A stretch of DNA of 64,000 nucleotides, taken from positions 76,070 to 140,069 of the forward strand of contig CAKOWU010000002.1 of the NCBI GenBank assembly GCA_934129885.1, written 5' to 3'. The DNA is from an uncultured Bacilli bacterium. Its GTDB lineage: Bacteria; Bacillota_I; Bacilli_A; RF39; UBA660. Both the position numbers and the translations under genes were made by a program. This document shows positions 1 to 64,000 of the stretch, one piece after another. The notes under the pieces were generated by a model. The model was given only the letters and a program-made list of their open reading frames with translations, was not told the origin of the DNA and ran no database searches. The stretch's first letter is position 1, and every line of letters starts with the position of its first letter.

Positions 1-71
1 TAGACAAAATAATTTTGAAAATAATATGAAAAAATTTTGCTTTAACTATGCCAGAACTAATAAAGATATAT

Positions 72-102
72 GGAAAACAAAAGACCTTGATGATAAGGTC
101 TT
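72..102 (-). terminator. Rho-independent terminator closing the paralog-1 transcript, about 270 nt past its stop codon
   Basis: Perfect 8-bp stem AAGACCTT/AAGGTCTT (81-88 / 95-102) with a 6-nt loop, followed on the minus strand by TTGTTTTCC. Confidence 0.6.
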
Positions 103-140
103 AAGTGAACATTCCTAACCTGAATTATTGGACAAGTCCG

Positions 141-215
141 ATAAAACACGTTGTTAGCGTTGGAGTTAAAATAAGGTGCGATAAGACGCATCACTTTTCA
201 AAAGTATCCATCATG
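141..215 (-). repeat. Degenerate AAC-rich partial copy of the 3' coding region of the adjacent gene (template-repeat-like relic)
   Basis: Minus strand reads ATCGCACCTTATTTTAACTCCAACGCTAACAACGTGTTTTAT. It shows 29/41 identities to each hypervariable block. In 6 of the 12 mismatches versus copy 1 this copy carries A. Confidence 0.35.
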
Positions 216-262
216 GCCCGCTCTTCTGATTAGGCCATGTGTAAAATTTAAATTTAAATCGT

Positions 263-373
263 CAGGCAGCTGCTGACGCAGTCGCCTGATTATTCTGCGA
301 GACTTTCGCTATCGCTCGTCCCGCTCCTGCGTCCCTTTCAGGGACTTATCAATTGCTTCGTTTATATTTTATC
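263..373 (-). repeat. Conserved GC-rich 3' non-coding element, copy 1 (partner 22213..22323)
   Basis: 111 nt immediately after the stop codon, only 3 substitutions versus the partner. Contains hairpins GTCCCT-GAA-AGGGAC and CGTCAG-N7-CTGACG. Far more GC-rich than surrounding DNA. Confidence 0.85.
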
Positions 374-1849
374 TTATCCTACGGTATACGGACTATCTGA
401 AGTCCCGTCTCCCTCAAGAGAGATGTCAGAGGATAGATAAAGAACTGGCGCCGCGCCGAAACTGTTAAGAGCGAAGTTGTAGATCAGGTTGCCGCCACTG
501 CCCACATTGAACACGAGGCTAACGTTGGAGCTAGAGGAAGGCGCGATTGTCCATGAAAAACTTTTTGCCGCAGGTCCTGCGTAAATCCAGTTATGCGTAT
601 CACTATTATTATAACATGATGATGTAACAGAATATGCATTTACATTTGTACATGCGGAATTGGTACTGGCTTTTACATAATCACTTTGATTCATTAATCC
701 TACTTTACCTTTCCATTTATACGTTTGTTCCTGCGATATTGTATTTGATAAATTGGTTTCATCTTTTTTTGTTACTCCTACATTAAACATATGTGATACT
801 ACTATATTTTGAACATTACTACTTAAACTATTATACCAATCATTATTTAAATATGTATTTAAATAAGCTTCTTTCTCCGGTAAATCTTTTAAAGTTCCAT
901 CTACAGTCCGAGGCATTTGGGTTACATTTTTTCCATTGGTATCAAGTGTAGTTGTTTTACTTCCCCATACATTGCAGCCCAAGTATGAAGATGCTTTAGA
1001 AACATAACAGTAATCTGCACTTGTACTAGAATATCTAGTACCATCAGTTGAATTTGAACCTGTTACACCAGTAATGCTTGTTGAATACCCAGGGTCAAAC
1101 ACCTTATTACCTATACTACCATTCTTTATTACCTTGAGTGTGTTATCACTTTCTACCGATATTATTCTATATGTATCTGTACCTAATGTAATATAGTTAT
1201 TTGGGTTTGCTCCTCTATACACATATCTGCCTGCTTCGGTAGTATCTTTATATAAACCATCACCAGATGTTGTCGCTAACGTTTTTAAATCGTCTATACT
1301 TTTACCATTAGAAGTTATTGGTATATCACTCGTACCATCACTTTGTGTAAAGTCTAAAGTAGCGGTTAGTGATGCATCTAGTTTTGTGGGCTGTGATGTG
1401 ATTTTACTATTATATGTTACACTTACATTAAGTATAGCACTCTCTCCTTTACGTAATACTCCGCCTTCTTTTAAACCTTTTGTTTCAAATAATACTGCTG
1501 GGTTATCTTCTTTAGTTAAAGTTATTTTATTAAGTTTGGCGTCTAAACTACCTTTATTTTCTACCTTAATATTATAAGTTATAGAGTCTCCTGGAGACAC
1601 TAAATTGGTACTAAAAGTCGCAGTTAGTTTTTCAAAGGTTGGCTGCTCTTTTACTGATGCACTACCTACTTTATTACTAGTAGTAATATCTGTTATCTCT
1701 ACATCCCATGTAGTAGATATATTAGATGTACCAGATATCTTTAAACTACTTGCGAAAGCCGCATATCCTACGGCCATAACAACTATAACCGCAAGTAAAC
1801 CTCCTATAAGTATATTTTTATTATTCTTATAACTTCTATGTCTATTCAT
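374..1849 (-). CDS. Secreted/surface protein, paralog 1: basic N-terminus plus one TM with a GYAAFASSLKISG motif, and a C-terminal W-x-x-x-P...G-A-A-P-V-L-Y-L lectin-like module with a hypervariable block
   Basis: 491-aa ORF, GGTGAT RBS, highly similar by eye along its length to 22324..23802 apart from a linker region and the hypervariable block. Confidence 0.85.
   Translation of the reverse strand: MNRHRSYKNNKNILIGGLLAVIVVMAVGYAAFASSLKISGTSNISTTWDVEITDITTSNKVGSASVKEQPTFEKLTATFSTNLVSPGDSITYNIKVENKGSLDAKLNKITLTKEDNPAVLFETKGLKEGGVLRKGESAILNVSVTYNSKITSQPTKLDASLTATLDFTQSDGTSDIPITSNGKSIDDLKTLATTSGDGLYKDTTEAGRYVYRGANPNNYITLGTDTYRIISVESDNTLKVIKNGSIGNKVFDPGYSTSITGVTGSNSTDGTRYSSTSADYCYVSKASSYLGCNVWGSKTTTLDTNGKNVTQMPRTVDGTLKDLPEKEAYLNTYLNNDWYNSLSSNVQNIVVSHMFNVGVTKKDETNLSNTISQEQTYKWKGKVGLMNQSDYVKASTNSACTNVNAYSVTSSCYNNSDTHNWIYAGPAAKSFSWTIAPSSSSNVSLVFNVGSGGNLIYNFALNSFGAAPVLYLSSDISLEGDGTSDSPYTVG
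455..531 (-). other. Hypervariable block, copy 1 (DGR variable-region-like)
   Basis: 26 codons, 17 ending in C. 20 differences from copy 2, 18 of them at codon positions 1-2. Followed 3' by the 12-nt G/C-only run 447..458. Confidence 0.6.
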
Positions 1850-1919
1850 ATTTTATCACCTTTACTACTTTAAATATACATAATATTTGGGATGAATATT
1901 GTCGAACATTTTCTTGTAC

Positions 1920-1985
1920 GAAACACCTAAAACGTCCTATTGCTACTATGGCAATGATATCAAAAAATAGAAATAATGTAAATAA
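1920..1985 (-). promoter_or_regulatory. Conserved upstream box, copy 1 of 3
   Basis: AAACACCTAAAACGTCCTATTGCTACTATGGCAATGATATCAAAAAA is shared with 23873..23945 and 16801..16860. TGTCGAA (0A-box-like) lies at 1900..1906. Confidence 0.5.
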
Positions 1986-2002
1986 CAAAGCATATATTTG
2001 TA

Positions 2003-2032
2003 AGAAAAAGAAGACCTATTTGACAGTCTTCT
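2003..2032 (-). terminator. Terminator after aspS
   Basis: Stem AGAAGAC/GTCTTCT (2009-2015 / 2026-2032) followed by TTTTTC on the minus strand. Confidence 0.5.
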
Positions 2033-3773
2033 ATCTTATCTTTATATGAACTTCTCTAAGTTGTTGTTCTGAAACAGTACTAGGAGAACCCATCATATTA
2101 TCAATACCTAAAGTATTAGGTGGGAATGCTTGTACTTCTCTTAAATTTTTCTCATCACGTAATAACATAAGCATTCTATCTATTCCAGGAGCCATACCGG
2201 CATGTGGAGGAACTCCATACTTAAATGCTGTATAAAGTGATTTAAATTTTTCTTTAACAATATCTTCTGTATAGCCTACTTCCTTAAATCCGTGCATTAA
2301 ACTATCTAAATCATGGTTACGTACAGCACCTGAACTCATTTCAAAGCCATTACATACAAAGTCATATTGATAAGCAAGTATATCTTTTATATCGCCATTA
2401 TATGCGTTCATACCACCTTGTGGCATACTAAATGGATTATGTCCAAAATCCCATTTATTTTCTTCTTCGTTCCACTCAAACATAGGCATATCATTAATAA
2501 TACAAAATTCGTATTTATTAGGATCTATTAATTCTAACTTTTTACCTAACTCTGTTCTTATTTGACCGGCGTAATTTGCCGCGACTGATTCTTTTCTGTT
2601 AGCGATAAAGAATATAACATCTCCTTTTGAAAGTTCTGCCTTACTAATTAGTGCTTTTCTCTCATCATCAGATAGAAATTTATCAATAGGGCCTTTAAAG
2701 GTATTATCGCCTAAAACAGATATATATCCAATACCAGGCATACCAATTGAAGATGCGAAATCTACTATTTCATTAAACCAACTATTAGATTTATCTGCGA
2801 TGCCTTCTACTTTTATACCTCTAACAATGGACTTTTGAAAAGGTTTAAATGTAGTATTCGCAAATTCTTCTGTTAAATCTATTATCAAAAGGGGATTTCT
2901 TAAATCTGGTTTATCAGTACCATATTTAAGCATTGCCTCTTTATATGGTATTCTTTTAAATGGTCTTTCTGAAACTTCTTTTGATGAAAAATGTTTGAAA
3001 GTATCGTAAAATATTTCTTCACCTATTTTATAAACATCTTCTTCAGTTGCGAAAGCCATTTCAAAATCTAACTGGTAAAACTCAAGGGTTCTATCAGCAC
3101 GAGAGTCTTCATCTCTAAAGCAAGGTGCGATTTGATAATACTTATCAAAGCCCCCTACCATAAGTAACTCCTTGAATATTTGTGGAGCCTGCGGTAAAGC
3201 ATAAAACTGACCTTTATACTTTCTAGATGGAACTAGAAAATCTCTAGCACCCTCTGGAGATGAAGCTGTTAAAATAGGTGTTTGAACTTCAGTAAAACCT
3301 AAACTATCCATTTTATTTCTTAAATATTTTAATAGTTCACTTCTAAACTTAATATTATCATGTACTCTATTGTTTCTCATATCTAAATAGCGATACTTAA
3401 GTCTTAATTCTTCATTTACTTTAGTGCTTGTTTTTATCTCAAATGGTAATTCATGTAAAGACTTGCCAAGTAGTGTAAACTCTTTAATAAGTATCTCTAC
3501 TGTACCAGATTTAATTTTTGGATTAAAGTTTTCTTCATCACGCATTCTAACAACGCCCTCTAAAGAAATAGTAGATTCTTTAGCAAGCCCATTAAATATA
3601 GAATCATCGTTACTTACTATTTGAACAGTACCAGTTTCGTCTCTTAAATCTACAAATATAACTCCGCCATGATCTCTAATGTTTTCTACCCAGCCTGCGA
3701 CCTTTACAGTTTTACCAAGAACGTCCTCAGTAATTTCACCGGGTCTTATATTTCTATATATATTATCCATCAT
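2031..3773 (-). CDS. aspS: Aspartate--tRNA ligase, probably non-discriminating given linkage to gatCAB and tRNA-Asn
   Basis: 580 aa with class II aaRS motifs (FRDED..R, GGMAPGIDR-like GMAPGIDRMLML) and an OB-fold N-terminus. Confidence 0.95.
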   Translation of the reverse strand: MMDNIYRNIRPGEITEDVLGKTVKVAGWVENIRDHGGVIFVDLRDETGTVQIVSNDDSIFNGLAKESTISLEGVVRMRDEENFNPKIKSGTVEILIKEFTLLGKSLHELPFEIKTSTKVNEELRLKYRYLDMRNNRVHDNIKFRSELLKYLRNKMDSLGFTEVQTPILTASSPEGARDFLVPSRKYKGQFYALPQAPQIFKELLMVGGFDKYYQIAPCFRDEDSRADRTLEFYQLDFEMAFATEEDVYKIGEEIFYDTFKHFSSKEVSERPFKRIPYKEAMLKYGTDKPDLRNPLLIIDLTEEFANTTFKPFQKSIVRGIKVEGIADKSNSWFNEIVDFASSIGMPGIGYISVLGDNTFKGPIDKFLSDDERKALISKAELSKGDVIFFIANRKESVAANYAGQIRTELGKKLELIDPNKYEFCIINDMPMFEWNEEENKWDFGHNPFSMPQGGMNAYNGDIKDILAYQYDFVCNGFEMSSGAVRNHDLDSLMHGFKEVGYTEDIVKEKFKSLYTAFKYGVPPHAGMAPGIDRMLMLLRDEKNLREVQAFPPNTLGIDNMMGSPSTVSEQQLREVHIKIR

Positions 3774-3774
3774 C

Positions 3775-5229
3775 TCACCTCTTCTCTATTTCTTCTAGCA
3801 TAGTCTCACGTGCCATACTAGGATTAGCCTTTCCTTTAGTCTTTTTCATAATTTGACCTACTAAATAATCAGCAACATTATTTTTACCAGATTTATATTT
3901 TTCTACTAACTCTGGATTTTCATCTAATACCTCGTTAGCAACTTTCACAATCGCAGTCTTATCAGTTATCTGCATCATGCCTTTTTCTTTGACTATTGCC
4001 TCTGGTACCTTACCTTCTGCCATACAAATTGCAAAAACTTCTTTGGCTTGTTTTGAAGATATAACCTTATCTTCTACAAGTTTAATAAGTTGACATAAGT
4101 GGGCAGGTGTCATTAAAGCATCAGAAATAGTCTTATTTTCTTTATTAAGAGTACCAAGTATATTAGTTGTGATCCAGTTAGAAGCACTCTTAGGATTAGC
4201 ATCTAAACTAATAGCCTCTTCAAAGAAATCAGACACATCTTTTTCCTTAACTAATATAGTGGCATCATAATCAGTTAAACCATATTCTTCTATATATAAC
4301 TTCTTTCTTTCTGAAGCAAGCATAGGAATTTCTTCCTTAATCTCTTCTATCCATTCTTTAGATAATCTAACCTTTGGAATATTTGGCTCTACAAAATATT
4401 TATAATCAATGGCGTCTGCCTTACTACGCATAAACTTTGTACTCATAGAATCTTCATCCCATCTACGAGTTTGTTGTTCCATAGAATCGTATTCACCAGT
4501 CTCTTTTAGATCGGTTTGTCTTTCTATTTCATAGTTAATAGCGTCTCTAACACCACCGAAAGAATTGACATTCTTAATCTCAATTTTAGTACCCCAGTTA
4601 CTTGGGTCATTCTCATCAAGTGAGGCATCCATGATAGACACATTAACATCACATCTAATTTGTCCTTTTTTACTATCAGCCTCACTTATACCAGCATACT
4701 GATATATACTTCTCATGGTTTCTAGGAATGCGACTGCCTCATCAGCACTTCTAAAACAAGGAGTTGTAACAAGTTCAAGTAATGGAACGCCCGCTCTATT
4801 ATAATCAATCTTTGATACATCACCAGTATGAACTGAAGATGCAGCATCTTCTTCTAAATGCAAATTATCAATGATAGCTTCTTTTTCTTCGCCATTACAT
4901 TCAAATTTTAATTTACCATATATTCCAACTGGTATAGGTTTAGTTTCCTGCGTAATTTGAAAGCCTTTAGGTAAATCTGGATAGTAATAGTTTTTTCTTT
5001 CAAAATACATATATTCTGGTTGTGTGCATTTTAATATTAAACTTGCCATAACTGCTTTTTTTACGGCTTCTTTATTAACTACTGGTAAAGTACCAGGAAA
5101 AGCCATATCAACTGGTCTAATATTAACATTCGCACTTTCATTATAATCATTCGCCGCAGATGAAAATACTTTAGTATTAGTTTCACTTATCTCACAGTGC
5201 ATTTCAAGTCCAATTAATGCCTTATACAT
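3775..5229 (-). CDS. gatB: Asp/Glu-tRNA amidotransferase subunit B
   Basis: 484 aa with the typical GatB N-terminus (IGLEMHCE...) and a C-terminal YqeY-like tail. Confidence 0.95.
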   Translation of the reverse strand: MYKALIGLEMHCEISETNTKVFSSAANDYNESANVNIRPVDMAFPGTLPVVNKEAVKKAVMASLILKCTQPEYMYFERKNYYYPDLPKGFQITQETKPIPVGIYGKLKFECNGEEKEAIIDNLHLEEDAASSVHTGDVSKIDYNRAGVPLLELVTTPCFRSADEAVAFLETMRSIYQYAGISEADSKKGQIRCDVNVSIMDASLDENDPSNWGTKIEIKNVNSFGGVRDAINYEIERQTDLKETGEYDSMEQQTRRWDEDSMSTKFMRSKADAIDYKYFVEPNIPKVRLSKEWIEEIKEEIPMLASERKKLYIEEYGLTDYDATILVKEKDVSDFFEEAISLDANPKSASNWITTNILGTLNKENKTISDALMTPAHLCQLIKLVEDKVISSKQAKEVFAICMAEGKVPEAIVKEKGMMQITDKTAIVKVANEVLDENPELVEKYKSGKNNVADYLVGQIMKKTKGKANPSMARETMLEEIEKR

Positions 5230-6686
5230 TATTTCACCTCCATGGCTGTTTGCCCTTTATAGTCCATACTGCTTTCTAAAGCATAAGCAATATTTAAAAC
5301 ATTTACGTCGTCATAGCATTTTCCTGTTATATTAAGTCCTACTGGAAGATTATTTACAAAACCATCAGGTATAGTAATTGATGGGAAACCGCCAAAGTTT
5401 CCTATTTGTAGATGATCCTCTAAAGCATTTATATTTTTATCTTCACTGCTGAAGGAATAATCTATATCTTTCGCAGGTCCAGTACTTACAGGAAGAATAA
5501 TGCCATCATATTCTTTAAAAAGTTCGTTCCATCTATCCACTAAAAGTCTTCTAACTCTTTGAGCATTATGGAAATATCTGTCCTTGTTCTCTGACTGTAG
5601 AACATAAGAACCAATTACAAATCTTCTTTTAATGAGTGAAGAAAAGCCTTCGGTACGATATTTTTTCATAGACTCATCCCATGTCTTACCTTCTGCTCTA
5701 GGTCCAAAGATAAAACCAGTTAAATTGCTCATATTTGATGTTGCCTCTGCGCATGATATAACAACATAAACTGATGGCTCTGCGTCGAGTAGTTTTCTAT
5801 CTACTGATACGCCTTCAACCTCAATACCTAATTTCTCACATAACTTTAACTTGTCTTTAAAGTTTTCTAAATGCATCTTTAATTCATCATCAGCATTAGG
5901 ATAGTTTTCTATATCACACAACTCTTTAATGTAACATAACTTTTTACCTTTAACGTTTCCATCTATACTATCATATAAATTAATATCAGATGAATCCCAA
6001 GAAGTCATATCATATTTATCGATACCTTTCATACCATCTACTACAATAGCGGCATCCTTTACACTTCTAGTTAAAGCCCCACAGTGATCTAAACTACTAG
6101 CAAAAGGAAATAAGCCATATCTTGATATCATACCATATGTAGGTTTATAACCAACTATACCGCAGTATGCCGCAGGCTTTCTAATAGAATCTCCAGTATC
6201 ACTACCTGTCGCATATGGAATAACTCCAGCCGCAACTGCTGCTGCACTTCCTGAAGAAGAACCAGCACACATTTTAGATGTATCCCATGGATTTAAAATC
6301 TTACCAGTATGTGCCGTAGTACCAGTACCGCCCATGCCAAATTCATCCATCGCTGTCTTAGATACTAGTGTAGCACCATGTTTTGATAAATTTTCTATTG
6401 CTGTAGCACTAAAAAATGGAACGTAATTTTTTAAAGTATTTGAAGAACCTGTTGAAAGAATACCTTTGGTACTATAATTATCTTTTGCGGCATAAGGAAT
6501 ACCAGATAATAAATCATCAGTAACTTTCTTTTCTTCTACGTCATCTAAAATAGTAACAAAAGCATTACATTTTTTTTGTAATTCTTTAGACTTTTCTATA
6601 GCCTCTTTAATAAGTTCTTTACTTGTTACTTTGTTTTCTTTTAAATCATTATGTATTTGTTCAATACTTTTATCCATATATGACAT
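5229..6686 (-). CDS. gatA: Asp/Glu-tRNA amidotransferase subunit A (amidase signature)
   Basis: Amidase signature GGSSSGSAAAVAAG. Likely start is MSYMDKS at 6686, just after the gatC stop. Confidence 0.95.
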   Translation of the reverse strand: MSYMDKSIEQIHNDLKENKVTSKELIKEAIEKSKELQKKCNAFVTILDDVEEKKVTDDLLSGIPYAAKDNYSTKGILSTGSSNTLKNYVPFFSATAIENLSKHGATLVSKTAMDEFGMGGTGTTAHTGKILNPWDTSKMCAGSSSGSAAAVAAGVIPYATGSDTGDSIRKPAAYCGIVGYKPTYGMISRYGLFPFASSLDHCGALTRSVKDAAIVVDGMKGIDKYDMTSWDSSDINLYDSIDGNVKGKKLCYIKELCDIENYPNADDELKMHLENFKDKLKLCEKLGIEVEGVSVDRKLLDAEPSVYVVISCAEATSNMSNLTGFIFGPRAEGKTWDESMKKYRTEGFSSLIKRRFVIGSYVLQSENKDRYFHNAQRVRRLLVDRWNELFKEYDGIILPVSTGPAKDIDYSFSSEDKNINALEDHLQIGNFGGFPSITIPDGFVNNLPVGLNITGKCYDDVNVLNIAYALESSMDYKGQTAMEVK

Positions 6687-6687
6687 A

Positions 6688-6984
6688 TTATCCCACCATC
6701 CTTGGTACAACTACGGCATCTCCATCACTATCACCGCAGTTAGCAAATATTTCTTCTTTTGATATTGACTCTTCTTTTACATCTTCTCTAAATGTACACT
6801 CAAAATCATCTAATGCATGAGTCATTGGAACAATATCACTAATATCATCTATCTCATTTATTCTAGCAATACTAGCGTCTATTTCCTCAAATTCATCAAG
6901 CACTTTTTTATTTTCTTCTTCTGTAAGACCAATTAATAACTTATCTGCATAGTCATCAACCATTTCTTTAGTAAACTTTCCCAT
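6688..6984 (-). CDS. gatC: Asp/Glu-tRNA amidotransferase subunit C
   Basis: 98 aa, sits upstream of gatA, has a GGAGG RBS. Confidence 0.9.
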   Translation of the reverse strand: MGKFTKEMVDDYADKLLIGLTEEENKKVLDEFEEIDASIARINEIDDISDIVPMTHALDDFECTFREDVKEESISKEEIFANCGDSDGDAVVVPRMVG

Positions 6985-7012
6985 TACATATCCTCCTTTT
7001 AAAACAAAATAT

Positions 7013-7047
7013 ATAAAAAATAAGTCTATAGGATAAATCCTAGAGAC
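7013..7047 (-). terminator. Hairpin plus U-run between tRNA-Asn and gatC (terminator or attenuator/processing site)
   Basis: Minus strand GUCUCUAGG-AUUUAU-CCUAUAGAC (8 bp plus 1 mismatch) followed by UUAUUUUUUAU. Confidence 0.4.
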
Positions 7048-7063
7048 CTACTTAATAACTAAA

Positions 7064-7139
7064 TGGCGCCTGATGTAGGACTCGAACCTACGACCTAACG
7101 GTTAACAGCCGTGCGCTCTACCGACTGAGCTAATCAGGC
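7064..7139 (-). tRNA. tRNA-Asn (GUU), encoded CCA
   Basis: Cloverleaf read by hand: acceptor GCCUGAU/AUCAGGC, anticodon loop CUGUUAA, T-arm GGUUCGAGUCC. Confidence 0.9.
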
Positions 7140-7143
7140 AAAG

Positions 7144-7219
7144 TGGCGCCCAATGTAGGACTCGAACCTACGACCTAACGGTTAACAGCCGTGCGCTCTA
7201 CCAACTGAGCTAATTGGGC
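7144..7219 (-). tRNA. tRNA-Asn (GUU), second tandem copy
   Basis: Body identical to 7064..7139, with compensated acceptor-stem changes (GCCCAAU/AUUGGGC). Confidence 0.9.
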
Positions 7220-7221
7220 AA

Positions 7222-7480
7222 AAGTATAAAAAGACAGTTAAGCGTCCCCATATAAGGACGAATAACTGTAACTCGCGGTACCACCTTATTTATCACACGA
7301 AGTGATCTCTCTATAGTTTCAAATGAAACTTATAACGCGGTAACGGGTTACATCCGATTTATCCTACTGTTATTTCAGATAAATTACTCTGTGGTGTTAT
7401 TCACAGTAGTATTATTATTAGTTCTCATCATACTAACTTTCTGTAAATAAGTGACTACTGTTACTTCTCCACTTCCTAGT
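7222..7480 (-). promoter_or_regulatory. T-box riboswitch leader, candidate Asn (AAC) specifier
   Basis: T-box sequence AAUAAGGUGGUACCGCGAG (7271-7290). Terminator ACAGUUA..CGUCC-loop-GGACG..UAACUGU plus CUUUUUAU. Stem I base GUGG/CCAC encloses AGAAGUAA and UGAAUAACA, with AAC-A (7396-7398) directly before the closing helix. Confidence 0.75.
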
Positions 7481-7507
7481 ATCTATAAAATATTTATAAA
7501 CAAATTT

Positions 7508-7584
7508 TGGTAGTCCGTACGGGATTTGAACCCGTGAATGCATGCGTGAAAGGCATGTGTGTTAACCAATTTCACCAACGGACC
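7508..7584 (-). tRNA. tRNA-Glu (UUC)
   Basis: Anticodon loop CUUUCAC, acceptor GGUCCGU/ACGGACU, encoded CCA. Confidence 0.85.
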
Positions 7585-7592
7585 AAATTAAA

Positions 7593-7669
7593 TGGTGGGC
7601 CTGGCAGGACTTGAACCTGCGACCCCTCGCTTATCAAGCGAGTGCTCTAACCAACTGAGCTACAGGCCC
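7593..7669 (-). tRNA. tRNA-Ile (GAU)
   Basis: Anticodon loop CUUGAUAA, acceptor GGGCCUG/CAGGCCC, encoded CCA. Confidence 0.85.
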
Positions 7670-7688
7670 AACTCAATTTGACCCTTTA

Positions 7689-7717
7689 AGTATACATTAT
7701 TTTATAGACTTTGACAA
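7689..7717 (-). promoter_or_regulatory. Sigma-A-type promoter for the tRNA cluster
   Basis: Minus strand TTGTCA, 17 nt, TATACT, about 20 nt upstream of tRNA-Ile. Confidence 0.5.
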
Positions 7718-7818
7718 CCCTTTTTAGAATGTTTTATTATTTTTTTTAAGATTTTATGGTTTTTCTTTCAAAAAAATACCAATTTGGTATAAAATATTTG
7801 TATAAGGAAGTGATACAT

Positions 7819-8466
7819 ATGCCTTCATGGCCAGTACATATTGCCCTAGCAAAAAAACTTAATAAAGATTTAAAGCTGTCTGACGATTTTATTTTAGGTA
7901 ACATAATCCCAGACGTTCCGAACGGATACATAATACCAAATACAAGGTGTAAGAAAACAAAAAGATTTACTCATTTTAATATTAATAAAGAAAACACTAA
8001 ACCAATTATAAGCATAGAAGATTTCTTAAAAAAATATCAAAATAAATTAAATAATCCCATTATATTAGGATATTATACTCATCTTCTAACTGATAAATAT
8101 TTTAATGATGATTTTCATAAAAAACATGTAAAAAATAAAATTATTATATTAAAGGACGGTACTCCCAATAACACTCAATTTAAAGGCTGGGAACTAAAGC
8201 AAAAAGATTTTAACGTTTTCGGAGACTACCTTACCTTAAATGGTAATTTAGAAAACCCTATATTTCAAACTAAAGATACAAAAAAATTGATTAAAGATTT
8301 ACCCTTCACTTTTCCAAATGAGGATATAACTTTAACCATTAATAAAATAAATTTATTTATAACTAATATTCCAAGTAAACAAACAGATTACCTAGTTTAC
8401 ACCGAAGAAGAACTTATGAATACATTTAATAACTGTTATAAATATATTTTAAAAATTATCAAGTAA
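7819..8466 (+). CDS. Hypothetical metal-dependent hydrolase (zinc phospholipase-C-like N-terminus MPSWPVH)
   Basis: AAGGAAG RBS before the ATG at 7819. W-x-x-H N-terminus and HLLTD motif. Family assignment is weak. Confidence 0.4.
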   Translation: MPSWPVHIALAKKLNKDLKLSDDFILGNIIPDVPNGYIIPNTRCKKTKRFTHFNINKENTKPIISIEDFLKKYQNKLNNPIILGYYTHLLTDKYFNDDFHKKHVKNKIIILKDGTPNNTQFKGWELKQKDFNVFGDYLTLNGNLENPIFQTKDTKKLIKDLPFTFPNEDITLTINKINLFITNIPSKQTDYLVYTEEELMNTFNNCYKYILKIIK

Positions 8467-9667
8467 AAAATCAATTATATTTTTATGAATAATACCTTTC
8501 TGGGAAAAATCAAAAGTATCAGCAGAAATAACATATTTAGGATAATTATCCCCAATATTATTATATACCCCAAATTCTCTATCAATAATATCATCATTTA
8601 AATGGAACGCAACCTGAAAATACTTCTTCTCTTCAAACCTAGTCGCAATAAAATCTATCTCGCCATTTTCTAAAGTGCCAACCTTTACATCGTACCCTCT
8701 AGAAATAAGTTCATTATAAACAATATTTTCTAAATATACTCCCATTTGTTTCTTTCTTTCACTGTTTACTACTTGCCCTAATCCAAGGTCTGTTAAATAA
8801 TATTTATATTTTCCGTTTAAAATTCTTTTGCCTCTTACATCATACCTGTCCGCCTTATGTATAAGAAATACCCTACACATATATTCCAAATAATTATAAA
8901 TAGTTACTTTTGAAACTTCAATATTATCACCAAGCAAATAATTAGAAAGACTTTCCGCCGAAAATGTTTGTGACGGAGTAGTAACTATATATGTAAGTAT
9001 TTTATTAAAAAGATCTAAATCTTTTATCTTAAACCTATCAACAATATCTTTTATAACAATAGAATTATATATATCAGATAAATATGTCCTTATTTGTGGC
9101 TCACTATCTAAAGCAAACCTTTGCGGCATACCACCCCCATAAAATAAAGTCATCAAATTCTTTTGCTAACTCATATTTATCTTTATCACTAATATTTTTA
9201 AGTTCGCATACCTCTTTAAGAGTAAATGGATATATATTAAAATTTACATACCTTCCAGCAATATGTGTCGCAAGTTCTCTAGATAACAAATCACTATTAG
9301 AGCCTGTTATAAATATTGATACACCCTCTCCGTATTTCGCTTTAAATGAATTAACTACTCGCTCCCAACCATCAACATTTTGAATTTCATCAAAGAACAA
9401 ATAATACTTTTCATCATTAACCATTTTACCCTTTACATATTCATAAAATTTTTTAGCATCTAGTATATCTGCATAATCCATAAACTCAAAATTAATATAA
9501 ATAATTTGACTTTCCTTAACCTTCATTTCTTTTAACTCGTCCATTATCTGGCTTAATATAACAGACTTTCCTGGTCTTCTAATACCGGTTAATACTTTAA
9601 TTAAATCTTGATTATAAAAAGGTCTTATCTTCTCCAAATACTTTTTTCTCTTTATCGCTTTGCTCAT
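8449..9667 (-). pseudogene. Frameshifted AAA ATPase (AAA_14 plus DUF4143 type)
   Basis: N-terminal ORF has P-loop GIRRPGKS and the C-terminal ORF is DUF4143-like. The frames join at a G-run near 9140-9160 (..DDFILWGW.. versus ..LFYGGGMPQRF..). Confidence 0.7.
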
Positions 9668-9780
9668 CTCCTATGTACATTATATCCAAATCATTTTTGT
9701 TTATCAATTTGGTATAGTACACTGTACAAAATTACTTTTTTAACCATTTTTGTTTACTACAAAAAAATAGAGAGGGCTCT

Positions 9781-10497
9781 CTATTTTGGTATTCTACCTA
9801 CAGTATCATTATAACTAGTTAAAAGTTCAGACTTTTTAAATACAACTTTACCATCTTTAACATCCCAGTTATCTTTATTATCTTTAAGTAAATTCAAAAC
9901 ATCCTTTTGCACCGCAAGTACATTCTTAATAGCGTCCGCCGTAACCTTTGTACTCTTATATCCATTTTCAAATGCAGTAGTCGCTGGAGTACCAAGCATA
10001 AGTTCTTTATAAAGGGTTATATAGTGATTACTTAAATCTTTGTCATCTATATTCTTCATTATTTGCTTTTCCTTAGCCATTGTCTCTAACTTCTTTAAAG
10101 TATCATTAATAGTATTTTCTGTATTACTAATATAAATGGTAGAGTTATTAAAGTCTTTGCCATCATTAGTGTAATTGTCCGCAGATAAAATAGATGTAAA
10201 AGTTTTGTCTATTTTTATTTCGTCTATTTTAGAAGACGTACTCGCATACTGTGCAATATACTCCTTTATAGAACTTTCTACAACTGCATAATTACCTTTA
10301 GTTTTAGCCTTATTATCATATGAATAAGAAGTAATATCACTATTTAATAAAGCATAAACTTCACTTTTTAAAATATTCTCTTGTTTCGTACTATTATATA
10401 ACATTACACATAAAACTGCCATAATAACAACTGCCAAAGTAATAATCGTTATTAAAACTTTTGTCTTATTATTAATTTTTATTTTCTTTTTAGCCAT
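9781..10497 (-). CDS. Membrane-anchored hypothetical protein
   Basis: 238-aa ORF with an N-terminal TM helix and no recognisable motif. Confidence 0.5.
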   Translation of the reverse strand: MAKKKIKINNKTKVLITIITLAVVIMAVLCVMLYNSTKQENILKSEVYALLNSDITSYSYDNKAKTKGNYAVVESSIKEYIAQYASTSSKIDEIKIDKTFTSILSADNYTNDGKDFNNSTIYISNTENTINDTLKKLETMAKEKQIMKNIDDKDLSNHYITLYKELMLGTPATTAFENGYKSTKVTADAIKNVLAVQKDVLNLLKDNKDNWDVKDGKVVFKKSELLTSYNDTVGRIPK

Positions 10498-10508
10498 ATC
10501 AATTCCTC

Positions 10509-10823
10509 CTAAAAGCTAACTGGATTACTCATAATATCAATAATTTTATCAAAATTATCGTCTTTCGCCATAATATTCTTCCGCACACTCCCGCACTTAT
10601 CACACCTATATATTATCTTGTAAGTGTTTTTAAATTTTTCTACCGCAATAGGGATTAAAGTACCATGGCAAGTCTCTAACCTATCCCCAGGATTTATATC
10701 TACATGTTTAGATGATAAACATTTTGGACAATGATCCCTCGCGCTATAGCCAAGAGGCTCTACTTTTCCTCCACAGACTTCACAAACAAAACTTTCATCG
10801 ATCATTTTAAATCTTTTTTCCAT
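10509..10823 (-). CDS. RNHCP-domain zinc-ribbon protein
   Basis: CEVCG...RDHCPKCLSSKH...CDKCG pattern. Confidence 0.7.
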   Translation of the reverse strand: MEKRFKMIDESFVCEVCGGKVEPLGYSARDHCPKCLSSKHVDINPGDRLETCHGTLIPIAVEKFKNTYKIIYRCDKCGSVRKNIMAKDDNFDKIIDIMSNPVSF

Positions 10824-10942
10824 ATAAGTATTTTATCACATAATCTACTTTTATTAAAGAGAATGCCTTTTAATTTTTTAGGGCGTGTGAATTTCGAGTG
10901 AAAATGTCTCTATTGAAAACGCAAACAAATTATTGGCAAAGG

Positions 10943-11428
10943 CTAATCTTTAGTAAGTTTACCATTAAAACATAGCTCCTTTTGTCCATCCTTGTATAAA
11001 CCATTTACAACTTCTATCAACTGCCAATCGTATTTATTTATAATCGATTTAAACATTGGAAGTTTATAATCCGCTAGAGTTATAAATGGTTTTGTCGTAC
11101 CTAAAAACTCCATTGAAGCCTCAAGCAACATCGTTCCAATTCTTTTTTTTCTAGTGCACTTTGACACATATAAAGTACATAGTTTTCTCTCTTCATCATC
11201 TTTTTTTAAAGAAGACACTGCCACTATCTTATTTTTATCTCTTATAAAAAGTATCTCACCACCAGAAGTAAAAACTCTAGGTATTTGTTTACTAAAATAC
11301 CACTCTTTATAATTTGGATAATCTCCGCAAGCATCTTTTGTAAAATCATATATTTCATTACACAATTTTTCAAATTCTGTTTTTTTTAAAATACCAATAT
11401 AACTTTTTAAACTCTCTACCTTTAACAT
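10943..11428 (-). CDS. GNAT-family N-acetyltransferase
   Basis: 161 aa with acetyl-CoA motif RKKRIGTMLLE. Confidence 0.6.
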   Translation of the reverse strand: MLKVESLKSYIGILKKTEFEKLCNEIYDFTKDACGDYPNYKEWYFSKQIPRVFTSGGEILFIRDKNKIVAVSSLKKDDEERKLCTLYVSKCTRKKRIGTMLLEASMEFLGTTKPFITLADYKLPMFKSIINKYDWQLIEVVNGLYKDGQKELCFNGKLTKD

Positions 11429-11705
11429 TGTAATGTCTCCTTTAATTTAATTTTTTTTGTAATAAACCACTTAAAAATAAATACATATACATTTTTGTGT
11501 GGTTAAAAAATAGGTTCAATTTTAATAACTAAAACCTCATTTTTCCAAATGTGCTGTCTTTTCTCGTCATTAAGTCTAATTTCAATCCTTTTAGTACCAT
11601 TACTTAAAGTAAAATCATTTTGGTTGTAACATCATTTATTGAACATACTTCTTCATCTTTCACTTAAATTTTATCACAAAACTAAAAAAGAAAACAGGAG
11701 CACTC

Positions 11706-14441
11706 CTATTTTCCATTTACAACTTCATTACAGTGTGTACATATACCACCAGTTATCTCAAGTTCATCGAAGTAATTCCAGCATCTTTCGCATCTAATAC
11801 CTTCAAACTTCTCTACCTTAACCATACAGTTGTCATATTTAGTAAACTCATTCGTACTTAAAACAACATCAGAAACAATTAATAACTGTTTTAAATCCGG
11901 TAATATATCATGAAGCATCTCTTTATCTTCTTCTCTTAAATTCAAATAAACCTTTGCCTCTAATGACTTACCAATAATCTTTTCACTTCTTGCCTCTTCA
12001 AGAGCCTTATAAACATCGTTCTTAATGCCAAAGAAAGCGTTCCATTTTTCCTTCAATTCTTCTTTCTCTTTATAAATTAAAACTTCTGGGAAACTTTCTA
12101 AATGAACAGATTCTTCCTTTCTATAAGGCATAAATTTATAAACTTCTTCACTAGTATAAGGAAGTACTGGAGCCATAAGCCTTACTAAATTATAAATAAT
12201 TTCATATAAAACAGTCTGAACACTACGTCTGCGAACACTGTCAGCCTTATCTATATATAAAATATCTTTAGTAAAATCAAGGTAGAAATTAGATAAACTA
12301 GATATATAATTATTAAATAGCTTGTATATCTCATCAAAATTATAATCATCATAATTCTTTCTAATATTCTTTACAAAATCATTTAAATTTACAAGCATAT
12401 ATTTATCAACACTAGAAAGTCTGTCATAAGCAATCTTATCTTTTTTAGGATTAAAATCAGAAATATTACCTAAAATAAATCTATAAGTATTTCTAATCTT
12501 TCTATAACTCTCTTTAACTTGCGTAAGAAGTTCACTACTAAACCTAACATCTTCTGTAAAGTCAACACTAAGAGCCCAAAGTCTTAAAATATCAGAACCA
12601 TGTTTTGATACAATGTCCATTGGAGCCACTACATTACCAATAGACTTACTCATCTTAAGGCCCTTACCATCTAAAACAAAACCAGATGATAGAAGTTCCT
12701 TATATGGGCTTTTACCAAAAGCCGCAACACTACAAATTAATGAAGAATTAAACCATCCTCTATATTGGTCAGAGCCCTCAAGATAAATATCGGCAGGATA
12801 ACTCATACCTCTTTCCATAAGTACTCCCGCAAATGAAGTTCCAGAGTCAAACCAAACATCCATTATATCAGTTTCTTTAGTAAATTTACCATTCGGAGAT
12901 GCTGGATTTGTATAACCCTTTGGTAATAAATCTACCGCATCCTTTTCAAACCAATAATTAGAGCCATGTTCTCTAAATAACTTTGAAACATGCATCATAA
13001 CATCATAATCTACTATTTCAGAGCCATCTTCATTATAGAATATTGGAATAGGTACACCCCAAGCCCTTTGTCTTGAAATACACCAGTCTCCTCTGCCCTC
13101 AATCATATTACGAATTCTAGTCTTACCCCATTCAGTATGGAATTTTATCTTATTATCAATTTCATTTAATAAATCATCTCTTATCTTATCCACACTACAG
13201 AACCATTGCTTTGTTGCTCTAAAAATAATAGGCTTTTTAGTACGCCAATCATGTGGATATGAGTGCTTAATAAACTTAAGTTTAAGTAGATAACCATTTT
13301 CATCTAACCAACCAGTTATAGCCTTATTCGCGTCTTCAAAGAATAAACCCTCAAACATACCAGACTCTTTATTTAAAGTACCGTCATCATCAACACCATT
13401 AACCATATCAAGGTTACAGTTCTTACCAACAATAAAGTCATCCTCACCATAAGCAGGTGCCGTATGAACAAGTCCAGTTCCAGCTTCAGTTGTGACATGA
13501 TGTCCAATAACCACAGGGCTAATTCTATCCATAAATGGGTGTTTATAAGTAATACCTACTAAATCAGTACCTTTAAAAGTATTTAAAGTCTCATACTCAT
13601 CAAAGCCAAACTCTTCCATTAAGCCTGAAACAAGTTCTGTTGCGACAACGTAGTTAGAACCATTACTTTTTATAAGAGAATATTCTAGATTTTCACCTAC
13701 ACACACGCCAGTATTTCCCGGTAAAGTCCATGGAGTAGTTGTCCAAATAACAAGTTTATCTCCAGCACTTACAAAATCATTACCTTCTTCTACTGTAAAA
13801 GCTACAAAAACTGAAGGATCTTTTCTGTCCTTATACTCAATTTCAGCCTCCGCAAGTGCAGTTTCTGAAGAAGGAGACCAATATACTGGTTTTAATCCCT
13901 TAAATATTAAACCTTTTTTAGCCATTTTAGCAAATATCTCAATTTGTCTTGCCTCATATTCTTTTTTCAAAGTTATATAAGGATTATCAAAATCTCCCAT
14001 AATATTAAGTTTTATGAAATCATTCTTCTGCTTATCTACTTGCTTTAAAGCATATTCCATACATAACTTTCTAAAATCTGCGACGCTCATTTCTTTTCTG
14101 TTTACACCACTATTAGTAACCGCCTGTTCAATAGGAAGACCATGAGTATCCCATCCAGGAACGAAGTCTACAAAATAGCCTTCCATCATCTTTGAACGAT
14201 TTATAAAATCCTTAAGAATTTTTTGAAACGCATGACCAATATGAATATTTCCGTTAGCGTATGGTGGACCATCATGTAAAACAAAAGGTTTATTACTTTT
14301 ATTTTTCTCTTTTATCTTATTATATAAATCCATCTCTCCCCATTTTTCTCTCTGTAAAATCTCATTCTCTGCGAGATTGCCCCTCATTTTAAACTCTGTT
14401 TTTGGCATTAATAAAGTATCTTTATAATCCATTTCTCTCAT
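11706..14441 (-). CDS. ileS: Isoleucine--tRNA ligase
   Basis: 911 aa with HIGH (NIHIGH), KMSKS and a C-terminal zinc ribbon CERCW...CTHC. Confidence 0.97.
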   Translation of the reverse strand: MREMDYKDTLLMPKTEFKMRGNLAENEILQREKWGEMDLYNKIKEKNKSNKPFVLHDGPPYANGNIHIGHAFQKILKDFINRSKMMEGYFVDFVPGWDTHGLPIEQAVTNSGVNRKEMSVADFRKLCMEYALKQVDKQKNDFIKLNIMGDFDNPYITLKKEYEARQIEIFAKMAKKGLIFKGLKPVYWSPSSETALAEAEIEYKDRKDPSVFVAFTVEEGNDFVSAGDKLVIWTTTPWTLPGNTGVCVGENLEYSLIKSNGSNYVVATELVSGLMEEFGFDEYETLNTFKGTDLVGITYKHPFMDRISPVVIGHHVTTEAGTGLVHTAPAYGEDDFIVGKNCNLDMVNGVDDDGTLNKESGMFEGLFFEDANKAITGWLDENGYLLKLKFIKHSYPHDWRTKKPIIFRATKQWFCSVDKIRDDLLNEIDNKIKFHTEWGKTRIRNMIEGRGDWCISRQRAWGVPIPIFYNEDGSEIVDYDVMMHVSKLFREHGSNYWFEKDAVDLLPKGYTNPASPNGKFTKETDIMDVWFDSGTSFAGVLMERGMSYPADIYLEGSDQYRGWFNSSLICSVAAFGKSPYKELLSSGFVLDGKGLKMSKSIGNVVAPMDIVSKHGSDILRLWALSVDFTEDVRFSSELLTQVKESYRKIRNTYRFILGNISDFNPKKDKIAYDRLSSVDKYMLVNLNDFVKNIRKNYDDYNFDEIYKLFNNYISSLSNFYLDFTKDILYIDKADSVRRRSVQTVLYEIIYNLVRLMAPVLPYTSEEVYKFMPYRKEESVHLESFPEVLIYKEKEELKEKWNAFFGIKNDVYKALEEARSEKIIGKSLEAKVYLNLREEDKEMLHDILPDLKQLLIVSDVVLSTNEFTKYDNCMVKVEKFEGIRCERCWNYFDELEITGGICTHCNEVVNGK

Positions 14442-14451
14442 CTCCTCATAA

Positions 14452-14660
14452 CAAAAAAAGTCCTTAAATCTTAAGGACGAAAAAATCGCGGTACCACCTT
14501 ACTTTATAGATATAAATCTATACACTCAAAACTATAACGCGTTACCGTTCATCCCTACTTAAATTTTAGGAAAACACATCAAGAGTGATCCATATATTAA
14601 TGATTTATTAGTTCACACCAACCACTAATTCTCTGCGAAATCTATATAATATAACGTCTC
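14452..14660 (-). promoter_or_regulatory. T-box leader of ileS (candidate AUC specifier at 14587-14589)
   Basis: AAGGUGGUACCGCG (14487-14500), then terminator GUCCUUAAGAUUUAAGGAC plus a U-run immediately upstream of ileS. Confidence 0.8.
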
Positions 14661-14671
14661 TATCAACTGTT

Positions 14672-15127
14672 TTAAAGTTCCACTTTTTCAATTTCATCAA
14701 TAACCTCAAGTTGTTGCTCTACAATGTTTTTAAGCCTTCTTTTAAATACTGTAACATTTCTTTGAAGTGTCATCGCATCATTTTCAATCTTTTCTGCTCT
14801 TTGTAACGCCTCATTAACTATTCTACTAGCGTTCTTTTTAGCGTCATCAAGCATAATCTCACTTTCCTTATGAGCCGCAACTTTAAGTTGATCGGAAGTC
14901 TTTTGTGCCATAATAATTGCTCTATTCAAAGTATCTTCCATTCTTTCATATTGGGCAAGTCTTTCCATGACCTCAGGATTGCCTTGATTTTTCTTAAGTC
15001 TTTCAATCTCTTTATCTTTAGCGTTTATCTCTGAAATCATCTCTTCAATACGTGTAATGATTTGATCTAAAAAGTTATTAACTTCTTCTGGATCATAGCC
15101 CCTTAGTACACGATTAAATCTTTCCAT
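14672..15127 (-). CDS. divIVA: DivIVA-domain cell-division protein
   Basis: N-terminal F-x-x-x-LRGYDxxEV motif, coiled coil, position upstream of ileS as in Bacillus. Confidence 0.85.
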   Translation of the reverse strand: MERFNRVLRGYDPEEVNNFLDQIITRIEEMISEINAKDKEIERLKKNQGNPEVMERLAQYERMEDTLNRAIIMAQKTSDQLKVAAHKESEIMLDDAKKNASRIVNEALQRAEKIENDAMTLQRNVTVFKRRLKNIVEQQLEVIDEIEKVEL

Positions 15128-15186
15128 AATATCGCATCCTCACACGTGCATCTTATTATAACACACTTTTCCTTTTATTTCTATAC

Positions 15187-15585
15187 TTACCACTCAATAT
15201 TTATATCATCATTATCATGGATGCCTTTACCATTTGTATCGCCAGTAATTTCGCCTTGAACACTGATATTGTCAGGAGTACACAAGAATATTCCGCCACC
15301 TATCTTTTGGATTTTTCCATTAATAGCGTATATAGTTCCACTTAAAAAGTCTACTATTCTCTTTGCTTGATCCGGAGTAACCCTTTTCAAATTAACAACA
15401 ACAGTATTTCTCTTCTTCAAATGATCGGCAATTTGTTGTGCTTCAGAATAAGCTCTTGGCTCTAATAGTATCATTTTAGCACTATCATCACTTAAAGCTG
15501 CTTCCTTTTCAGTTTCATAATATTTTTCAGTAGAACTGTAAGTTGGATCTTCGTCTCCATTAAATAATCCAGTTAATATACCCAT
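15187..15585 (-). CDS. sepF: Cell division protein SepF
   Basis: 132 aa with the conserved C-terminal domain ([16 protein letters not shown]...VVNL). Confidence 0.85.
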
Positions 15586-15703
15586 AATTATCCTCCTTCA
15601 TGTACTTTAAAAAATGTACAATCTGCTATAATTAATTCTAACATAACTTTTATAAAAATAAAATGTTTTTTTCATATATTTACAAAATAATTGTAAACTT
15701 GCG

Positions 15704-16387
15704 TTAATTATCGTCATCTTCTTCCTTTTGTCTCTTATATCCGACATAAAAAACACCAGGTTCCATAGTTAAACAAGTTATAACATGTTCAATATCAGAA
15801 ACTTCATCCGCTGATATCTCTGAAGATATTTTTATCTTATCTTTTTCTTCTGTTTTAGAAGTGCTGATAAGCCTAATATCTGTATCATCAATATTTTGAG
15901 CCACCAAAGTCCTTATTTCTTGTTCTCTCTCAGGTGAAATCACCACTGTAAGGACATACTTCTTTGTACTTTTTTTATCACTCATAGCAATTATCTTACG
16001 TGTAATATATCTAAGGACAATATTAGCGCATAAAATTAAAAACGTTCCCGTAGTTGCCTCTACTAAATAACCAGTCGCACATAACACCCCGATAGCGGCA
16101 TTACACCATAGTGTAGCGGCTGTATTAAGACCTCTTATATTAGCACCATCTTTAATAATTACTCCAGCACCTAGAAAACCAATACCACTAATAATTTGTG
16201 CTGCTACTTTTGTATCCCCGACTGCCCCAGACATCGTAGGCATAGAAGCAAATAAAAATGAGCCTAAGCACACAAGTACATTGGTACGGAGCCCAACTGC
16301 TCTCTTACGCCATTGTCTTTCAAGACCAACAACGAAACTTAAAAATAAAGCAATACTGATTCTAATTAAAAAATCTACATAATCCAT
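15704..16387 (-). CDS. MgtC/SapB family membrane protein
   Basis: 227 aa with GLERQ motif and 4-5 TM helices plus a C-terminal soluble domain. Confidence 0.8.
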   Translation of the reverse strand: MDYVDFLIRISIALFLSFVVGLERQWRKRAVGLRTNVLVCLGSFLFASMPTMSGAVGDTKVAAQIISGIGFLGAGVIIKDGANIRGLNTAATLWCNAAIGVLCATGYLVEATTGTFLILCANIVLRYITRKIIAMSDKKSTKKYVLTVVISPEREQEIRTLVAQNIDDTDIRLISTSKTEEKDKIKISSEISADEVSDIEHVITCLTMEPGVFYVGYKRQKEEDDDN

Positions 16388-16571
16388 ATATCGACCTCCT
16401 AAATAAGTGTTATAGAAATTACATTTTACTATATATATTATTAAGTGTCAAGGTAAAATATGTAGGAAAAAATATCTCAAAAATATTTTTGTTACTACGC
16501 AAATAAAAGAATAGAAAAATACAATAATATTTGCCTATAACTTTTCTATATTAATTGTTAGCCATTCCAGT

Positions 16572-16757
16572 TTACTGTAGCATTTTTACCAGCATACTAT
16601 TAAGTTTTGTATAATTAATACTCTCTTCTTCTTTTCTTCCATATATAAAGACAGCATAATCAATGGATAGACATAATAGCGCTGCTAACAAACAAAATAC
16701 TATTATTCTCTTTTGCTTTTTTGCATCTTTTCTACGTAAATGTTTCCTGCATTTCAT
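16572..16757 (-). CDS. Small membrane protein with the same upstream box and signal-anchor style as the large paralogs (possible truncated family member)
   Basis: 61 aa: basic N-terminus, one TM, IDYAVF motif. The conserved upstream box lies at 16801..16860. Confidence 0.4.
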   Translation of the reverse strand: MKCRKHLRRKDAKKQKRIIVFCLLAALLCLSIDYAVFIYGRKEEESINYTKLNSMLVKMLQ

Positions 16758-16800
16758 ATCATGTCCCTTTATCTTATGAAATATATTTTATTATTAGGTG

Positions 16801-16860
16801 AAACACCTAAATTATCCTATTGCTGTTATGGTAATAATATCAAAAAATAATGGTAACGCA
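16801..16860 (-). promoter_or_regulatory. Conserved upstream box, copy 3
   Basis: AAACACCTAAATTATCCTATTGCTGTTATGGTAATAATATCAAAAAA, about 42/50 identical to copy 1. Confidence 0.45.
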
Positions 16861-16891
16861 AGTACCGTATGTGCAGGTTACCTATTTTTGT

Positions 16892-16922
16892 TAATAAAAA
16901 GCATTAGATTTTTGTCTCTAAT
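16892..16922 (-). terminator. Terminator module shared with 18121..18149
   Basis: ATTAGA-N8-TCTAAT hairpin with a minus-strand T-run. About 30 nt nearly identical to the second copy. Confidence 0.5.
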
Positions 16923-16966
16923 ACTCTAGCGGCCCTTTCTGATAAATCAATTGTCTTATTAAAATA

Positions 16967-17890
16967 TTATTTTTCTATTTTCAATTCTTCAATTTCATTT
17001 TCTGATAAACCCGTGCACTTAATGATAATTTCTAACGGTAAATGCTCCTTTAGCATATTTTTGGCTACTTTCTTTGCGTTTTCTAATGCGCCAACTGTCT
17101 TGCCATGTTTTTCGCCATTAATGTATCCCTCTTCTTGTCCAACTTCTTTACCATTGGCAAAATAAGTATTTCGGGTTTTCTCCTCATCTTCCTCTTTTGA
17201 CATAAATTCTATGAAGTCAGAATCATTGTTAATCTCTTTTACACTCTTTACAAACTCTTTCATAATCTTATCTCCGTTCGCACTTAATCTCTCTAATTCC
17301 TCTTTACCTAATGCAAGCATCGCTACATGGAAGTACTTGCTGTTACCATTATTATACCATGCCTTAAGTATTTTAGACCCATTAAATTCGATTATCTTGA
17401 ATTTGGTCGAGTATTCAAGGCCGGTTTCTTTATCAGTAAGAACGTATACGGCTTTTTCAGGATAGTGCTCTGGCAGGCCATAAGTAAAGTTTATGAGTAT
17501 TGCTTCATCTACATTTTTATAATCACTTCCTGACTTTATAACATTAGAGAATAAAGCACAAAGATATGAAAGTCCTTTCTCATGCTGACCATCATAAAAA
17601 GATGAGTTCATTTCTAAAATGGCATGTCTACCGCCTTCCAAAGTAACCATAACATCTACTCTTTGTTTTTTTGTCCACACGCTTTTATAAGGTAATTCTA
17701 AAATATTGGAATTAAGCACAGTTACCTTTTCTTCCATAGACATATCTAAATAATACTTTAATAAGTTCCTTCTTCCTACAAACATAGCCTTAAATACCGA
17801 GTCCGCTAGTGGTTTATAGAATACTGTTCCATCTGGCAACACCTCCTTTGTTTGAATATTTTTTGTATCCATTTTTTTCACATTGTTCAT
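16967..17890 (-). CDS. Rpn-family recombination-promoting nuclease / putative transposase (PD-(D/E)XK)
   Basis: 307 aa with N-terminal DSVFKAMF motif and a C-terminal helical tail, typical of YhgA/Rpn-like proteins. Confidence 0.7.
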   Translation of the reverse strand: MNNVKKMDTKNIQTKEVLPDGTVFYKPLADSVFKAMFVGRRNLLKYYLDMSMEEKVTVLNSNILELPYKSVWTKKQRVDVMVTLEGGRHAILEMNSSFYDGQHEKGLSYLCALFSNVIKSGSDYKNVDEAILINFTYGLPEHYPEKAVYVLTDKETGLEYSTKFKIIEFNGSKILKAWYNNGNSKYFHVAMLALGKEELERLSANGDKIMKEFVKSVKEINNDSDFIEFMSKEEDEEKTRNTYFANGKEVGQEEGYINGEKHGKTVGALENAKKVAKNMLKEHLPLEIIIKCTGLSENEIEELKIEK

Positions 17891-18120
17891 AAACTTATCT
17901 TCCTCCTTTCAAAAAATGAATACAGTCCTTTTTTATTCTTGCACTACTCCATTAATAAATATTAGTCTCTTTTTTCTCTAAATCACCTCTCCCCCCCTCA
18001 CTAGTAATATACAACGTAAGTGGGGCAAATTACTTCTTCAACTTGCAAACTTTTTATATTTTTTCACTGTTTTTGCATTTTAACTCATATTTTAGATATT
18101 TTTACTTTTGGTGTAGATAA

Positions 18121-18149
18121 CAAAAAACATTAGATTTCTGTCTCTAATG
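18121..18149 (-). terminator. Terminator module (second copy)
   Basis: CATTAGA-N8-TCTAATG 7-bp stem with a minus-strand T-run. Confidence 0.55.
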
Positions 18150-18168
18150 TCTAGTTATTAAAATATTT

Positions 18169-19197
18169 TTAATTAGTACCAGTCCAGTTTAACGTCGCAT
18201 TCGTCGCACCCCATGGGGTGCCTTCTATAGCCCCTTCTTTTCTATTTACATTAATCATGGTTAAATTTTCATTATCTTTGAATGTACTTTGATGTATTGT
18301 TTTTACTGTAGACGGCAAATCTATGCTTGTGATTGTTTCTCCCGCTAAAGACATATTATTTAATGTTTCAACCCCTTCTTCTATTGTTACTTTTCTTGCC
18401 ATACTATAAGCAAAACAATAACTTGGAATTTCTTTTATTCTTCCCGGGATAGTTATTTCTTCATATTTTACATTTACATATGCCTCGGGCTGAATAACAG
18501 TTATCGTATCTGGTATTGATGTTCCAGTCGCATTCCTTCCTGCATAACTATTTAACACAGAATAATTTGTACTACCATCTGAATTAATACCATAAATAAA
18601 GGCTGCATCACCTTTTAGATTATTATTGCCAAAAGCACCACCTTCCATATATGTTACACTACTTGGAATATTTATCTCAGTGAGATTATTACCATTAAAA
18701 GCATCTAATCCTATATTTTTTAAACCTTCATTTAATTTTAAATATTTTATTTCATTATACTCAAATGCGTATTTACCAACTTCCTTTATATTAGTGGGCA
18801 AAGTTAAACTTTCTAATTTATTCGAATGAAACGCATAATTTCCTACCTCAACTAAAGTATCTGGTAATGTTAATTTGGTAATACCTTTATCCTGAAATGC
18901 TTTATCTCCTATTTTGGTAACAGTAAGTCCTTTTATAGTAGAAGGAATATTTACTTCTGTTCCACATGATTTATCATAATCAGTTATGGTTACTGTACCA
19001 TTTCCATTATCTGAGGTTCCATAACATTTATCAGATACTTTATATACATTGCCTTTGGCAGATAGGTTTATATTGGTGCTGAAGGCAGAGTAGCCTGTGA
19101 CAAGTACAAAAGTTAAACAAAGGAATATAGATGCGAATATTATTCTATGTTTTACAATATCTTTTTTTCTTAATCTTCTTTGGTATTTTCTTTGCAT
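18169..19197 (-). CDS. Leucine-rich-repeat (BspA-type) surface protein with GYSAFSTNINLS signal motif
   Basis: Repeats of the form I-P-x-x-V-x-x-I-G-x-x-A-F. Likely start is MQRKYQRR at 19197. Confidence 0.75.
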   Translation of the reverse strand: MQRKYQRRLRKKDIVKHRIIFASIFLCLTFVLVTGYSAFSTNINLSAKGNVYKVSDKCYGTSDNGNGTVTITDYDKSCGTEVNIPSTIKGLTVTKIGDKAFQDKGITKLTLPDTLVEVGNYAFHSNKLESLTLPTNIKEVGKYAFEYNEIKYLKLNEGLKNIGLDAFNGNNLTEINIPSSVTYMEGGAFGNNNLKGDAAFIYGINSDGSTNYSVLNSYAGRNATGTSIPDTITVIQPEAYVNVKYEEITIPGRIKEIPSYCFAYSMARKVTIEEGVETLNNMSLAGETITSIDLPSTVKTIHQSTFKDNENLTMINVNRKEGAIEGTPWGATNATLNWTGTN

Positions 19198-19549
19198 AAG
19201 ATATGGCACCCTTTCTACTAGGATTAACATATAACTCATAGTTATACGTTAATTATCTATATAAATCATACCACAAAATTGTCGGTTTGTATCATTATAT
19301 ATATCAAAGCACTCTTTTTTACCTTCATTTTTAATGTATAACTGTGAGTTATACATTAATGGTTGGACAATTTTATATTTCTTATGATATTCGTAAGAAG
19401 TTTAAGGGTTATATAGGTTTGTTTTTGATATGTTATGTGATTTTACTATATGGTTGTGTAGTTAACAAGAGAAAATTCTCTTCTGATTTTTACTATATCA
19501 CTTTTTTTATGGTTATGAATATAATACTATGAATATGAAAGGAGAGTTT

Positions 19550-20536
19550 ATGAAGAGGTTTATTGTGTTTTTGATTTTACTTGGTTTGATTATTGCTGGG
19601 TACTTTGTACTTTCGGGTAATCATGAGACTAAGGAGGTTAAAACTACTCATGTAAAGGTTGGAGAGGTTACTCATAGTGTGTTTTATGCACCACAATATG
19701 TAGCGGATGCACTTGGGTACTTTGAAGATGAGGGGCTTGATGTGGATATTGTTTTGACTGCTGGTGCTGACAAGGTTACGGCGGCAGTTCTATCAGGGGA
19801 TGTTCAGATTGGTTTTTGTGGTAGTGAGGCTACTATGTATTTATACAATCAAGGTGAGAAGGATTATTTAGTTAATTTTGCAGGTCTTACTAAGAAAGAT
19901 GGAAGTTTTATTGTTTCTAGAGAGAATATTAAGGATTTCAGTGTAGATGATTTATCTGGCAAGAAGATTTTAGGAGGCCGTGAGGGTGGTATGCCAGCGA
20001 TGACGCTTGAATATGCTTTGAAACAAAATGGCGTAGATGATGCGGATATTGATACTAGTGTTGATTTTTCTTCTATGTCTGGGGCGTTTATAGGTGGTAA
20101 TGGAGATTTTGTTACTTTATTTGAACCTACTGCGTCAGAAATTCAAAATGAGGGATATGGCTATATTGTGGCTTCTGTAGGTGAGCTTGGTGGTAGTGTG
20201 CCTTATACAGCTTATAACGCTAGGGGAAGTTATATAGATAATAATCCTGATGTAATTGAAGGGTTTACTAAGGCTATTCAAAAGGGCTTAGATTATGTTC
20301 ACAGTCATTCTGCGAAGGAAGTTGCGAGTACAATTAGTAAGCATTTCCCAGATAATTCTATTTCAGAACTTACTGATATTGTTCAAAAATATATGGATAT
20401 TGATGCTTGGTATGATACTACCTATATTACAAAAAATGATTTTAATCATATTATGGACATTGTTAGTAGTGCTGGTAAGTTAGATAAAAAAGTACCTTAT
20501 AAAAAGTTAGTTAATAATAGTTATAGTGAGAAATAA
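19550..20536 (+). CDS. ABC transporter substrate-binding protein (NMT1/THI5-like, NitT/TauT family)
   Basis: Signal anchor, GGAG RBS at MKRF, followed by the cognate ATPase and permease. Confidence 0.75.
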   Translation: MKRFIVFLILLGLIIAGYFVLSGNHETKEVKTTHVKVGEVTHSVFYAPQYVADALGYFEDEGLDVDIVLTAGADKVTAAVLSGDVQIGFCGSEATMYLYNQGEKDYLVNFAGLTKKDGSFIVSRENIKDFSVDDLSGKKILGGREGGMPAMTLEYALKQNGVDDADIDTSVDFSSMSGAFIGGNGDFVTLFEPTASEIQNEGYGYIVASVGELGGSVPYTAYNARGSYIDNNPDVIEGFTKAIQKGLDYVHSHSAKEVASTISKHFPDNSISELTDIVQKYMDIDAWYDTTYITKNDFNHIMDIVSSAGKLDKKVPYKKLVNNSYSEK

Positions 20537-21279
20537 TGGGTATTTTAAGTATTAAGAATTTAAGAAAAATTTATCACAATGAGTCTAAGGAAACTTTGGC
20601 TGTCGATAGTTTTTCTTTTGATTTAAATGAGGGCGAGTTTGTCGCTATTGTGGGGCCTTCGGGCTGTGGTAAGAGTACGATTTTATCTATTTTATGTGGG
20701 CTTGATGAGGCATCTTCTGGGAATATAGAACATGATAAGGATTTAAGGTTTGGCTATATGTTACAGGGGGATAATTTATTTGAATGGAATACGGTGTTTA
20801 AGAATTGTTTACTAGGCCTTGAGATAAATGGTAAGGTATCTAACGAGGATAAGGAATATGTTAAAAGGTTACTTAAGACGTACGGGCTTGGTGAGTTTAT
20901 GGATGCGTATCCTGGGGATTTATCTGGAGGGATGAGACAGCGAGTTTCGCTTATTAGGACGCTGGCGACGCATCCAGATATTCTTTTACTTGATGAACCT
21001 TTTTCGGCTTTAGATTATCAGTCGGCTTTGGCTGTGTCTGATGATGTATATGGTATTATTAAGAATGAGAAGAAAAGTGCGATTATGGTGACACATGATA
21101 TTAGTGCGGCGATTAGTATGGCAGACAGGATTATTGTTTTATCGGAAAGACCGAGCCATGTTAAGAAGGTTTATGAGATTAATTTGACTGATAAAAGTAC
21201 ACCTATTAATAACAGGAAGGCGAAGGAATTTAGCTATTATTATGATATGATTTGGAAGGATATTGATTTTCATGTGTAG
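20536..21279 (+). CDS. ABC transporter ATP-binding protein
   Basis: Walker A GPSGCGKST, signature LSGGMRQR, Walker B LLLDEP. Confidence 0.9.
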   Translation: MGILSIKNLRKIYHNESKETLAVDSFSFDLNEGEFVAIVGPSGCGKSTILSILCGLDEASSGNIEHDKDLRFGYMLQGDNLFEWNTVFKNCLLGLEINGKVSNEDKEYVKRLLKTYGLGEFMDAYPGDLSGGMRQRVSLIRTLATHPDILLLDEPFSALDYQSALAVSDDVYGIIKNEKKSAIMVTHDISAAISMADRIIVLSERPSHVKKVYEINLTDKSTPINNRKAKEFSYYYDMIWKDIDFHV

Positions 21280-22060
21280 TGCAGAACATAAGGCGTATTT
21301 AAAGAAAGTTAAGTTATATAAGTATGCCGTACGTGCGGTACAGGTTTTGATTATTGTGGTATTTCTTATAGTATGGCAACTAGCGTCTCAATATGGTATT
21401 ATTAATTCATTTATTTATTCTAGTCCTAGTAAGATTTTTTATACTATTGTATCATTATACAATGATGGTTCTTTATTTCATCATGTTTGGATTACTTTTT
21501 ATGAGGTTATAATTAGTTTTGTTTTAGGTAGTTTGATTGGAATTAGTATCGCAGTGGCGTTATGGAGATTTACGTTTTTGTCTAGGGTTCTTGATCCTTA
21601 TTTGACGGTTTTAAATAGTTTACCTAAGGTGTCACTTGGCCCTATTATAATTATTATTGCGGGTGCTGGAATACAGTCTATTATTGTTATGGCTTTGTTT
21701 ATTTCGGTTATTGTGACGATTATTAATGTTCATCAAGCATTTTCTAATACGGATAAGAATAAGTTAAAGGTTATGGAGAGTTTTAAGGCTTCTAAGAGTC
21801 AAATTTTATTTAAACTTATTTTACCAAGTAATTTCAATAATATTATTGGGGTTTTTAAGGTAAATATTGGTCTTGTGTTTATTGGTACTATTATGGGGGA
21901 ATTTTTAGTTAGTAAGGCTGGGGTTGGTTATTTAATTATGTATGGCTCACAGGTGTTTAATTTAAATTTGGTTATGAGTGGGATAATTATTTTGGCTATT
22001 ATGTCTAGTTTATTATATTACTTTATTGTATTTATTCAAAAAAGGCTTACCAGACGGTAA
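21263..22060 (+). CDS. ABC transporter permease
   Basis: 265 aa, 6 TM helices, overlaps the ATPase stop. Confidence 0.85.
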   Translation: MIFMCSAEHKAYLKKVKLYKYAVRAVQVLIIVVFLIVWQLASQYGIINSFIYSSPSKIFYTIVSLYNDGSLFHHVWITFYEVIISFVLGSLIGISIAVALWRFTFLSRVLDPYLTVLNSLPKVSLGPIIIIIAGAGIQSIIVMALFISVIVTIINVHQAFSNTDKNKLKVMESFKASKSQILFKLILPSNFNNIIGVFKVNIGLVFIGTIMGEFLVSKAGVGYLIMYGSQVFNLNLVMSGIIILAIMSSLLYYFIVFIQKRLTRR

Positions 22061-22067
22061 GTTTTTT
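22046..22067 (+). terminator. Terminator of the ABC operon
   Basis: CTTACC-AGAC-GGTAAG followed by TTTTTT. Confidence 0.6.
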
Positions 22068-22212
22068 GATGTGCTTTGTCTACAATCTTACAAAGTAAAA
22101 GGTAAAACATAAGAAGCATTTACATAATTCTTCCTCCTTGTTTTCCCACAAAAAAATATGGAATGTAAATCTTATAATTTACACACCATATTATACAAGG
22201 CCTTTAAACCAG

Positions 22213-22323
22213 CAGGCAGCTGCTGACGCAGTCGCCTGATTATCCTGCGAGACTTTCGCTATCGCTCGTCCCGCTCCTGCGTCCCTTTCAGGGACTTACC
22301 AATTGCTTCGTTTATGTTTTATC
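22213..22323 (-). repeat. Conserved GC-rich 3' non-coding element, copy 2
   Basis: 108/111 identical to 263..373. Confidence 0.85.
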
Positions 22324-23802
22324 TTATCCTACAGTATACGGACTATTTGAAATCCCGTCTCCCTCAAGAGAGATATCAGAGGATAGATAAAGAACTGGCG
22401 CCGCACCGTAACTGTTAATAGCGTAGTCGTGGCTCAGGCCGCCGTCACTGTACACATGGAACATGTTGCTAGCGTTTAAGGTAGAGGAAGGCGCGATTGT
22501 CCATGAAAAATTTTTTGCCGCAGGTCCTGCGTAAATCCAGTTATGCGTAGCACTTTCTTCATAACATGATGAATTATTCCAATATGCCATTACACTTGTA
22601 CACTCTGAATTAGTACTTGCTTTTACATAATCACTTGGATTCATTAATCCTACTTTACCTTTCCATTTATACGTTTGTTCCTGCGTTATTGTATTTGATA
22701 AATTTGTTACATTATATTTCGTTACACCAACATTAAACATATGTGATACTACTATATTTTGAACATTACTACTTAAACTATTATACCAATCATTATTTAA
22801 ATATGTATTCAAATAAGCTTCTTTCTCCGGCAAATCTTTTAAAGTTCCATCTATAGTCCAAGGCATTTGTGTTACATTTTTTCCATTAGTATCAAGCGTT
22901 GTTGTTTTGCTTCCCCATACTTTACAGCCCAAGTATGAAGATGCTGAAGAATCATAACAGTAATCTGTCCTTGTACTAGAATATCTAGTACCATCAGTTG
23001 AATTTGAACCTGTTACGTCAGTAATGCTTGTTGAATACCCAGGGTCAAACACCTTAATACCTATACTACCATTTTTTATTACCTTTAGTGTGTTATCACT
23101 TTCTATGGCAATTATTCTATATGTATCTGTACCTAATGTAATATAGTTATTTGGGTTTGCTCCTCTATATACATATCTGCCTGCTTCCGTAGAATCAGTA
23201 TAGAGTCCGTCACCACTGGTAACTACTTTTGCTTTTAACATTTCTGCGGCAGCATTACTAGTATCTCCACCAGTACTACCACTACTTCCGTCACTTTGGA
23301 CAAAGTCTAATGTAACTGTTAGAGATGCATCTAGATTAGTAGGTTGTGAGGTAACGCTATTACTATAAGTTACTTTTACTGACAATGTAGAAGATGTACC
23401 TTGTTTTAAGACATCACCTTCTTTTATACCACTTGTTTCAAATAATATCGCAGAATTATTATCTTTTTTTAGGGCTATTTTATTAAGTTTGGCATTTAGG
23501 TTACCTTTGTTTTCTACTTTTATATTATAAGTTATACTATCGCCAGGCAACACTAAATTAGTATTAAATGTAGCCGTTAGCCCGTCATAACTAGGTGTGC
23601 CACTTACTGATGCACTACCTACTTTATTACTAGTTGTAATGTCAGTGATTGATATATTCCAAGATGTAGATATATTAGATGTACCAGATATCTTTAAACT
23701 ACTTGCGAAAGCCGCATATCCTACCGCCATAATAACTACAACCGCAAGTAAGCCTCCTATAAGTATGCTTTTATTATTCTTATAACTTCTATGTCTGTTC
23801 AT
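22324..23802 (-). CDS. Secreted/surface protein, paralog 2
   Basis: 492 aa with the same architecture as 374..1849. Confidence 0.85.
   Translation of the reverse strand: MNRHRSYKNNKSILIGGLLAVVVIMAVGYAAFASSLKISGTSNISTSWNISITDITTSNKVGSASVSGTPSYDGLTATFNTNLVLPGDSITYNIKVENKGNLNAKLNKIALKKDNNSAILFETSGIKEGDVLKQGTSSTLSVKVTYSNSVTSQPTNLDASLTVTLDFVQSDGSSGSTGGDTSNAAAEMLKAKVVTSGDGLYTDSTEAGRYVYRGANPNNYITLGTDTYRIIAIESDNTLKVIKNGSIGIKVFDPGYSTSITDVTGSNSTDGTRYSSTRTDYCYDSSASSYLGCKVWGSKTTTLDTNGKNVTQMPWTIDGTLKDLPEKEAYLNTYLNNDWYNSLSSNVQNIVVSHMFNVGVTKYNVTNLSNTITQEQTYKWKGKVGLMNPSDYVKASTNSECTSVMAYWNNSSCYEESATHNWIYAGPAAKNFSWTIAPSSTLNASNMFHVYSDGGLSHDYAINSYGAAPVLYLSSDISLEGDGISNSPYTVG
22405..22481 (-). other. Hypervariable block, copy 2 (DGR variable-region-like)
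   Basis: 15 of 26 codons end in C. See the pairwise comparison with 455..531. Confidence 0.6.
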
Positions 23803-23872
23803 ATTTTATCACCTTTACTACTTTAAATGTACATGACATTTAGAGTGGGCTTTGTCGAACATTGTTTTGCAA

Positions 23873-23945
23873 AAAGCACCTAAAATGTTCTATTGCTTCT
23901 ATGGTAATGATATCAAAAAACAGGGATGATGTAAATACTCCAGCA
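23873..23945 (-). promoter_or_regulatory. Conserved upstream box, copy 2
   Basis: AGCACCTAAAATGTTCTATTGCTTCTATGGTAATGATATCAAAAAA. TGTCGAA lies at 23853..23859. Confidence 0.5.
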
Positions 23946-23976
23946 AATGTTTATAAAAAAAGAACTTAATGTCCTT

Positions 23977-24741
23977 TTAAGCAATTTTATGGAAGTCTAG
24001 TCTTAACTTATCAGCGATAGTTACGATAAATTCTGAATTAGTGGGTTTGGCTTTATCGATATCTACGCTATAACCAAATAAATCTTCCATGAAATCAATG
24101 TTACCTCGATTCCAACTAACTTCAATAGCGTGTCTTATGGCTCTTTCTACTCTAGAGACCGTTGTGTTAAATTCTTCGGCTAAAGCGGGATATAATTCTT
24201 TTGTAATACCGCCAATTACGCTAGGATTATTAAAGATAATTTTGACGCCTTCTCTTATATACTGATAGCCTTTTATGTGTGATGGAATACCTAGTTCATG
24301 CAGCATTCTCGTGATAGATACTTGAAGATTATTACCAAAGAAGTCTATGTTTTTGTTATCACTTTTTTGATTAGATATTTCATATATTCTAGATCTTAAG
24401 TCATCTAAATCAAATGGTTTTAAGACGTAATAGTTAACGCCAAACTCAGATACTTCTCTTATGACTTCGGCAGCATTATAACTTGTTGCGACGATTACAT
24501 TTTTATTTATACCTCTTTCTTTCATTTGTTTAAGTACATAAATACCGTCTTTTTTAGGCATAATTAAATCTAGTATAATTACATCATAGTCATCTTTGTA
24601 TTTTTCGATCATTTCTATACCTGCACTGCCATCATGGGCCTCTAAAACGATATTTATGTTACCTAAACTTTTAAAATACTCTCTTACCATATCTATTAAA
24701 TTAACATTATCATCAATCATTAAAACTCTTATATTATTCAT
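23977..24741 (-). CDS. spo0A: Sporulation master regulator Spo0A
   Basis: Receiver domain plus the diagnostic C-terminus HIKGYQYIRE...FNTTVSRVERAIRHAIEVSWNRGN. Confidence 0.95.
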   Translation of the reverse strand: MNNIRVLMIDDNVNLIDMVREYFKSLGNINIVLEAHDGSAGIEMIEKYKDDYDVIILDLIMPKKDGIYVLKQMKERGINKNVIVATSYNAAEVIREVSEFGVNYYVLKPFDLDDLRSRIYEISNQKSDNKNIDFFGNNLQVSITRMLHELGIPSHIKGYQYIREGVKIIFNNPSVIGGITKELYPALAEEFNTTVSRVERAIRHAIEVSWNRGNIDFMEDLFGYSVDIDKAKPTNSEFIVTIADKLRLDFHKIA

Positions 24742-24842
24742 ATTTCTCTTTCTCCTTTACTGTTTTCAATTATACAAAACCTTGACACTTTTTTCCATAG
24801 CACATTTTATCTAGTTTTGTCGAAAAAATAAGAGAAGTACAT

Positions 24843-25514
24843 CTAACTGGTTACTTCTCTTATTTTTTTTAATTTTTTTGTGTCTAATGACTCTGCACCG
24901 ACGATAAAACCTGAAACGTTTGGTATTTTATTAAGCGTATCAATATTATAAGTACCAACGCTTCCGCCATATATAACTTTTACGTCATAGTCAAATAAAG
25001 ATTTTATAAATGTTATGACTTCTTCTATTTTTTCTATAGGGGGAGTTATGCCATTCCCTATTGCCCAAATGGGTTCATAGGAAATGATAACTTCTTTATC
25101 TATACCCTCTAAATCTTTTTTTATTTGATTTTCTATGACGCTTTTATAGTCATCAGTTTTATCCTCACCTACGCATAATATGACGTTTAAGTTATTATGG
25201 AGTGCAGATTTAACTTTTTTATTGATTAGTTCATCGTCTTCTTTAAATAGTATACGTCTTTCGGCATGTCCGATTAAAGCAAAAGATACTCCGATTGATT
25301 TAGCCTGATATGCTGATATTTCTCCGGTATAGCTGCCAAAGTCTCCTACATATATATTTTGAATACCTGCCTTTATTTTATTACCGGAAAAGTAAGGAAT
25401 ATAGATACTACTTGGAAAAAATATAATGTCTAGGTCTTTTATTTCGTTTAAATAATTAGTCATTTCTTTATATGTTAAGTTCATTTTATGATTTGCAACA
25501 ATTAATTTTTCCAT
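24843..25514 (-). CDS. tpiA: Triose-phosphate isomerase (compact, 223 aa)
   Basis: ANHKMN, GSYTGE, GHAERR, YEPIWAIGNG and YGGSV motifs. Confidence 0.9.
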   Translation of the reverse strand: MEKLIVANHKMNLTYKEMTNYLNEIKDLDIIFFPSSIYIPYFSGNKIKAGIQNIYVGDFGSYTGEISAYQAKSIGVSFALIGHAERRILFKEDDELINKKVKSALHNNLNVILCVGEDKTDDYKSVIENQIKKDLEGIDKEVIISYEPIWAIGNGITPPIEKIEEVITFIKSLFDYDVKVIYGGSVGTYNIDTLNKIPNVSGFIVGAESLDTKKLKKIREVTS

Positions 25515-26737
25515 TTGTTTCCCCTTCTTTTAAAGAAATTAATAATTTTACTTTTTAAATCTGTGTTACCATTTTTGATAACCTTTTCATAAATGGTAAT
25601 AATTTGATCGGCAAAGTATTTAGAAGAATGCATTTCTGCACTTGCACTGGCTCCTTTTTTAAGGCGTTTTGTTAAAGATTTATCATGTTTTATTTTAAGG
25701 ATAGCTTCTTCGCATTCTTCTTTTGTATTAAATATGAAACCATTATAGTCGTTTATTACGGTACCATTGAAACTTTCATCATTTATACATACTGCTGGTA
25801 CACCAGCAGCAAGGGCTTCTACGACGGTAAGTCCTTGGGTTTCAAAATGGCTAGCGGTTACAAAGACGTTAGAGATATTATAGTATTTAGGGGCATCCTC
25901 ATATGGTACTTTACCAGCAAAGACAACGTTTTTGGAAACACCATACTCCTCTGCTTTCTTTTTTAAGAAATCTTCGTCTGGTCCATCTCCTACTAGTAAT
26001 AATTTAATGCGTGGTTCTTTTTTGGCAATAGAGGCGTATACATCGATAATAAATTCGATATTTTTCTCCTTACCGAGTCTACCTAAATAAAGAATGACAA
26101 AATCGTCTTTTCGTATTTTACATTTTTTTCTTATTAAATCTAGTTCATTTTTCGAATATTTTTCTGGATAGAATCTTTCTGTTTCTATACCTGTTGGGAT
26201 TATATAGATATCTCTATCATATTTATATTTTTGTTTGAATAAATCATAAGTTTTTTTTGTTGGTACAATAAGTTCTGTACAGGTTTTATCACAAAAAAAT
26301 TTGGTGATATATTCAACTATTTTTTTACTACTTTTATCAAAGTATCCTTTGGTAATAGCTTCGACATAGTCTTCATACATTGTATGATAGGTATGTACTA
26401 ATGGTATATTAAATTCGATACTAATAAGTCTTGCGAAGGTACCAATACCAAATTCAGTGTGTGAATGGATAATATCTAAATTCCACGATTTAATTTTTTT
26501 AACTGCTCTTATTGGATACATACCTGTTAGTCTATAATCATATATTCCTGTAGGTATTCCAGGAATTCTTATTATTTTGTCATCGTCTTCGTATTTATAT
26601 TGCATGTTTTCTGGGTTGACTGTTACGACGTAGACGGTATGCCCTTTTTTTTCTAAGGCTCGTTGGAGCATTAAAATACTAGTTGACACCCCATTTGTAT
26701 ATGGTGGATAACTATCTGTAAATATTCCTATTCTCAT
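25502..26737 (-). CDS. GT4-family glycosyltransferase (diacylglycerol glycosyltransferase-like)
   Basis: MRIGIFTDSYPPYTNGVS N-terminus and C-terminal E-x7-E-type region (ETQGLTVVEALAAG). Confidence 0.8.
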   Translation of the reverse strand: MRIGIFTDSYPPYTNGVSTSILMLQRALEKKGHTVYVVTVNPENMQYKYEDDDKIIRIPGIPTGIYDYRLTGMYPIRAVKKIKSWNLDIIHSHTEFGIGTFARLISIEFNIPLVHTYHTMYEDYVEAITKGYFDKSSKKIVEYITKFFCDKTCTELIVPTKKTYDLFKQKYKYDRDIYIIPTGIETERFYPEKYSKNELDLIRKKCKIRKDDFVILYLGRLGKEKNIEFIIDVYASIAKKEPRIKLLLVGDGPDEDFLKKKAEEYGVSKNVVFAGKVPYEDAPKYYNISNVFVTASHFETQGLTVVEALAAGVPAVCINDESFNGTVINDYNGFIFNTKEECEEAILKIKHDKSLTKRLKKGASASAEMHSSKYFADQIITIYEKVIKNGNTDLKSKIINFFKRRGNKWKN

Positions 26738-26738
26738 A

Positions 26739-27728
26739 TTAGTCCTCCTTTATTATTGACACTCCCCCTATTATAAAGCCCATATAATAAGTTATAAATC
26801 TCCATGTTATCATTATACTAGATAATACTGGCCCTGTGACGAAAGTACCAAAGAATACGGTAAAGCAGTATTCTATTCCGCCACTGGCACCAGGGGTTGG
26901 TATGAAAGAACTTATAATCATTACGTATGATGTAGCCACGACTGCTTCAAGTGGTGTGATTACTCCTCCAAGACCAAGTATTAGGGCGTAAGGAATTAAG
27001 TATAGTAAGATAAGTCCAAGGATATTTACTAGAATCATGAACATAAAGGATAGTTTATTATTAAATAGTTTTAAGGCACAGTTATGAAAGTTTTCGATAT
27101 ATTCGCCTTTATTGGCTAGAAATTTATCCTTGTTTTTAATAATTTTTAATTTTGCCCCTACTTTTATTATTTTATCTAAGATAAAAGTATTACCTTTTCT
27201 ATTAAATGAAAGTATAAAAAGGAAAATGATAACGAGTAAATTCACTACATATCCTATTATAACGAGTTTCTTTAATAATAAATCATTTTGAAAGATATGT
27301 AAATAATGATTTATTAAAACAGAAATGCTTCCTAATATAACTAAAGCAATTTGATAAACGATAAAATCCTCTATTACTATATTTGTACCTTTAGATGCAT
27401 CAATATTTTGTTTTTTTAGTTTATATATTTGATAAGGCTGTCCTAAGGCGGCGAATGGTGTAATGTTATTAATAAACTGGGTATCTAGTATTAGTTTAAA
27501 GGTTTTACTAAATTTACGTTCACTTTGAAACTGTTTAATAAAACTATGTAGAGATATTGCTCTACATCCTAAATACAAGATAAACAGTAAGCACGCCAGT
27601 AGCAGATAAGATAGGTCATAAGAAAATAAATAATTTATTTTATCGGCAGCGTCATCTTTTAAAGCAAATATGAGTACAATCAGGGTTATTAATATAATTA
27701 ACATGATGTTTTTTTTATTATTTTTCAT
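26739..27728 (-). CDS. Flippase-like membrane protein (UPF0104 / lysyl-PG-synthase TM-region family)
   Basis: About 8 TM helices, PTPGASGGIE motif, overlaps pgk and abuts the GT4 gene. Confidence 0.55.
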   Translation of the reverse strand: MKNNKKNIMLIILITLIVLIFALKDDAADKINYLFSYDLSYLLLACLLFILYLGCRAISLHSFIKQFQSERKFSKTFKLILDTQFINNITPFAALGQPYQIYKLKKQNIDASKGTNIVIEDFIVYQIALVILGSISVLINHYLHIFQNDLLLKKLVIIGYVVNLLVIIFLFILSFNRKGNTFILDKIIKVGAKLKIIKNKDKFLANKGEYIENFHNCALKLFNNKLSFMFMILVNILGLILLYLIPYALILGLGGVITPLEAVVATSYVMIISSFIPTPGASGGIEYCFTVFFGTFVTGPVLSSIMITWRFITYYMGFIIGGVSIIKED

Positions 27729-28881
27729 CTATTACTTGAAGGGCTGGGAGCCTTACTCCTTCTAAATATTCTAGACTAGCACCACCGCCTGTAGAGATAT
27801 GGCTAAATTTATCTTTATATCCCATATTTACGGCAGCACTGGCTGTGTCTCCGCCACCTATAACTGTATAGGCGTCTTTATTAGAGGCCATAGCCTCTAG
27901 TACATATAATGTTCCTTCTTTATATTTTTCATCTTCAAAATACCCAAGAGGACCATTCCAAAATATTGTACTACTTTTATCTATATAATTTTTAAATATT
28001 TCTCTTGTATTGGTTCCTATGTCATAGCAAATGTCATCGTCATCTATTTCATTGATGAATTTTTCTTCGCCTGTTTCTGTTATGACGTCAATTGGTAAGA
28101 TTATTTTTTTCTCGTATTTACTGAGCATAGAAACGCACTCATCGATAGTGTCCTTGCACACTTCGTTAGCACCTGTTTCAAAGCCTGATGCTTTAAGGAA
28201 GGTAAAGGCCATGGCTCCACCTATAAGTACATAGTCGCACTTGCTGGCTAGGTGGTTAATAATGCCTATTTTATCTTCTACTTTATTACCTCCGAGTACT
28301 ACGGTGTACGGCTTTTTAGGTTTATTTAGTTTACTAAGCATTTTTATTTCTTTTTCGACTAGAAAGCCTACACCGCTAGGAAGATTTTGCGCTAAAGCGT
28401 ATGTAGATGCGTTCTTTCTATGTAATGTACCAAAGGCATCATTTATATAAATATCTCCTAAACTAGCCCAGTATTTACCAAGATCGTTATCGTTAGATGA
28501 TTCTTTATTTTCATCTAAATCTTCAAACCTAGTATTTTCAAGTAATAGAATGCTTTTCATACGTAAATGTTTTATAGCCTCTTCTACTTCCTTACCACTA
28601 GATGAAGGAATAAAAGTGACTTTTTTCTTTAAAAGTTCACTTAAATGTTCAGCAACTGGCTTTAAGCTATATTTTTCTTTATCCATATCACATTTAATTC
28701 TACCCATGTGAGAGAGGATAATAACCTTTGCACCTTCCTTGCAAGCATATTTTATTGTTGGTAAACTTTCTTTAATTCTTGTATCATCTGCAATTACATC
28801 ACCATCCATAGGTACGTTATAATCACATCTAATTATAACTTTTTTACCTTTTAAATTATAATCCATTATTGTTTTTTTCAT
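27718..28881 (-). CDS. pgk: Phosphoglycerate kinase
   Basis: 387 aa with R-x-D-x-NVP and GGGDT..A motifs. Confidence 0.95.
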   Translation of the reverse strand: MKKTIMDYNLKGKKVIIRCDYNVPMDGDVIADDTRIKESLPTIKYACKEGAKVIILSHMGRIKCDMDKEKYSLKPVAEHLSELLKKKVTFIPSSSGKEVEEAIKHLRMKSILLLENTRFEDLDENKESSNDNDLGKYWASLGDIYINDAFGTLHRKNASTYALAQNLPSGVGFLVEKEIKMLSKLNKPKKPYTVVLGGNKVEDKIGIINHLASKCDYVLIGGAMAFTFLKASGFETGANEVCKDTIDECVSMLSKYEKKIILPIDVITETGEEKFINEIDDDDICYDIGTNTREIFKNYIDKSSTIFWNGPLGYFEDEKYKEGTLYVLEAMASNKDAYTVIGGGDTASAAVNMGYKDKFSHISTGGGASLEYLEGVRLPALQVIDEK

Positions 28882-29333
28882 GCATTATCATCCTCCTTTA
28901 TTACATTTTCACTAGATAGACATTCTTCGTCTTCTTCGCTGCATTTACATTCTCCTGATACACCGACATAACAACAGTTAATAATCCCGCTATTATTAGA
29001 TGCCATAATGTTCCAGTCAGATGCGCTACTTTCAGTATCATCGCTGGTGTAAGGATTTACTATGTTCTTTTTTAAGTATCCTTTTTCGATTAAATCATTA
29101 ACGGTTAAACTGATATTTCGGTTATTTCCATTACTATCTACAAACTTATAATTATCGGGGTTTATTTCTAAATAGGTAATGCAAGCGTCACTTACGTTAC
29201 TTCTAAATGTTTTTTTTTGTTGTTCTATTGTTTTTTTATTGGTCTCTATCAAAGAGGGCATAGCAACAGCCATGAAGATAGCAAGCACTGATATTATTCC
29301 TAGTAATTCAACAAGTGTAAAGCCCTTGTTCAT
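28878..29333 (-). CDS. Prepilin-type (type IV pilin/pseudopilin-like) protein with a Cys-rich acidic C-terminus
   Basis: MNKG/FTLVELL class III signal plus a hydrophobic helix. Its stop overlaps the pgk start (ATGA). The start lies about 10 nt after the gap stop with an AGGGTG RBS. Confidence 0.7.
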   Translation of the reverse strand: MNKGFTLVELLGIISVLAIFMAVAMPSLIETNKKTIEQQKKTFRSNVSDACITYLEINPDNYKFVDSNGNNRNISLTVNDLIEKGYLKKNIVNPYTSDDTESSASDWNIMASNNSGIINCCYVGVSGECKCSEEDEECLSSENVIKEDDNA

Positions 29334-29343
29334 ATGCATCACC

Positions 29344-30348
29344 CTATAAATCACCTAAATATTTGGCTGTTTTTACCATTTGACTACTATAACTCATTTC
29401 ATTGTCATACCAAGCGATTATCTTTACTAGTTGTTTACCGTCTACTTCAAGGACATCTGTAAGGAGACTGTCCACTACGCCGCCTTTTCTAGTTCCTATT
29501 ATATCGCTAGATACGATAGGGTCTTCGGTATATCCTAGTGTATCATTTTGATTATTTTTATATAAATTATTAATTTCTTCTATGGTAGTGTTTCTTTCAA
29601 GTTCGAGAGTCAAATCAATAACTGATCCTGTGGTAACGGGTACTCTTATTGCAGAACCGTCAAGTTTACCATCAAGTTCTTTGATAACTTTTCCTATGGC
29701 ACTTGCGGCACCGGTTGTACTTGGAATAATATTTGCCGCGGCTGCTCTACCTCTCCTAGAAATTGCTCCCTTCTTATGTGGCATATCTAAAGTGGCCTGA
29801 TCATTAGTATAAGCATGTACGGTGGTCATGAAGCCTTTAACTATTCTATTATTTTTATTTAGTATATCTAATACAGGTGCAAGGCAATTAGTAGTACATG
29901 ATGCGGCTGAAATGACTTTGTCATCACTAGTTAAAGTTTCCTCGTTAACACCATATACAATAGTTTTTACATCTCCCTTAGCAGGTGCAGAAATAATGAC
30001 CTTTTTGGCTCCGGCAGTTATATGAGCATATGCTTTATCTTTATCTGTAAAGTGACCAGTACATTCAAATACCTCGTCTATACCAAGTTCACCCCATGGT
30101 AAGTTAGAGGGATCTGTTTCTTTATATACTCTTATTTTTTTACCACTTACTATTAAATTCTCATTATCATATGATATTTCATCCACTTTATAACATCTAT
30201 GTGAAGTATCATATTTAAGTAAATACGCAAGTTCTTTAGGTTCTGTTAAGTCATTGATTGCGACCACATCAAAAGATGGGTCTTCTTCCATAATTCTAAA
30301 TACAAGCCTTCCTATTCTTCCAAATCCATTAATCGCAACTTTTATCAT
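29344..30348 (-). CDS. gap: Glyceraldehyde-3-phosphate dehydrogenase
   Basis: INGFGRIGR and SCTTNCLAP active-site motifs. Confidence 0.95.
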   Translation of the reverse strand: MIKVAINGFGRIGRLVFRIMEEDPSFDVVAINDLTEPKELAYLLKYDTSHRCYKVDEISYDNENLIVSGKKIRVYKETDPSNLPWGELGIDEVFECTGHFTDKDKAYAHITAGAKKVIISAPAKGDVKTIVYGVNEETLTSDDKVISAASCTTNCLAPVLDILNKNNRIVKGFMTTVHAYTNDQATLDMPHKKGAISRRGRAAAANIIPSTTGAASAIGKVIKELDGKLDGSAIRVPVTTGSVIDLTLELERNTTIEEINNLYKNNQNDTLGYTEDPIVSSDIIGTRKGGVVDSLLTDVLEVDGKQLVKIIAWYDNEMSYSSQMVKTAKYLGDL

Positions 30349-30362
30349 TCTATTCCTCTTTT

Positions 30363-32021
30363 CTAGTCACTATATATTCCGCCACCTATAAATTCTCTAA
30401 GCATTGAGTCTCTAGGTATCTCTTCGGTAGCCATGGGCATAAATTGCCTTAATAAATTAATAAGTCTTTGAGCCTCTGAATAGACTGGGCTATTCATATC
30501 AATGCCATATAATAAGGCTTCAGCATATATTCTAAGTACTCCTATCTCATAACTAAGTGAAGAGTTAATTACATTATCAACTTCGTCTTCATAAGGATAT
30601 ATATTTTGGAAAGTACCTTTATCAACGTTATGCCACATTTTCAAAGTTTCTTCAGCCGTAGTATTTCTAGTTCTACTATCTCTTACAATTCTTCTTATTT
30701 TCCTTAAATCAGTAGTTCTAATTCTATTGTGGTTATCAAGTTTTAAACTAAGTATTGGGCTCATAAATATTTTGTACTTATTTTCTCTTTTTATGTTACT
30801 AGTTAAAATATCATTTAAAGCGTTAGTACCCTCAACTAATAATATATCATTTTCTTCTAATTTTAAATAATTTTTTTCGTAAACTTTACGTCCCTTTATA
30901 AAGTCATGTCTTGGAATGTTAACTTTTTCACCTTTTAAAAGTCTAGTTAAATGTTTATTAAATAAAGCAATATCTGTGGCTTTTATGTTATCAAAGTCAT
31001 AATCTCCATTCTCATCACGAGGTGTTTTTTCAATATTTACTAGATAATCATCTAAAGATACTTGATGAGGGGTAAGTCCTCTAGCCTTTAAGTAAAGTCC
31101 TAACTTTTTAGATGTTGTTGTCTTTCCACTTGAAGATGGTCCGGATATTAAAACGACTTTTACTTTGTTTCTATGGTTAAATATGTCTTCAGCGATAGAA
31201 GAAAGTTTACTTTCGTAGTGGGTTTCAAATAGTCTTATCGCATCACTGTAAGCACCTTTGGTAGCAAGGATATTTAAATCACTAGCCATGTTTATTTTTA
31301 TTGTTTCGGTCCATTTTTTATGGTCACCATATTCTTTTAAGATCTTTTCATGTTTTTTAGGTTTTAATACTTTTGAAGGGTTGATTTCACTTGGATAACT
31401 AACTACAAAGGTATCTGAGTTAATATAAGATACTTTATATTTATTAATTTGTTTGGTATTATATGCAAGTTCACCAAAGAAATAATCATATTCATCTTTT
31501 AGTTTATATAATTTTATAACTTCATTAGTGGTGTATTGTAGGTTATTTACTTTATCAAGTTCTCCTTTGGCTTTAAAATATTTTATTGCATCTGTTCTCA
31601 TAACTTTATTAGGTATAAATTCATAGCCTTCTTTAATAAATTCTTTTAGTTTATCGTCAAGTTTTTCTACAAATTTAGGAGTAACTCTATGGCCTGTAAG
31701 TTCACAATATATTCCGTTATCAAGGGAATAATTGATGAGTATATCGGAATCATTATAAATTTCTTTAGCAGCAGCGATTATCATAAACTCAAGACTTTTT
31801 TCATATATGTCATTACCGTCACTAGTGCTTAAGTCTAAAAACTCTACTTTACCATTTTTATGTACTTTTTCGTTTAAATTCATAACTATATTATTAAATT
31901 TTGCGCCTATTATAGGGTACTTATAGTCTTTAGAAACTAGTTTGCTTACTTCATATAGAGTAGTACCGGGGGTTATATTTTCTATATATTTATCATTACA
32001 TTTTAGTTTTATGCTTGCCAT
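30363..32021 (-). CDS. TGS-domain / uridine-kinase-family nucleoside kinase
   Basis: 552 aa with a ThrRS-like N-terminal TGS region and P-loop GPSSSGKTTT in a C-terminal Udk/PRK-like domain. Confidence 0.7.
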   Translation of the reverse strand: MASIKLKCNDKYIENITPGTTLYEVSKLVSKDYKYPIIGAKFNNIVMNLNEKVHKNGKVEFLDLSTSDGNDIYEKSLEFMIIAAAKEIYNDSDILINYSLDNGIYCELTGHRVTPKFVEKLDDKLKEFIKEGYEFIPNKVMRTDAIKYFKAKGELDKVNNLQYTTNEVIKLYKLKDEYDYFFGELAYNTKQINKYKVSYINSDTFVVSYPSEINPSKVLKPKKHEKILKEYGDHKKWTETIKINMASDLNILATKGAYSDAIRLFETHYESKLSSIAEDIFNHRNKVKVVLISGPSSSGKTTTSKKLGLYLKARGLTPHQVSLDDYLVNIEKTPRDENGDYDFDNIKATDIALFNKHLTRLLKGEKVNIPRHDFIKGRKVYEKNYLKLEENDILLVEGTNALNDILTSNIKRENKYKIFMSPILSLKLDNHNRIRTTDLRKIRRIVRDSRTRNTTAEETLKMWHNVDKGTFQNIYPYEDEVDNVINSSLSYEIGVLRIYAEALLYGIDMNSPVYSEAQRLINLLRQFMPMATEEIPRDSMLREFIGGGIYSD

Positions 32022-32148
32022 AACATATCCTTCCTATTCTTTTACCATTTTATCAAAAATATTTGGGTTTGTCAGCACTCCCGCTACTAAAAATTACTAT
32101 ATCAAAAATTTTACGTTAATTAACAGGAAAAAACACCTAGAGTGTTTC

Positions 32149-32484
32149 TTATCTTACAATAATTTTTTTACCATGGAATACCAACGCAATTTCCTTTATA
32201 TTATTTACTCCTTCAAGTTCTAGTTCTTTATAATATTCCATCTGGTTAATAGCGGTCTCTGCCCTTGTTTCCATTGCTTCGGAGGTGCTTGCTAGTTTAA
32301 ACTCTATTACATACCCTACGCTATTTTCTATTTCTCTTATCATTACATCAAATCTACCACTACCGGCTTCTCTATTTGATTTTATAATATAGCCATTATT
32401 ATCTAGTAGTGATTTAAAGATACCTAAAGTATACGCATGATAGAAGTATTCTTGACTATCCATATATGATAAAGATGTAAACAT
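32149..32484 (-). pseudogene. C-terminal fragment of a PD-(D/E)XK (PDDEXK_9/DUF1703-type) protein
   Basis: GSGRFDVMI...VIEFK nuclease-fold motif. The usual N-terminal AAA-like part is missing and an IS remnant abuts it. Confidence 0.6.
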
Positions 32485-32589
32485 TTTATTAAGTAAGGTT
32501 TCAAGTTCTTTTTTATCATATTCTTTTAAAGCCCTATTAAATAATATTAACTCATTAGGTATTTTATTATAACTATTGGTGTCTGTTAG

Positions 32590-33055
32590 GTTAGCTATTA
32601 TACATGTAATTAATTTTCTTTTCTTTAATTCTAGTTGTATTATAAAATTCTATCCATTCTTCAACTAATTGTATATATTCTTCTAAAGATATGCGTCCTA
32701 CATTATTAGACTTACCACGAGTTCCTTCTTTTACAATATATCCAATATCCATTTTTTCTAAATTTTTCTATCCAATACATCAATGAACTTCTAGGAATAT
32801 TGTATTTACGTGCAAGACTATATGTAAAACCACCAACATTATAATACTCATCTACTATTTTTATTTTTTCTTCATATGAATATCTATATGTTTTATTTAC
32901 CTTTTCAGCCATTAGAAAAGCACCTCCTTTTGAAGGTGTATTCTATCATAAACTAGACCTTTTTTGAATGTCTACCCTAAAGGGTGCATTTCATACTTCC
33001 TTGTGGCTCTTTTTTTACTATCTAGAATTCACTATATTTTGGTGTAGTTAAAGCA
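32590..33055 (-). mobile_element. Internally deleted IS3-family-like remnant
   Basis: N-terminal HTH ORF (32712..32912) shifts frame into DIGYIVKEGTRGKSNNVGRISLEEYIQLVEEWIEFYNTTRIKEK, a typical transposase C-terminal tail. The catalytic core is absent. The upstream end carries the CTACACCAAAATATA motif. Confidence 0.45.
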
Positions 33056-33061
33056 ATGATA

Positions 33062-34066
33062 TCATTTTATTTTTTTATGAAGAGCTATATTTACTCCTTC
33101 ACTAATAACGTCAGATAACTTTATTGCTACAAAGTCCTCTTCTTTAGGAGTAACCATTAAATTGTATCCAATAGGATTTAAAATTTCATAAATAAATTTT
33201 TTAACCTCTTCATCGCTTAAATTACCAACTAATCCAAATAAACTCTTTTTATCCAGATTGTCAATATGAACATCTTTATTTAAATAATTAGGATTAACCA
33301 TTAACTTATATGCTGGATTAGAATAATTAGCACGCGTATACGCAAAATATTTATACATATATCTAATCGTATCACTAACAATAGAGGCCGCATCCACTAC
33401 TGTAGGCACTCCAACAGCAATAACGGGTACTCCTAAAGTATCATAACTAATCTCTTTTCTAACATTACCTATCCCACTACCTGGATTTATCCCAGCATCT
33501 GTCATCTGAATAGTCTTATTAACCCTCTCAATAGAACTACTTGCGAGAGCATCAATAATAATCACAAAATCAGGCTTAATAACCTCACATATTCCAAGAA
33601 TATAGTCACTAGTTTCAATACCAGTTTCCCCCATTACCGATGGAGAAATACCAAAAGTTCTTCTGAAGCCATCTTCTACCTCACCATACTGAAATAAATG
33701 ATTAGTAACAATAACCTTATCAAGAGCCAGAGGGCCAATAGAGTCTGGGGCACTTTTCTTGTTGCCAAGGCCTACCACTAGACAACTCCCCTCCTCGCCT
33801 ACCTTAATACTCTTCATCATGGTGCGTAATTCCCTAGAAAAAACATTTTTAACCTTCTCCGCATTTTCATAATCAGTCACATCAGAAAACTCAATAGTAA
33901 TATAACTACCCTTTTTCTTATCTATAACCTTACCTTGTTTTTCATCAAGCTTAATTTTAGTAACTTTTATTTCTCCATTTTCATAATAATTATCACTTTT
34001 ATCCGTAAGATCAATTGCTAGGTCAGTCCTAACATCGTATTTACTCATATCAATTTCATGTCCCAT
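33062..34066 (-). CDS. gpr: Germination protease GPR
   Basis: DVRTDLA N-terminus. Likely start is MGHEID (GGTGAT RBS) at 34066. Confidence 0.85.
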   Translation of the reverse strand: MGHEIDMSKYDVRTDLAIDLTDKSDNYYENGEIKVTKIKLDEKQGKVIDKKKGSYITIEFSDVTDYENAEKVKNVFSRELRTMMKSIKVGEEGSCLVVGLGNKKSAPDSIGPLALDKVIVTNHLFQYGEVEDGFRRTFGISPSVMGETGIETSDYILGICEVIKPDFVIIIDALASSSIERVNKTIQMTDAGINPGSGIGNVRKEISYDTLGVPVIAVGVPTVVDAASIVSDTIRYMYKYFAYTRANYSNPAYKLMVNPNYLNKDVHIDNLDKKSLFGLVGNLSDEEVKKFIYEILNPIGYNLMVTPKEEDFVAIKLSDVISEGVNIALHKKIK

Positions 34067-34133
34067 ATGTATCACCATAATTATTATGAACAAAATAGAT
34101 AAGAAGAATACAGGTTTTATATTTATAATTTAT

Positions 34134-34830
34134 TTATGCCTTTAAACACCCTATTGGAACTATATATACTCCATCTTCTCTTTGGTAGGCATATTTTCCA
34201 GTCGCAGTTAAAGCCATTAAAAATGAAGGATTGTGCATTTTATCAGTATCAATTTTATTTTTCATTTTTTTTAGGTTTTCTACACCTTCACTTATTAAAT
34301 TGTCGCCACCAAGTTTAATTTCTACAAGTCCGTATAATCCGTTTCTTAAATGTATAACAGCATCACATTCCAAATCCCCCGCATCTCTATAATGATATAC
34401 ATTTCCGTTTATACTTTCAGCATATACTCTTAAATCTCTTATACATAAAGATTCAAAAATTAAGCCAAAGGTATTCAAGTCATTTATTAAATCGTTTGGG
34501 GACGCTCCAAGCGCAGCAACGGCGATAGAGGGGTCAACAAAATATCTTGTATCTGTTGTTCTTTTGGCTGTTTTACTTCTTAAATTTGGGTTCCTCGCTA
34601 AAGACTCTTCAATAACAAATATCTTTTTTTAATCATTAATGGATGCGAGGACTGTATCAGTATCAAGGCCAATAGAGTCATTACTAATCATATCATTACG
34701 AAGGGTTTCGCTAGAAGCCTGCGTCCCAATATTTCTAGCATAACTTTTCATTAAGCTTTTAACACGTTTGGGATTTCTACTTACATTAGAGGCTCTTGAT
34801 ATATCTAGTAATTTTCAAAGTTAATTAAAA
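34134..34830 (-). pseudogene. Truncated or degraded DUF4143-type ATPase gene
   Basis: Only a 114-aa C-terminal ORF (FESLCIRDLRVYA...) is intact. Upstream homologous sequence has broken frames. Confidence 0.55.
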
Positions 34831-34961
34831 CTCGGTTATTTGTAGATTTTACTTTTACAGATCTATCAACTTATTTTATAACCAAATAAAGATAATTCTT
34901 TAAAAATGAAAAATCAAAAATCATATAGAAAAATAAATCCATTTATAGTATAATAAGAACG

Positions 34962-35555
34962 GTGTATGATATGAATTATCCAAATGGAATAAAAAAACAT
35001 GTAAATAACGAAACATTCATCCTAGATAACCATGCCAATAGAGGTATGGCACTAGAAGATGAAATCAACAAAACAAATGAATATTATAAAGATAAAAGCA
35101 TCGCAATCATTTATAAAAAACCAACTCCGATAAAGATAACCAAGGTAGACTATCCGTCAAGAAAAGGTGCGACTATAAAAGAAGCCTACTTCATGACCCC
35201 ATCCACTACTGATTATAATGGTATATATAAAGGAAGGTACATCGACTTTGAAGCCAAGGAGACTAAACAAAAAAGGTCATTTCCTTTAAATAATATTCAT
35301 AAACACCAAATAAAGCACCTAAACGAAATATGTAAGCATGGTGGGATAGGTTTTCTAATAATTAGATTTACAAACTTAAATAAAACTTACTTACTTGCGG
35401 AAAAAGATTTAAATAATTTTCTAAAAACTGAAAATAAAAAATCCATTCCCCTATCATATTTTGAAAAACATGGACATTTAATAAAAGATAAATTCATTCC
35501 AAGAGTAGATTATATAGAAATAGTTGATAAGCTATATATAAGAGGAGGTAAATAA
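34962..35555 (+). CDS. recU: Holliday junction resolvase RecU
   Basis: 197 aa with a conserved core (DYNGIYKGRYIDFEAKET) immediately upstream of ponA as in Bacillus. The start may be the ATG at 34971. Confidence 0.9.
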   Translation: MYDMNYPNGIKKHVNNETFILDNHANRGMALEDEINKTNEYYKDKSIAIIYKKPTPIKITKVDYPSRKGATIKEAYFMTPSTTDYNGIYKGRYIDFEAKETKQKRSFPLNNIHKHQIKHLNEICKHGGIGFLIIRFTNLNKTYLLAEKDLNNFLKTENKKSIPLSYFEKHGHLIKDKFIPRVDYIEIVDKLYIRGGK

Positions 35556-38542
35556 TGGAACAAGAATTAAAAAGAATAATACGTTTTTTTAGAAAAAGGC
35601 CATATAATCTCGCAGTACTAGGATTAAGTTTCTTAGCATTAATTATAATGAGTATAATTTTTAATATCCTTATAGGTCTTATTTCTTTTATATTACTTAA
35701 CCTTGTGTGGGTTATTCCCTACATAAATACTAGAAAAAGTCATATAAATAGTAAGACTAGAGTCGCTACTATTGAAAGCAAAAAAGAGATAGATAGAAAA
35801 ATAGAAAGTGATGAGCAAATGAGTACTAAACCACATAAGAAAAAAAATAAAGACAGTAAAAAAACTATTGGCAAAAAAATATTAATTGCCTTACTTGGAA
35901 TTTTCATTGCAGGAATTATTGCCTTAATAATCTTCTTTGCCTATATTGCCCTATCAGCGGGTAAATTTGATCCAGATAAATTATATACCAAAGAAGCCAG
36001 CATATTATATGATAAAGATGGTAAGCAATTTGCCAAGTTAGGTACTGAGATGCGTACTAAAATAAAATATGATGATATGTCAGAAGCATTAATTAACGCT
36101 ATAATTGCGACTGAAGACTCAAGATTCTTTGAACATAACGGTTTTGATTTACCTCGTTTCTTAAAGGCTTCATTTGGACAAGTTTTAGGACAAAATGCAG
36201 GTGGAGCCTCTACTCTAACTATGCAGGTATCAAAAAACCAATTTACATCAACTACGTCTAGTGGATTTGCGGGTATAAAACGTAAATTTACCGATATATA
36301 CATGGCTATATTCCAAATAGAAAGAAATTATAGTAAAGAAGAAATACTAGAGTTCTACGCTAACTCATACTATTTAGGAAGTGGTTCTTACGGAGTTGAA
36401 CAAGCTGCTCAAACATACTTTGGCAAAAATGCCTCTGAACTTAATATATCAGAAGCAGCTATGCTCGCAGGAATGTTCCAATCTCCAGTAACGTATGACC
36501 CTAACTTAAATCCAGAACAGACAGAAAAAAGACGTCAAACTGTCTTAAAACTAATGAAAAGACATAAATATATTACTGAAGATGAGTATAATGTCGCAAA
36601 AGCAATGACTGTAAATAAAATAGTTAAAAAAGGAAACAGTGCATCTACAAATAATGCTGAATATCAAGGCTTTATCGATACTGTTGCTGTAGATGTTCAA
36701 GAAAAAACAGGATATGACCCTTATTCATATTCAATGAAAATCTACACTACAATGGATAGGGATGCCCAAGATTACATAACAGGCATTATGAATGGTGAAA
36801 ACTATACATGGGAAAATGATAAAGTAGATGCTGGAATAGTGGTTCTAAATACCAAAACGGGTGCTATCACGGCTGTAGGGTCTGGTAGAAATAATTCAGG
36901 TGCTAAATCATTTAATAACGCAACTATGACTAAAAGACAAATAGGTTCAACTGCCAAACCACTATATGATTATGGACCTGCCATCGAATATCTTGACTGG
37001 AATACAAACCATCCTATTATCGATGCTAAATACACATATAGTGATGGAACAGAAATAAATAACTGGGATGGTGGCTATAAAGGAATTATTAATATAAGAG
37101 AAGCTTTGGTGGATTCACGTAATATCCCAGCACTAAAAACGTTCCAAAGTGTAGATAACGGAAAAATAAAAACCTTTGTAGAAAGCCTAGGACTATCTCC
37201 AGAAGTATCAGGCGGAAAATTACATGAAGCTCACGCTATTGGAGGATATACTGGAGAATCACCACTTACTCTTGCTGCTGCCTATGCTGCATTTGGTAAC
37301 TCTGGTAAATATAATAAACCATACAGTTTCACAAAAGTGGTATTTGATAAAAATAATAAAACAAAAACAATTAAAAATGAAAGTGCTGACGTTATGGGAT
37401 CAGACACAGCCTACATGATAACAGATATGTTAGTTGATACTGGAAAATCTGCCCTAGGTAGATATAGTAATATAAATGGTAGTCAGTATGCTGCTAAAAC
37501 TGGTACAACAAACTTTGATGAGAAAACTAAAAAAGCCCATAACTTACCAGATTCAGCCGTTAATGATTTATGGGTCGCAGGTTATAATGCTGATTATTCA
37601 ATCGCTGTATGGTATGGTTATGATAAAATTTCAGATGGACATAACTACTTTGGTTCGTCTCAAAACTCAAAATTATTTAGTGCGGTAGCTAAACATTTCT
37701 TTAAACCATCAATAACATTTACAAAACCAGATACTGTGACAGAAGTAACTGTTGAAAAATATTGTGCGGCTTCACTATTACCAAGTGAAAATACTCCAGA
37801 TTCTATGAAAACAACAGAACTATTTAAAACAAAGAGTAAACCAACTGAAGTATCAAATAGATATGCAAAATTAGATAATGTAACAGGTGCTAAAAGTAGT
37901 GTAAATGGTAAAAAAGCCACTTTATCATGGAACGCAATTGGAACACCAGATGGTTTAAGTAGTAGTTATTGGAGTTCACAAGTTAATAAAGCCTTCAAAG
38001 TATCTAGTGATCAAAGTACTTATTTAAATTACATAATGAATTATAACAACTCCGCTTTAGGTAGCGTCGTGTATAACATATACTTAAAAACTGGTAGTGA
38101 CTTAACAAAAATTGCCACTACTGGAGAAACAAGTGCAACAATAACTTTACCAAATACTGAATCACCTACTTATGTAATAAAGGCTAGTTACTCTGCTTAC
38201 GCAGGATGTGAAAGTACAGGAACAGAAGTAAAAGTAGATTATAAAGCCACTGCAAATGAAGATATTAAAGTTACGCTCGCAGACGGAAAACAAAGAGTAG
38301 AAGTTACAAAGACAGAAGGATATACTGACCCTGCAAGCCCAGTAAAAGCTACTCTTGATGGTGAAGATATTACCAAAGAAGTTGATGACATAAGTATTAC
38401 ATATAGTAAAGATGGTGGTACTTCTACAAAATACGTCGCAGGAACTAAATTAGAAGAAATAGGAACTTATACATTTACTTATACAGTTACTTATAAAGAT
38501 AAAAAGCAAACTGTAACTAGAACAGTAAAAATAACCGAATAA
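35555..38542 (+). CDS. ponA: Class A penicillin-binding protein (PBP1A) with extended N- and C-termini
   Basis: GT51 motifs (EDSRFFEH, GASTLT, RKxxE) and transpeptidase motifs (STAKP, SRN, KTGT). Confidence 0.93.
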   Translation: MEQELKRIIRFFRKRPYNLAVLGLSFLALIIMSIIFNILIGLISFILLNLVWVIPYINTRKSHINSKTRVATIESKKEIDRKIESDEQMSTKPHKKKNKDSKKTIGKKILIALLGIFIAGIIALIIFFAYIALSAGKFDPDKLYTKEASILYDKDGKQFAKLGTEMRTKIKYDDMSEALINAIIATEDSRFFEHNGFDLPRFLKASFGQVLGQNAGGASTLTMQVSKNQFTSTTSSGFAGIKRKFTDIYMAIFQIERNYSKEEILEFYANSYYLGSGSYGVEQAAQTYFGKNASELNISEAAMLAGMFQSPVTYDPNLNPEQTEKRRQTVLKLMKRHKYITEDEYNVAKAMTVNKIVKKGNSASTNNAEYQGFIDTVAVDVQEKTGYDPYSYSMKIYTTMDRDAQDYITGIMNGENYTWENDKVDAGIVVLNTKTGAITAVGSGRNNSGAKSFNNATMTKRQIGSTAKPLYDYGPAIEYLDWNTNHPIIDAKYTYSDGTEINNWDGGYKGIINIREALVDSRNIPALKTFQSVDNGKIKTFVESLGLSPEVSGGKLHEAHAIGGYTGESPLTLAAAYAAFGNSGKYNKPYSFTKVVFDKNNKTKTIKNESADVMGSDTAYMITDMLVDTGKSALGRYSNINGSQYAAKTGTTNFDEKTKKAHNLPDSAVNDLWVAGYNADYSIAVWYGYDKISDGHNYFGSSQNSKLFSAVAKHFFKPSITFTKPDTVTEVTVEKYCAASLLPSENTPDSMKTTELFKTKSKPTEVSNRYAKLDNVTGAKSSVNGKKATLSWNAIGTPDGLSSSYWSSQVNKAFKVSSDQSTYLNYIMNYNNSALGSVVYNIYLKTGSDLTKIATTGETSATITLPNTESPTYVIKASYSAYAGCESTGTEVKVDYKATANEDIKVTLADGKQRVEVTKTEGYTDPASPVKATLDGEDITKEVDDISITYSKDGGTSTKYVAGTKLEEIGTYTFTYTVTYKDKKQTVTRTVKITE

Positions 38543-38568
38543 AAATACTGAAACTAATTCAGTATTTT

Positions 38569-38964
38569 TTATTTTCTATTTATATATTTTAGAGCATTAG
38601 CAAGGACCTTTTTATCATTATCAAAAGTAACCATTTCCATTGCCCTATCCATAGGCATCCACATAACTTCAGATACTTCCTCTAATTGAGGTTTTTCCTT
38701 ACCACCTGTTACAGTTGCTGCAAAATAAACAACATCCTTCATAATTAAAGGTTTTGGACTATAAGAAATAACGTATCTAAATCTATTATCAATTTTTGTC
38801 TCAAGACCAGTCTCTTCTAAAATTTCTCTATAGGCAGTCTCTTCTTCGGTCTCATTGCCCTCTACATGTCCTTTAGGAAACGCTATATGTCCTGCATTAT
38901 GCTTGATAAGCAAAACCTTATCATCATTATACACAATCGCACCACATGATTTTTCTTTATTCAT
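38569..38964 (-). CDS. NUDIX hydrolase
   Basis: Nudix box GHVEGNETEEETAYREILEETGL. Confidence 0.85.
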   Translation of the reverse strand: MNKEKSCGAIVYNDDKVLLIKHNAGHIAFPKGHVEGNETEEETAYREILEETGLETKIDNRFRYVISYSPKPLIMKDVVYFAATVTGGKEKPQLEEVSEVMWMPMDRAMEMVTFDNDKKVLANALKYINRK

Positions 38965-39592
38965 TTCTACTCTCCTTACAATATTTTCTTAATTTACAAC
39001 TACCACATTTTGGTAACCTTGCTGTGCAGTAATATCTACCAAACAAAACCATTTGATGATGTAGCCTACATAAAGCCTCTTTATCAAATGTTAACTCCAA
39101 TTTTTTCTCAATAATATTTGGACTGTCTCCTTCATTTGCAATACCAATTCTAATACTAACGCGACTTACATGAGTATCCACCGCAATACAAGGGACATTA
39201 TATATATTACTAAGCACTACGTTTGTAGTTTTCCTACCAACTCCAGGTAAACTCTCCAAATACTCCCTATCATTAGGCACTACGCCATTACATTCTGAAT
39301 AAAGCCTCTTCGCAATTGAAATAACATTTTTTGCCTTCTTATTAAAAGTACCTATTGGTCTAATAATTCTAATTACATCATTAATATCGGCTTTACTTAA
39401 TGAATTTAAATCCGGATATTTACTAAATAATACCTCCGTAACCATATTTACTCGTTTATCGGTCGTCTGTGCACTAAGCATCGTTGCAATAACAAGTTCA
39501 TAATCTTTATTATAGTTAAGTTCACACTTGGGATTTGGGAATAATTCATCTAAGAAAGTTTGTACATCATTCGTTAAGCCAGTCATAATCAA
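38957..39592 (-). CDS. nth: Endonuclease III
   Basis: HhH-GPD region (LPGVGRKTTNVV) and 4Fe-4S cluster C-x6-C-x2-C-x5-C. Confidence 0.92.
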   Translation of the reverse strand: MIMTGLTNDVQTFLDELFPNPKCELNYNKDYELVIATMLSAQTTDKRVNMVTEVLFSKYPDLNSLSKADINDVIRIIRPIGTFNKKAKNVISIAKRLYSECNGVVPNDREYLESLPGVGRKTTNVVLSNIYNVPCIAVDTHVSRVSIRIGIANEGDSPNIIEKKLELTFDKEALCRLHHQMVLFGRYYCTARLPKCGSCKLRKYCKESRNE

Positions 39593-40199
39593 ATACCTCT
39601 CGTTTAGGCTTGTTATTTCTAAAAGTCTTGTTACTCTTATCTAAATCCGCTTTAGTTTTTATGCCTTTTTTCTTCCATTCAAATAAAATTTTATCAATAT
39701 ATCTTAAGTTAGTAACACCATTAAATATTGCTTCTTTTAAAGCTAAATCAATTGTTTCTTCCAAAAAGCCATCATCAAGCCAAGCACCAATAATCTCATA
39801 TTCTTTAGGACTTAAAGTTCTACCAAATTCTTTTTCAAACTTATCATAAATAGTAACGTCTATTTCTTTATCTTCTTTGTCTTCTATAAAAAGCAAAGCA
39901 AGTTTATTATAAAGTTCATCTAATGAGAAATACTCTTCTATCTTTTTATTGTTAGAAATACTTTCTAATTTGATAATATCTTTTTTAGTTAAAGAAGATA
40001 CTAGTTCTAAAACTTTAAAGACTTCCATATCTAAATCTTTCGCAATTCTCTCTGGATCAAACTCATTATTAGTGGTTAAATAAATAAGGAAAATAGTCTC
40101 TAACTCTGTGAGTTTTAACTTCTTATATCTGGTAAGAAGCAACTTTGGAAAAACCACACTACCTTCTTTAAATAAATCAATAATTTTACCAGTCATCAA
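39567..40199 (-). CDS. dnaD: DnaD-domain replication initiation protein
   Basis: C-terminal DnaD/DnaB_2 domain (YIDKILFEWKKKGI), dnaD-nth synteny. Confidence 0.8.
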   Translation of the reverse strand: MMTGKIIDLFKEGSVVFPKLLLTRYKKLKLTELETIFLIYLTTNNEFDPERIAKDLDMEVFKVLELVSSLTKKDIIKLESISNNKKIEEYFSLDELYNKLALLFIEDKEDKEIDVTIYDKFEKEFGRTLSPKEYEIIGAWLDDGFLEETIDLALKEAIFNGVTNLRYIDKILFEWKKKGIKTKADLDKSNKTFRNNKPKREVFDYDWLNE

Positions 40200-40231
40200 A
40201 AATAACCTCCCTTCAAAACAATAAAAATAAA

Positions 40232-40831
40232 TTAATATCTTGCCTGCGGAATAATCATTACACTATAAGATTCATCATCAAACTTTAAAATAGAAAAACT
40301 TTCCGTATCAATCATATGACTATCAGTCCAAGATTCAAATGTATCTTCTAAAAATTTAGCTGAAATATCTTTGTCATAAAAAATTATACTAGCATTTGTA
40401 GGTATGGCAAACTCTTCATTAAGAGATATTAAATAAATGAAGTTGCACCCTTTCACATTTCTATGAATATTATCATAAATACATAAAGTATAATTGTTTA
40501 TTCTAAAACTAAATCTATCTTTACCTAGATAAACATAAGCATTTCTAATTTTTTTTGAAAACTTACCTTCTAAAAAATGGATACTAGGATTAGAATTAAA
40601 AATCATTAAATTTTTCTTTATATCCAAATCATTTTTATACTTAATGATAAATAAATCGCTATCATTTTTATCCATTAAAAGGAGCGATGTACTGTTTTTT
40701 AGTTTCATAAATACTAAAAATATTTCATTATCTCCTATATCAAGATCAATTTTTTTTAAATTATTCGCACTACTATGAATATTAAAAAATAAAATAAATA
40801 AAATTAAAAACAAAAATATAACCTTTTTCAT
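40232..40831 (-). CDS. Secreted hypothetical protein
   Basis: 199 aa with a signal peptide and no motif recognised. Confidence 0.5.
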   Translation of the reverse strand: MKKVIFLFLILFILFFNIHSSANNLKKIDLDIGDNEIFLVFMKLKNSTSLLLMDKNDSDLFIIKYKNDLDIKKNLMIFNSNPSIHFLEGKFSKKIRNAYVYLGKDRFSFRINNYTLCIYDNIHRNVKGCNFIYLISLNEEFAIPTNASIIFYDKDISAKFLEDTFESWTDSHMIDTESFSILKFDDESYSVMIIPQARY

Positions 40832-40856
40832 AATATCGCCCTATTAAAGCGTATGA

Positions 40857-41948
40857 CTATAAATAATTTTTAATTAAATAATTTTTAAGTATTTCTTCAT
40901 CATTATCTAAAGTATTATCTAAAATTTTTTCTTCAACATCATTTAAGATATCTCTAATAAATTTACCCGGCTCTTTGCCTAAAATCTCACAAATAGCCTC
41001 GGGCTTAAGTTTAATATCAAGTCTACTGTGAATAGGCATGTTTAAATAAATCTCATTAAGTTCTTTTTTACTTACATCGTTTACCTCGCAAACTAAAGAA
41101 CATACATAAAGGCCATATTCATAAATAACTCTTCTATCAAGAATATCTCTATCTTTAAGTTTTAAAATCTTAAAAATAGTATCTTGCTCTTGTGCATTAA
41201 ATGGATACTTACATGTAACGTCAAGTAAAGCCCAAGTAACTATCATTGATGGTGTGATCATAATTTTTTTTAAATTAGGTATCTCAAGGCTATCAGATAG
41301 TTTAAGTTCATTTAATAACTTAATACCATATTCTTTATTAGAACTGGCGAAAATAATATCAAGTTCTTCCCTTCTTCTTTGTGCTGATAACTTTCTAACA
41401 AGGCCACTATATTTCTTAATATATGCCTTTAAAACTGGTTCTAATTCAAAATTTAAAATAGTCGCAAATCTGATGGCACGTAATATTCTAAGGGCATCCT
41501 CTTTAAGTTTAATTTTTGGATTTCCAACCATTCTAATAATCTTATTATCTAAATCGCTTTTTGCATTAAGTAAGTCAATTTGTTTACCCTCTTTATCAAT
41601 GCAAAGTGTATTAATTGTGAAATCTCTTCGTTTAAGATCTTCTTCTAAACTATCAACATATTTAATAACACTAGGCTTACGATTATTAATATATTTACCT
41701 TCACTTCTAAATGTTGTAATCTCTATTCTAACGTTTTCGTGCAGAATAGTGACGGAACCATATTCAAAGTTTGTTGTAACTACATCTGGAAAAATTTTTA
41801 TAATCTCCATCGGAGTTGCGTCTGTACAAACATCAATGTCAGTAGATCCTCTTTTTAAATATAAGTCTCTTGGATATCCTCCAATAATATAAGCCTTATA
41901 TCCATATTCTTCTATTCTATTAAGTACATTTAAACCAATATTATACAT
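40857..41948 (-). CDS. cca: CCA-adding enzyme / poly(A) polymerase family nucleotidyltransferase
   Basis: GGYPRDLYL..DIDV motif and RRDFTIN motif. Confidence 0.85.
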   Translation of the reverse strand: MYNIGLNVLNRIEEYGYKAYIIGGYPRDLYLKRGSTDIDVCTDATPMEIIKIFPDVVTTNFEYGSVTILHENVRIEITTFRSEGKYINNRKPSVIKYVDSLEEDLKRRDFTINTLCIDKEGKQIDLLNAKSDLDNKIIRMVGNPKIKLKEDALRILRAIRFATILNFELEPVLKAYIKKYSGLVRKLSAQRRREELDIIFASSNKEYGIKLLNELKLSDSLEIPNLKKIMITPSMIVTWALLDVTCKYPFNAQEQDTIFKILKLKDRDILDRRVIYEYGLYVCSLVCEVNDVSKKELNEIYLNMPIHSRLDIKLKPEAICEILGKEPGKFIRDILNDVEEKILDNTLDNDEEILKNYLIKNYL

Positions 41949-41985
41949 AATACTTCATCTCCAAACAGAAAAAAGGCCAAAGAGC

Positions 41986-42258
41986 CTATTTCAAAGCATA
42001 CTTAAGTTTTGTACCAGCCTTAATAACAACTGTATTTTTAGCAGGAACATCTATAATTTCACCAGTTCTAGGATTACGTCCTTTTCTAGCAGCCTTTTTT
42101 TTAAGTGAAAAATTACAAAAACCATTAATAGTAACTTTTCCTTCTTTTTTTAGTCCACTAGTAATTCCTACTAAAACAGAATCAAACATTACCATAACAT
42201 CGGCCTTGTCAAAGCCTGTGTCTGCGACTATAAAATCAATAAGTTCCTGTTTTGTCAT
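41986..42258 (-). CDS. hup: DNA-binding protein HU
   Basis: 90 aa with the RNPRTGE arm motif. Confidence 0.93.
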   Translation of the reverse strand: MTKQELIDFIVADTGFDKADVMVMFDSVLVGITSGLKKEGKVTINGFCNFSLKKKAARKGRNPRTGEIIDVPAKNTVVIKAGTKLKYALK

Positions 42259-42425
42259 AATTTAAGCCTCCACTTGTCACAACTAAAGAATACCATTTTT
42301 AAAGCCAAAAATCAATAGAATTTTATGTATTTCTTATGTCAAAAATTAATATTAAATAGACTAAATAGTAATCATTATTTTATAACTAATGTAAGAGCAC
42401 TTAAGATTTAATATATAAACAATAA

Positions 42426-43901
42426 TTAAATCACAATTGCGAATAAATTTCCAGAACCTTTATTAACAAGTTTAGATAAAGTCTGTTGTAACTTAAATCT
42501 AACAGCCTCTGGCATTAATGAAAGTTTTGCCTGTATACCCTCCTGAACGATAACATCTAGACTTCTACCAAAGATTTCACTTTTCCAAATATTGTTAGAA
42601 TCACTCTCTTTTCCTTTCATTAAATGGTCAATAAGTTCTTTACTTTGGATTTCGGAACCAATAATTGGTTCAAAAGTACTTTCTACATCTACTCTAATCA
42701 TATGAATAGATGGGGCGACTGCTTTTAATTTAATACCGTATCTACTACCTTGTTTTAAAATTTCTGGTGTATCAAGCGACATATCATTAAGAGTAGGACT
42801 TGCGACACCATAGCCAGTAGTTTTGACCATTTTTAAGGCATCTTTAATTTGATCATATTCACATTTTGCTTCGTTATATTCTTGGAACAATGATAGAAGT
42901 TGTGAACGATTGGTAATATCGACACCAATAATTTCTTTAAGAACTTCATTATATAAGTCATCTGGAGCTTTTAACGTAACATTAACTTCACCTGTTGAAG
43001 TATCAACGTTAGATAAGTAAGCCTGTCTAATATACTCGCATTCTTCTAATTTTTCAGTGATAACATCAATATCTCTAAGTTTATCAATTTCACATATACT
43101 ATCTCTGATTGTATCAATATATGCTTTCTTAAGCCAGTTATTAGGCGCTAGTGTAGCAATCCAGTCTGGCATATCGACATTAATCCTAACAACTGGGAAC
43201 TCATATAAGGCTTCTCTTAAAATGTTGTATGCGTCTCTTTCACTCATATTGTCAACATTCATTGGAATAACTGGCACATTATAACATTCTCTAAGCGAGG
43301 CCGCTAAATTTTCGGTCTCTGGTAACATTGGATGTGTACTATTTAATATAACAATATATGGCTTACCAATTTCACTAAGTTCGTCTGCGATTCTTTGTTC
43401 TGCAGGGGCATAACACTCTCTGTTAAACTCTCCGATAGAACCGTCAGAAGTTATTAAAACGCCAATACTAGAGTGGTCTTTAATAACTTTTTCAGTCCCT
43501 ATTTCAGCTGCTTCAACAAATGGAATTTCCTCCTCATACCATGGTGTGCGCACCATTCTAGGACCGTTTTCATCCTCATATCCTTTGGCTCCGTCAATTA
43601 CATATCCGACGCAGTCTACTAGGCGCACATTAGCACTAAAGTCATCAATATTGATTTTGGCGGCGTTACTAGGTACAAATTTAGGTTCTGTAGTCATGAT
43701 GGTCTTACCTTGTGCAGATTGAGGAATTTCATCAAGTGTCCTCTTTCTTTCGTATTCATCTAAGATATTAGGTACAACTAAATTTTCTAAAAATCTTTTG
43801 ATAAATGTACTTTTACCAGTTCTTACAGCTCCAACTACGCCAAGATAAATATCACCGCCAGTTCTTTCTGTAATACTTTTAATAATATCTATTTTTTCCA
43901 T
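42426..43901 (-). CDS. spoIVA: Stage IV sporulation protein A
   Basis: 491 aa. N-terminus ERTGGDIYLGVVGAVRTGKSTFIK is near-identical to Bacillus SpoIVA. Confidence 0.95.
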   Translation of the reverse strand: MEKIDIIKSITERTGGDIYLGVVGAVRTGKSTFIKRFLENLVVPNILDEYERKRTLDEIPQSAQGKTIMTTEPKFVPSNAAKINIDDFSANVRLVDCVGYVIDGAKGYEDENGPRMVRTPWYEEEIPFVEAAEIGTEKVIKDHSSIGVLITSDGSIGEFNRECYAPAEQRIADELSEIGKPYIVILNSTHPMLPETENLAASLRECYNVPVIPMNVDNMSERDAYNILREALYEFPVVRINVDMPDWIATLAPNNWLKKAYIDTIRDSICEIDKLRDIDVITEKLEECEYIRQAYLSNVDTSTGEVNVTLKAPDDLYNEVLKEIIGVDITNRSQLLSLFQEYNEAKCEYDQIKDALKMVKTTGYGVASPTLNDMSLDTPEILKQGSRYGIKLKAVAPSIHMIRVDVESTFEPIIGSEIQSKELIDHLMKGKESDSNNIWKSEIFGRSLDVIVQEGIQAKLSLMPEAVRFKLQQTLSKLVNKGSGNLFAIVI

Positions 43902-44010
43902 ATAATCCCTCCATAGTTTACTTAAATATATTCAAAATATTTTATCTTTATACACAATTTTTTTAAAACTACACCAAAATATAGTATAATGTAACAAAGG
44001 AGTGAGACGT

Positions 44011-44289
44011 ATGGAAAATAAAGAAGTAATGACTACTATGGATAATACACCAATTAGTCCTTGGGGATACTGCGGATACTATATACTATTTAGCATTCCA
44101 ATTATAGGGTTTATATGCGCGATAATATTTGCTGTAAGTACAACTGGTAACATCAACCGTAGGAATCTTGCTAGAGGATACTGGTGTATGGTTCTATTAG
44201 CATTCATTATGATTGCCTTTATGTTATTACTTGCTGCAGTCGCTGGTATATCTGTTAGTGACGCTACTGCGAGTGCTATAACTGCTTAA
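44011..44289 (+). CDS. Small membrane protein
   Basis: AAGGAG RBS, two TM helices. Confidence 0.55.
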   Translation: MENKEVMTTMDNTPISPWGYCGYYILFSIPIIGFICAIIFAVSTTGNINRRNLARGYWCMVLLAFIMIAFMLLLAAVAGISVSDATASAITA

Positions 44290-44292
44290 AAA

Positions 44293-44315
44293 AATAGGGA
44301 AACCTATTTTTTTTG
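44293..44315 (+). terminator. Rho-independent terminator
   Basis: ATAGG-GAAA-CCTAT followed by T8. Confidence 0.6.
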
Positions 44316-44396
44316 ATTACCCTATTTATCTTCTTTAAATAAAAGAAAGTACGATTTTACATAGACTGACAAAACTTTTAAAAGTGTAAACTTATG

Positions 44397-44639
44397 TTAT
44401 ATTAATTTGTCAATATCATTTGGGACTTTGTCATTAACAACTGCATTTACAATTTTATCTTCTTTATCTTTAGAAACAACTCTACCTGTCATCTGACCAA
44501 GTTCTTGAATAACCTCTCTTAAAGTATTTTCATTCTTTAAATCATTTTGTTGTAATTTTTGGGCTAAATCTAAAATAGTTTGTTTCCCAACATTTGTCTT
44601 CTTTTCAACTCTATCGAAAAAACCATCTGAAAAACGCAT
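44397..44639 (-). CDS. Stage VI sporulation protein F-like (YjcC/SpoVIF family)
   Basis: FFDRVEKKTNVGKQTILDLAQKLQ resembles Bacillus SpoVIF FFKKLEKKTGV... Confidence 0.65.
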   Translation of the reverse strand: MRFSDGFFDRVEKKTNVGKQTILDLAQKLQQNDLKNENTLREVIQELGQMTGRVVSKDKEDKIVNAVVNDKVPNDIDKLI

Positions 44640-44701
44640 TACATCATCTCCTAGATTAATATATGAAACTATATAAAAAAAGTTATAAGAAAAAACAAGA
44701 A

Positions 44702-46015
44702 TTAATCTCGTTCTCCTTTATTCTTAAACTGAAGTACAATGGGTGTACCTTCAAAATCAAAATTTTCTCGAATTTTATTTTCTAAATATCTTTCATAAGA
44801 AAAGTGCAGAAGTCCTTTATTATTAACTTCGATATTAAAAGTTGGTGGTGCACATCTAACTTGACTTGTAAAATATATTTTCATTCTCTTGCCTTTATAG
44901 GTAGGTGGTAAATTAAGACTATATGCATCCATAATAACATTATTTATAAGACTTGTTTTTATCATTCTATGAGAGTTTTTATAAGCCTTTATTATCTCTG
45001 GCATTAAAGTATGTATTCTTTTTTTAGTTAAGGCTGATAGAAATACAATAGGTGCATAGGGCATAAACTGAAAATTATTTTTAATATCTTGAATAAATCC
45101 TGTTCTTGCTTTATCTTTGTCTTCAATTAAATCCCATTTATTAACAACAATTATAACTGCTTTACCTGCTTCAATAGCGTAACCTGCGATATGTTTATCT
45201 TGAATGGAAATACCCTCATTTGCGTCAATTACTAAAACGCATACGTCAGAGCGGTCAATAGCCTTTAATGATCTAAGTAAACTATATTTTTCTACAGTTT
45301 CATAAATCTTACCACGTTTCCTCATACCGGCGGTATCAATTACCACAAACTCTTCACTGTGATAAGTGAAAGGAGTATCTACTGCATCTCTTGTAGTTCC
45401 CGCAACGTCACTGACAATAACTCTCTCTTCATTTAAAATCGCATTAACTAGACTACTTTTACCGACGTTTGGTCTGCCGATAATAGAAAATTTAACTCTA
45501 GAATCTTCTTGTTCTTCATACGTATCAAAATCTTTTGTGATTTCATCTAGCATATCGTAAAAGCCAAAGTTTTGCTCGCCACTAACTTCGAAATAATCTT
45601 CAAAGCCAAGTTCATAAAAGTCATACATATGGTCTTTAAATAATTTAGAATCTGCTTTATTAATAGCGACAATAACTTTTTTACCACTTTTTAATAGTAG
45701 ATCTCTTACTTTAAAATCGTTGGCGGTAAGTCCTTCTTTACCATCAACAACAAAAATAATAATATCTGCTTCATCAATAGCAAGTTCGGCTTGTCCTTTT
45801 ATTTCTTTATTAAAATTGCCTGTTTCCATATCAATACCGCCAGTATCAATTAAATGGAAACTATAATCTTTATATTTAACGGTACCATATATACGGTCTC
45901 TTGTTACTCCAGGAGTATCTTCTATAATTGCAAGTTTACTGGAAGTTAAACGATTAAAAATAGTACTCTTACCAACATTCGGTCTTCCAACTAAAGCTAC
46001 AACTGGTTTTTTCAT
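44702..46015 (-). CDS. der: Ribosome-biogenesis GTPase Der (EngA)
   Basis: Two tandem GTPase domains (GRPNVGKST twice) plus a KH-like C-terminus. Confidence 0.95.
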   Translation of the reverse strand: MKKPVVALVGRPNVGKSTIFNRLTSSKLAIIEDTPGVTRDRIYGTVKYKDYSFHLIDTGGIDMETGNFNKEIKGQAELAIDEADIIIFVVDGKEGLTANDFKVRDLLLKSGKKVIVAINKADSKLFKDHMYDFYELGFEDYFEVSGEQNFGFYDMLDEITKDFDTYEEQEDSRVKFSIIGRPNVGKSSLVNAILNEERVIVSDVAGTTRDAVDTPFTYHSEEFVVIDTAGMRKRGKIYETVEKYSLLRSLKAIDRSDVCVLVIDANEGISIQDKHIAGYAIEAGKAVIIVVNKWDLIEDKDKARTGFIQDIKNNFQFMPYAPIVFLSALTKKRIHTLMPEIIKAYKNSHRMIKTSLINNVIMDAYSLNLPPTYKGKRMKIYFTSQVRCAPPTFNIEVNNKGLLHFSYERYLENKIRENFDFEGTPIVLQFKNKGERD

Positions 46016-46019
46016 AATA

Positions 46020-46499
46020 TCACCTTACCTTTTTTGCAAGTTTTAAAATCTCTTTCGCTTCATTTCCATAAATCACTTTAGACATTTCAAATAATTTACC
46101 AACTGCGAAAACATCCATTTGTTTTTTAATTTTTACATATATTTTATCAGAAATTTTATAAACGTCAAGCATTCTTATATCAATATTAGGAAAGTCAAGA
46201 AGTTCATATAAAAAAGAAGCTTCTATTACTTTAATATTCATTTGAATTTGATTAGTAAAGTAATCAAAGTATTCTAGTTCTTCTCTTACTACATCAATAA
46301 TAACTCCGTAATTTGCGTCAGCATATATATTAACGTTATAAAATCCATCAAAATCTAAATTATATCTATTCCCAAGCATTTTCAAAATATTTTTTAAATA
46401 TGACTCTAGAAAACTTTTGTCAGAAAAATCAAAATTTTGAAAATAGACTTTATTTATATACAAACTAACAATATCATCACCACAAACAACTCTCATCAT
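46020..46499 (-). CDS. Hypothetical protein
   Basis: 159-aa ORF tightly linked upstream of der. Confidence 0.5.
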   Translation of the reverse strand: MMRVVCGDDIVSLYINKVYFQNFDFSDKSFLESYLKNILKMLGNRYNLDFDGFYNVNIYADANYGVIIDVVREELEYFDYFTNQIQMNIKVIEASFLYELLDFPNIDIRMLDVYKISDKIYVKIKKQMDVFAVGKLFEMSKVIYGNEAKEILKLAKKVR

Positions 46500-46542
46500 A
46501 TCACCTAACTTAGTGTATGAAAAAGAAAATAATATGGAACTA

Positions 46543-47124
46543 TTACTCGGTGTTTTCTATTTTTTTAAGTACATCTTCTTTGCCGAATTTGCTTACACTA
46601 GAAAACATCAAAAAGTCATCACCCACTACCAAATCTAAATCATTTAAAATATTATTTCGCTGTTTTTGTTGTAAAGTTACACCTACTTTATCACATTTAG
46701 TTCCTACGATAGTAACTGGTATTTTATAATACTTTAAAAAGTTATACATAAGAATATCATCGTTAGTCGGTTTATGTCTAAAATCGATTAATAAAAATAC
46801 TTGTTTTAAACTTTTACGATTAACAATATAATCTTCAATCATAAGGCCAAATTTTTTTCTTTTGGTTTTACTAAGTTGTGCATAACCATAACCAGGAACG
46901 TCAACTAAATAAAATTCATCATTGACATTATAGAAATTTATAGTTTGTGTTTTTCCAGGTCTACTGGATGTCCTTGCATAATTCTTTCTATTGACTAATG
47001 TATTAATAAAACTACTTTTACCAACGTTAGATCTACCAATAAGTAAATACTCTGGCCTATTGTCAGTTGGAAACTGACTTCTTCTAACGGCTGAAATAGT
47101 TAAATCGACTGAATTAATTTTCAT
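46543..47124 (-). CDS. engB: GTP-binding protein EngB/YsxC
   Basis: GRSNVGKSSFIN, DVPGYGYA. Confidence 0.92.
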   Translation of the reverse strand: MKINSVDLTISAVRRSQFPTDNRPEYLLIGRSNVGKSSFINTLVNRKNYARTSSRPGKTQTINFYNVNDEFYLVDVPGYGYAQLSKTKRKKFGLMIEDYIVNRKSLKQVFLLIDFRHKPTNDDILMYNFLKYYKIPVTIVGTKCDKVGVTLQQKQRNNILNDLDLVVGDDFLMFSSVSKFGKEDVLKKIENTE

Positions 47125-47184
47125 CTAATCACCTTACCTAATACTAATAAATTATAACAAATCTGTAAATAAGTGTCAAAGTAG

Positions 47185-48054
47185 TTATTTTCTATGTTTT
47201 CTTTTGATTTTTTCTGCGACATACTTTATAGACTTAACAGGACCGGTTGTAAATAGTCCCTTTGTAGTTTGGGATAAACTTTTATCTTTATTTTTATGAT
47301 ATAAAAATTTATAGACACTATCCATATCATTTTCATCTGAAGAGTTTATGTAATTTTTAAGTTCTAAAGGAAGAGCGTCAATATCAATCGTTTCTAATTG
47401 CACATTACCGTCATTTATTTTGATAAGTTTTCCATAAACATCATGGTAAAAATCAAAACTACCATCAACAATATTTTTAACTTTATCTGGATTTTCTGCG
47501 ATACCCATACGGGTATCTCCGATATAGGATAAACCCGCTAAAGAAATGTAAAAATCTCTTTCAGGTAAAACTTTATTACCATTAATAAGTCTTGTTGCCA
47601 TAACGGCATATTTACGATTATCATCTATTCGTTTATTAATATCGTCATCCGCTAAAACAACCAATATAGGTTTTTGCATTCTACCAGCGATATAAAAAGT
47701 GCTCCAGTTATCTAAATCATCAAGAAAGTCATTTTTTTGAATAGTACCGATTTTATATTCTCTATCTCCAAAAGGTATATATGTCATATAACATATCTTA
47801 CCACCGTTTCGTAAAAAGTTATTATTAATATACCTAAAAAATAATTTAGATGAAAATGAATAGTCGCTGGGGTTCATTTCCATATTTTGTTTATGCCACT
47901 GTTTTAAATTATCTACAATAATAATTAAATCAATTTGTGGTTTTCTATTTTCTTGTCCTTTCTGTAAATTAATACCAGAACCATATCCTATAATACCAAT
48001 GCATTTTGGTCTTGTACTCATAAAATCTAAAATATCTTTATCTCTTGTAGCCAT
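47185..48054 (-). CDS. Tam41/Mmp37-like protein (putative phosphatidate cytidylyltransferase type)
   Basis: GIIGYGSG...QIDLIIIVDN...WH..N...NPSDYS pattern. GGAGG RBS before the ATG at 48054. Confidence 0.55.
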   Translation of the reverse strand: MATRDKDILDFMSTRPKCIGIIGYGSGINLQKGQENRKPQIDLIIIVDNLKQWHKQNMEMNPSDYSFSSKLFFRYINNNFLRNGGKICYMTYIPFGDREYKIGTIQKNDFLDDLDNWSTFYIAGRMQKPILVVLADDDINKRIDDNRKYAVMATRLINGNKVLPERDFYISLAGLSYIGDTRMGIAENPDKVKNIVDGSFDFYHDVYGKLIKINDGNVQLETIDIDALPLELKNYINSSDENDMDSVYKFLYHKNKDKSLSQTTKGLFTTGPVKSIKYVAEKIKRKHRK

Positions 48055-48154
48055 TATTGCACCTCCAATAACAACATTATACCACGATATATAAAGTTTT
48101 TTTAATAAAACTATTGCATTTAGCACAATAACGTGCTATAATTTAAAAGCAGTT

Positions 48155-48231
48155 GGGGAATTAGCTCAGTTGGCTAGAGCACCTGCTTTGCACGCAGGGG
48201 GTCAAGGGTTCGAGTCCCTTATTCTCCACCA
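48155..48231 (+). tRNA. tRNA-Ala (UGC) with G3:U70 and encoded CCA
   Basis: Acceptor GGGGAAU/AUUCUCC, anticodon loop CUUUGCA. Promoter TTGCAT-17-TGcTATAAT lies just upstream (48114-48141). Confidence 0.9.
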
Positions 48232-48282
48232 ATATGTTTATTAAAACCTTGATAATTCAAGGTTTTTCTTTATTTATAAGGG
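48216..48282 (+). repeat. Direct repeat (attL-like): last 16 nt of tRNA-Ala plus its terminator
   Basis: 67/67 identical to 56038..56104. Confidence 0.9.
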
Positions 48283-48330
48283 CTTTTGTTTTACAATATC
48301 ACATTTATATCACATTTTCTAAATTTCATT

Positions 48331-48358
48331 AAAAAAATTGTAGAGAAAAAGTCTACAA
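48331..48358 (-). terminator. Terminator of the island operon
   Basis: TTGTAGA-N7-TCTACAA followed by T7 on the minus strand. Confidence 0.6.
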
Positions 48359-48360
48359 GT

Positions 48361-49578
48361 TTATCTTTTTATTCTTGGTATATCACTATTTTGGTATGGG
48401 AATTGTTCTAAATTTATTATATGCTCTGTTGGTTTTTCTATATATTCTACTATATTCGGTCGTTGAGAATAACTATCAAATTCTTTGCTTAAAGACATTA
48501 TATCTTCATCGGTAAATCCATAATTTGAAAAATCCGGTCTTTCTTGTAAACTAATAGTAGCTTCCATAAATGTTTTAATATTATCTATTCCTCTTTTTTT
48601 ATCTATACTTATTTGCTTATAAAATCCATACGCTATTAAACCAGATTCCACTTCTAATAGCTGTTTCATTGTTTGAAAGCTAATATGTTCTTTAACATTT
48701 TCCACAGATAAATCATTATACGCAGAAATACCTTTACTGCGCACCAAATCCAATTTTATTTGTAATAAGGTCATATTAGCAAGTGATTTTAAATAATCAT
48801 TTTTTTTCATTCTTAATTTTTGTACTTCTTTCTTATCAAAACCTTGTTTTTCTAGATAATCTATAAATAAGTAATCAATGGTATATGTAGGAACTTCATG
48901 AAAACCGTAATATGTTTCACTAGGAAGTTTCTTTTTAGAATAAAAATCTACACTATGCATTATCTCGTGATTTAAAATTTGGTAATCAAATATTGTATTT
49001 TCTCTGGCTACTGAACAATAAGCTTCATCAAATACATGATCATAGATAGTTAAGCCACCATAATTTTCAAATTCACCCAATTGTCCTTCTCTAATATGTA
49101 ATAGTTCAGGGTTATCCAAAGTTTTTAAAGCTCTTTCTTTAATATCATTATCATCTAATTCAGTATAAAATTTTTTAGACATATCTATTAACTCTTTATC
49201 AGAAATTTCCATTTTAGTAAATGTAATTTCTCCAGTATTGCCATCAGCGATATTTTGAGCTAAATCTAATAAAAATTGTAAATAGGCACCGTCTACGTAA
49301 TCGCCTTTATTTTGTACTAATTCATATTCTAATTTTGCGTATTTTTCTTCTTTTGTAAGTTTTAGTTTGCCATTTGTTACTTTTTGTAAAACGTTTTTTA
49401 AATTAGAAGCAAATTTTGATACTCCTGTTTGTAATAGACAAACATATCCAATTAGGCTCATTTCCAATTCTTCTTTTTCTTTATCAGTTAAATTAACACA
49501 TTTTAACCTATCTAAAACATATTTTTTCTTTTTTCTAATAGAACTTAAATTCCAATTATAATTACTCATATAAATCAA
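48361..49578 (-). CDS. HExxH gluzincin-type metallopeptidase-like protein
   Basis: NHEIMHSVDF with Glu 20 residues after the second His (GFHEVPT), matching thermolysin-like spacing. Otherwise helical. Confidence 0.5.
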   Translation of the reverse strand: MIYMSNYNWNLSSIRKKKKYVLDRLKCVNLTDKEKEELEMSLIGYVCLLQTGVSKFASNLKNVLQKVTNGKLKLTKEEKYAKLEYELVQNKGDYVDGAYLQFLLDLAQNIADGNTGEITFTKMEISDKELIDMSKKFYTELDDNDIKERALKTLDNPELLHIREGQLGEFENYGGLTIYDHVFDEAYCSVARENTIFDYQILNHEIMHSVDFYSKKKLPSETYYGFHEVPTYTIDYLFIDYLEKQGFDKKEVQKLRMKKNDYLKSLANMTLLQIKLDLVRSKGISAYNDLSVENVKEHISFQTMKQLLEVESGLIAYGFYKQISIDKKRGIDNIKTFMEATISLQERPDFSNYGFTDEDIMSLSKEFDSYSQRPNIVEYIEKPTEHIINLEQFPYQNSDIPRIKR

Positions 49579-49636
49579 ATCCTTTAATCAAACTCATTTT
49601 GTAAAATTCTTGATATGATATATTATTTAAAGCAAT

Positions 49637-50040
49637 TTACCTTGTGTTTGCTCTATTATTTATTATATTGTTAGAAATTAAATATTTCGAGTAATCTTGC
49701 TCGTATATAGAAATATAATCCGATAACATACTCTCATAAAAATTTTCAATAAAAGTTACACATTTATTAGATAAATTATTATAATTATTAATAACATATT
49801 TTATCACATTATCTGAAGTAGGAGTTCCTGTTTTTAAAATACTTGCTAACTCTGTTAATTTGTCATTAAGTATTGTATCTTCATTGACATTGTTTGTTTT
49901 TTAATCTTTAATATTAATCCATCATTTTCTAAAAAACTTAATACATTTTTATTTAAATTTTGCCTAGTCATATCATCTATATATGAATTATTAAGACAAT
50001 TTTTAATCTGTTCTTTCAAATTATCATTATCAGTTTTAAA
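49637..50040 (-). pseudogene. Frameshifted small helical-protein gene
   Basis: Two adjacent frames (..LENDGLILKIKKQ and NEDTILNDKLTELASIL...NNRANTR*) join at an A-run near 49893-49900. No ORF of 60 aa or more appears in the track. Confidence 0.4.
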
Positions 50041-50051
50041 ATACTTATTTA

Positions 50052-50453
50052 TTAAAGAATTAAAAACATAATACCAATTTTGGTATAAGAGCCTCCTAAT
50101 CCGAAATAATCTAAAGAAAGATATGGTTTATATTCTAATATAAAGTCTAGTAACGTTTTTTGATTTTCGTCATCAATAATTAAATCTAAATCAAATTCAT
50201 TAATTTCTAGTTTATTTATGCGATTACTAAAAAATTTAATAACATTTGGTGTGTTATTAATTAATTTCTTGTCATTAAAACAATTATGATAATTTTCAAA
50301 TATATTTTTATTTTCTTCTATAATTTTTAAATAATCTTGAACTAATTTTTTTAATTTTGGTCCTAATTCTTCTTGTCTTTTTTTTAACACATCATTATAC
50401 CCATTATTAATTACATTTGCTATTTGGATTTTGTAATCTTTTATCATAAGCAC
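50052..50453 (-). CDS. Hypothetical protein
   Basis: 133-aa ORF in the island operon. Confidence 0.5.
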   Translation of the reverse strand: MLMIKDYKIQIANVINNGYNDVLKKRQEELGPKLKKLVQDYLKIIEENKNIFENYHNCFNDKKLINNTPNVIKFFSNRINKLEINEFDLDLIIDDENQKTLLDFILEYKPYLSLDYFGLGGSYTKIGIMFLIL

Positions 50454-50469
50454 CTCTTAATACATGAAA

Positions 50470-51195
50470 TTATCTAACATTACCTTTTTGTCTTTCAACT
50501 AAATAATTACCATTTTGATATGCAGGTAATAATTCCGCTGTCCCGTCATTATGTCTTAAATATACTTTTGGAAAGGTATAAAACCCCTCATAAGTAGGAT
50601 TATTTTCATACATAATAAAATTAAAATCGTTACTTGGAGGCATTAACATAGCCATAGTTTCTACTTGTTTATTTTTAAATAGTGGATGAAGATTATTAAA
50701 TTGTACATATGAAATTAAATCGCCAAAAGAAAAATTATCACTTACAGGAGAAATTCCATGTGTATGTCCATGACATATAACTTGCTTATTACCATTATCA
50801 TATTCTCCCTGTTCAATGCCTCTTACATATTCATTTAAAGATGAATTAATTCCATCAAAGGAAGCAGAAGTTCTACCACTAGGTTGATATGTTGAAATAA
50901 CTGTATCTAGCCACACCGTTCCGTTTGGCTTTTCTTCACCAAACATTAAATAGGCAATTTCTTCATTTGTTTGACTTGTAATGTTTCTTATTTTAAGTAG
51001 TTCTTGATATGCTTCTTCGGTTATAACTATATTATTACTAGCATTTACATTTCCCATTTTTACTGGAGAAATAGGTGTGTTTTCTGAATCTCCATAATTA
51101 TATGTTTCAAAAAGACTAGCGTAAAAATCGGCATTTGGGTTATTGTCACCCAATAATATATCAATTGTTTTATTTCTCGCTTCTTCTCTATTCAT
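50470..51195 (-). CDS. JAB/MPN (JAMM)-like metalloprotease
   Basis: Upstream Glu (EIAYLMFGEE), then HGHTHG-x-SPVSDNFSFGD, which fits H-x-H-x(7-9)-S-x-x-D. Confidence 0.55.
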   Translation of the reverse strand: MNREEARNKTIDILLGDNNPNADFYASLFETYNYGDSENTPISPVKMGNVNASNNIVITEEAYQELLKIRNITSQTNEEIAYLMFGEEKPNGTVWLDTVISTYQPSGRTSASFDGINSSLNEYVRGIEQGEYDNGNKQVICHGHTHGISPVSDNFSFGDLISYVQFNNLHPLFKNKQVETMAMLMPPSNDFNFIMYENNPTYEGFYTFPKVYLRHNDGTAELLPAYQNGNYLVERQKGNVR

Positions 51196-51317
51196 TTATC
51201 TAATACCTCTCTTAATTTCACTTTCTGATATTCTGTATCACCCTTATAATAAATTATATAATCATTTCTCATTAAATTCAATATCAAATATATTATAATT
51301 ATTATTACATAGTATAA

Positions 51318-52364
51318 CTATATTGTTTTTATTCTTCTATTAATTAGACTTAAAGCAACTTGTAAAGTTTCTTCACTCTGACACTCAATATCAGGTTTTG
51401 TGTTAAAATATCCTTCATATTGTATTTTTCCTTCTGGATTTATTGGAGCTTCAGTAGGAAACCATAGTCCCATATTTCTACCTATAATTTTCCACTCATG
51501 TTTATATTTATCACTTTGTTTTCCATTATAAACACCACTGGTTAATTGTATATTAAAAGGAGTAAATCCTCCTCCTTCACCTAGAGTTGATTCACCAATT
51601 ATGGTAGCATAACCTGTTTGCTTACAAAATTTAGCCAATGTTTCAGAAGTTGAAAACACTTCATTATTAATAAGTAAGTATTTATTATAATGTTTTACAT
51701 TATTGCCTTGAGGAATAGGATTCCACGTAAAATCAAGTTCTTTTTTCAAGAATAAGTCATATAATCTATCATGAAAATCTAAATTTTCATCAGTAAAACA
51801 ACTAAAATGTTTAAAATATGCATCACTTCCGCCTCCATTAGATCTTATATCAATAATGATATTATTAATTTCATTATTATCTAAGTAATTTTTTAAATTT
51901 TTAAATATATATTCATCTTCTTCAATAAAAGTATTATTAAATGATTTTATTTTAATAATAGCGCTGTCATTTATAAAGCTAATTTCCGCATTATTATTTT
52001 TAAATTCTTCACGCGCATCTTCACTTTTCTGTTTTTTTTCTTCCAAATCATTTTCCAAGTCGTCATATTCCATAGGGCCTATTGCCACATGGTCATTGGA
52101 TATTTTTTCAATTAAGTTATCGTTTATAAAATCGATAAAATCATCATCTGAAAAAACGGTTTGTCTAACTTTTAATTTTAATTCTTTTAAATAGTTATCA
52201 TTTAAAAAATTATTACCTTTCCAGTCCAAATAATATTTTTGACTTGTTTCTATAAGTTTATAAATAAACTCTAGTTTAGATACATAATTATCCAATCTTT
52301 TATATTGTTCTTGTATTTCAAGTTCTTTTTTTTCTCGCTCTTTCATTATTTGTTCAATATTCAT
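51318..52364 (-). CDS. S41 (C-terminal processing peptidase)-like protein with an N-terminal coiled coil
   Basis: IIIDIRSNGGGS and LLINNEVFSTSETLAKF...IIGESTLGEGG align to the S41 DLRxNxGG and SASASE...TFGKG motifs. Confidence 0.6.
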   Translation of the reverse strand: MNIEQIMKEREKKELEIQEQYKRLDNYVSKLEFIYKLIETSQKYYLDWKGNNFLNDNYLKELKLKVRQTVFSDDDFIDFINDNLIEKISNDHVAIGPMEYDDLENDLEEKKQKSEDAREEFKNNNAEISFINDSAIIKIKSFNNTFIEEDEYIFKNLKNYLDNNEINNIIIDIRSNGGGSDAYFKHFSCFTDENLDFHDRLYDLFLKKELDFTWNPIPQGNNVKHYNKYLLINNEVFSTSETLAKFCKQTGYATIIGESTLGEGGGFTPFNIQLTSGVYNGKQSDKYKHEWKIIGRNMGLWFPTEAPINPEGKIQYEGYFNTKPDIECQSEETLQVALSLINRRIKTI

Positions 52365-52387
52365 ATTAATATTCTCCTATGTCCATA

Positions 52388-53392
52388 TTACATACTACCA
52401 ATTTTCCTGCCTTCACTTACTTGAATATTTTGTGTTAATAAATGTTCCGGCACTGCTCCTGTTTTTTCATATTGCTTTAATTCTTCTAAACTCATTTTCT
52501 GTAATAATTGATCTCGTCTTGCTGCTTCTTCATTTATATTGTTGTTCTGCCAGCTTTGACCATCTACTGAATTTTGATGACTTAATATAGTTTGTGCTTG
52601 ATTAACTAATTCTTGCGTTTGAGGTGATAACTGTGGTTGCTGTGGTACTTCTACATATTCAATTATAATATCATCTTCAGCCTTTTGTCTAGTTTGTTCC
52701 ACTACATTTTGAATAACTTCTTGACTTTGTTTTTCTAGTTGTATTATCGTCCCATAAAAAGATTTTGCCGACATAATTGTAGAATTTCTATTTTGATTTA
52801 TTAATGTTGATACATTACTTTTTAACATTTGCTCAGCATTTTCTTTTTCTACTAATATTATCCGTTTTAACTCTTCAACTGCTTGCGAATTACTATATAC
52901 ACCATTTGTAGTTATAACACTTCTAAATAAATCAGTAAATTGGGCGGATAGATCTATTCTATTTGCATATAATTCCTGTAAAGTTTGTAGTTTACTATCA
53001 CTTTTATTTATGCCTTTTTCAATCATATTATTTTTCTCTTCAGTAGTTTTATCTTCTGCTTGACTTTTACTTGTTATTGTTCTAATCATAGCTTCATTTA
53101 TTTTATCAAAATTTTGATAATTTTCTGCCACAAAACTTTGATGTGTTTTTCGCATTTCACTAATAGCAATATTATCTACATAGTACTCAATATCATTTCT
53201 ACTACTCGAAAAACCATAATGATCTAAAACCGCAGTCATAGAATTAATTAATCTTTGTCGAATGATGCTTAAATCACCACTATTTTTTTCCAAACTTTGA
53301 TTACTAAATTTCCTTAAATTTTCTGTCATTTTACTTTTTAAAGTAATTTCCATATCTTTAAACTGCTCAATAGGTATTGCCATATCTACCAT
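52388..53392 (-). CDS. Coiled-coil, Gln-rich hypothetical protein
   Basis: 334-aa ORF, helical and low-complexity. Confidence 0.5.
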   Translation of the reverse strand: MVDMAIPIEQFKDMEITLKSKMTENLRKFSNQSLEKNSGDLSIIRQRLINSMTAVLDHYGFSSSRNDIEYYVDNIAISEMRKTHQSFVAENYQNFDKINEAMIRTITSKSQAEDKTTEEKNNMIEKGINKSDSKLQTLQELYANRIDLSAQFTDLFRSVITTNGVYSNSQAVEELKRIILVEKENAEQMLKSNVSTLINQNRNSTIMSAKSFYGTIIQLEKQSQEVIQNVVEQTRQKAEDDIIIEYVEVPQQPQLSPQTQELVNQAQTILSHQNSVDGQSWQNNNINEEAARRDQLLQKMSLEELKQYEKTGAVPEHLLTQNIQVSEGRKIGSM

Positions 53393-53442
53393 TTCTCCAT
53401 TTCTATTATATAAAATAACAATTTTTTAGCAAATTTTTACCT

Positions 53443-53757
53443 CTATGCTAGCAAATTAATATATAAAGCCATAAAACCACTTAACAATAAACAAAATGCT
53501 AAAAGAATTGTAGTGATAGTTGTTTTAGTATTATTAACTTTCTTTGCAAGTGGATGTTTATCAAGAGTTTTTTGCCAACCTTTTTCTTGTGTATTTGATT
53601 TTTCTAAGGTTTTAGAATTTTGTAATGTACTTATAGATTGTCCATTTTCTAAAGCTTCTAATTGTTCAAAATTCATATTTAATAAATCCTCATAAGAATA
53701 CTTATTACCATAGTTATCTTGAAAGAAAGTTTTTTTACTTGTTTGAAAATCATTCAT
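53443..53757 (-). CDS. Tail-anchored small membrane protein
   Basis: 104 aa with a single C-terminal TM helix. The start overlaps the upstream gene. Confidence 0.5.
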   Translation of the reverse strand: MNDFQTSKKTFFQDNYGNKYSYEDLLNMNFEQLEALENGQSISTLQNSKTLEKSNTQEKGWQKTLDKHPLAKKVNNTKTTITTILLAFCLLLSGFMALYINLLA

Positions 53758-54577
53758 AATAAACCTCCAAAATTTTTATCTTAATTGCTTTTTGTATTAT
53801 CTGATCGTTTAATTCTTCAATTTTATCATCCAATAATTTAAGCAAATCATTAGATGGAGTAGTATTAATTTCTTCTCTTGAAGCCACATTGTTAATACTA
53901 TTTAAAGTAACTCCAGCCATTATTTTATCTATTTCACTAGTATTAGGATTATTTATAATATCTTGAACTTTTTGAGTTTTATCTTCTCTTTTTTCTTTAG
54001 TCATATTTGGAGTTCCATCTAATCTTGAATATTCTACTTCTGCAGTTATTTTATCTAATTCACTACTTTTTGAACTTTTTTGTATATTATTCCAGTATTT
54101 TTCTTTTTCTTCTTCAGTTTTATGGATTGAATATTGATTTTTTTCTTGATTGTTTGTTAAGTATACTTTCCCTAATATACTTAATTTTAATGGTGTTAAT
54201 TCATGCATACAAGTTAACGCTTTTAAAAGATCCATGTGAATATCTTTTAACAATATCATTTCATTATTTAACATTGCTATTATGTCCTCAGTTAATTTAG
54301 AACTAAACTTGTTTACTAGTTTACTATCAATATAATAAATGTTATCATTGATTGTTCTAGCCTGAAACTGTAGCCATTCTCTAAGATTTTGTTTTTGCTT
54401 TTCCACTTCCAGCCATTGATTAGGCTCAGCTTTATAAAAACTTATTAATTTGTTTTTATACTGTTTGATTACTTTATTTCTTAGTTTTATTAATTTTTTA
54501 TAATCTAAATTTTTAATATCTGACATTGTTTCTTCATTTAGAAGTTTTTTGCTTTTTCTTTCACTTAATATTTTCAT
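53750..54577 (-). CDS. Hypothetical helical protein with an internal duplicated SE(L/I)DKI(T/M)A motif
   Basis: 275-aa ORF. Confidence 0.5.
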   Translation of the reverse strand: MKILSERKSKKLLNEETMSDIKNLDYKKLIKLRNKVIKQYKNKLISFYKAEPNQWLEVEKQKQNLREWLQFQARTINDNIYYIDSKLVNKFSSKLTEDIIAMLNNEMILLKDIHMDLLKALTCMHELTPLKLSILGKVYLTNNQEKNQYSIHKTEEEKEKYWNNIQKSSKSSELDKITAEVEYSRLDGTPNMTKEKREDKTQKVQDIINNPNTSEIDKIMAGVTLNSINNVASREEINTTPSNDLLKLLDDKIEELNDQIIQKAIKIKILEVYYE

Positions 54578-54677
54578 ATCTTACCTCCGATTTTATTCCA
54601 AAAAATATAATCAACAGCAAAGAGACTTGCTACTGACTATATTATTATATTTTTATTTAATCTCTTTACCTATTAAT

Positions 54678-55382
54678 TTATTCTCCAAAAATATCTTTTA
54701 ATGGATTATAATTATCGTCTAAAGATTTGATGATATGTGAATATTCTTCTTTAATTATGCGAGGTACTGAATTAAGAGTTAAAGCAATGGCTTCAAAATC
54801 AAATAAGAATTTATCATCTACCTCATCATGTTTAGCATAAATTGGAGCATATACATTATTTACTACATCATTCTCATCAAATTTTAACCCACCATATTCA
54901 GCAACAAACTTTCTGTTCAATTCTACTTCTTTTTTAGATCTTTCAATTTTTTTGCTAATTTTTTCGGTATATTCTTTAACAGTATCACTATATTGATTAT
55001 CAAATTCGGACTCTAACGGCTTGATTTTTTCTTCAACATCCGCTTTCATAAATTCATTCTTTTTAACACCAACAGAAATAGCTACGGCAAAATCCGAATT
55101 TTTTGTATTACATTCGTCATATAATCTTTTATAATCGTATCTTTTTTGCTCTAATATTTTTTGTATTCTTTCAACTTCAGATAAATATGTGTCAAGCCCT
55201 TTTTGAAAACTTTCAGGTGAAAGCATTTTTTTGATATTTTTTCTAAAACTATATTCAGCCTCATATACTTCATCAGCAAGTTGTAAATATTGTTCAGTTT
55301 CTTTAGAATACCTTTCCATAATATCTTTTACATCAGAATTATGTTTCTCAATTAATTCATTCACTATTATCTCCTCCTTCAA
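54678..55382 (-). CDS. Hypothetical helical protein (first gene of the island operon)
   Basis: 234-aa ORF divergent from the XRE gene. Confidence 0.5.
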   Translation of the reverse strand: MKEEIIVNELIEKHNSDVKDIMERYSKETEQYLQLADEVYEAEYSFRKNIKKMLSPESFQKGLDTYLSEVERIQKILEQKRYDYKRLYDECNTKNSDFAVAISVGVKKNEFMKADVEEKIKPLESEFDNQYSDTVKEYTEKISKKIERSKKEVELNRKFVAEYGGLKFDENDVVNNVYAPIYAKHDEVDDKFLFDFEAIALTLNSVPRIIKEEYSHIIKSLDDNYNPLKDIFGE

Positions 55383-55563
55383 AATAAAATGAATATAATA
55401 AAATTTTAAGAAAAATATACCTTTTTCTACATAAATCTACTTATATTGTAACATAAATATTTTTATTTTTTGCATAAAATATATAATTTTACGCATATTT
55501 ACATAAGCAATATCACTATAATTGATTTTCAATAAATGTAAAATTGTATATAGGAGAAGATTT

Positions 55564-55899
55564 ATGAAAAATAATTTAAAAGAAATTAGAAACAGTAAAA
55601 ACTTATTGCAAACTAAAGTTGCAATGGATTTAAATATAACTCAAGAAACAATAAGCTCTTATGAAACGGGACGCGTTTTTCCTAGCTCAGATATGCTTAT
55701 AAAATTAGCCAATTATTATAATACTTCCATTGATTATTTACTGTGTCGCACTAAATATAATATGCCAATCAATACTATTAAACCAAATAATATATCTGAT
55801 GATGATTTTATTTTATTAAATAAAATAAATAAATTATCTTCACAAAATAGAGTAAAAGTTGAAGCCTATATTGAAGGATTAAATGATAGCTCCAACTAA
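55564..55899 (+). CDS. XRE-family helix-turn-helix regulator
   Basis: LLQTKVAMDLNITQETISSYETGRVFPS HTH region. TAGGAGAAG RBS before the ATG at 55564. Confidence 0.8.
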   Translation: MKNNLKEIRNSKNLLQTKVAMDLNITQETISSYETGRVFPSSDMLIKLANYYNTSIDYLLCRTKYNMPINTIKPNNISDDDFILLNKINKLSSQNRVKVEAYIEGLNDSSN

Positions 55900-56037
55900 T
55901 TCATATCACTTTTATATCAATTTTTATATAATTTTTGATATTTTGATTTAATTATTATTAATTTAAAATATATGAAAATGGTTGATACATATAGCGTTTT
56001 TTATCATTTAAAACATTAATAAAACAATTAAATAAAA

Positions 56038-56104
56038 CCCTTATTCTCCACCAATATGTTTATTAAAACCTTGATAATTCAAGGTTTTTCTTTATTTATA
56101 AGGG
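56038..56104 (+). repeat. Direct repeat (attR-like)
   Basis: 67/67 identical to 48216..48282. Confidence 0.9.
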
Positions 56105-56484
56105 TTTTGTCATATTTTGTTTTTTTGTGGGCTACACCAAAATATATTACTTTCCTATCTATCATTTTATTATTAAAAGTAATTTATCACTCATCATATT
56201 ATCGCCATATATAATAAATTCATTTTCACCACCGTGCATAGACATACCAACTACCACCCCAATAATCAGCAGCAACAATTGACAAATGAAGTTACCTTTA
56301 TAATTTATAAGAACATTAAATGATTTTTTCAATGTGTAGCCCAAACATTTAAGATATCTTGGTAAAAATAAAATTTAAAATGTTGATGTTTATCAAAAAA
56401 AGTAATAACACAACTTATAGATAAGTATGAGAAATCAAAATCATTGCTATAATATCACTTATTAATTTAAAGGAGGAGATTAAT

Positions 56485-56805
56485 ATTATAAAAGAATTAA
56501 ATCAAGCATTTGAAAAATTATTGTTTAATTTATCTATAGCAATTTACTATGAACCATATTGTGATGAAAAAGCAGAATATATGGAAATGCTTGAATTAAT
56601 AGCACAACAAAAAATACAATATGATAAAAGTAAAAATTTCAATTCATTATCTATAGATGTATTAAATGATGTACACCTTAGCTCACTACCTTTACTTGAA
56701 AAATACGCTATCTATGACGGAAACTACGCAGAACAAATTGAAATATGGAGTGATTATTTGTTAAATTTACAGAAAAAATTAACATTAATAAAGGCAGGAA
56801 AATAG
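56485..56805 (+). CDS. Hypothetical protein, possibly starting at a non-canonical ATT/ATA
   Basis: AGGAGG at 56471-56476 lies 8 nt before ATT at 56485, in frame with the tracked TTG ORF (56521..56805) and with no intervening stop. Confidence 0.4.
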   Translation: MIKELNQAFEKLLFNLSIAIYYEPYCDEKAEYMEMLELIAQQKIQYDKSKNFNSLSIDVLNDVHLSSLPLLEKYAIYDGNYAEQIEIWSDYLLNLQKKLTLIKAGK

Positions 56806-56966
56806 TCTTATTAAAAAATTAGGAGGATTACATAATAAACCTCTCTACACCTATTGACTTTTATATTTTATCTAATGCAAGTGCACTATAAAGTCTTTGA
56901 ATATAAGACTTTTTTTCATATACCTAATAAAACAAAAAAGACGATATATAAATCATCTTTTCACTA

Positions 56967-57827
56967 TTATTTTAGTCCTAATTCACTAAAGAAATTATCA
57001 ATTTCATCTGTATCGTCAGTGTATCCACTTAAACTAGAAACAACCTTTTTATCTTTAATTCCTAAAGTAGTAGGAGTTCCCCAACTTTTGTTTTCGTCAA
57101 AATAGTCTTTTAATGAATCTTGTAGTGCAGTTATGTCATCAGATTCCCAAGTATCTATTTCAGCAATATAGATAGGTAAATTATTATCACCAACATATTC
57201 ATTAATAATAGGTTTAAATTTTAAACAATAACTACATGTAGTTTGTGCTAAAATTAAAGCAAATGGTTTATCACTATCATATAATTTCTTATATTGTGCA
57301 TAACTAATTTCTCCTAAATTTTCATACTCTTCATCGGCTTTAATATCAAAAGCAAATTTTGCGATACCGGCTTCACTAAGGAAATCTTTAATAGTATCAC
57401 TTGAAGTTAAATCAGCATCTTTATAATTTGTAACCTTTCCATCTTTAACAACAAGTACAACGTCTCCATTAAATGAATCGTCACTATATTTAAGATCTTT
57501 CTTAATTTTTTTCATATCACTTTTACTGATATTATCAGTATCTAAATAATATATAGTATGATCAATACTTTCAGCAACTTTTTCTAAAGATTTTTTATCT
57601 TTCGCACTCATCTCACTTGTATATACGATTACATTACTAGATTTAGTTGCATATAAACATTCATACTTATCATAGTCTAAAGCACCTAACTTTTTATAAT
57701 TTTCATCTGCTTTTACACCACAAGCAAAAGATTTATCTTTTTCAGGCCAAAATGCAATTACTAAAATCAAAACGATAACTGCAATTACAACACCAAAAAG
57801 TACTAAAAGTCTTTTATTTTCGTTCAT
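56967..57827 (-). CDS. Membrane-anchored thioredoxin-like protein (two Trx-like halves, the second with CSYC)
   Basis: Signal anchor, C-x-x-C motif TTCSYCLKF, GGAGG RBS at MNENK. Confidence 0.6.
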   Translation of the reverse strand: MNENKRLLVLFGVVIAVIVLILVIAFWPEKDKSFACGVKADENYKKLGALDYDKYECLYATKSSNVIVYTSEMSAKDKKSLEKVAESIDHTIYYLDTDNISKSDMKKIKKDLKYSDDSFNGDVVLVVKDGKVTNYKDADLTSSDTIKDFLSEAGIAKFAFDIKADEEYENLGEISYAQYKKLYDSDKPFALILAQTTCSYCLKFKPIINEYVGDNNLPIYIAEIDTWESDDITALQDSLKDYFDENKSWGTPTTLGIKDKKVVSSLSGYTDDTDEIDNFFSELGLK

Positions 57828-57965
57828 TTCCTTACCTCCTCCTATAAATAATAGCACATTTTATTCTAATTTTCCAGCAATATGGCGGTATTTGATATAA
57901 TTTCAAATGATTTTCACATTGAAAATGCACTTACAGAACAAGTTTAAATTTATTTAGTAATATAC

Positions 57966-59261
57966 TTATGAAATAAATTTATTAAGTATATCTATAAAAG
58001 CAGAATTACAAATATATATATTAACAATATAAAAACATAAAACAATTACCAAATAATGCCATGCATCACTAAATTTTAATCCTTTAAAAATCTTTTTGAG
58101 TAAAATACCAAATATTATAAGTTCCATTAATAAGAATAATAAAACTTGTAATCTAAGTACTGTAAAACCAAAAACACTAATATATAAATACATTCTATAA
58201 TAAGAGTTAAAAATTAATACTACTGAAAAGATAATTAAAAGTGCAGTTAAAATTTTAAGTGTATTATTCTTTTCGGTGAGTAACTTTGTTTTATAAATAA
58301 TAAATAAAATCAAAGCATAATTAATAATTGTAACAACTAATAGTTCAAAGAAACCTTCTCTAGCATATGCCGCATACGTATATTCATTAGGCAATCCAAG
58401 AAAATTACCTGTTAATTTAGAAACTTCTGATAAGGTAAAAAGTACAAATATGAAATTAATTATTGTTAAAATAACATTAAATACTACTGCGTCAGTTTTA
58501 CAGTATTTTCTTTCCTTCATTTCTAAATTAGGAGCGTTTAATACATTTACTGATATACTAAAGAAACAAATAAAATATAAGATAAATAAAATTATATTCC
58601 CAAAATCTAAAAATGAAAATATTTTTGACACAAAAGCGTCGAAGTAATCATCGGCAAATACCAATAATATTAATATAACCATTCCAAAGCATAATCCAAT
58701 AACGCTTCCCTTTATAATTAACCCTATTTTTTTCCTATCTCGTTTACCAAAGGCATCACTAACTAATGATAAATTACTAAATAATCTTTTAGGGAAAATA
58801 TCAAAAACTAGCGATAAGTTTTCAAAAGACAGTTTATATTTTTTATTTAAAAGTCCTATAAAAATCATTTGAAAAAGTAATGCTAGAACAAGGACATTTA
58901 ATATTTGATTAGAAAAATCTGAATCTAGGGCTATACTGCTAAGCAGAATAAGAACATACGGAATTAATAGAAAATAATAATTTTTATTTTTTATATTCTC
59001 TTTATTAAAATTCATTAAAAATAAGGTACCTATAATAAGCAAGGCAAATAAAGATATAATATTTTTTAAATACCAAGCAATATCTAAATTATGAATTATT
59101 ACCATAAGTAAAGATAACAACAAAGGAATTAAAAGATTAAATTTATTAAGTTTTATATTAATAGGTTTTCTTCTTTTACCCTCTATAGATAATCCGCATT
59201 TAGGACAGTAAAATGTATCATTTTGTAATTTAGTTCCGCATTCTGTACAATAATTATTCAT
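57966..59261 (-). CDS. Polytopic membrane protein with an N-terminal zinc ribbon (DUF4153/DUF4173-like)
   Basis: CTECG...CPKCG followed by about 10 TM helices. Adjacent to the HTH/DUF2975 pair. Confidence 0.55.
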   Translation of the reverse strand: MNNYCTECGTKLQNDTFYCPKCGLSIEGKRRKPINIKLNKFNLLIPLLLSLLMVIIHNLDIAWYLKNIISLFALLIIGTLFLMNFNKENIKNKNYYFLLIPYVLILLSSIALDSDFSNQILNVLVLALLFQMIFIGLLNKKYKLSFENLSLVFDIFPKRLFSNLSLVSDAFGKRDRKKIGLIIKGSVIGLCFGMVILILLVFADDYFDAFVSKIFSFLDFGNIILFILYFICFFSISVNVLNAPNLEMKERKYCKTDAVVFNVILTIINFIFVLFTLSEVSKLTGNFLGLPNEYTYAAYAREGFFELLVVTIINYALILFIIYKTKLLTEKNNTLKILTALLIIFSVVLIFNSYYRMYLYISVFGFTVLRLQVLLFLLMELIIFGILLKKIFKGLKFSDAWHYLVIVLCFYIVNIYICNSAFIDILNKFIS

Positions 59262-59466
59262 TATCGCCACCTCCATATTCAAGTAAATCGCCAGGCTGGC
59301 AATCTAAAGCCAAGCATATTAGTGCCAGTGTAGAAAAACGAATAGCCTTGGCTTTATTATTTTTTAGTATCGATAAATTAGCGGGCGTTATTCCTGTTTT
59401 TTCACTAAGGGTATTAAGAGACATTTTTCTTTTAGCCATCATTACATCTAAATTAACAATTATCAT
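59254..59466 (-). CDS. Small XRE/YozG-type HTH regulator
   Basis: 70 aa with LNTLSEKTGITPANLSILKNNKAKAIRFSTL. Confidence 0.8.
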   Translation of the reverse strand: MIIVNLDVMMAKRKMSLNTLSEKTGITPANLSILKNNKAKAIRFSTLALICLALDCQPGDLLEYGGGDNE

Positions 59467-59477
59467 CTTTGCCCTCC

Positions 59478-59930
59478 TTAAACTGTATAGTCTACTTCAT
59501 CTTTATATATAGTTGCGGCTTTTATGACTGTAGACAAGCAGTAGAAACTAAGGCCCGCAATAAAGCAAACTACCGCTACCGCAACTGATAAAATAGTAGG
59601 AATAAATACCGTTTTAATTAAAACTATTAAAGATAAAATAATAAATAAAGTCGCAATTACATTCAAATATGTTTCTATTTTCTTTTTAAATGGGGTATCA
59701 ATATATATATCAGAAAATAATCTATTTAAAATAAATATAATAATTAAGCAGATAATAAAACATAAATAGAACGCTATTTTATAAATATTGCTTTGCTCAC
59801 TAAAACTTGGAACACTATCATATTTAAATAAGTTATATAGTATAGGTAAAACAAATAAACAACATGCGCCCCCTATAAACATAACTTTTAAAATAATGGA
59901 TACAATTTTTGCAAGTAAATTTTTCTCCAT
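59478..59930 (-). CDS. DUF2975-like four-TM membrane protein
   Basis: 150 aa, 4 TM helices, typical partner of YozG-type HTH genes. Confidence 0.55.
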   Translation of the reverse strand: MEKNLLAKIVSIILKVMFIGGACCLFVLPILYNLFKYDSVPSFSEQSNIYKIAFYLCFIICLIIIFILNRLFSDIYIDTPFKKKIETYLNVIATLFIILSLIVLIKTVFIPTILSVAVAVVCFIAGLSFYCLSTVIKAATIYKDEVDYTV

Positions 59931-60147
59931 ATCCTCACCTCACGAAAATAATATATATCTTTTTTTAATAAATGTCAATATATTTTTATTGATAAACGAT
60001 AAAAATAGTTTTGTATACATAACAAGACACTTTCTTATTTAGTTATACAAATTTATTATCAAAAAATAATAATTGGGTATTTCATTTACACCATTTAACC
60101 AAATATGAATATGTTATATTGAAAGTAAATGAAGGGGTGGATTATAT

Positions 60148-60588
60148 ATGTGTAACAATAACACGAATGAATGCCGATGCATATCAGAAATCCTAACAGT
60201 TATCAATATCTTGCAAGATAATGCACAATGTGCGGATACTTGTTTAGATACTTGCGATAGAGGGTTTTTAGGCTGCTCAGTATCAACAGTAGGCTGCAAC
60301 ACTAGACCTATAATGCTATATATAGGTGCTGGTAATGGTACACCATGGCAAATGCCTACTACTAAAACAAATGCTGTCTGTGGTAATGATGGGGCAACAT
60401 GTTCAAATGTATTTAGAGTAGAAAAAGTAGATGGTTGTTGTGCTACGTTTAGAGTTCTTGGAGAAAATCCTGATTCAGAAGAAGCTGAAACAATACCATA
60501 TGTCGCAACAAATACATTTTTTACAATGAATTTAAATTGTGTATGCTGCTGCAGATGTTTACAAGATACATATGTAGAAGGCGTTTAA
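60148..60588 (+). CDS. CotY/CotZ-family cysteine-rich spore coat/exosporium protein
   Basis: VFRVEKVDGCCATFRVL resembles Bacillus CotZ FFRVERVHGSCATLSLL. About 19 Cys, including CVCCCRC. Confidence 0.75.
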   Translation: MCNNNTNECRCISEILTVINILQDNAQCADTCLDTCDRGFLGCSVSTVGCNTRPIMLYIGAGNGTPWQMPTTKTNAVCGNDGATCSNVFRVEKVDGCCATFRVLGENPDSEEAETIPYVATNTFFTMNLNCVCCCRCLQDTYVEGV

Positions 60589-60589
60589 A

Positions 60590-60618
60590 AGAATTGCCCG
60601 TTGGCAATTTCTTTTTTT
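60590..60618 (+). terminator. Terminator after the cotZ-like gene
   Basis: AATTGCC-CGTT-GGCAATT followed by a T-run. Confidence 0.6.
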
Positions 60619-60644
60619 AATATCTAAAAAAATAACACATTGTG

Positions 60645-60977
60645 CTATTTCTCTATTCTTTTAATATCGGTAACATCACTAATTGGAATTAGTTCATTTT
60701 CTATGGTGATTAAATGTGTACTATTACGTCCTACTATCCGTGCAGTGATAGTTTTATCTTTCAGTTTAATTTCCACGTCTGCTTTATACACGTAATTTGA
60801 TGAGTTAAAAATGTCGTTTATTTTTTGGTTAACATTTTTTTCATTTAAAATCACCTTAGAACTTTTAGTGGTTTCTTCCGGCACCCTCTCTTCTTTGCTA
60901 GAATATGAAACTCGCTCATTATTTCCTGATGACTTTTGGGCGGGGTTTACAAATATACCTGGTAATTTTTTATCCAT
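60645..60977 (-). CDS. Possible CotO-like coat protein
   Basis: Sits convergent (tail-to-tail) with the cotZ-like gene, recalling the cotO-cotZ adjacency in Bacillus. Weak sequence basis only. Confidence 0.3.
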   Translation of the reverse strand: MDKKLPGIFVNPAQKSSGNNERVSYSSKEERVPEETTKSSKVILNEKNVNQKINDIFNSSNYVYKADVEIKLKDKTITARIVGRNSTHLITIENELIPISDVTDIKRIEK

Positions 60978-61010
60978 ATTTCTCACCTCTCTACCCAATA
61001 ATATGTCATA

Positions 61011-61808
61011 CTATGATATTTTATTAACAAAACTAGTTACCTTATAACCTAAAATAAATAAAATGCTACCTATAATAATATCTAATGTATTAGGGCTAGA
61101 GGCAAATATTTCATATACCATCATTAAAAAGGAAGATGTCATAAGAACAAAGATAAGTAAATTCATAAAAATATGATGCTTTTTAAATAAGTAATTAAGT
61201 AATTTTGATAAGACAAATAGCCCTGTAAAAATACCAGTAATAAAAAATATATTAAATTTAAAATAAGATGGATTTAACAAATTAGAAAATAAATCTAAAA
61301 GTGATTCATAAGCTCCAAGTGACATAAAAATTGCGGTACCACTTATTCCCGGAACAATGGAAGTAAATACTTCTATACACCCCATTATAAAGAAACTAAT
61401 GCCGTTTTTATTAATACTAAATAAGTCACTATTACAAATAAAATACATAATACTCATGAAAATAGAGCCTATCAAAAACATTTTAAATAGACTATTTTTA
61501 CCAAAAGTAATATTTTTTTTGAGTTCTTTAAATCCGCTGGCGATTAAGCCGATAAATAAAAACATCATAGGAAAATAATACTCACTTAAAAGCCATTTAA
61601 TAACTCCGCTAAAAAGGATAATACCACTAAATATACCTATACATATAGTTGCAAGAAAAGTGAAATCTTTAAAATTAATATGAAAAATATTAGAAATAAT
61701 GCTGATAAGTCTTTCATAAATTCCAAAAGAGATAGCCATCATACTGCCACTAACGCCAGGTGCGATTTTAAGTATTCCAATTATAAAACCCTTAACTATA
61801 TTTATCAT
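61011..61808 (-). CDS. DUF368-family membrane protein (undecaprenyl-phosphate translocase-like)
   Basis: APGVSGSMMAISFGIYERL and a second PGISGTAIFMSLG repeat. Confidence 0.7.
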   Translation of the reverse strand: MINIVKGFIIGILKIAPGVSGSMMAISFGIYERLISIISNIFHINFKDFTFLATICIGIFSGIILFSGVIKWLLSEYYFPMMFLFIGLIASGFKELKKNITFGKNSLFKMFLIGSIFMSIMYFICNSDLFSINKNGISFFIMGCIEVFTSIVPGISGTAIFMSLGAYESLLDLFSNLLNPSYFKFNIFFITGIFTGLFVLSKLLNYLFKKHHIFMNLLIFVLMTSSFLMMVYEIFASSPNTLDIIIGSILFILGYKVTSFVNKIS

Positions 61809-61851
61809 ATTAAAATATATGAAAAAAAGGACTAAATATACTAGTCACTTT

Positions 61852-63084
61852 TTATCTAACGTTTACGCCAAAATCAATATCATCATTGAATTCAATTTCT
61901 GTGTTAGTAACAACTTTTCTAACCCCAGTAACGCTATAGTAATATAAACTATTTCCGTTTACGAAATAAACATCATTACCTCTAAACATAACACTATTTA
62001 TGTCTGTTGTAGTAAATAAATATGTATGTAGTTTTTTATTTAAAATATCTGTCCTATATACTGCGTATCCATTATCTATCTTTTTATATAAATAGTAGTA
62101 GCCGTACTTATTACCTATCTTCTGAACTTTTTCATATCCATTTATATCTTTGTCTTTATAGTTATCAAAAGTCTTTCCATCAATGGCTGATGCTAACGTC
62201 ATAGTTCCCCACTTGGTGCCTGTGTAGTCCAAAAGATTGTCTTTGTTGCCCACTTTTTTTATAACTTCATCATCTATATTGATTTTATACTGCGTTAAAC
62301 TATCTTTATCAAAGAAGTATACTTCTCCGTTTACCACTCCCTGCATAACGGTATCAAAAGATATATCATCATAACTTCTAATTTCTTTAATATTACCATT
62401 TACTAAATTGACAATATAGAAAATTTTAAAGGTATACTGTTTATTATAGTCAGCGACTATGTAATATTTATTGGTAAAAATGCTGACAGGCTTTTTATAA
62501 ACATCATTATCAAATATATTAATATCACGGGCTTTATTCCCTATAAGGGTAACTCCTCTATAACTTTCTACGGCAATATAATTATTATCTTTTACATTAT
62601 CATAAGTAGCCGATAAGGTGCCGGATATCTTCTTTGAAGATGCTTTATCTTTATAAAGAGAATCTTTATAGCCAAGTTCTTTTAATGATTTTGCAAAGGC
62701 TTTTACTTCGGTATCATTAATATCATGGGCATATGTAATGGTATTACCACTTAAACACATAATATCACTATTTATATCACTATTTTTATATATTGGTAAA
62801 ATGCACTGGTACTTACTAGTTTTAATGTATTTAATCTTTTTTATGATTTTTTCATCTTTATTATAATCTTTAAGTAATTGGAAATTTATTTTAAAATTAC
62901 TTGTATTAATAGCAAAATAATAAATATCTTCATTATTAAAACCGTTTACTTTAAGATTTTCTTTTACCGTAAAATTACCAACAGAATAACTAATACTATG
63001 TCCTTTATCAAAAACGTGCATAAGTGTTTTTATTCCTAAAAATATGGCTAGTAAGACGATTAAAACTTTACATAAATATTTCAA
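61852..63084 (-). CDS. Membrane-anchored hypothetical protein (beta-rich, Tyr/Asn-rich)
   Basis: 410-aa ORF with an N-terminal TM helix. Confidence 0.5.
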   Translation of the reverse strand: MKYLCKVLIVLLAIFLGIKTLMHVFDKGHSISYSVGNFTVKENLKVNGFNNEDIYYFAINTSNFKINFQLLKDYNKDEKIIKKIKYIKTSKYQCILPIYKNSDINSDIMCLSGNTITYAHDINDTEVKAFAKSLKELGYKDSLYKDKASSKKISGTLSATYDNVKDNNYIAVESYRGVTLIGNKARDINIFDNDVYKKPVSIFTNKYYIVADYNKQYTFKIFYIVNLVNGNIKEIRSYDDISFDTVMQGVVNGEVYFFDKDSLTQYKINIDDEVIKKVGNKDNLLDYTGTKWGTMTLASAIDGKTFDNYKDKDINGYEKVQKIGNKYGYYYLYKKIDNGYAVYRTDILNKKLHTYLFTTTDINSVMFRGNDVYFVNGNSLYYYSVTGVRKVVTNTEIEFNDDIDFGVNVR

Positions 63085-63137
63085 AATACCAACTACTTTC
63101 TATATAAAACGGAATAAACAATTATTCCGCTTTTAAA

Positions 63138-63644
63138 TTATTCATTTTCCTCGTTCATAGATTTTAAATCATGGTTAAACTGTACTCGTTCTTCGTCAGT
63201 TATATCGGTTCTAAATTCTCTTTTTTTCTGCATTATATATTTAGATAAAACGGTTTCAATTTCTTCGAGCGCACTACTAGATAGATTAGATAGTATGACT
63301 GTCTCTTTTACGGTATCTATAACCGCACGGCCCCATATAAGGCCCATTTTTATGGTAAAATCGTTAAACATATCTGGGGTAATACTATAATAGAAGTAAC
63401 CAAAGAATAATCTTTTTTGAGCTACGATAATTCTTTTATCAGTTAAAACTACGACATGGGTACTAAGTACATCTAAAGCGCTAGGACCTTTTTGGGCCGC
63501 AAATACGTATAAAACTTCTTCGTTGTCATTAACCATTTTTTGGGCTACGGCACAGTGTTGTTTTAGTCTCCATATTACGGTTCCAGGAAATTTATTTGCG
63601 AATTCTTTAGCCTTTCTATATACAGTGTTATCTTTTTTTGTCAT
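63138..63644 (-). CDS. Hypothetical protein (possibly bacterial PH-domain-like)
   Basis: 168-aa ORF. Assignment is weak. Confidence 0.4.
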   Translation of the reverse strand: MTKKDNTVYRKAKEFANKFPGTVIWRLKQHCAVAQKMVNDNEEVLYVFAAQKGPSALDVLSTHVVVLTDKRIIVAQKRLFFGYFYYSITPDMFNDFTIKMGLIWGRAVIDTVKETVILSNLSSSALEEIETVLSKYIMQKKREFRTDITDEERVQFNHDLKSMNEENE

Positions 63645-64000
63645 ATATCATCACCAACTATCATTATTATAACAAAATAATTTGTAATTTTAAAGAAAAA
63701 TATTATAAGTTATGATAGATGTCTTTAACTACACCAAAATATATTGAACTATATACGATATAAAAAGAACCACAAGGGTTATGCTTGTAGGGGGCAGGCA
63801 CTATTATAATTTATATTTTTAAAGCAGTACATATTAATGCATTCCACATTAAATTAATTATACACCTTTGAGTATAGCTTTGTGCTTTTTTAAAATTCAT
63901 AGAAAGTAACTTACAATATTGCTTTCTGACGGTAATTATATACTGAGTACAAATATCGTTGTGATATATATCTTTAACCACGTTAGATGATGGTAAGCAG

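Follow-up and report, generated by a model that had tools for sequence, protein, structure and literature searches.

How does a stretch of 7.8 kb come to lie between two exact copies of the end of a tRNA gene when no recombinase can be recognized among its genes, and what do those genes do? The question is raised by positions 48283-56037 of the 64,000-nucleotide stretch of DNA analysed here (the window), which is identical to a 114-kb contig from a Hadza gut metagenome (L001); the host is an uncultured spore-former of the human gut. We consider it rather probable that a non-autonomous, CIME-type element has integrated here, its integrase being either lost or active in trans, and that its cargo is a trimmed gene module under the control of an XRE regulator. 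CIMEs are cis-mobilizable elements that have kept attL and attR without genes for integration or transfer (PMC5704250). The element is of a known, decayed kind, here with a rare operon, rich in protease-like genes, as its cargo.

Direct repeats and layout of the island

The apparent target of integration is a tRNA-Ala gene (anticodon UGC; forward strand, 48155..48231) recognized by ARAGORN and by the Rfam tRNA model (70 bits), with promoter-like TTGCAT/TATAAT boxes of its own legible upstream. A repeat search of the window pairs 48216-48286 with 56038-56108; the two segments of 71 nt differ at one position, and identity is complete over their first 67 nt. This 67-nt unit consists of the last 16 nt of the tRNA-Ala gene and 51 nt of the downstream terminator, the hairpin of which is AAAACCTTGATAATTCAAGGTTTT. 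The left copy, attL (48216..48282, forward strand), completes the tRNA gene and carries the terminator hairpin, while the right copy, attR (56038..56104, forward strand), is a displaced duplicate of the tRNA 3' end plus terminator. With up to three mismatches allowed, the 67-mer occurs in the window at these two places and in none of 100 dinucleotide-preserving shuffles, and the only two terminator-like sites between 48.0 and 56.6 kb both lie in the repeat copies. The first-pass annotation of this DNA had reported perfect 67-bp repeats at the tRNA-Ala 3' end, followed by TTTTGT after an indel of 1 nt; both are confirmed, with C+TTTTGT past the repeat on the attL side and TTTTGT on the attR side. 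It had also read the perfection of the repeats as a sign of recent insertion, which holds for the lineage of the window at most, but not for strains L002, L003, L005 and L017, whose attR carries one substitution.

Between the repeats, the long minus-strand operon and divergent XRE regulator described at first reading are readily seen: eight ORFs of 104-405 aa on the minus strand, the XRE gene, and two further ORFs that are small and doubtful. Related short motifs mark both ends. A tandem of two ATATCACATTT (48296..48317, forward strand) begins 14 nt inside attL and is possibly a terminal or arm-type site for protein binding; at the other end, 114 nt inside attR, is a tandem ATATCAC/ATATCAA pair with an inverted TTGATAT (55903..55941, forward strand). 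The consensus ATATCAMWTTT occurs seven times in the window, against 1.56 expected, and four of the seven make up the two tandem pairs. Another ATATCAC, together with promoter-like sites, is present at 55383..55563 (no strand), a stretch that separates the operon from the XRE gene and probably functions as a divergent promoter/operator region. The XRE gene (55564..55899, forward strand; 111 aa as called, in an ORF open from 55522) encodes an XRE/Cro-CI-type repressor-like regulator that matches Pfam HTH_3 (E 7.7e-14), PHROG 8 (E 1.4e-22) and, under the family cut-off, NCBIfam RstR-like (E 8.5e-17). G+C makes up ~25% of the island and ~30% of the left flank; the right flank, which looks accessory, is likewise poor in G+C. 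The flank genes are exclusively housekeeping and sporulation genes.

Recombinase search and comparison of strains

Ten ORFs were scanned against each of four profile libraries (Pfam, NCBIfam, PHROGs and PADLOC-DB v2) at E<=0.1, and no gene for a recombinase, excisionase, relaxase, replication protein or phage structural protein was matched, the reach of this result being set by the sensitivity of the HMMs for five orphan ORFs of no assignable fold. The same libraries yielded no T4SS or transfer gene, and Pfam no Phage_integrase match, in the island. Probes with a tyrosine recombinase, a serine recombinase and an IS110 transposase gave only chance-level tblastn matches across the 64-kb window, and neither Pfam nor tblastn revealed an IS or transposase in or beside the island there. 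The initial claim that recombinase, excisionase, replication and phage genes are missing is supported by these searches. Likewise, the island contains no remnants of conjugation, relaxase or phage genes that would point to descent from an ICE, IME or prophage; the XRE regulator alone has significant PHROG matches; 50,697 phage genomes contain no close match of the island except to the tRNA; and IMG/VR holds no relatives of p405 or p348. A prophage or phage satellite (for example a PICI) was rejected, given that the profile scans detected no structural, packaging or replication gene and no integrase. Also rejected was a tRNA island of the tyrosine-integrase type in its intact form: the neighbour of attL is the p405 gene, with its 3' end, and that of attR is the XRE gene, so that no recognizable integrase adjoins either.

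In all 12 related contigs that bear the island, the tRNA body leads into attL, and attR is continued by the same right flank. L014, L016 and L017 have this right flank and attR too, joined at the same boundary to an unrelated insert of at least 5.4 kb that contains an HTH-TPR regulator, an IS110 transposase and IS66 remnants; IS transposases are the only candidate mobility genes found in it so far. Because an unrelated insert abuts attR at this very boundary, the repeats would be the attL and attR of DNA inserted site-specifically into the tRNA-Ala 3' end, an interpretation supported by the sequences compared, and the site appears to have been used more than once. The two inserts have in common the 14-mer TAATTTTTGATATT (55903..55941 region of the window), at the same distance from att.

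Relative to L002, L003 and L005, the flanks of the window have diverged by 0.9-1.5% and the island by 0.26-0.37%, four to five times less (Fisher p = 2e-14 for L003 and 6e-10 for L002). This too speaks for site-specific integration, although homologous recombination via the flanks, and not site-specific transfer, could account for the lower divergence. The first-pass annotation had suggested looking for an empty tRNA-Ala site in related genomes. None of the ~25 contigs of the species has an empty attB site, occupancy alternating between the island and the other insert, and none contains an attP circle junction or excised circle; for this reason we infer mobility and do not claim to have observed it. 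The nearest GTDB relative (87% nucleotide identity) has no tRNA-Ala beside the Tam41 gene, where its scaffold has a gap. A 31-mer of att is absent from IMG/VR and from the JGI metagenomes, and neither these collections nor the alternative insert yielded a cognate element that combines this att with an integrase.

An operon rich in peptidase-like proteins

At first reading the cargo had been called uncharacterised, a description that still fits five of its proteins, to which no fold could be assigned, but not p241, p405 and p348, which have peptidase folds. Structure prediction, proposed at the time, was carried out for p241 and p405, and AF2 models compared by Foldseek gave the JAB/MPN+ and M3B folds, respectively. 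On the strength of its fold and zinc-site motif, p241 (50470..51195, minus strand) is a zinc metalloprotease of the JAB/MPN+ (JAMM) type, extended by helices at its N-terminus. Its model (pLDDT 91.6) matches BubCD, at the top, CSN5 and Rpn11 (E ~3e-6 to 1e-4; prob 1.0, TM ~0.4-0.47), and the E...HxH...S..D motif is complete, with E88, H144, S156 and D159 invariant and H146 nearly so. The protein shares both fold and motif with the isopeptidases Rpn11 and CSN5 and with the JAB-like domain of Citrobacter BubCD; unlike these, it has its own helical extension, only ~15% sequence identity to them, and no ubiquitin-like, E1 or E2 partner detected in the island operon.

The last gene of the operon encodes p405 (48361..49578, minus strand), a short, PepF-like gluzincin metallopeptidase of M3B fold with an HEIMH motif and a downstream Glu. 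Foldseek ranks oligoendopeptidase F (3sks, E 8e-7) and Pz peptidase A as the top matches of its model (pLDDT 84), and residues H204, E205, H208 and E228 are invariant in 25 homologues. Although HExxH, downstream Glu and helical fold are those of oligoendopeptidase F and Pz-peptidase (MEROPS M3B), p405 has 405 aa versus 545-600 aa (~160-200 residues fewer), and its TM of ~0.48 refers to the aligned part only. No M3 model of Pfam or NCBIfam matches p405, in which fold and motif are present in a protein ~30% shorter.

The third such protein, p348 (51318..52364, minus strand), has a coiled-coil N-terminus and matches Pfam Peptidase_S41 (E 3.9e-16). In alignment with CtpB, SASASE and GKG correspond to STSE and GEG in p348, so that the catalytic Ser is kept and the catalytic Lys is replaced by Glu. 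Pfam finds no PDZ domain in it, no signal peptide is present, and a Kyte-Doolittle scan shows no hydrophobic segment. While p348 shares the S41 domain and the catalytic Ser motif with CtpA, CtpB and Tsp, it departs from them in having neither PDZ domain nor signal peptide and in the GKG to GEG change; a role as an S41 C-terminal processing peptidase was rejected, the Ser/Lys dyad being broken and the PDZ domain absent. In these departures p348 is similar to IRBP (retinol-binding protein 3), a non-catalytic protein of S41 fold that is also its best PDB sequence match.

The remaining proteins, all encoded on the minus strand, are less readily classified. The first gene of the operon specifies p234 (54678..55382), whose family is very small, since only seven of 1.84 billion cluster representatives match it at E<=1e-3. 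It is followed by p275 (53750..54577), a basic helical protein (pI 8.6) with an internal repeat, and by p104 (53443..53757), a small protein with a single C-terminal transmembrane segment according to hydropathy. The others are p334 (52388..53392), which is helical and Q-rich with an N-terminal domain of ~170 aa, and the small protein p133 (50052..50453), which is not called as a gene in L002, L003 or L005.

The co-occurrence of this gene set in other genomes, a check likewise proposed at first reading, is borne out in two other loci of gut Bacilli, L033 and L042, where p234 (38% and 37% identical, respectively), p334, the JAB protein and p405 recur together. The homologous modules also carry an ECF-type sigma factor and an ABC exporter, and one of them, L042, is clearly chromosomal, with no tRNA and no flanking repeats. 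The N-terminal domain of p334 occurs twice in a 587-aa protein of the L042 module (28% identity, E 3e-17), and a 110-aa protein encoded at 14188-14520 of L042 has the architecture of p104. Elsewhere, homologues of p241 and p405 are found in housekeeping neighbourhoods, after ftsQ and after nusB-xseAB, and the closest p405 relative, in L043, adjoins an AbiEii gene. The homology to L043 (a 1345-nt blastn match of 90.6%) ends exactly at the left-end tandem motif of the island and extends over 49583..49637 (minus strand), a 3' remnant of a deleted ABC-exporter gene; in L043 a 584-aa ABC_membrane/ABC_tran gene ends with these very bases, and the translated remnant, SYQEFYKMSL, resembles AYQELYKSEL. 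With this remnant, and with p348 and p405 split or frameshifted in some strains, the operon shows decay. Judged by gene content, it is evidently a trimmed copy of a rare gut-Bacilli module, to which the S41-fold protein has been added and from which the ABC exporter has been deleted.

Origin of the element and role of its cargo

In the reading that we prefer, site-specific recombination, most probably catalysed by a tyrosine integrase, would have brought the element into the 3' end of tRNA-Ala and duplicated the 67-nt att into an attL that completes the tRNA and an attR. As a recombinase appears to be no longer encoded, excision or re-integration would require an integrase from another element that recognizes the same att. 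The first-pass annotation had ascribed the missing integrase to loss or to mobilization in trans; the undetected recombinase and the good fit to a CIME-like element agree with this, with the mobility itself being presumed. The core of the module, namely the JAB/MPN+ metalloprotease, the short PepF-like zinc oligopeptidase, p234, p334 and the small, C-terminally membrane-anchored protein, may process a peptide or protein substrate within the cell, the product of which would be exported in the complete versions.

The closest known counterparts are the CIMEs of Firmicutes, as in the ICESt1/ICESt3 family of streptococci, which likewise lie between attL/attR direct repeats where a target gene ends (3') and are devoid of integration or transfer genes. 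Such elements are expected to move only with the recombinase of a cognate element that integrates at one att (accretion). The island differs in that no cognate ICE or IME, and no remnant of one, was found for it and that its mobilization is presumed; the host is an uncultured gut spore-former, the target is tRNA-Ala and the identity segment is long, at 67 nt. A wider resemblance is to the islands, ICEs and prophages with tRNA-targeting tyrosine integrases, such as ICEBs1, in that the repeat comprises a tRNA 3' end, an XRE-type regulator at one end diverges from a long operon, and G+C is below that of the core flank. ICEBs1 lies at tRNA-Leu, with immR-immA-int at one end. The island, in contrast, has no int, xis, ImmA-type protease, conjugation or phage genes; the place where int would be looked for, between the stop codon of the XRE gene and attR, is only 138 nt long.

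An old integration that has since become immobile and descended vertically, with its low divergence due to homologous recombination or a local sweep, would explain why nearly all contigs of the species have the island at the same place with no empty site seen, why attR is one base off attL in some strains while genes decay, and why no cognate integrase was found in IMG/VR, the JGI metagenomes, the alternative insert or the window. This is a possible but somewhat unlikely account, given that the 67-nt repeats have stayed perfect in the lineage of the window, that the island is four to five times less diverged than both flanks, and that a different insert takes the boundary in other strains, which points to repeated use of the site. 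Were the element instead autonomous, an unrecognized family of recombinase would have to be hidden among p234, p275, p334, p133 and p104, none of which has a detectable family in Pfam, PADLOC, PHROGs or NCBIfam; the basic nature of p275 and the tandem motifs at both island ends lend this some appeal. It is nevertheless very improbable: p234 and p334 recur in the chromosomal L042 module, these proteins are helical, coiled-coil-like and acidic, with a recombinase motif in none, and p133 is disrupted in some strains. Equally slight is the chance that the repeat arose in a variable chromosomal region as a local duplication, whether through IS activity, slippage during replication or illegitimate recombination. 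IS66 and IS110 remnants do lie beside attR in some strains and the right flank is accessory-looking, but the repeat begins inside the tRNA 3' end and spans the terminator, as integrase att sites do, two unrelated inserts share one boundary, and the window has no IS or transposase at the island.

As to the cargo of the CIME-like element, an undescribed system based on proteolysis is conceivable, if rather unlikely, in which the JAB isopeptidase, the PepF-like peptidase, an S41-fold pseudo-enzyme that binds substrate and helical or membrane-anchored partners might make a toxin or a signal peptide-like messenger, or serve in conflicts between elements, and spread between strains on an integrase-less cassette that borrows a tRNA-Ala-specific integrase; as a second possibility, the tandem ATATCAC end motifs would be a new kind of terminal site for that recombinase. 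The defence or conflict system proposed at first reading seems quite improbable. Carriage on an integrated element under an XRE regulator, the occurrence of JAB proteases in CBASS and in Bil/Bub-type systems, BubCD as the top fold match of p241 and the AbiEii gene in L043 all speak for it. Yet PADLOC-DB v2 contains no credible match of the operon proteins, the best being a weak one of LeoA (coiled-coil) to p234 (E 5.8e-4), the PADLOC matches of the XRE protein are to generic HTH, and neither Pfam nor NCBIfam reveals an E1, E2, Ubl, cyclase or nuclease. The housekeeping neighbourhoods of p241 and p405 homologues also argue against it, and the fuller modules, with their sigma factor and ABC exporter, fit production and export better than immunity.

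The tRNA-Ala site and its repeats

In an uncultured, spore-forming Firmicute of the human gut, the gene for tRNA-Ala(UGC), called by both ARAGORN and Rfam at 48155-48231 (plus strand), is a reused integration site that holds a non-autonomous cassette, the island at 48283-56037. The sole outstanding direct repeat between 46 and 58 kb pairs 48216-48286 with 56038-56108 (71 nt, one mismatch), and nucleotides 1-67 of its two copies are identical. This 67-mer, made up of the final 16 nt of the tRNA and the 51 nt that follow it, the tRNA terminator hairpin included, is present in two copies only in the window when up to three mismatches are allowed, and in none of 100 shuffles; the two repeat hairpins are also the only terminator-like sites in the 48.0-56.6 kb region. 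On its 3' side, the left copy (attL, 48216-48282) continues as C-TTTTGT and the right copy (attR, 56038-56104) as TTTTGT. The first-pass annotation had described this duplication of the tRNA-Ala 3' end, and its observation was borne out in the tRNA calls, the repeat coordinates and the 1-nt difference beyond the repeat.

Just inside each end of the island lies a tandem pair of the motif ATATCA[CA][AT]TTT (48296-48317 on the left and 55903-55924 on the right, both on the plus strand). The 11-mer occurs seven times in the window against 1.56 expected, four of the seven being the two end pairs. Homology between the island's p405 region (the ORFs are named by their length in amino acids) and L043, a locus elsewhere with a p405 homologue, ends exactly past the left pair, while a 14-mer, TAATTTTTGATATT, is common to the island and to an alternative insert found beside attR in other strains, at equal distance from attR. 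The tandem motifs may represent protein-binding sites at the ends of the element.

Recombinase searches and occupancy of the site

Families of integrases, resolvases, transposases, excisionases, relaxases, replication proteins and phage structural proteins gave no match to the ten island ORFs searched against each library (Pfam, PADLOC, PHROGs and NCBIfam; E<=0.1). As tblastn probes of the 64-kb window, three proteins of related loci (a Xer-type tyrosine recombinase, a large serine recombinase and an IS110 transposase) returned chance-level matches only. Intergenic space in the island is too small for a recombinase remnant except at 49579-50051, and what that stretch contains is the 3' end of an ABC-exporter gene that has been lost. 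With the four HMM libraries and the tblastn probes negative, no recombinase is recognisable in the island within the sensitivity of profile searches; the integrase-less reading stands, although one of the five orphan cargo proteins might, improbably, be an unrecognised recombinase, and the main proposal of the first-pass annotation, a tRNA-Ala island without an integrase, was right. Elements of this kind escape automated island finders keyed to integrases.

A phage or plasmid origin was considered and rejected: a megablast search with the island matched the tRNA only among 50,697 phage genomes, and nothing among 72,556 plasmids. Scans of IMG/VR with p405, p348 and a 31-mer of the att repeat were all empty, and the att 31-mer likewise had no match in a scan of JGI metagenomes.

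A 114-kb Hadza gut-metagenome contig matches the window without a difference; carrier samples include the Hadza one underlying ERZ4559954. Exact-sequence look-up of the S41 protein and both flanking proteins recovered approximately 25 human-gut contigs of the same species. The predicted junctions are ...GGTTCGAGT + 67-mer + TTTTGTCATATTTTG for attB and ...AATTAAATAAAA + 67-mer + CTTTTGTTTTACAATATCAC for attP. An empty tRNA-Ala site or an excised circle, both of which had been suggested as checks, was found in none of these approximately 25 contigs: no attB or attP junction was present, and every att copy was of the attL or attR type. Wherever a contig spans the site, the tRNA body is 5' of attL and the common right flank is 3' of attR. 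A search for GTDB relatives through the Tam41 neighbour provided one locus only, at 87% nucleotide identity, with no tRNA-Ala and a scaffold gap there. In this locus (L032, 1-1160; Clostridia bacterium MAG CAVHAY010000008.1, the nearest species representative), the gene order shared with the window stops just before the tRNA-Ala promoter and a Fic-domain gene occupies the place of tRNA-Ala, a run of N intervening.

In three of the same-species contigs (L014, L016 and L017), the right flank and attR match those of the window at 99.2% identity, but the DNA inside attR is unrelated to the island. AT-rich DNA, rather than a tRNA body, precedes this att copy, which marks it as an attR and speaks against an empty site. 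The alternative insert, extended through its HTH-TPR protein to at least 5.4 kb, carries remnants of the IS66 family, an HTH-TPR regulator, two small ORFs and an IS110-family transposase. It is found at 11906-14411 of L014 and in contig L038; the regulator is RNPP-like and 287 aa long, and the IS66-family sequences are transposase fragments. No cognate integrase was found in the recovered portion (at least 5.4 kb, the far end not being recovered), which holds only IS66 and IS110 sequences. Two unrelated inserts ending at one base beside the 67-mer are the expected product of repeated site-specific integration.

Divergence from the window in three strains (L002, L003 and L005) is 0.9-1.5% in the flanks versus 0.26-0.37% in the island (Fisher p = 2e-14 for L003 and 6e-10 for L002). 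As the island is much less diverged than the flanks, its shared ancestor is more recent than that of its surroundings. Two observations speak for movement of the island, namely this lower divergence and the repeated use of the site. It may nevertheless be turning into a fossil, as empty sites are absent, attL and attR differ by single bases in some strains, and genes are decaying, with p348 split, p405 frameshifted and p133 uncalled in some strains.

A protease-rich cargo module

The kind of element and the mechanism of the island are already known; the part that is unexplored is the rare protease-rich module that it carries. The interior comprises eight minus-strand ORFs (p234, p275, p104, p334, p348, p241, p133 and p405) and two further small ORFs that are doubtful, together with a divergent XRE gene, whose product resembles repressors of phages and mobile elements. 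One of the cargo proteins, p104, has a single, C-terminal transmembrane segment, and the remainder look cytoplasmic. Sequence searches of the PDB with p405, p241 and p348 were uninformative and a fold search was needed. The confident model of p241 (pLDDT 91.6) best matched the JAB/MPN proteases BubCD, CSN5 and Rpn11 (E approximately 3e-6 to 1e-4), and its JAMM ligands E88, H144, S156 and D159 do not vary among 26 homologues, with H146 nearly invariant. The model of p405 (pLDDT 84) matched M3B oligoendopeptidase F and Pz-peptidase A (E from 8e-7), with HExxH and E228 invariant, although p405 is approximately 30% shorter than these enzymes and has no Pfam M3 match. A Pfam Peptidase_S41 match (E 3.9e-16) marks p348, which has neither a PDZ domain nor a signal peptide; aligned with CtpB, it retains the catalytic Ser motif, whereas the catalytic Lys of CtpB (GKG) is replaced by Glu (GEG). 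On this alignment p348 may be an inactive or atypical S41 member, and may only bind substrate.

No Ubl, E1 or E2 partner of p241 was found. The adjoining p133, which carries GLGG and a 12-residue tail, was considered as a ubiquitin-like precursor; this idea was dropped because other JAB loci have no comparable small GG protein and because some strains have no call for p133. Among 1.84 billion cluster representatives, only 7 belong to the p234 family, with no informative fusion among them.

These analyses pick out a rare gene set of gut Bacilli, consisting of p234, p334, the JAB protease (p241) and the PepF-like peptidase (p405), variably joined by an ABC exporter, an ECF sigma factor and an S41-fold protein, as a candidate peptide-processing and export system. 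In locus L033, the gene order is ECF-type sigma factor, 261-aa protein, 264-aa protein, p234-like (38%), ABC exporter, p241-like (82%), p405-like (44%) and 163-aa protein. In L042, it is XRE, sigma factor, 254-aa protein, 264-aa protein, p234-like (37%), 98-aa protein, a divergent JAB protein (GHTHG kept), NUDIX, 587-aa protein, 110-aa protein, ABC exporter and p405-like (44%). The p334 N-domain occurs twice in the 587-aa protein (E 3e-17), and the 110-aa protein, like p104, has a C-terminal membrane anchor. The L042 module is chromosomal, adjoining RNase J, FtsY and YlxM, with neither a tRNA nor flanking repeats.

The closest relative of p405 outside the species (89% at the amino acid level, 90.6% over 1345 nt) lies in L043, directly preceded by an ABC exporter and followed by AbiEii. 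The last ~55 nt of an ABC gene of the L043 type are still recognisable upstream of p405 (window 49583-49637; L043 2577-2632), and the exporter has therefore disappeared from the island copy. The gap of 470 nt at 49579-50051, in which the small ORFs p54 and p56 lie, probably marks a deletion rather than coding sequence.

Homologues of p405 (~43% identity) follow nusB-xseA-xseB in many gut Bacilli, while single p241 homologues occur after ftsQ, beside a Xer-type gene, or within an element that has a large serine recombinase. In four JGI metagenome loci (L020-L023, approximately 1-9.8 kb), a distant p241 homologue (41%) belongs to an integrated element that also carries a 524-aa large serine recombinase and an excisionase-like gene of the HTH_17 type. 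Its partner there is a 267-aa HExxH protein, and a pair of JAB protein and zinc peptidase therefore recurs on another type of mobile element.

The first-pass annotation had guessed at a defence system, an idea for which nothing positive was found: the operon proteins have no credible PADLOC match, the JAB protein has no recognised Ubl, E1 or E2 partner, and homologues are in housekeeping neighbourhoods. With low confidence, we favour a cytoplasmic module that processes peptides or proteins and that, when complete, would include export, because two predicted, apparently active zinc peptidases are accompanied by an S41-fold partner and, elsewhere, by an ABC exporter and a sigma factor.

Flanking genes and host

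Genes of the flanks encode SpoIVA, SpoVIF, Der, EngB, a Tam41-like protein, PBP1, a CotZ-like coat protein and similar products, and it is this gene content that identifies the host as a spore-forming Firmicute of ~30% G+C. The G+C content of the island is ~25% versus ~30% in the left flank. Housekeeping genes occupy the flanks to 38 kb and 64 kb, and approximately 4 kb beyond in contig L013. A CotZ-like cysteine-rich spore-coat ORF (60148-60588, plus strand) shares the low-G+C right flank with membrane proteins and a small HTH_26 regulator, and the 56-60 kb stretch has an accessory look throughout.

The spoIVA gene is intact in the window (42426-43901) and shortened to 428 aa, versus 491, in some strains (L007 14153-20870, L011 and L012), where foreign genes for an XRE regulator, a Macro domain protein, an ADP-ribosylglycohydrolase and a serine recombinase follow it. 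This insertion looks like a skin-like intervening element in a sporulation gene.

A T-box leader (7251-7486, minus strand; Rfam 140 bits) directly precedes two tRNA-Asn genes (7144-7219 and 7064-7139), after which come gatA-like (5229-6710) and gatB-like (3775-5229) genes. It appears to control an operon of tRNA genes and a tRNA-dependent amidotransferase, the whole array spanning 3775-7486 on the minus strand. A second T-box is located at 14470-14675 of the window.

Follow-up and report, generated by a model that had tools for sequence, protein, structure and literature searches.

Three divergent peptidase-fold proteins encoded in a tRNA-Ala island of an uncultured Bacilli bacterium

Background

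The genomic islands that integrate at tRNA genes in Bacillota, and the integrative mobilisable elements (IMEs) related to them, are bounded by direct repeats that include the 3' end of the tRNA, occupy sites that vary between strains, and may carry an XRE-type repressor gene divergent from the cargo operon. Two regulatory switches are pertinent to such loci, namely ImmR/ImmA of ICEBs1 and CapH/CapP of CBASS, in both of which an XRE HTH regulator stands beside an operon encoding zinc metallopeptidases. JAB peptidases are components of the CBASS, Bil and Bub systems, and the representatives from these systems, Cap3, BilC and BubC, are always accompanied by genes for E1, E2 or ubiquitin-like (Ubl) proteins. 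Among the S41 family enzymes CtpA, CtpB and Tsp use a Ser/Lys dyad, tricorn and CPAF use a Ser-His-Glu arrangement, and the IRBP modules are non-catalytic. The M3B enzymes oligoendopeptidase F and Pz-peptidase A (about 565-600 residues) combine a neurolysin-type gluzincin fold with an HExxH motif and a downstream Glu in an "HEV" helix. Here we describe an island with relatives of all three of these peptidase types in a single operon, within a window of 64,000 nucleotides from an uncultured gut bacterium of the Bacilli.

Results and discussion

The target of integration is the tRNA-Ala gene with anticodon UGC (48155..48231, plus strand), recovered by ARAGORN and by reading the sequence. The left, attL-like copy of a 71-nt direct repeat (48216..48286) begins with the last 16 nt of this gene and comprises the tRNA 3' end and a terminator-like hairpin. 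A repeat search paired it with the right, attR-like copy (56038..56108) at a spacing of 7822 nt and with identity at 70 of the 71 positions, and a hairpin search likewise detected the hairpin twice. These repeats delimit an island of 7.8 kb consisting of a 10-gene operon and a divergent XRE-type repressor gene with no other genes, so that the label "island", already applied to the region in an earlier note made from the sequence alone, is justified. A drop in G+C content is not seen at the right side, where low G+C fails as a marker of the island.

The same site is variable among relatives. It is empty in two related genomes (L037 and L039), where 530-600 bp separate tRNA-Ala from the flanking genes, and in a third (L036) a different 4.7-kb element with an integrase is found at the same tRNA. 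Even conspecific strains, with flanks 98.4% identical, are polymorphic at this position: L149-L151 and L155 carry the window's island, L153 has phage holin and amidase genes adjoining the tRNA, and L154 contains another island in which genes for 174-aa and 120-aa proteins, an ABC exporter and the M3-like peptidase are followed by AbiEii. This alternative island has neither a JAB nor an S41 gene; of the three peptidase genes it keeps only the M3-like one, whose DNA is 90.6% identical to the window's copy.

In its repeats with the tRNA 3' end, its strain-variable site and its divergent XRE-type gene the locus thus resembles the tRNA-integrated islands and IMEs of Bacillota, and its relatives share with IMEs genes for a MobV relaxase, a coupling protein or serine recombinases. 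Unlike Bacillota integrative elements, however, the window's copy lacks genes for an integrase, an excisionase, a relaxase or replication. Searches with Pfam, PHROGs and NCBIfam found no integrase, recombinase or Mob/relaxase in the island, and tblastn with three recombinases from related loci gave no match in it. Only the repeats and the polymorphism of the site mark it as a putatively mobile entity, integrase and relaxase being absent, and it would therefore be either a decayed remnant or an element reliant on functions supplied in trans.

All ten genes of the operon lie on the minus strand, separated by gaps of at most 122 bp, and the hairpin search found no internal terminator-like site. 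The 4 kb that encode the peptidases form its distal half, with the gene layout given in the earlier note: an S41-like gene, a JAB-like gene, a 133-aa ORF, small ORFs and an HExxH gene, all on the minus strand and preceded by four ORFs of 234, 275, 104 and 334 aa. The divergent regulator (55522..55899, plus strand) is an XRE/Cro-CI-type HTH protein and a likely repressor (Pfam HTH_3, 7.7e-14; NCBIfam RstR-family repressor, 8.5e-17; PHROG 8, 1.4e-22). The pairing of such a regulator with an operon encoding zinc metallopeptidases recalls the ImmR/ImmA and CapH/CapP switches, and the PADLOC capH model matches the HTH domain of the island's regulator (1.3e-5). Nevertheless, none of the island's peptidases matches the ImmA/IrrE (M78) or CapP models, and their genes, instead of adjoining that of the regulator, lie 4-7 kb away.

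The four proteins encoded before the peptidases had been described as helical or membrane proteins. A hydrophobic segment was found only in the 104-aa protein (53443..53757, minus strand), which on hydropathy is of the tail-anchored type, with a single C-terminal segment at residues 78-104; the 234-, 275- and 334-aa proteins are soluble, putatively helical and of a K-, E-, N- and Q-rich composition. The operon's first gene (54678..55382, minus strand) encodes the 234-aa protein, a member of a family (F11) with phmmer matches in L044 (1.1e-81) and L043 (4.2e-49) and an alignment identity of 40-59%; in L044 it is likewise the first gene beside a divergent XRE gene. The 334-aa protein (52388..53392, minus strand) belongs to a second family (F12; phmmer 3.6e-14 in L043, 6.8e-10 in L051), whose homologues are of about 600 aa and occur in clusters that include the M3-like gene; in L043 and L051 they are followed by proteins of an architecture similar to that of the 104-aa protein. 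The 275-aa protein (53750..54577, minus strand) has no relatives in Pfam, NCBIfam, PHROGs or PADLOC or in a phmmer search of the fetched loci. Nor does the 133-aa ORF (50052..50453, minus strand), which ends in DYFGLGG followed by a 12-residue hydrophobic tail, match any family in these four collections or have a homologue in any fetched locus. The two small ORFs of 54 and 56 aa (49855-50019 and 49637-49807; span 49637..50019, minus strand) appear to be pieces of a single gene, of about 127 aa, that a 1-nt shift at an A6 run has split, in agreement with the frameshift noted earlier: frame analysis shows that the downstream ORF's frame is open for 26 codons upstream, up to the A-run where the frame of the upstream ORF continues. 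No homologues of these ORFs were found, and gene callers leave them uncalled in identical contigs.

The 241-aa protein (50470..51195, minus strand) is matched by no HMM, including the Pfam JAB, Prok-JAB and RadC models. Despite this, the JAB/MPN fold suggested earlier was recovered by structure prediction: the AlphaFold (AF2) model (pLDDT 89.5, pTM 0.87) was assigned by Foldseek to JAMM/MPN with probability 1.0, with 164 PDB matches at E<=1e-3, of which the best 50 are all JAMM/MPN proteins. The matches include the BubCD structure 9ea4 (E 4e-7), Rpn11 (4e-6) and CSN5, and those in BFVD are MPN/JAB phage proteins with E of about 1e-6. Across 19 homologues, with identities down to 43%, residues E79, H144, S156 and D159 do not vary, and at least 90% of the homologues keep H146; a distant homologue in L043 retains all catalytic residues. 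Fold and motif together predict a catalytically complete JAMM/MPN+ peptidase. As in BubCD and Rpn11, the fold is combined with a complete Glu ... His-x-His ... Ser-x-x-Asp motif. In contrast to known JABs the protein has an N-terminal two-helix extension, a spacing of H-x-H-x9-S-x-x-D, and a tiny family with 136 representative clusters at E<=1e-3 among 1.84 billion and no Pfam model. A RadC-like identity was also considered and rejected, as there is no Pfam match at E<=1 and RadC-labelled BFVD proteins match weakly (E 0.06-0.7).

Unlike BubC, Cap3 and BilC, this JAB is encoded in an operon that has no E1, E2 or Ubl genes. None of the 10 island proteins matches ThiF/E1, UBC/E2, Ubl or DUF6527 models in Pfam, NCBIfam or PADLOC, and the gene associations of CBASS type II Cap2/Cap3, Bil or Bub are accordingly not seen. 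Similarly, operon proteins match no PADLOC-DB v2 system model; the hits were generic HTH matches for the regulator (capH, RmrA) and weak coiled-coil matches (E of at least 6e-4) for the 234-aa protein. The earlier statement that no E1, E2, Ubl or named system is visible therefore holds at the level of HMM searches with Pfam, NCBIfam, PHROGs and PADLOC.

The S41 assignment of the 348-aa protein (51318..52364, minus strand) is secure with regard to the fold, since residues 135-277 match PF03572 (E 3.9e-16, 59.5 bits vs a cutoff of 24). It shares with the family the core domain, the DIRxNGGG loop and a Ser-x-x-Glu nucleophile motif, and Ser238, invariant in 14 sequences, aligns with the Ser of the CtpB SASASE motif. 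The canonical dyad, in which a general-base Lys follows about 25 residues after the Ser, is however not present: Glu263 aligns with the Lys of the CtpB FGKG motif, and this position is Glu or Asp across the whole S41-like subfamily. Thus, of the S41 type proposed earlier, the domain and the nucleophile stand and the Ser/Lys dyad does not. The protein further differs from CtpA, CtpB and Tsp in having no PDZ domain (Pfam) and no signal peptide or N-terminal hydrophobic segment (hydropathy). The best PDB matches of its profile are non-catalytic IRBP modules and 4ghn, an uncharacterised Bacteroides protein. His92 is nearly invariant in the alignment, and it is conceivable that it forms with Ser238 a Ser-His pair like that of tricorn or CPAF.

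The HExxH ORF spans 48361-49578, with the likely start at an ATG at 49569 giving a protein of 402 aa (48361..49569, minus strand). Its zinc motif H201-E202-x-x-H205 and third ligand E225, numbered on the 402-aa form and corresponding to HEIMH and a Glu 20 residues past its second His (GFHEVPTYTIDY), do not vary among 20 homologues, which upholds the gluzincin part of the original proposal. Its thermolysin-like (M4) part was rejected: in Foldseek searches with the AF2 model (pLDDT 84.6) the significant matches were all to M3 and then to M2 and M32, families with a common neurolysin/ACE-type fold, and no M4 structure was among the 50 listed. The top matches are oligoendopeptidase F and Pz-peptidase A (3sks, 4.8e-7; 3ahm, 1e-5; 2h1n, 2.6e-5), with a TM-score of about 0.5 of the query and 0.37 of the target. 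The protein accordingly has the neurolysin-like fold, HExxH and Glu ligand (in an "HEV" helix) of M3B (PepF-type) enzymes, but is a compact relative of them. Family members have 367-402 aa, roughly 380-400 residues, in contrast to the full length of around 600 aa with an N-terminal domain, and neither the Pfam Peptidase_M3 HMM nor the NCBIfam PepF model matches the 402-aa protein. Its spacing of 20 residues also differs from that of M3 enzymes, in which the His-to-Glu distance is about 24-25.

The operon therefore encodes three cytoplasmic peptidase-fold proteins, all very divergent. They are not parts of a fixed tripartite machine: outside this strain's own island, no locus fetched from another genome or strain combines the three genes. 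Of the first 134 loci, 23 have only the JAB, 19 only the M3-like gene and 84 only a match to the S41 profile (most of these being distant S41 proteins), and two of the trio coincide only in L043, where a distant JAB accompanies an M3-like gene. Homologues of each gene occur singly and in unrelated contexts. The retention of the M3-like gene alone in the conspecific L154, together with the absence of the trio elsewhere, argues against a conserved system, and the combination singled out in the earlier note largely dissolves in this neighborhood check.

What recurs instead, in other uncultured Bacilli, are mosaic clusters with relaxase, coupling-protein or serine-recombinase genes, which often encode at least two peptidases, either a JAB with some zincin or two zincins. 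Thus L044 and L006 combine an F14 zincin with the M3-like gene, L001 has F14, F22 and a JAB, L022/L023 have F22 and a JAB, and L015 a Peptidase_M9/MA_2 protein and a JAB, F14 and F22 being classed as zincins from motifs alone. A Mob_Pre relaxase is present in L051 (2.3e-30) and a VirD4-type coupling protein in L044 (8.5e-21), and serine recombinases adjoin the clusters in L001, L044 and L051. The clusters draw on a common gene pool of F6, F9, F11, F12, F14, NUDIX, ABC exporter and XRE genes. Within it the M3-like gene behaves as an exchangeable module, placed after an ABC exporter (which adjoins it in L031/L154, L042, L043 and L053), after an ECF-sigma pair (an ECF-type sigma factor is upstream in L006, L043, L049 and L051), or by itself in a housekeeping neighborhood. 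The gene for the JAB also shifts between contexts, often beside tRNAs or recombinases and sometimes beside another zincin, and the S41 gene is an addition unique to this island. Two observations count against cargo. The M3-like gene is also found among housekeeping genes, after xseB. The main JAB clade is often in a chromosomal comEC ... tdk context, and no members of the family were found in IMG/VR viral contigs, PLSDB plasmids or GenBank phages, so the JAB gene may be no element cargo but a chromosomal gene specific to the lineage.

That these are ordinary housekeeping peptidase genes, neighbors by chance in a region that is no island, would agree with the single occurrence of homologues of each among housekeeping genes in other MAGs; yet the repeats that take in the tRNA 3' end, the empty site in relatives and the differing occupants in conspecific strains contradict it, and we regard it as highly improbable. 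An explanation in terms of dedicated anti-phage defence, in which the XRE-controlled operon senses infection, the coiled-coil and membrane proteins serve as sensors or effectors, and the peptidases bring about death or arrest of the cell or break down phage proteins, has in its favor an integration hotspot in which conspecific strains have an island with an AbiEii toxin or genes for phage lysis, a divergent repressor as in the regulator layout of many defence operons, and the part played by JABs in CBASS, Bil and Bub. Against this, no PADLOC model matches beyond coiled-coil noise, HMM searches recovered neither E1, E2 or Ubl proteins nor a nuclease, an NTPase or another typical effector, and the genes are not conserved together, each peptidase family also occurring alone. 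Such a role appears unlikely.

The peptidases could instead form a module with which a mobilisable element counters defences or establishes itself, by inactivating host immune proteins on entry; a stand-alone JAB might strip Ubl-type conjugates of CBASS type II, Bil or Bub, with the zincins being ArdC-like. Conjugative elements and phages often carry counter-defence zincin domains (ArdC, polyvalent proteins), JAB deconjugases counter Ubl conjugation in CBASS and Bil, and the related clusters, in which several different zincins and a JAB recur, immediately adjoin the gene for a MobV relaxase in L051 and that for a coupling protein in L044. We nonetheless hold this to be a shade more doubtful than defence: the window's island has no transfer genes, its operon is under a repressor and not obviously expressed early, a Ubl-based immune system in these hosts remains hypothetical, and searches of the phage and plasmid collections named above gave no relatives of the JAB. 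A further proposal is a locus for processing or turnover of a bacteriocin, toxin or signaling peptide, in which a small product would be matured or degraded by the peptidases and, in relatives, exported by the neighboring ABC transporter, with a sigma factor or XRE protein in control. The three peptidase families all work on chain termini or short peptides, the exporter and sigma-factor linkages of the M3-like gene fit, and the island does have small ORFs, a tail-anchored protein and a 133-aa ORF with a GG before its 12-aa tail. However, it has no ABC exporter, recognisable precursor or modification enzymes, none of the three peptidases has a signal peptide, and the small ORFs are not conserved, leaving this the least credible of the three functional proposals.

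Conclusions

The anatomy of the island and its evolutionary relationships are well supported, and the functions given to its proteins are inferred. We give slightly better than even chances to the three peptidase-fold genes being mixed mobile-element cargo in a repressor-controlled tRNA island. As such cargo, the operon would be kept silent by the XRE repressor, and its derepression would result in cytoplasmic proteolysis that helps the element in conflicts or in establishing itself. The JAB might then clip a C-terminal or isopeptide-linked tail off a protein, the M3-like enzyme would break down only short peptides, as PepF-type enzymes do, and the S41-like protein may be either a Ser-His-type peptidase or a non-catalytic binding module. 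In the uncultured spore-forming gut Bacilli, these peptidase genes are modules from a pool of integrative and mobilisable elements.

Organization of the operon

The three peptidase-like genes lie, as the earlier note had described, in one run together with a 133-aa ORF and a small broken gene. This co-directional run on the minus strand extends from 55382 down to 48361 and opens with genes for four proteins of 234, 275, 104 and 334 aa, followed by those for an S41-like protein (348 aa; 51318-52364), a JAB-like protein (241 aa; 50470-51195), the 133-aa ORF directly after it (50052-50453), a pair of small ORFs encoding 54 and 56 aa (49637-50019) and an HExxH protein of 402 aa, here termed M3-like (48361 to an ATG at 49569). 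An XRE-type HTH gene (55522-55899) is divergent from the operon. As the intergenic gaps within the run are at most 122 bp and a consensus scan found no terminator-like site inside it, it is plausible, if not proven, that the run forms a single transcription unit.

The "helical" ORFs of the operon had no match in Pfam, NCBIfam, PHROGs or PADLOC, and alignment profiles of F11 and F12, the families of the 234-aa and 334-aa proteins in our clustering across loci fetched from other genomes and strains (prefix L below), had none among PDB sequences. The 133-aa ORF, for which no homologues were found, ends in ...DYFGLGG followed by a 12-residue hydrophobic tail, and this end looks like the C-terminus of a Ubl-type pre-protein. 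The 54- and 56-aa ORFs fuse into one frame of about 127 aa when one nucleotide is added at an A6 run; a sequencing error, a phase-variable tract or decay into a pseudogene could account for the break. The state is the same in identical contigs of other samples, as judged from no gene being called there.

A modular island at a tRNA-Ala gene

A terminator scan recovered an identical hairpin twice in the window, and a repeat search found a 71-nt direct repeat, identical at 70 of 71 positions, at 48216-48286 and 56038-56108. The repeat contains this hairpin and the 3' end of a tRNA-Ala(UGC) gene (48155-48231), whose last 16 nt form the start of the left copy. The operon and the XRE gene are the sole content between the repeats, making up an island of 7.8 kb. 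Integrase, excisionase, relaxase and replication families had no match among the island proteins, and tblastn with three recombinases from related loci detected no integrase remnant in the window.

Among strains of the species, which have an identical EngB/YsxC protein and flanks 98.4% identical, the tRNA-Ala site has at least three states: the window's island (L149-L151 and L155); a different island, coding for a 174-aa protein, a 120-aa protein, an ABC exporter and an M3-like protein, followed by AbiEii (L154, 285-6637); and phage holin and amidase genes beside the tRNA (L153, 7443-8909). Related genomes have kept the flanking synteny, and in two of them (L037 and L039) just 530-600 bp separate the island's flanking genes from the tRNA-Ala gene. 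The variable occupancy of the site and the 71-nt repeats thus justify the label "island", and mark the tRNA-Ala site as an integration hotspot whose occupants are modular. The two island types share DNA homology (90.6%) over the M3-like gene only, beginning precisely at the stop of the 56-aa ORF; this gene is therefore an exchangeable module.

L036, from another related genome, has a different, 4.7-kb element at tRNA-Ala (2142-6968), which codes for a tyrosine integrase, an HTH protein and a 97-aa candidate excisionase; its ends carry a 17-nt repeat of the tRNA end. L035, from the closest genome of the species collection, was uninformative, as Ns from scaffolding interrupt its contig immediately upstream of the Tam41-like gene.

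The host is a spore-forming member of the uncultured gut Bacilli; a CotZ-like Cys-rich spore-coat protein (60148-60588; Pfam 3.7e-13) and a SpoVIF-like gene (44397-44639) occur near the island together with spoIVA, which is intact in the window (42426-43901). In some strains or relatives spoIVA is truncated or split (L150, 13223-20582; L039, 15742-20606; L151, 10293-11778). An inserted element follows the break in two of these, carrying XRE, Macro-domain, ADP-ribosylglycohydrolase and resolvase genes in L150 and XRE and ADP-ribosylglycohydrolase genes in L039; such insertions recall a skin-like element that interrupts a sporulation gene.

The three peptidase-like proteins

The JAB-like protein had no match in any of the HMM libraries (Pfam, NCBIfam, PHROGs and PADLOC); single-sequence PDB searches were negative as well. 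Its homologues, 75 at 90% clustering, all come from uncultured Bacilli, and when 1.84 billion representative proteins were searched exhaustively with a profile, only 136 matched at E<=1e-3. In an alignment of 19 homologues E79, H144, S156 and D159 never vary and H146 is kept in at least 90%; E79, in EIAYLMFG, is placed as the JAMM Glu. AlphaFold produced a confident model (pLDDT 89.5, pTM 0.87), which gave 164 Foldseek matches in the PDB at E<=1e-3, the best 50 of which are all JAMM/MPN proteins, led by Citrobacter BubCD, Rpn11, CSN5 and BRCC36; among viral models it matches MPN/JAB phage proteins, and RadC-labelled proteins weakly. The JAB/MPN fold suspected in the earlier note is thus upheld, and the protein is a genuine and probably active JAMM peptidase of a small family that has no Pfam model.

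JAB genes occur beside tRNAs, beside recombinases or in a comEA-comEC ... tdk context. A Ubl gene beside JAB as a general feature was considered and rejected, the small proteins (63, 94, 99 and 135 aa) encoded directly upstream of JAB in other loci having no GG end; among the small proteins compared, GLGG with a tail is present only in the window's 133-aa ORF. The 63-aa protein is instead a Cys-rich, zinc-ribbon-like domain, and such ORFs of 63-73 aa lie directly upstream of JAB in L001 (5093-5284), L022 (4304-4492) and L147 (212-430); in L001, L022 and L023 the ORF stands between JAB and a gene with a zincin motif, and in L001 the Cys-rich domain also forms the C-terminus of a 330-aa protein.

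Pfam domains were not found in the longer or multi-domain members of the JAB family. Distant members (P0249, P0255, P0261, P0282 and P0305) have long low-complexity C-terminal extensions, and an I-N-E/K-Y/F-G-E-I motif is common to P0249, P0255 and P0282. P0305 is a Cys-rich protein of 1253 aa with its JAB domain at the C-terminus and, from its sequence only, an apparent N-terminal signal or membrane segment. P0058 and P0200, one a JAB homologue and one an S41-like homologue, have hydrophobic, tail-anchor-like C-terminal extensions, a hint that some family members may work on the cytoplasmic side of the membrane.

The fold of the S41-like protein is confirmed by its match to PF03572 (E 3.9e-16, well above the curated cutoff), but the canonical dyad is absent: in alignment with CtpB, Ser238 (FSTSE) corresponds to the Ser of SASASE, whereas Glu263 replaces the Lys of FGKG. 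In the small subfamily (14 relatives at >=43% identity) Ser238 and the DIRxNGGG loop are invariant, and Glu or Asp occupies the dyad-Lys position throughout. The subfamily profile scores highest against IRBP modules, which are S41 homologues without catalysis, and 4ghn, an uncharacterised Bacteroides protein; Ctp/Tsp enzymes score lower. Neither a PDZ domain nor a signal peptide was found. His92 is near-invariant, and it is conceivable that with Ser238 it could form a tricorn- or CPAF-like Ser-His arrangement.

The HExxH protein escaped the same sequence HMM libraries. All 20 homologues compared keep HEIMH and a Glu 20 residues past the second His (GFHEVPTYTIDY), in agreement with the earlier assignment to gluzincins; the thermolysin-like reading of this spacing did not hold, as there is no thermolysin among the best 50 structural matches of the model (pLDDT 84.6). 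Leading these are Bacillus anthracis oligoendopeptidase F, Pz-peptidase A and Geobacillus PepF (E 5e-7 to 3e-5), with ACE (M2) and M32 enzymes matching more weakly. The protein is a compact relative of M3B enzymes, of about 380-400 aa versus about 565-600 aa. M3-like genes are found in several settings: among housekeeping genes where they follow xseB, downstream of a pair formed by an ECF-type sigma factor and a 230-aa protein, and beside an ABC exporter.

A shared gene pool without a conserved trio

When six-frame ORFs of the first 134 loci fetched were scanned with profiles, JAB was found alone in 23, the M3-like gene alone in 19 and an S41 match alone in 84, mostly to distant S41 proteins. 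A distant JAB gene accompanies the M3-like gene in a single locus (1/134; L043), and no locus fetched from other genomes or strains has all three, so that the trio does not form a conserved system. The S41 subfamily members at 43-67% identity stand alone; families F38 and F39, which linked the S41 gene to the shared pool, proved to be a GH25 muramidase and a surface protein and were judged uninformative on a reading of the sequences alone. Literature searches found nothing on this gene combination.

BLASTP of the neighbors of 17 JAB loci revealed no shared genes, but the resulting reading of no co-conservation at all was overturned by phmmer clustering that included the M3-like loci, which uncovered a shared pool of families (F11, F12, F14, F6 and F9) and the L043 cluster. 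F11, the first gene of the operon, has homologues in L044 (1e-81) and L043 (4e-49), and F12 in L043 and L051. L044 is a compact form of the window's island, with XRE divergent from F11, a 304-aa protein, F14 and the M3-like gene. The L043 cluster comprises an ECF sigma factor, F11, the distant JAB, NUDIX, F12, a tail-anchored protein, an ABC exporter, the M3-like gene and XRE, and its JAB protein has retained the full catalytic set. JAB loci are tied to M3-like loci by F14, F6, F9, NUDIX, ABC exporter and XRE genes.

Additional zincin-like genes are common in these clusters: F14 (HELTH ... TEGATQ), conserved in L001, L006 and L044; F22 (HELFH ... NEGYTE), two genes upstream of JAB in L001, L022 and L023 with a 63-aa F6 ORF between; and a Peptidase_M9/MA_2 protein in L015. 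F14 and F22 are putative zincins called by motif alone. Clusters with two or three different peptidase-type genes thus recur, whereas the window's particular trio does not. Large serine recombinases stand at the end of L001, L044 and L051, a MobV relaxase ahead of the L051 cluster, and a VirD4-type coupling protein after that of L044. As to a viral origin, IMG/VR scans had no match to the JAB, M3-like or 334-aa proteins and one to the S41-like protein (29% identity); tblastn found no match to the JAB protein in PLSDB or phages, or to the M3-like protein in PLSDB.

Functional and evolutionary implications

We rank first a mosaic-cargo reading: the island has the anatomy of XRE-repressed cargo in a strain-variable tRNA hotspot, carried by an integrative element that is either decayed or dependent on functions in trans. 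Proteolysis serving conflict between element and host or element and phage would be the most likely role of this cargo. Dedicated defence, counter-defence and peptide processing are less likely readings; E1, E2, Ubl and PADLOC models had no match in the island, these HMM searches bearing out the earlier remark that no E1/E2 or Ubl gene was visible. We regard as rather improbable the further proposal of an undescribed, proteolysis-only mobile-element module, in which a stand-alone JAMM peptidase without E1, E2 or Ubl, together with one or more zincins and here an S41 protein, would cleave specific proteins of host, phage or rival elements in defence or counter-defence. In one form of this module the JAB protein may clip the 12-residue tail after the GLGG of the 133-aa protein, or alternatively may strip Ubl-type immune conjugates, and the M3-like enzyme may then clear the released peptides.

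Bacterial JAB peptidases are now almost automatically read as markers of Ubl-conjugation immunity (CBASS, Bil, Bub) or as RadC. The present JAB family, with intact catalytic residues, is without those partners and without a Pfam model, is confined to uncultured gut Bacilli, and is accompanied by variable zincins in a tRNA hotspot whose content varies by strain. Even if the peptidase sets are not conflict modules, the integration hotspot and the definition of three divergent peptidase subfamilies, namely an S41 branch that lacks the catalytic Lys, a compact M3B enzyme and a new clade of JAB proteins, would be useful annotation. If the sets do prove to be conflict modules, a mechanism based on proteolysis alone would join those known for mobile elements, in a little-studied section of the gut microbiota.
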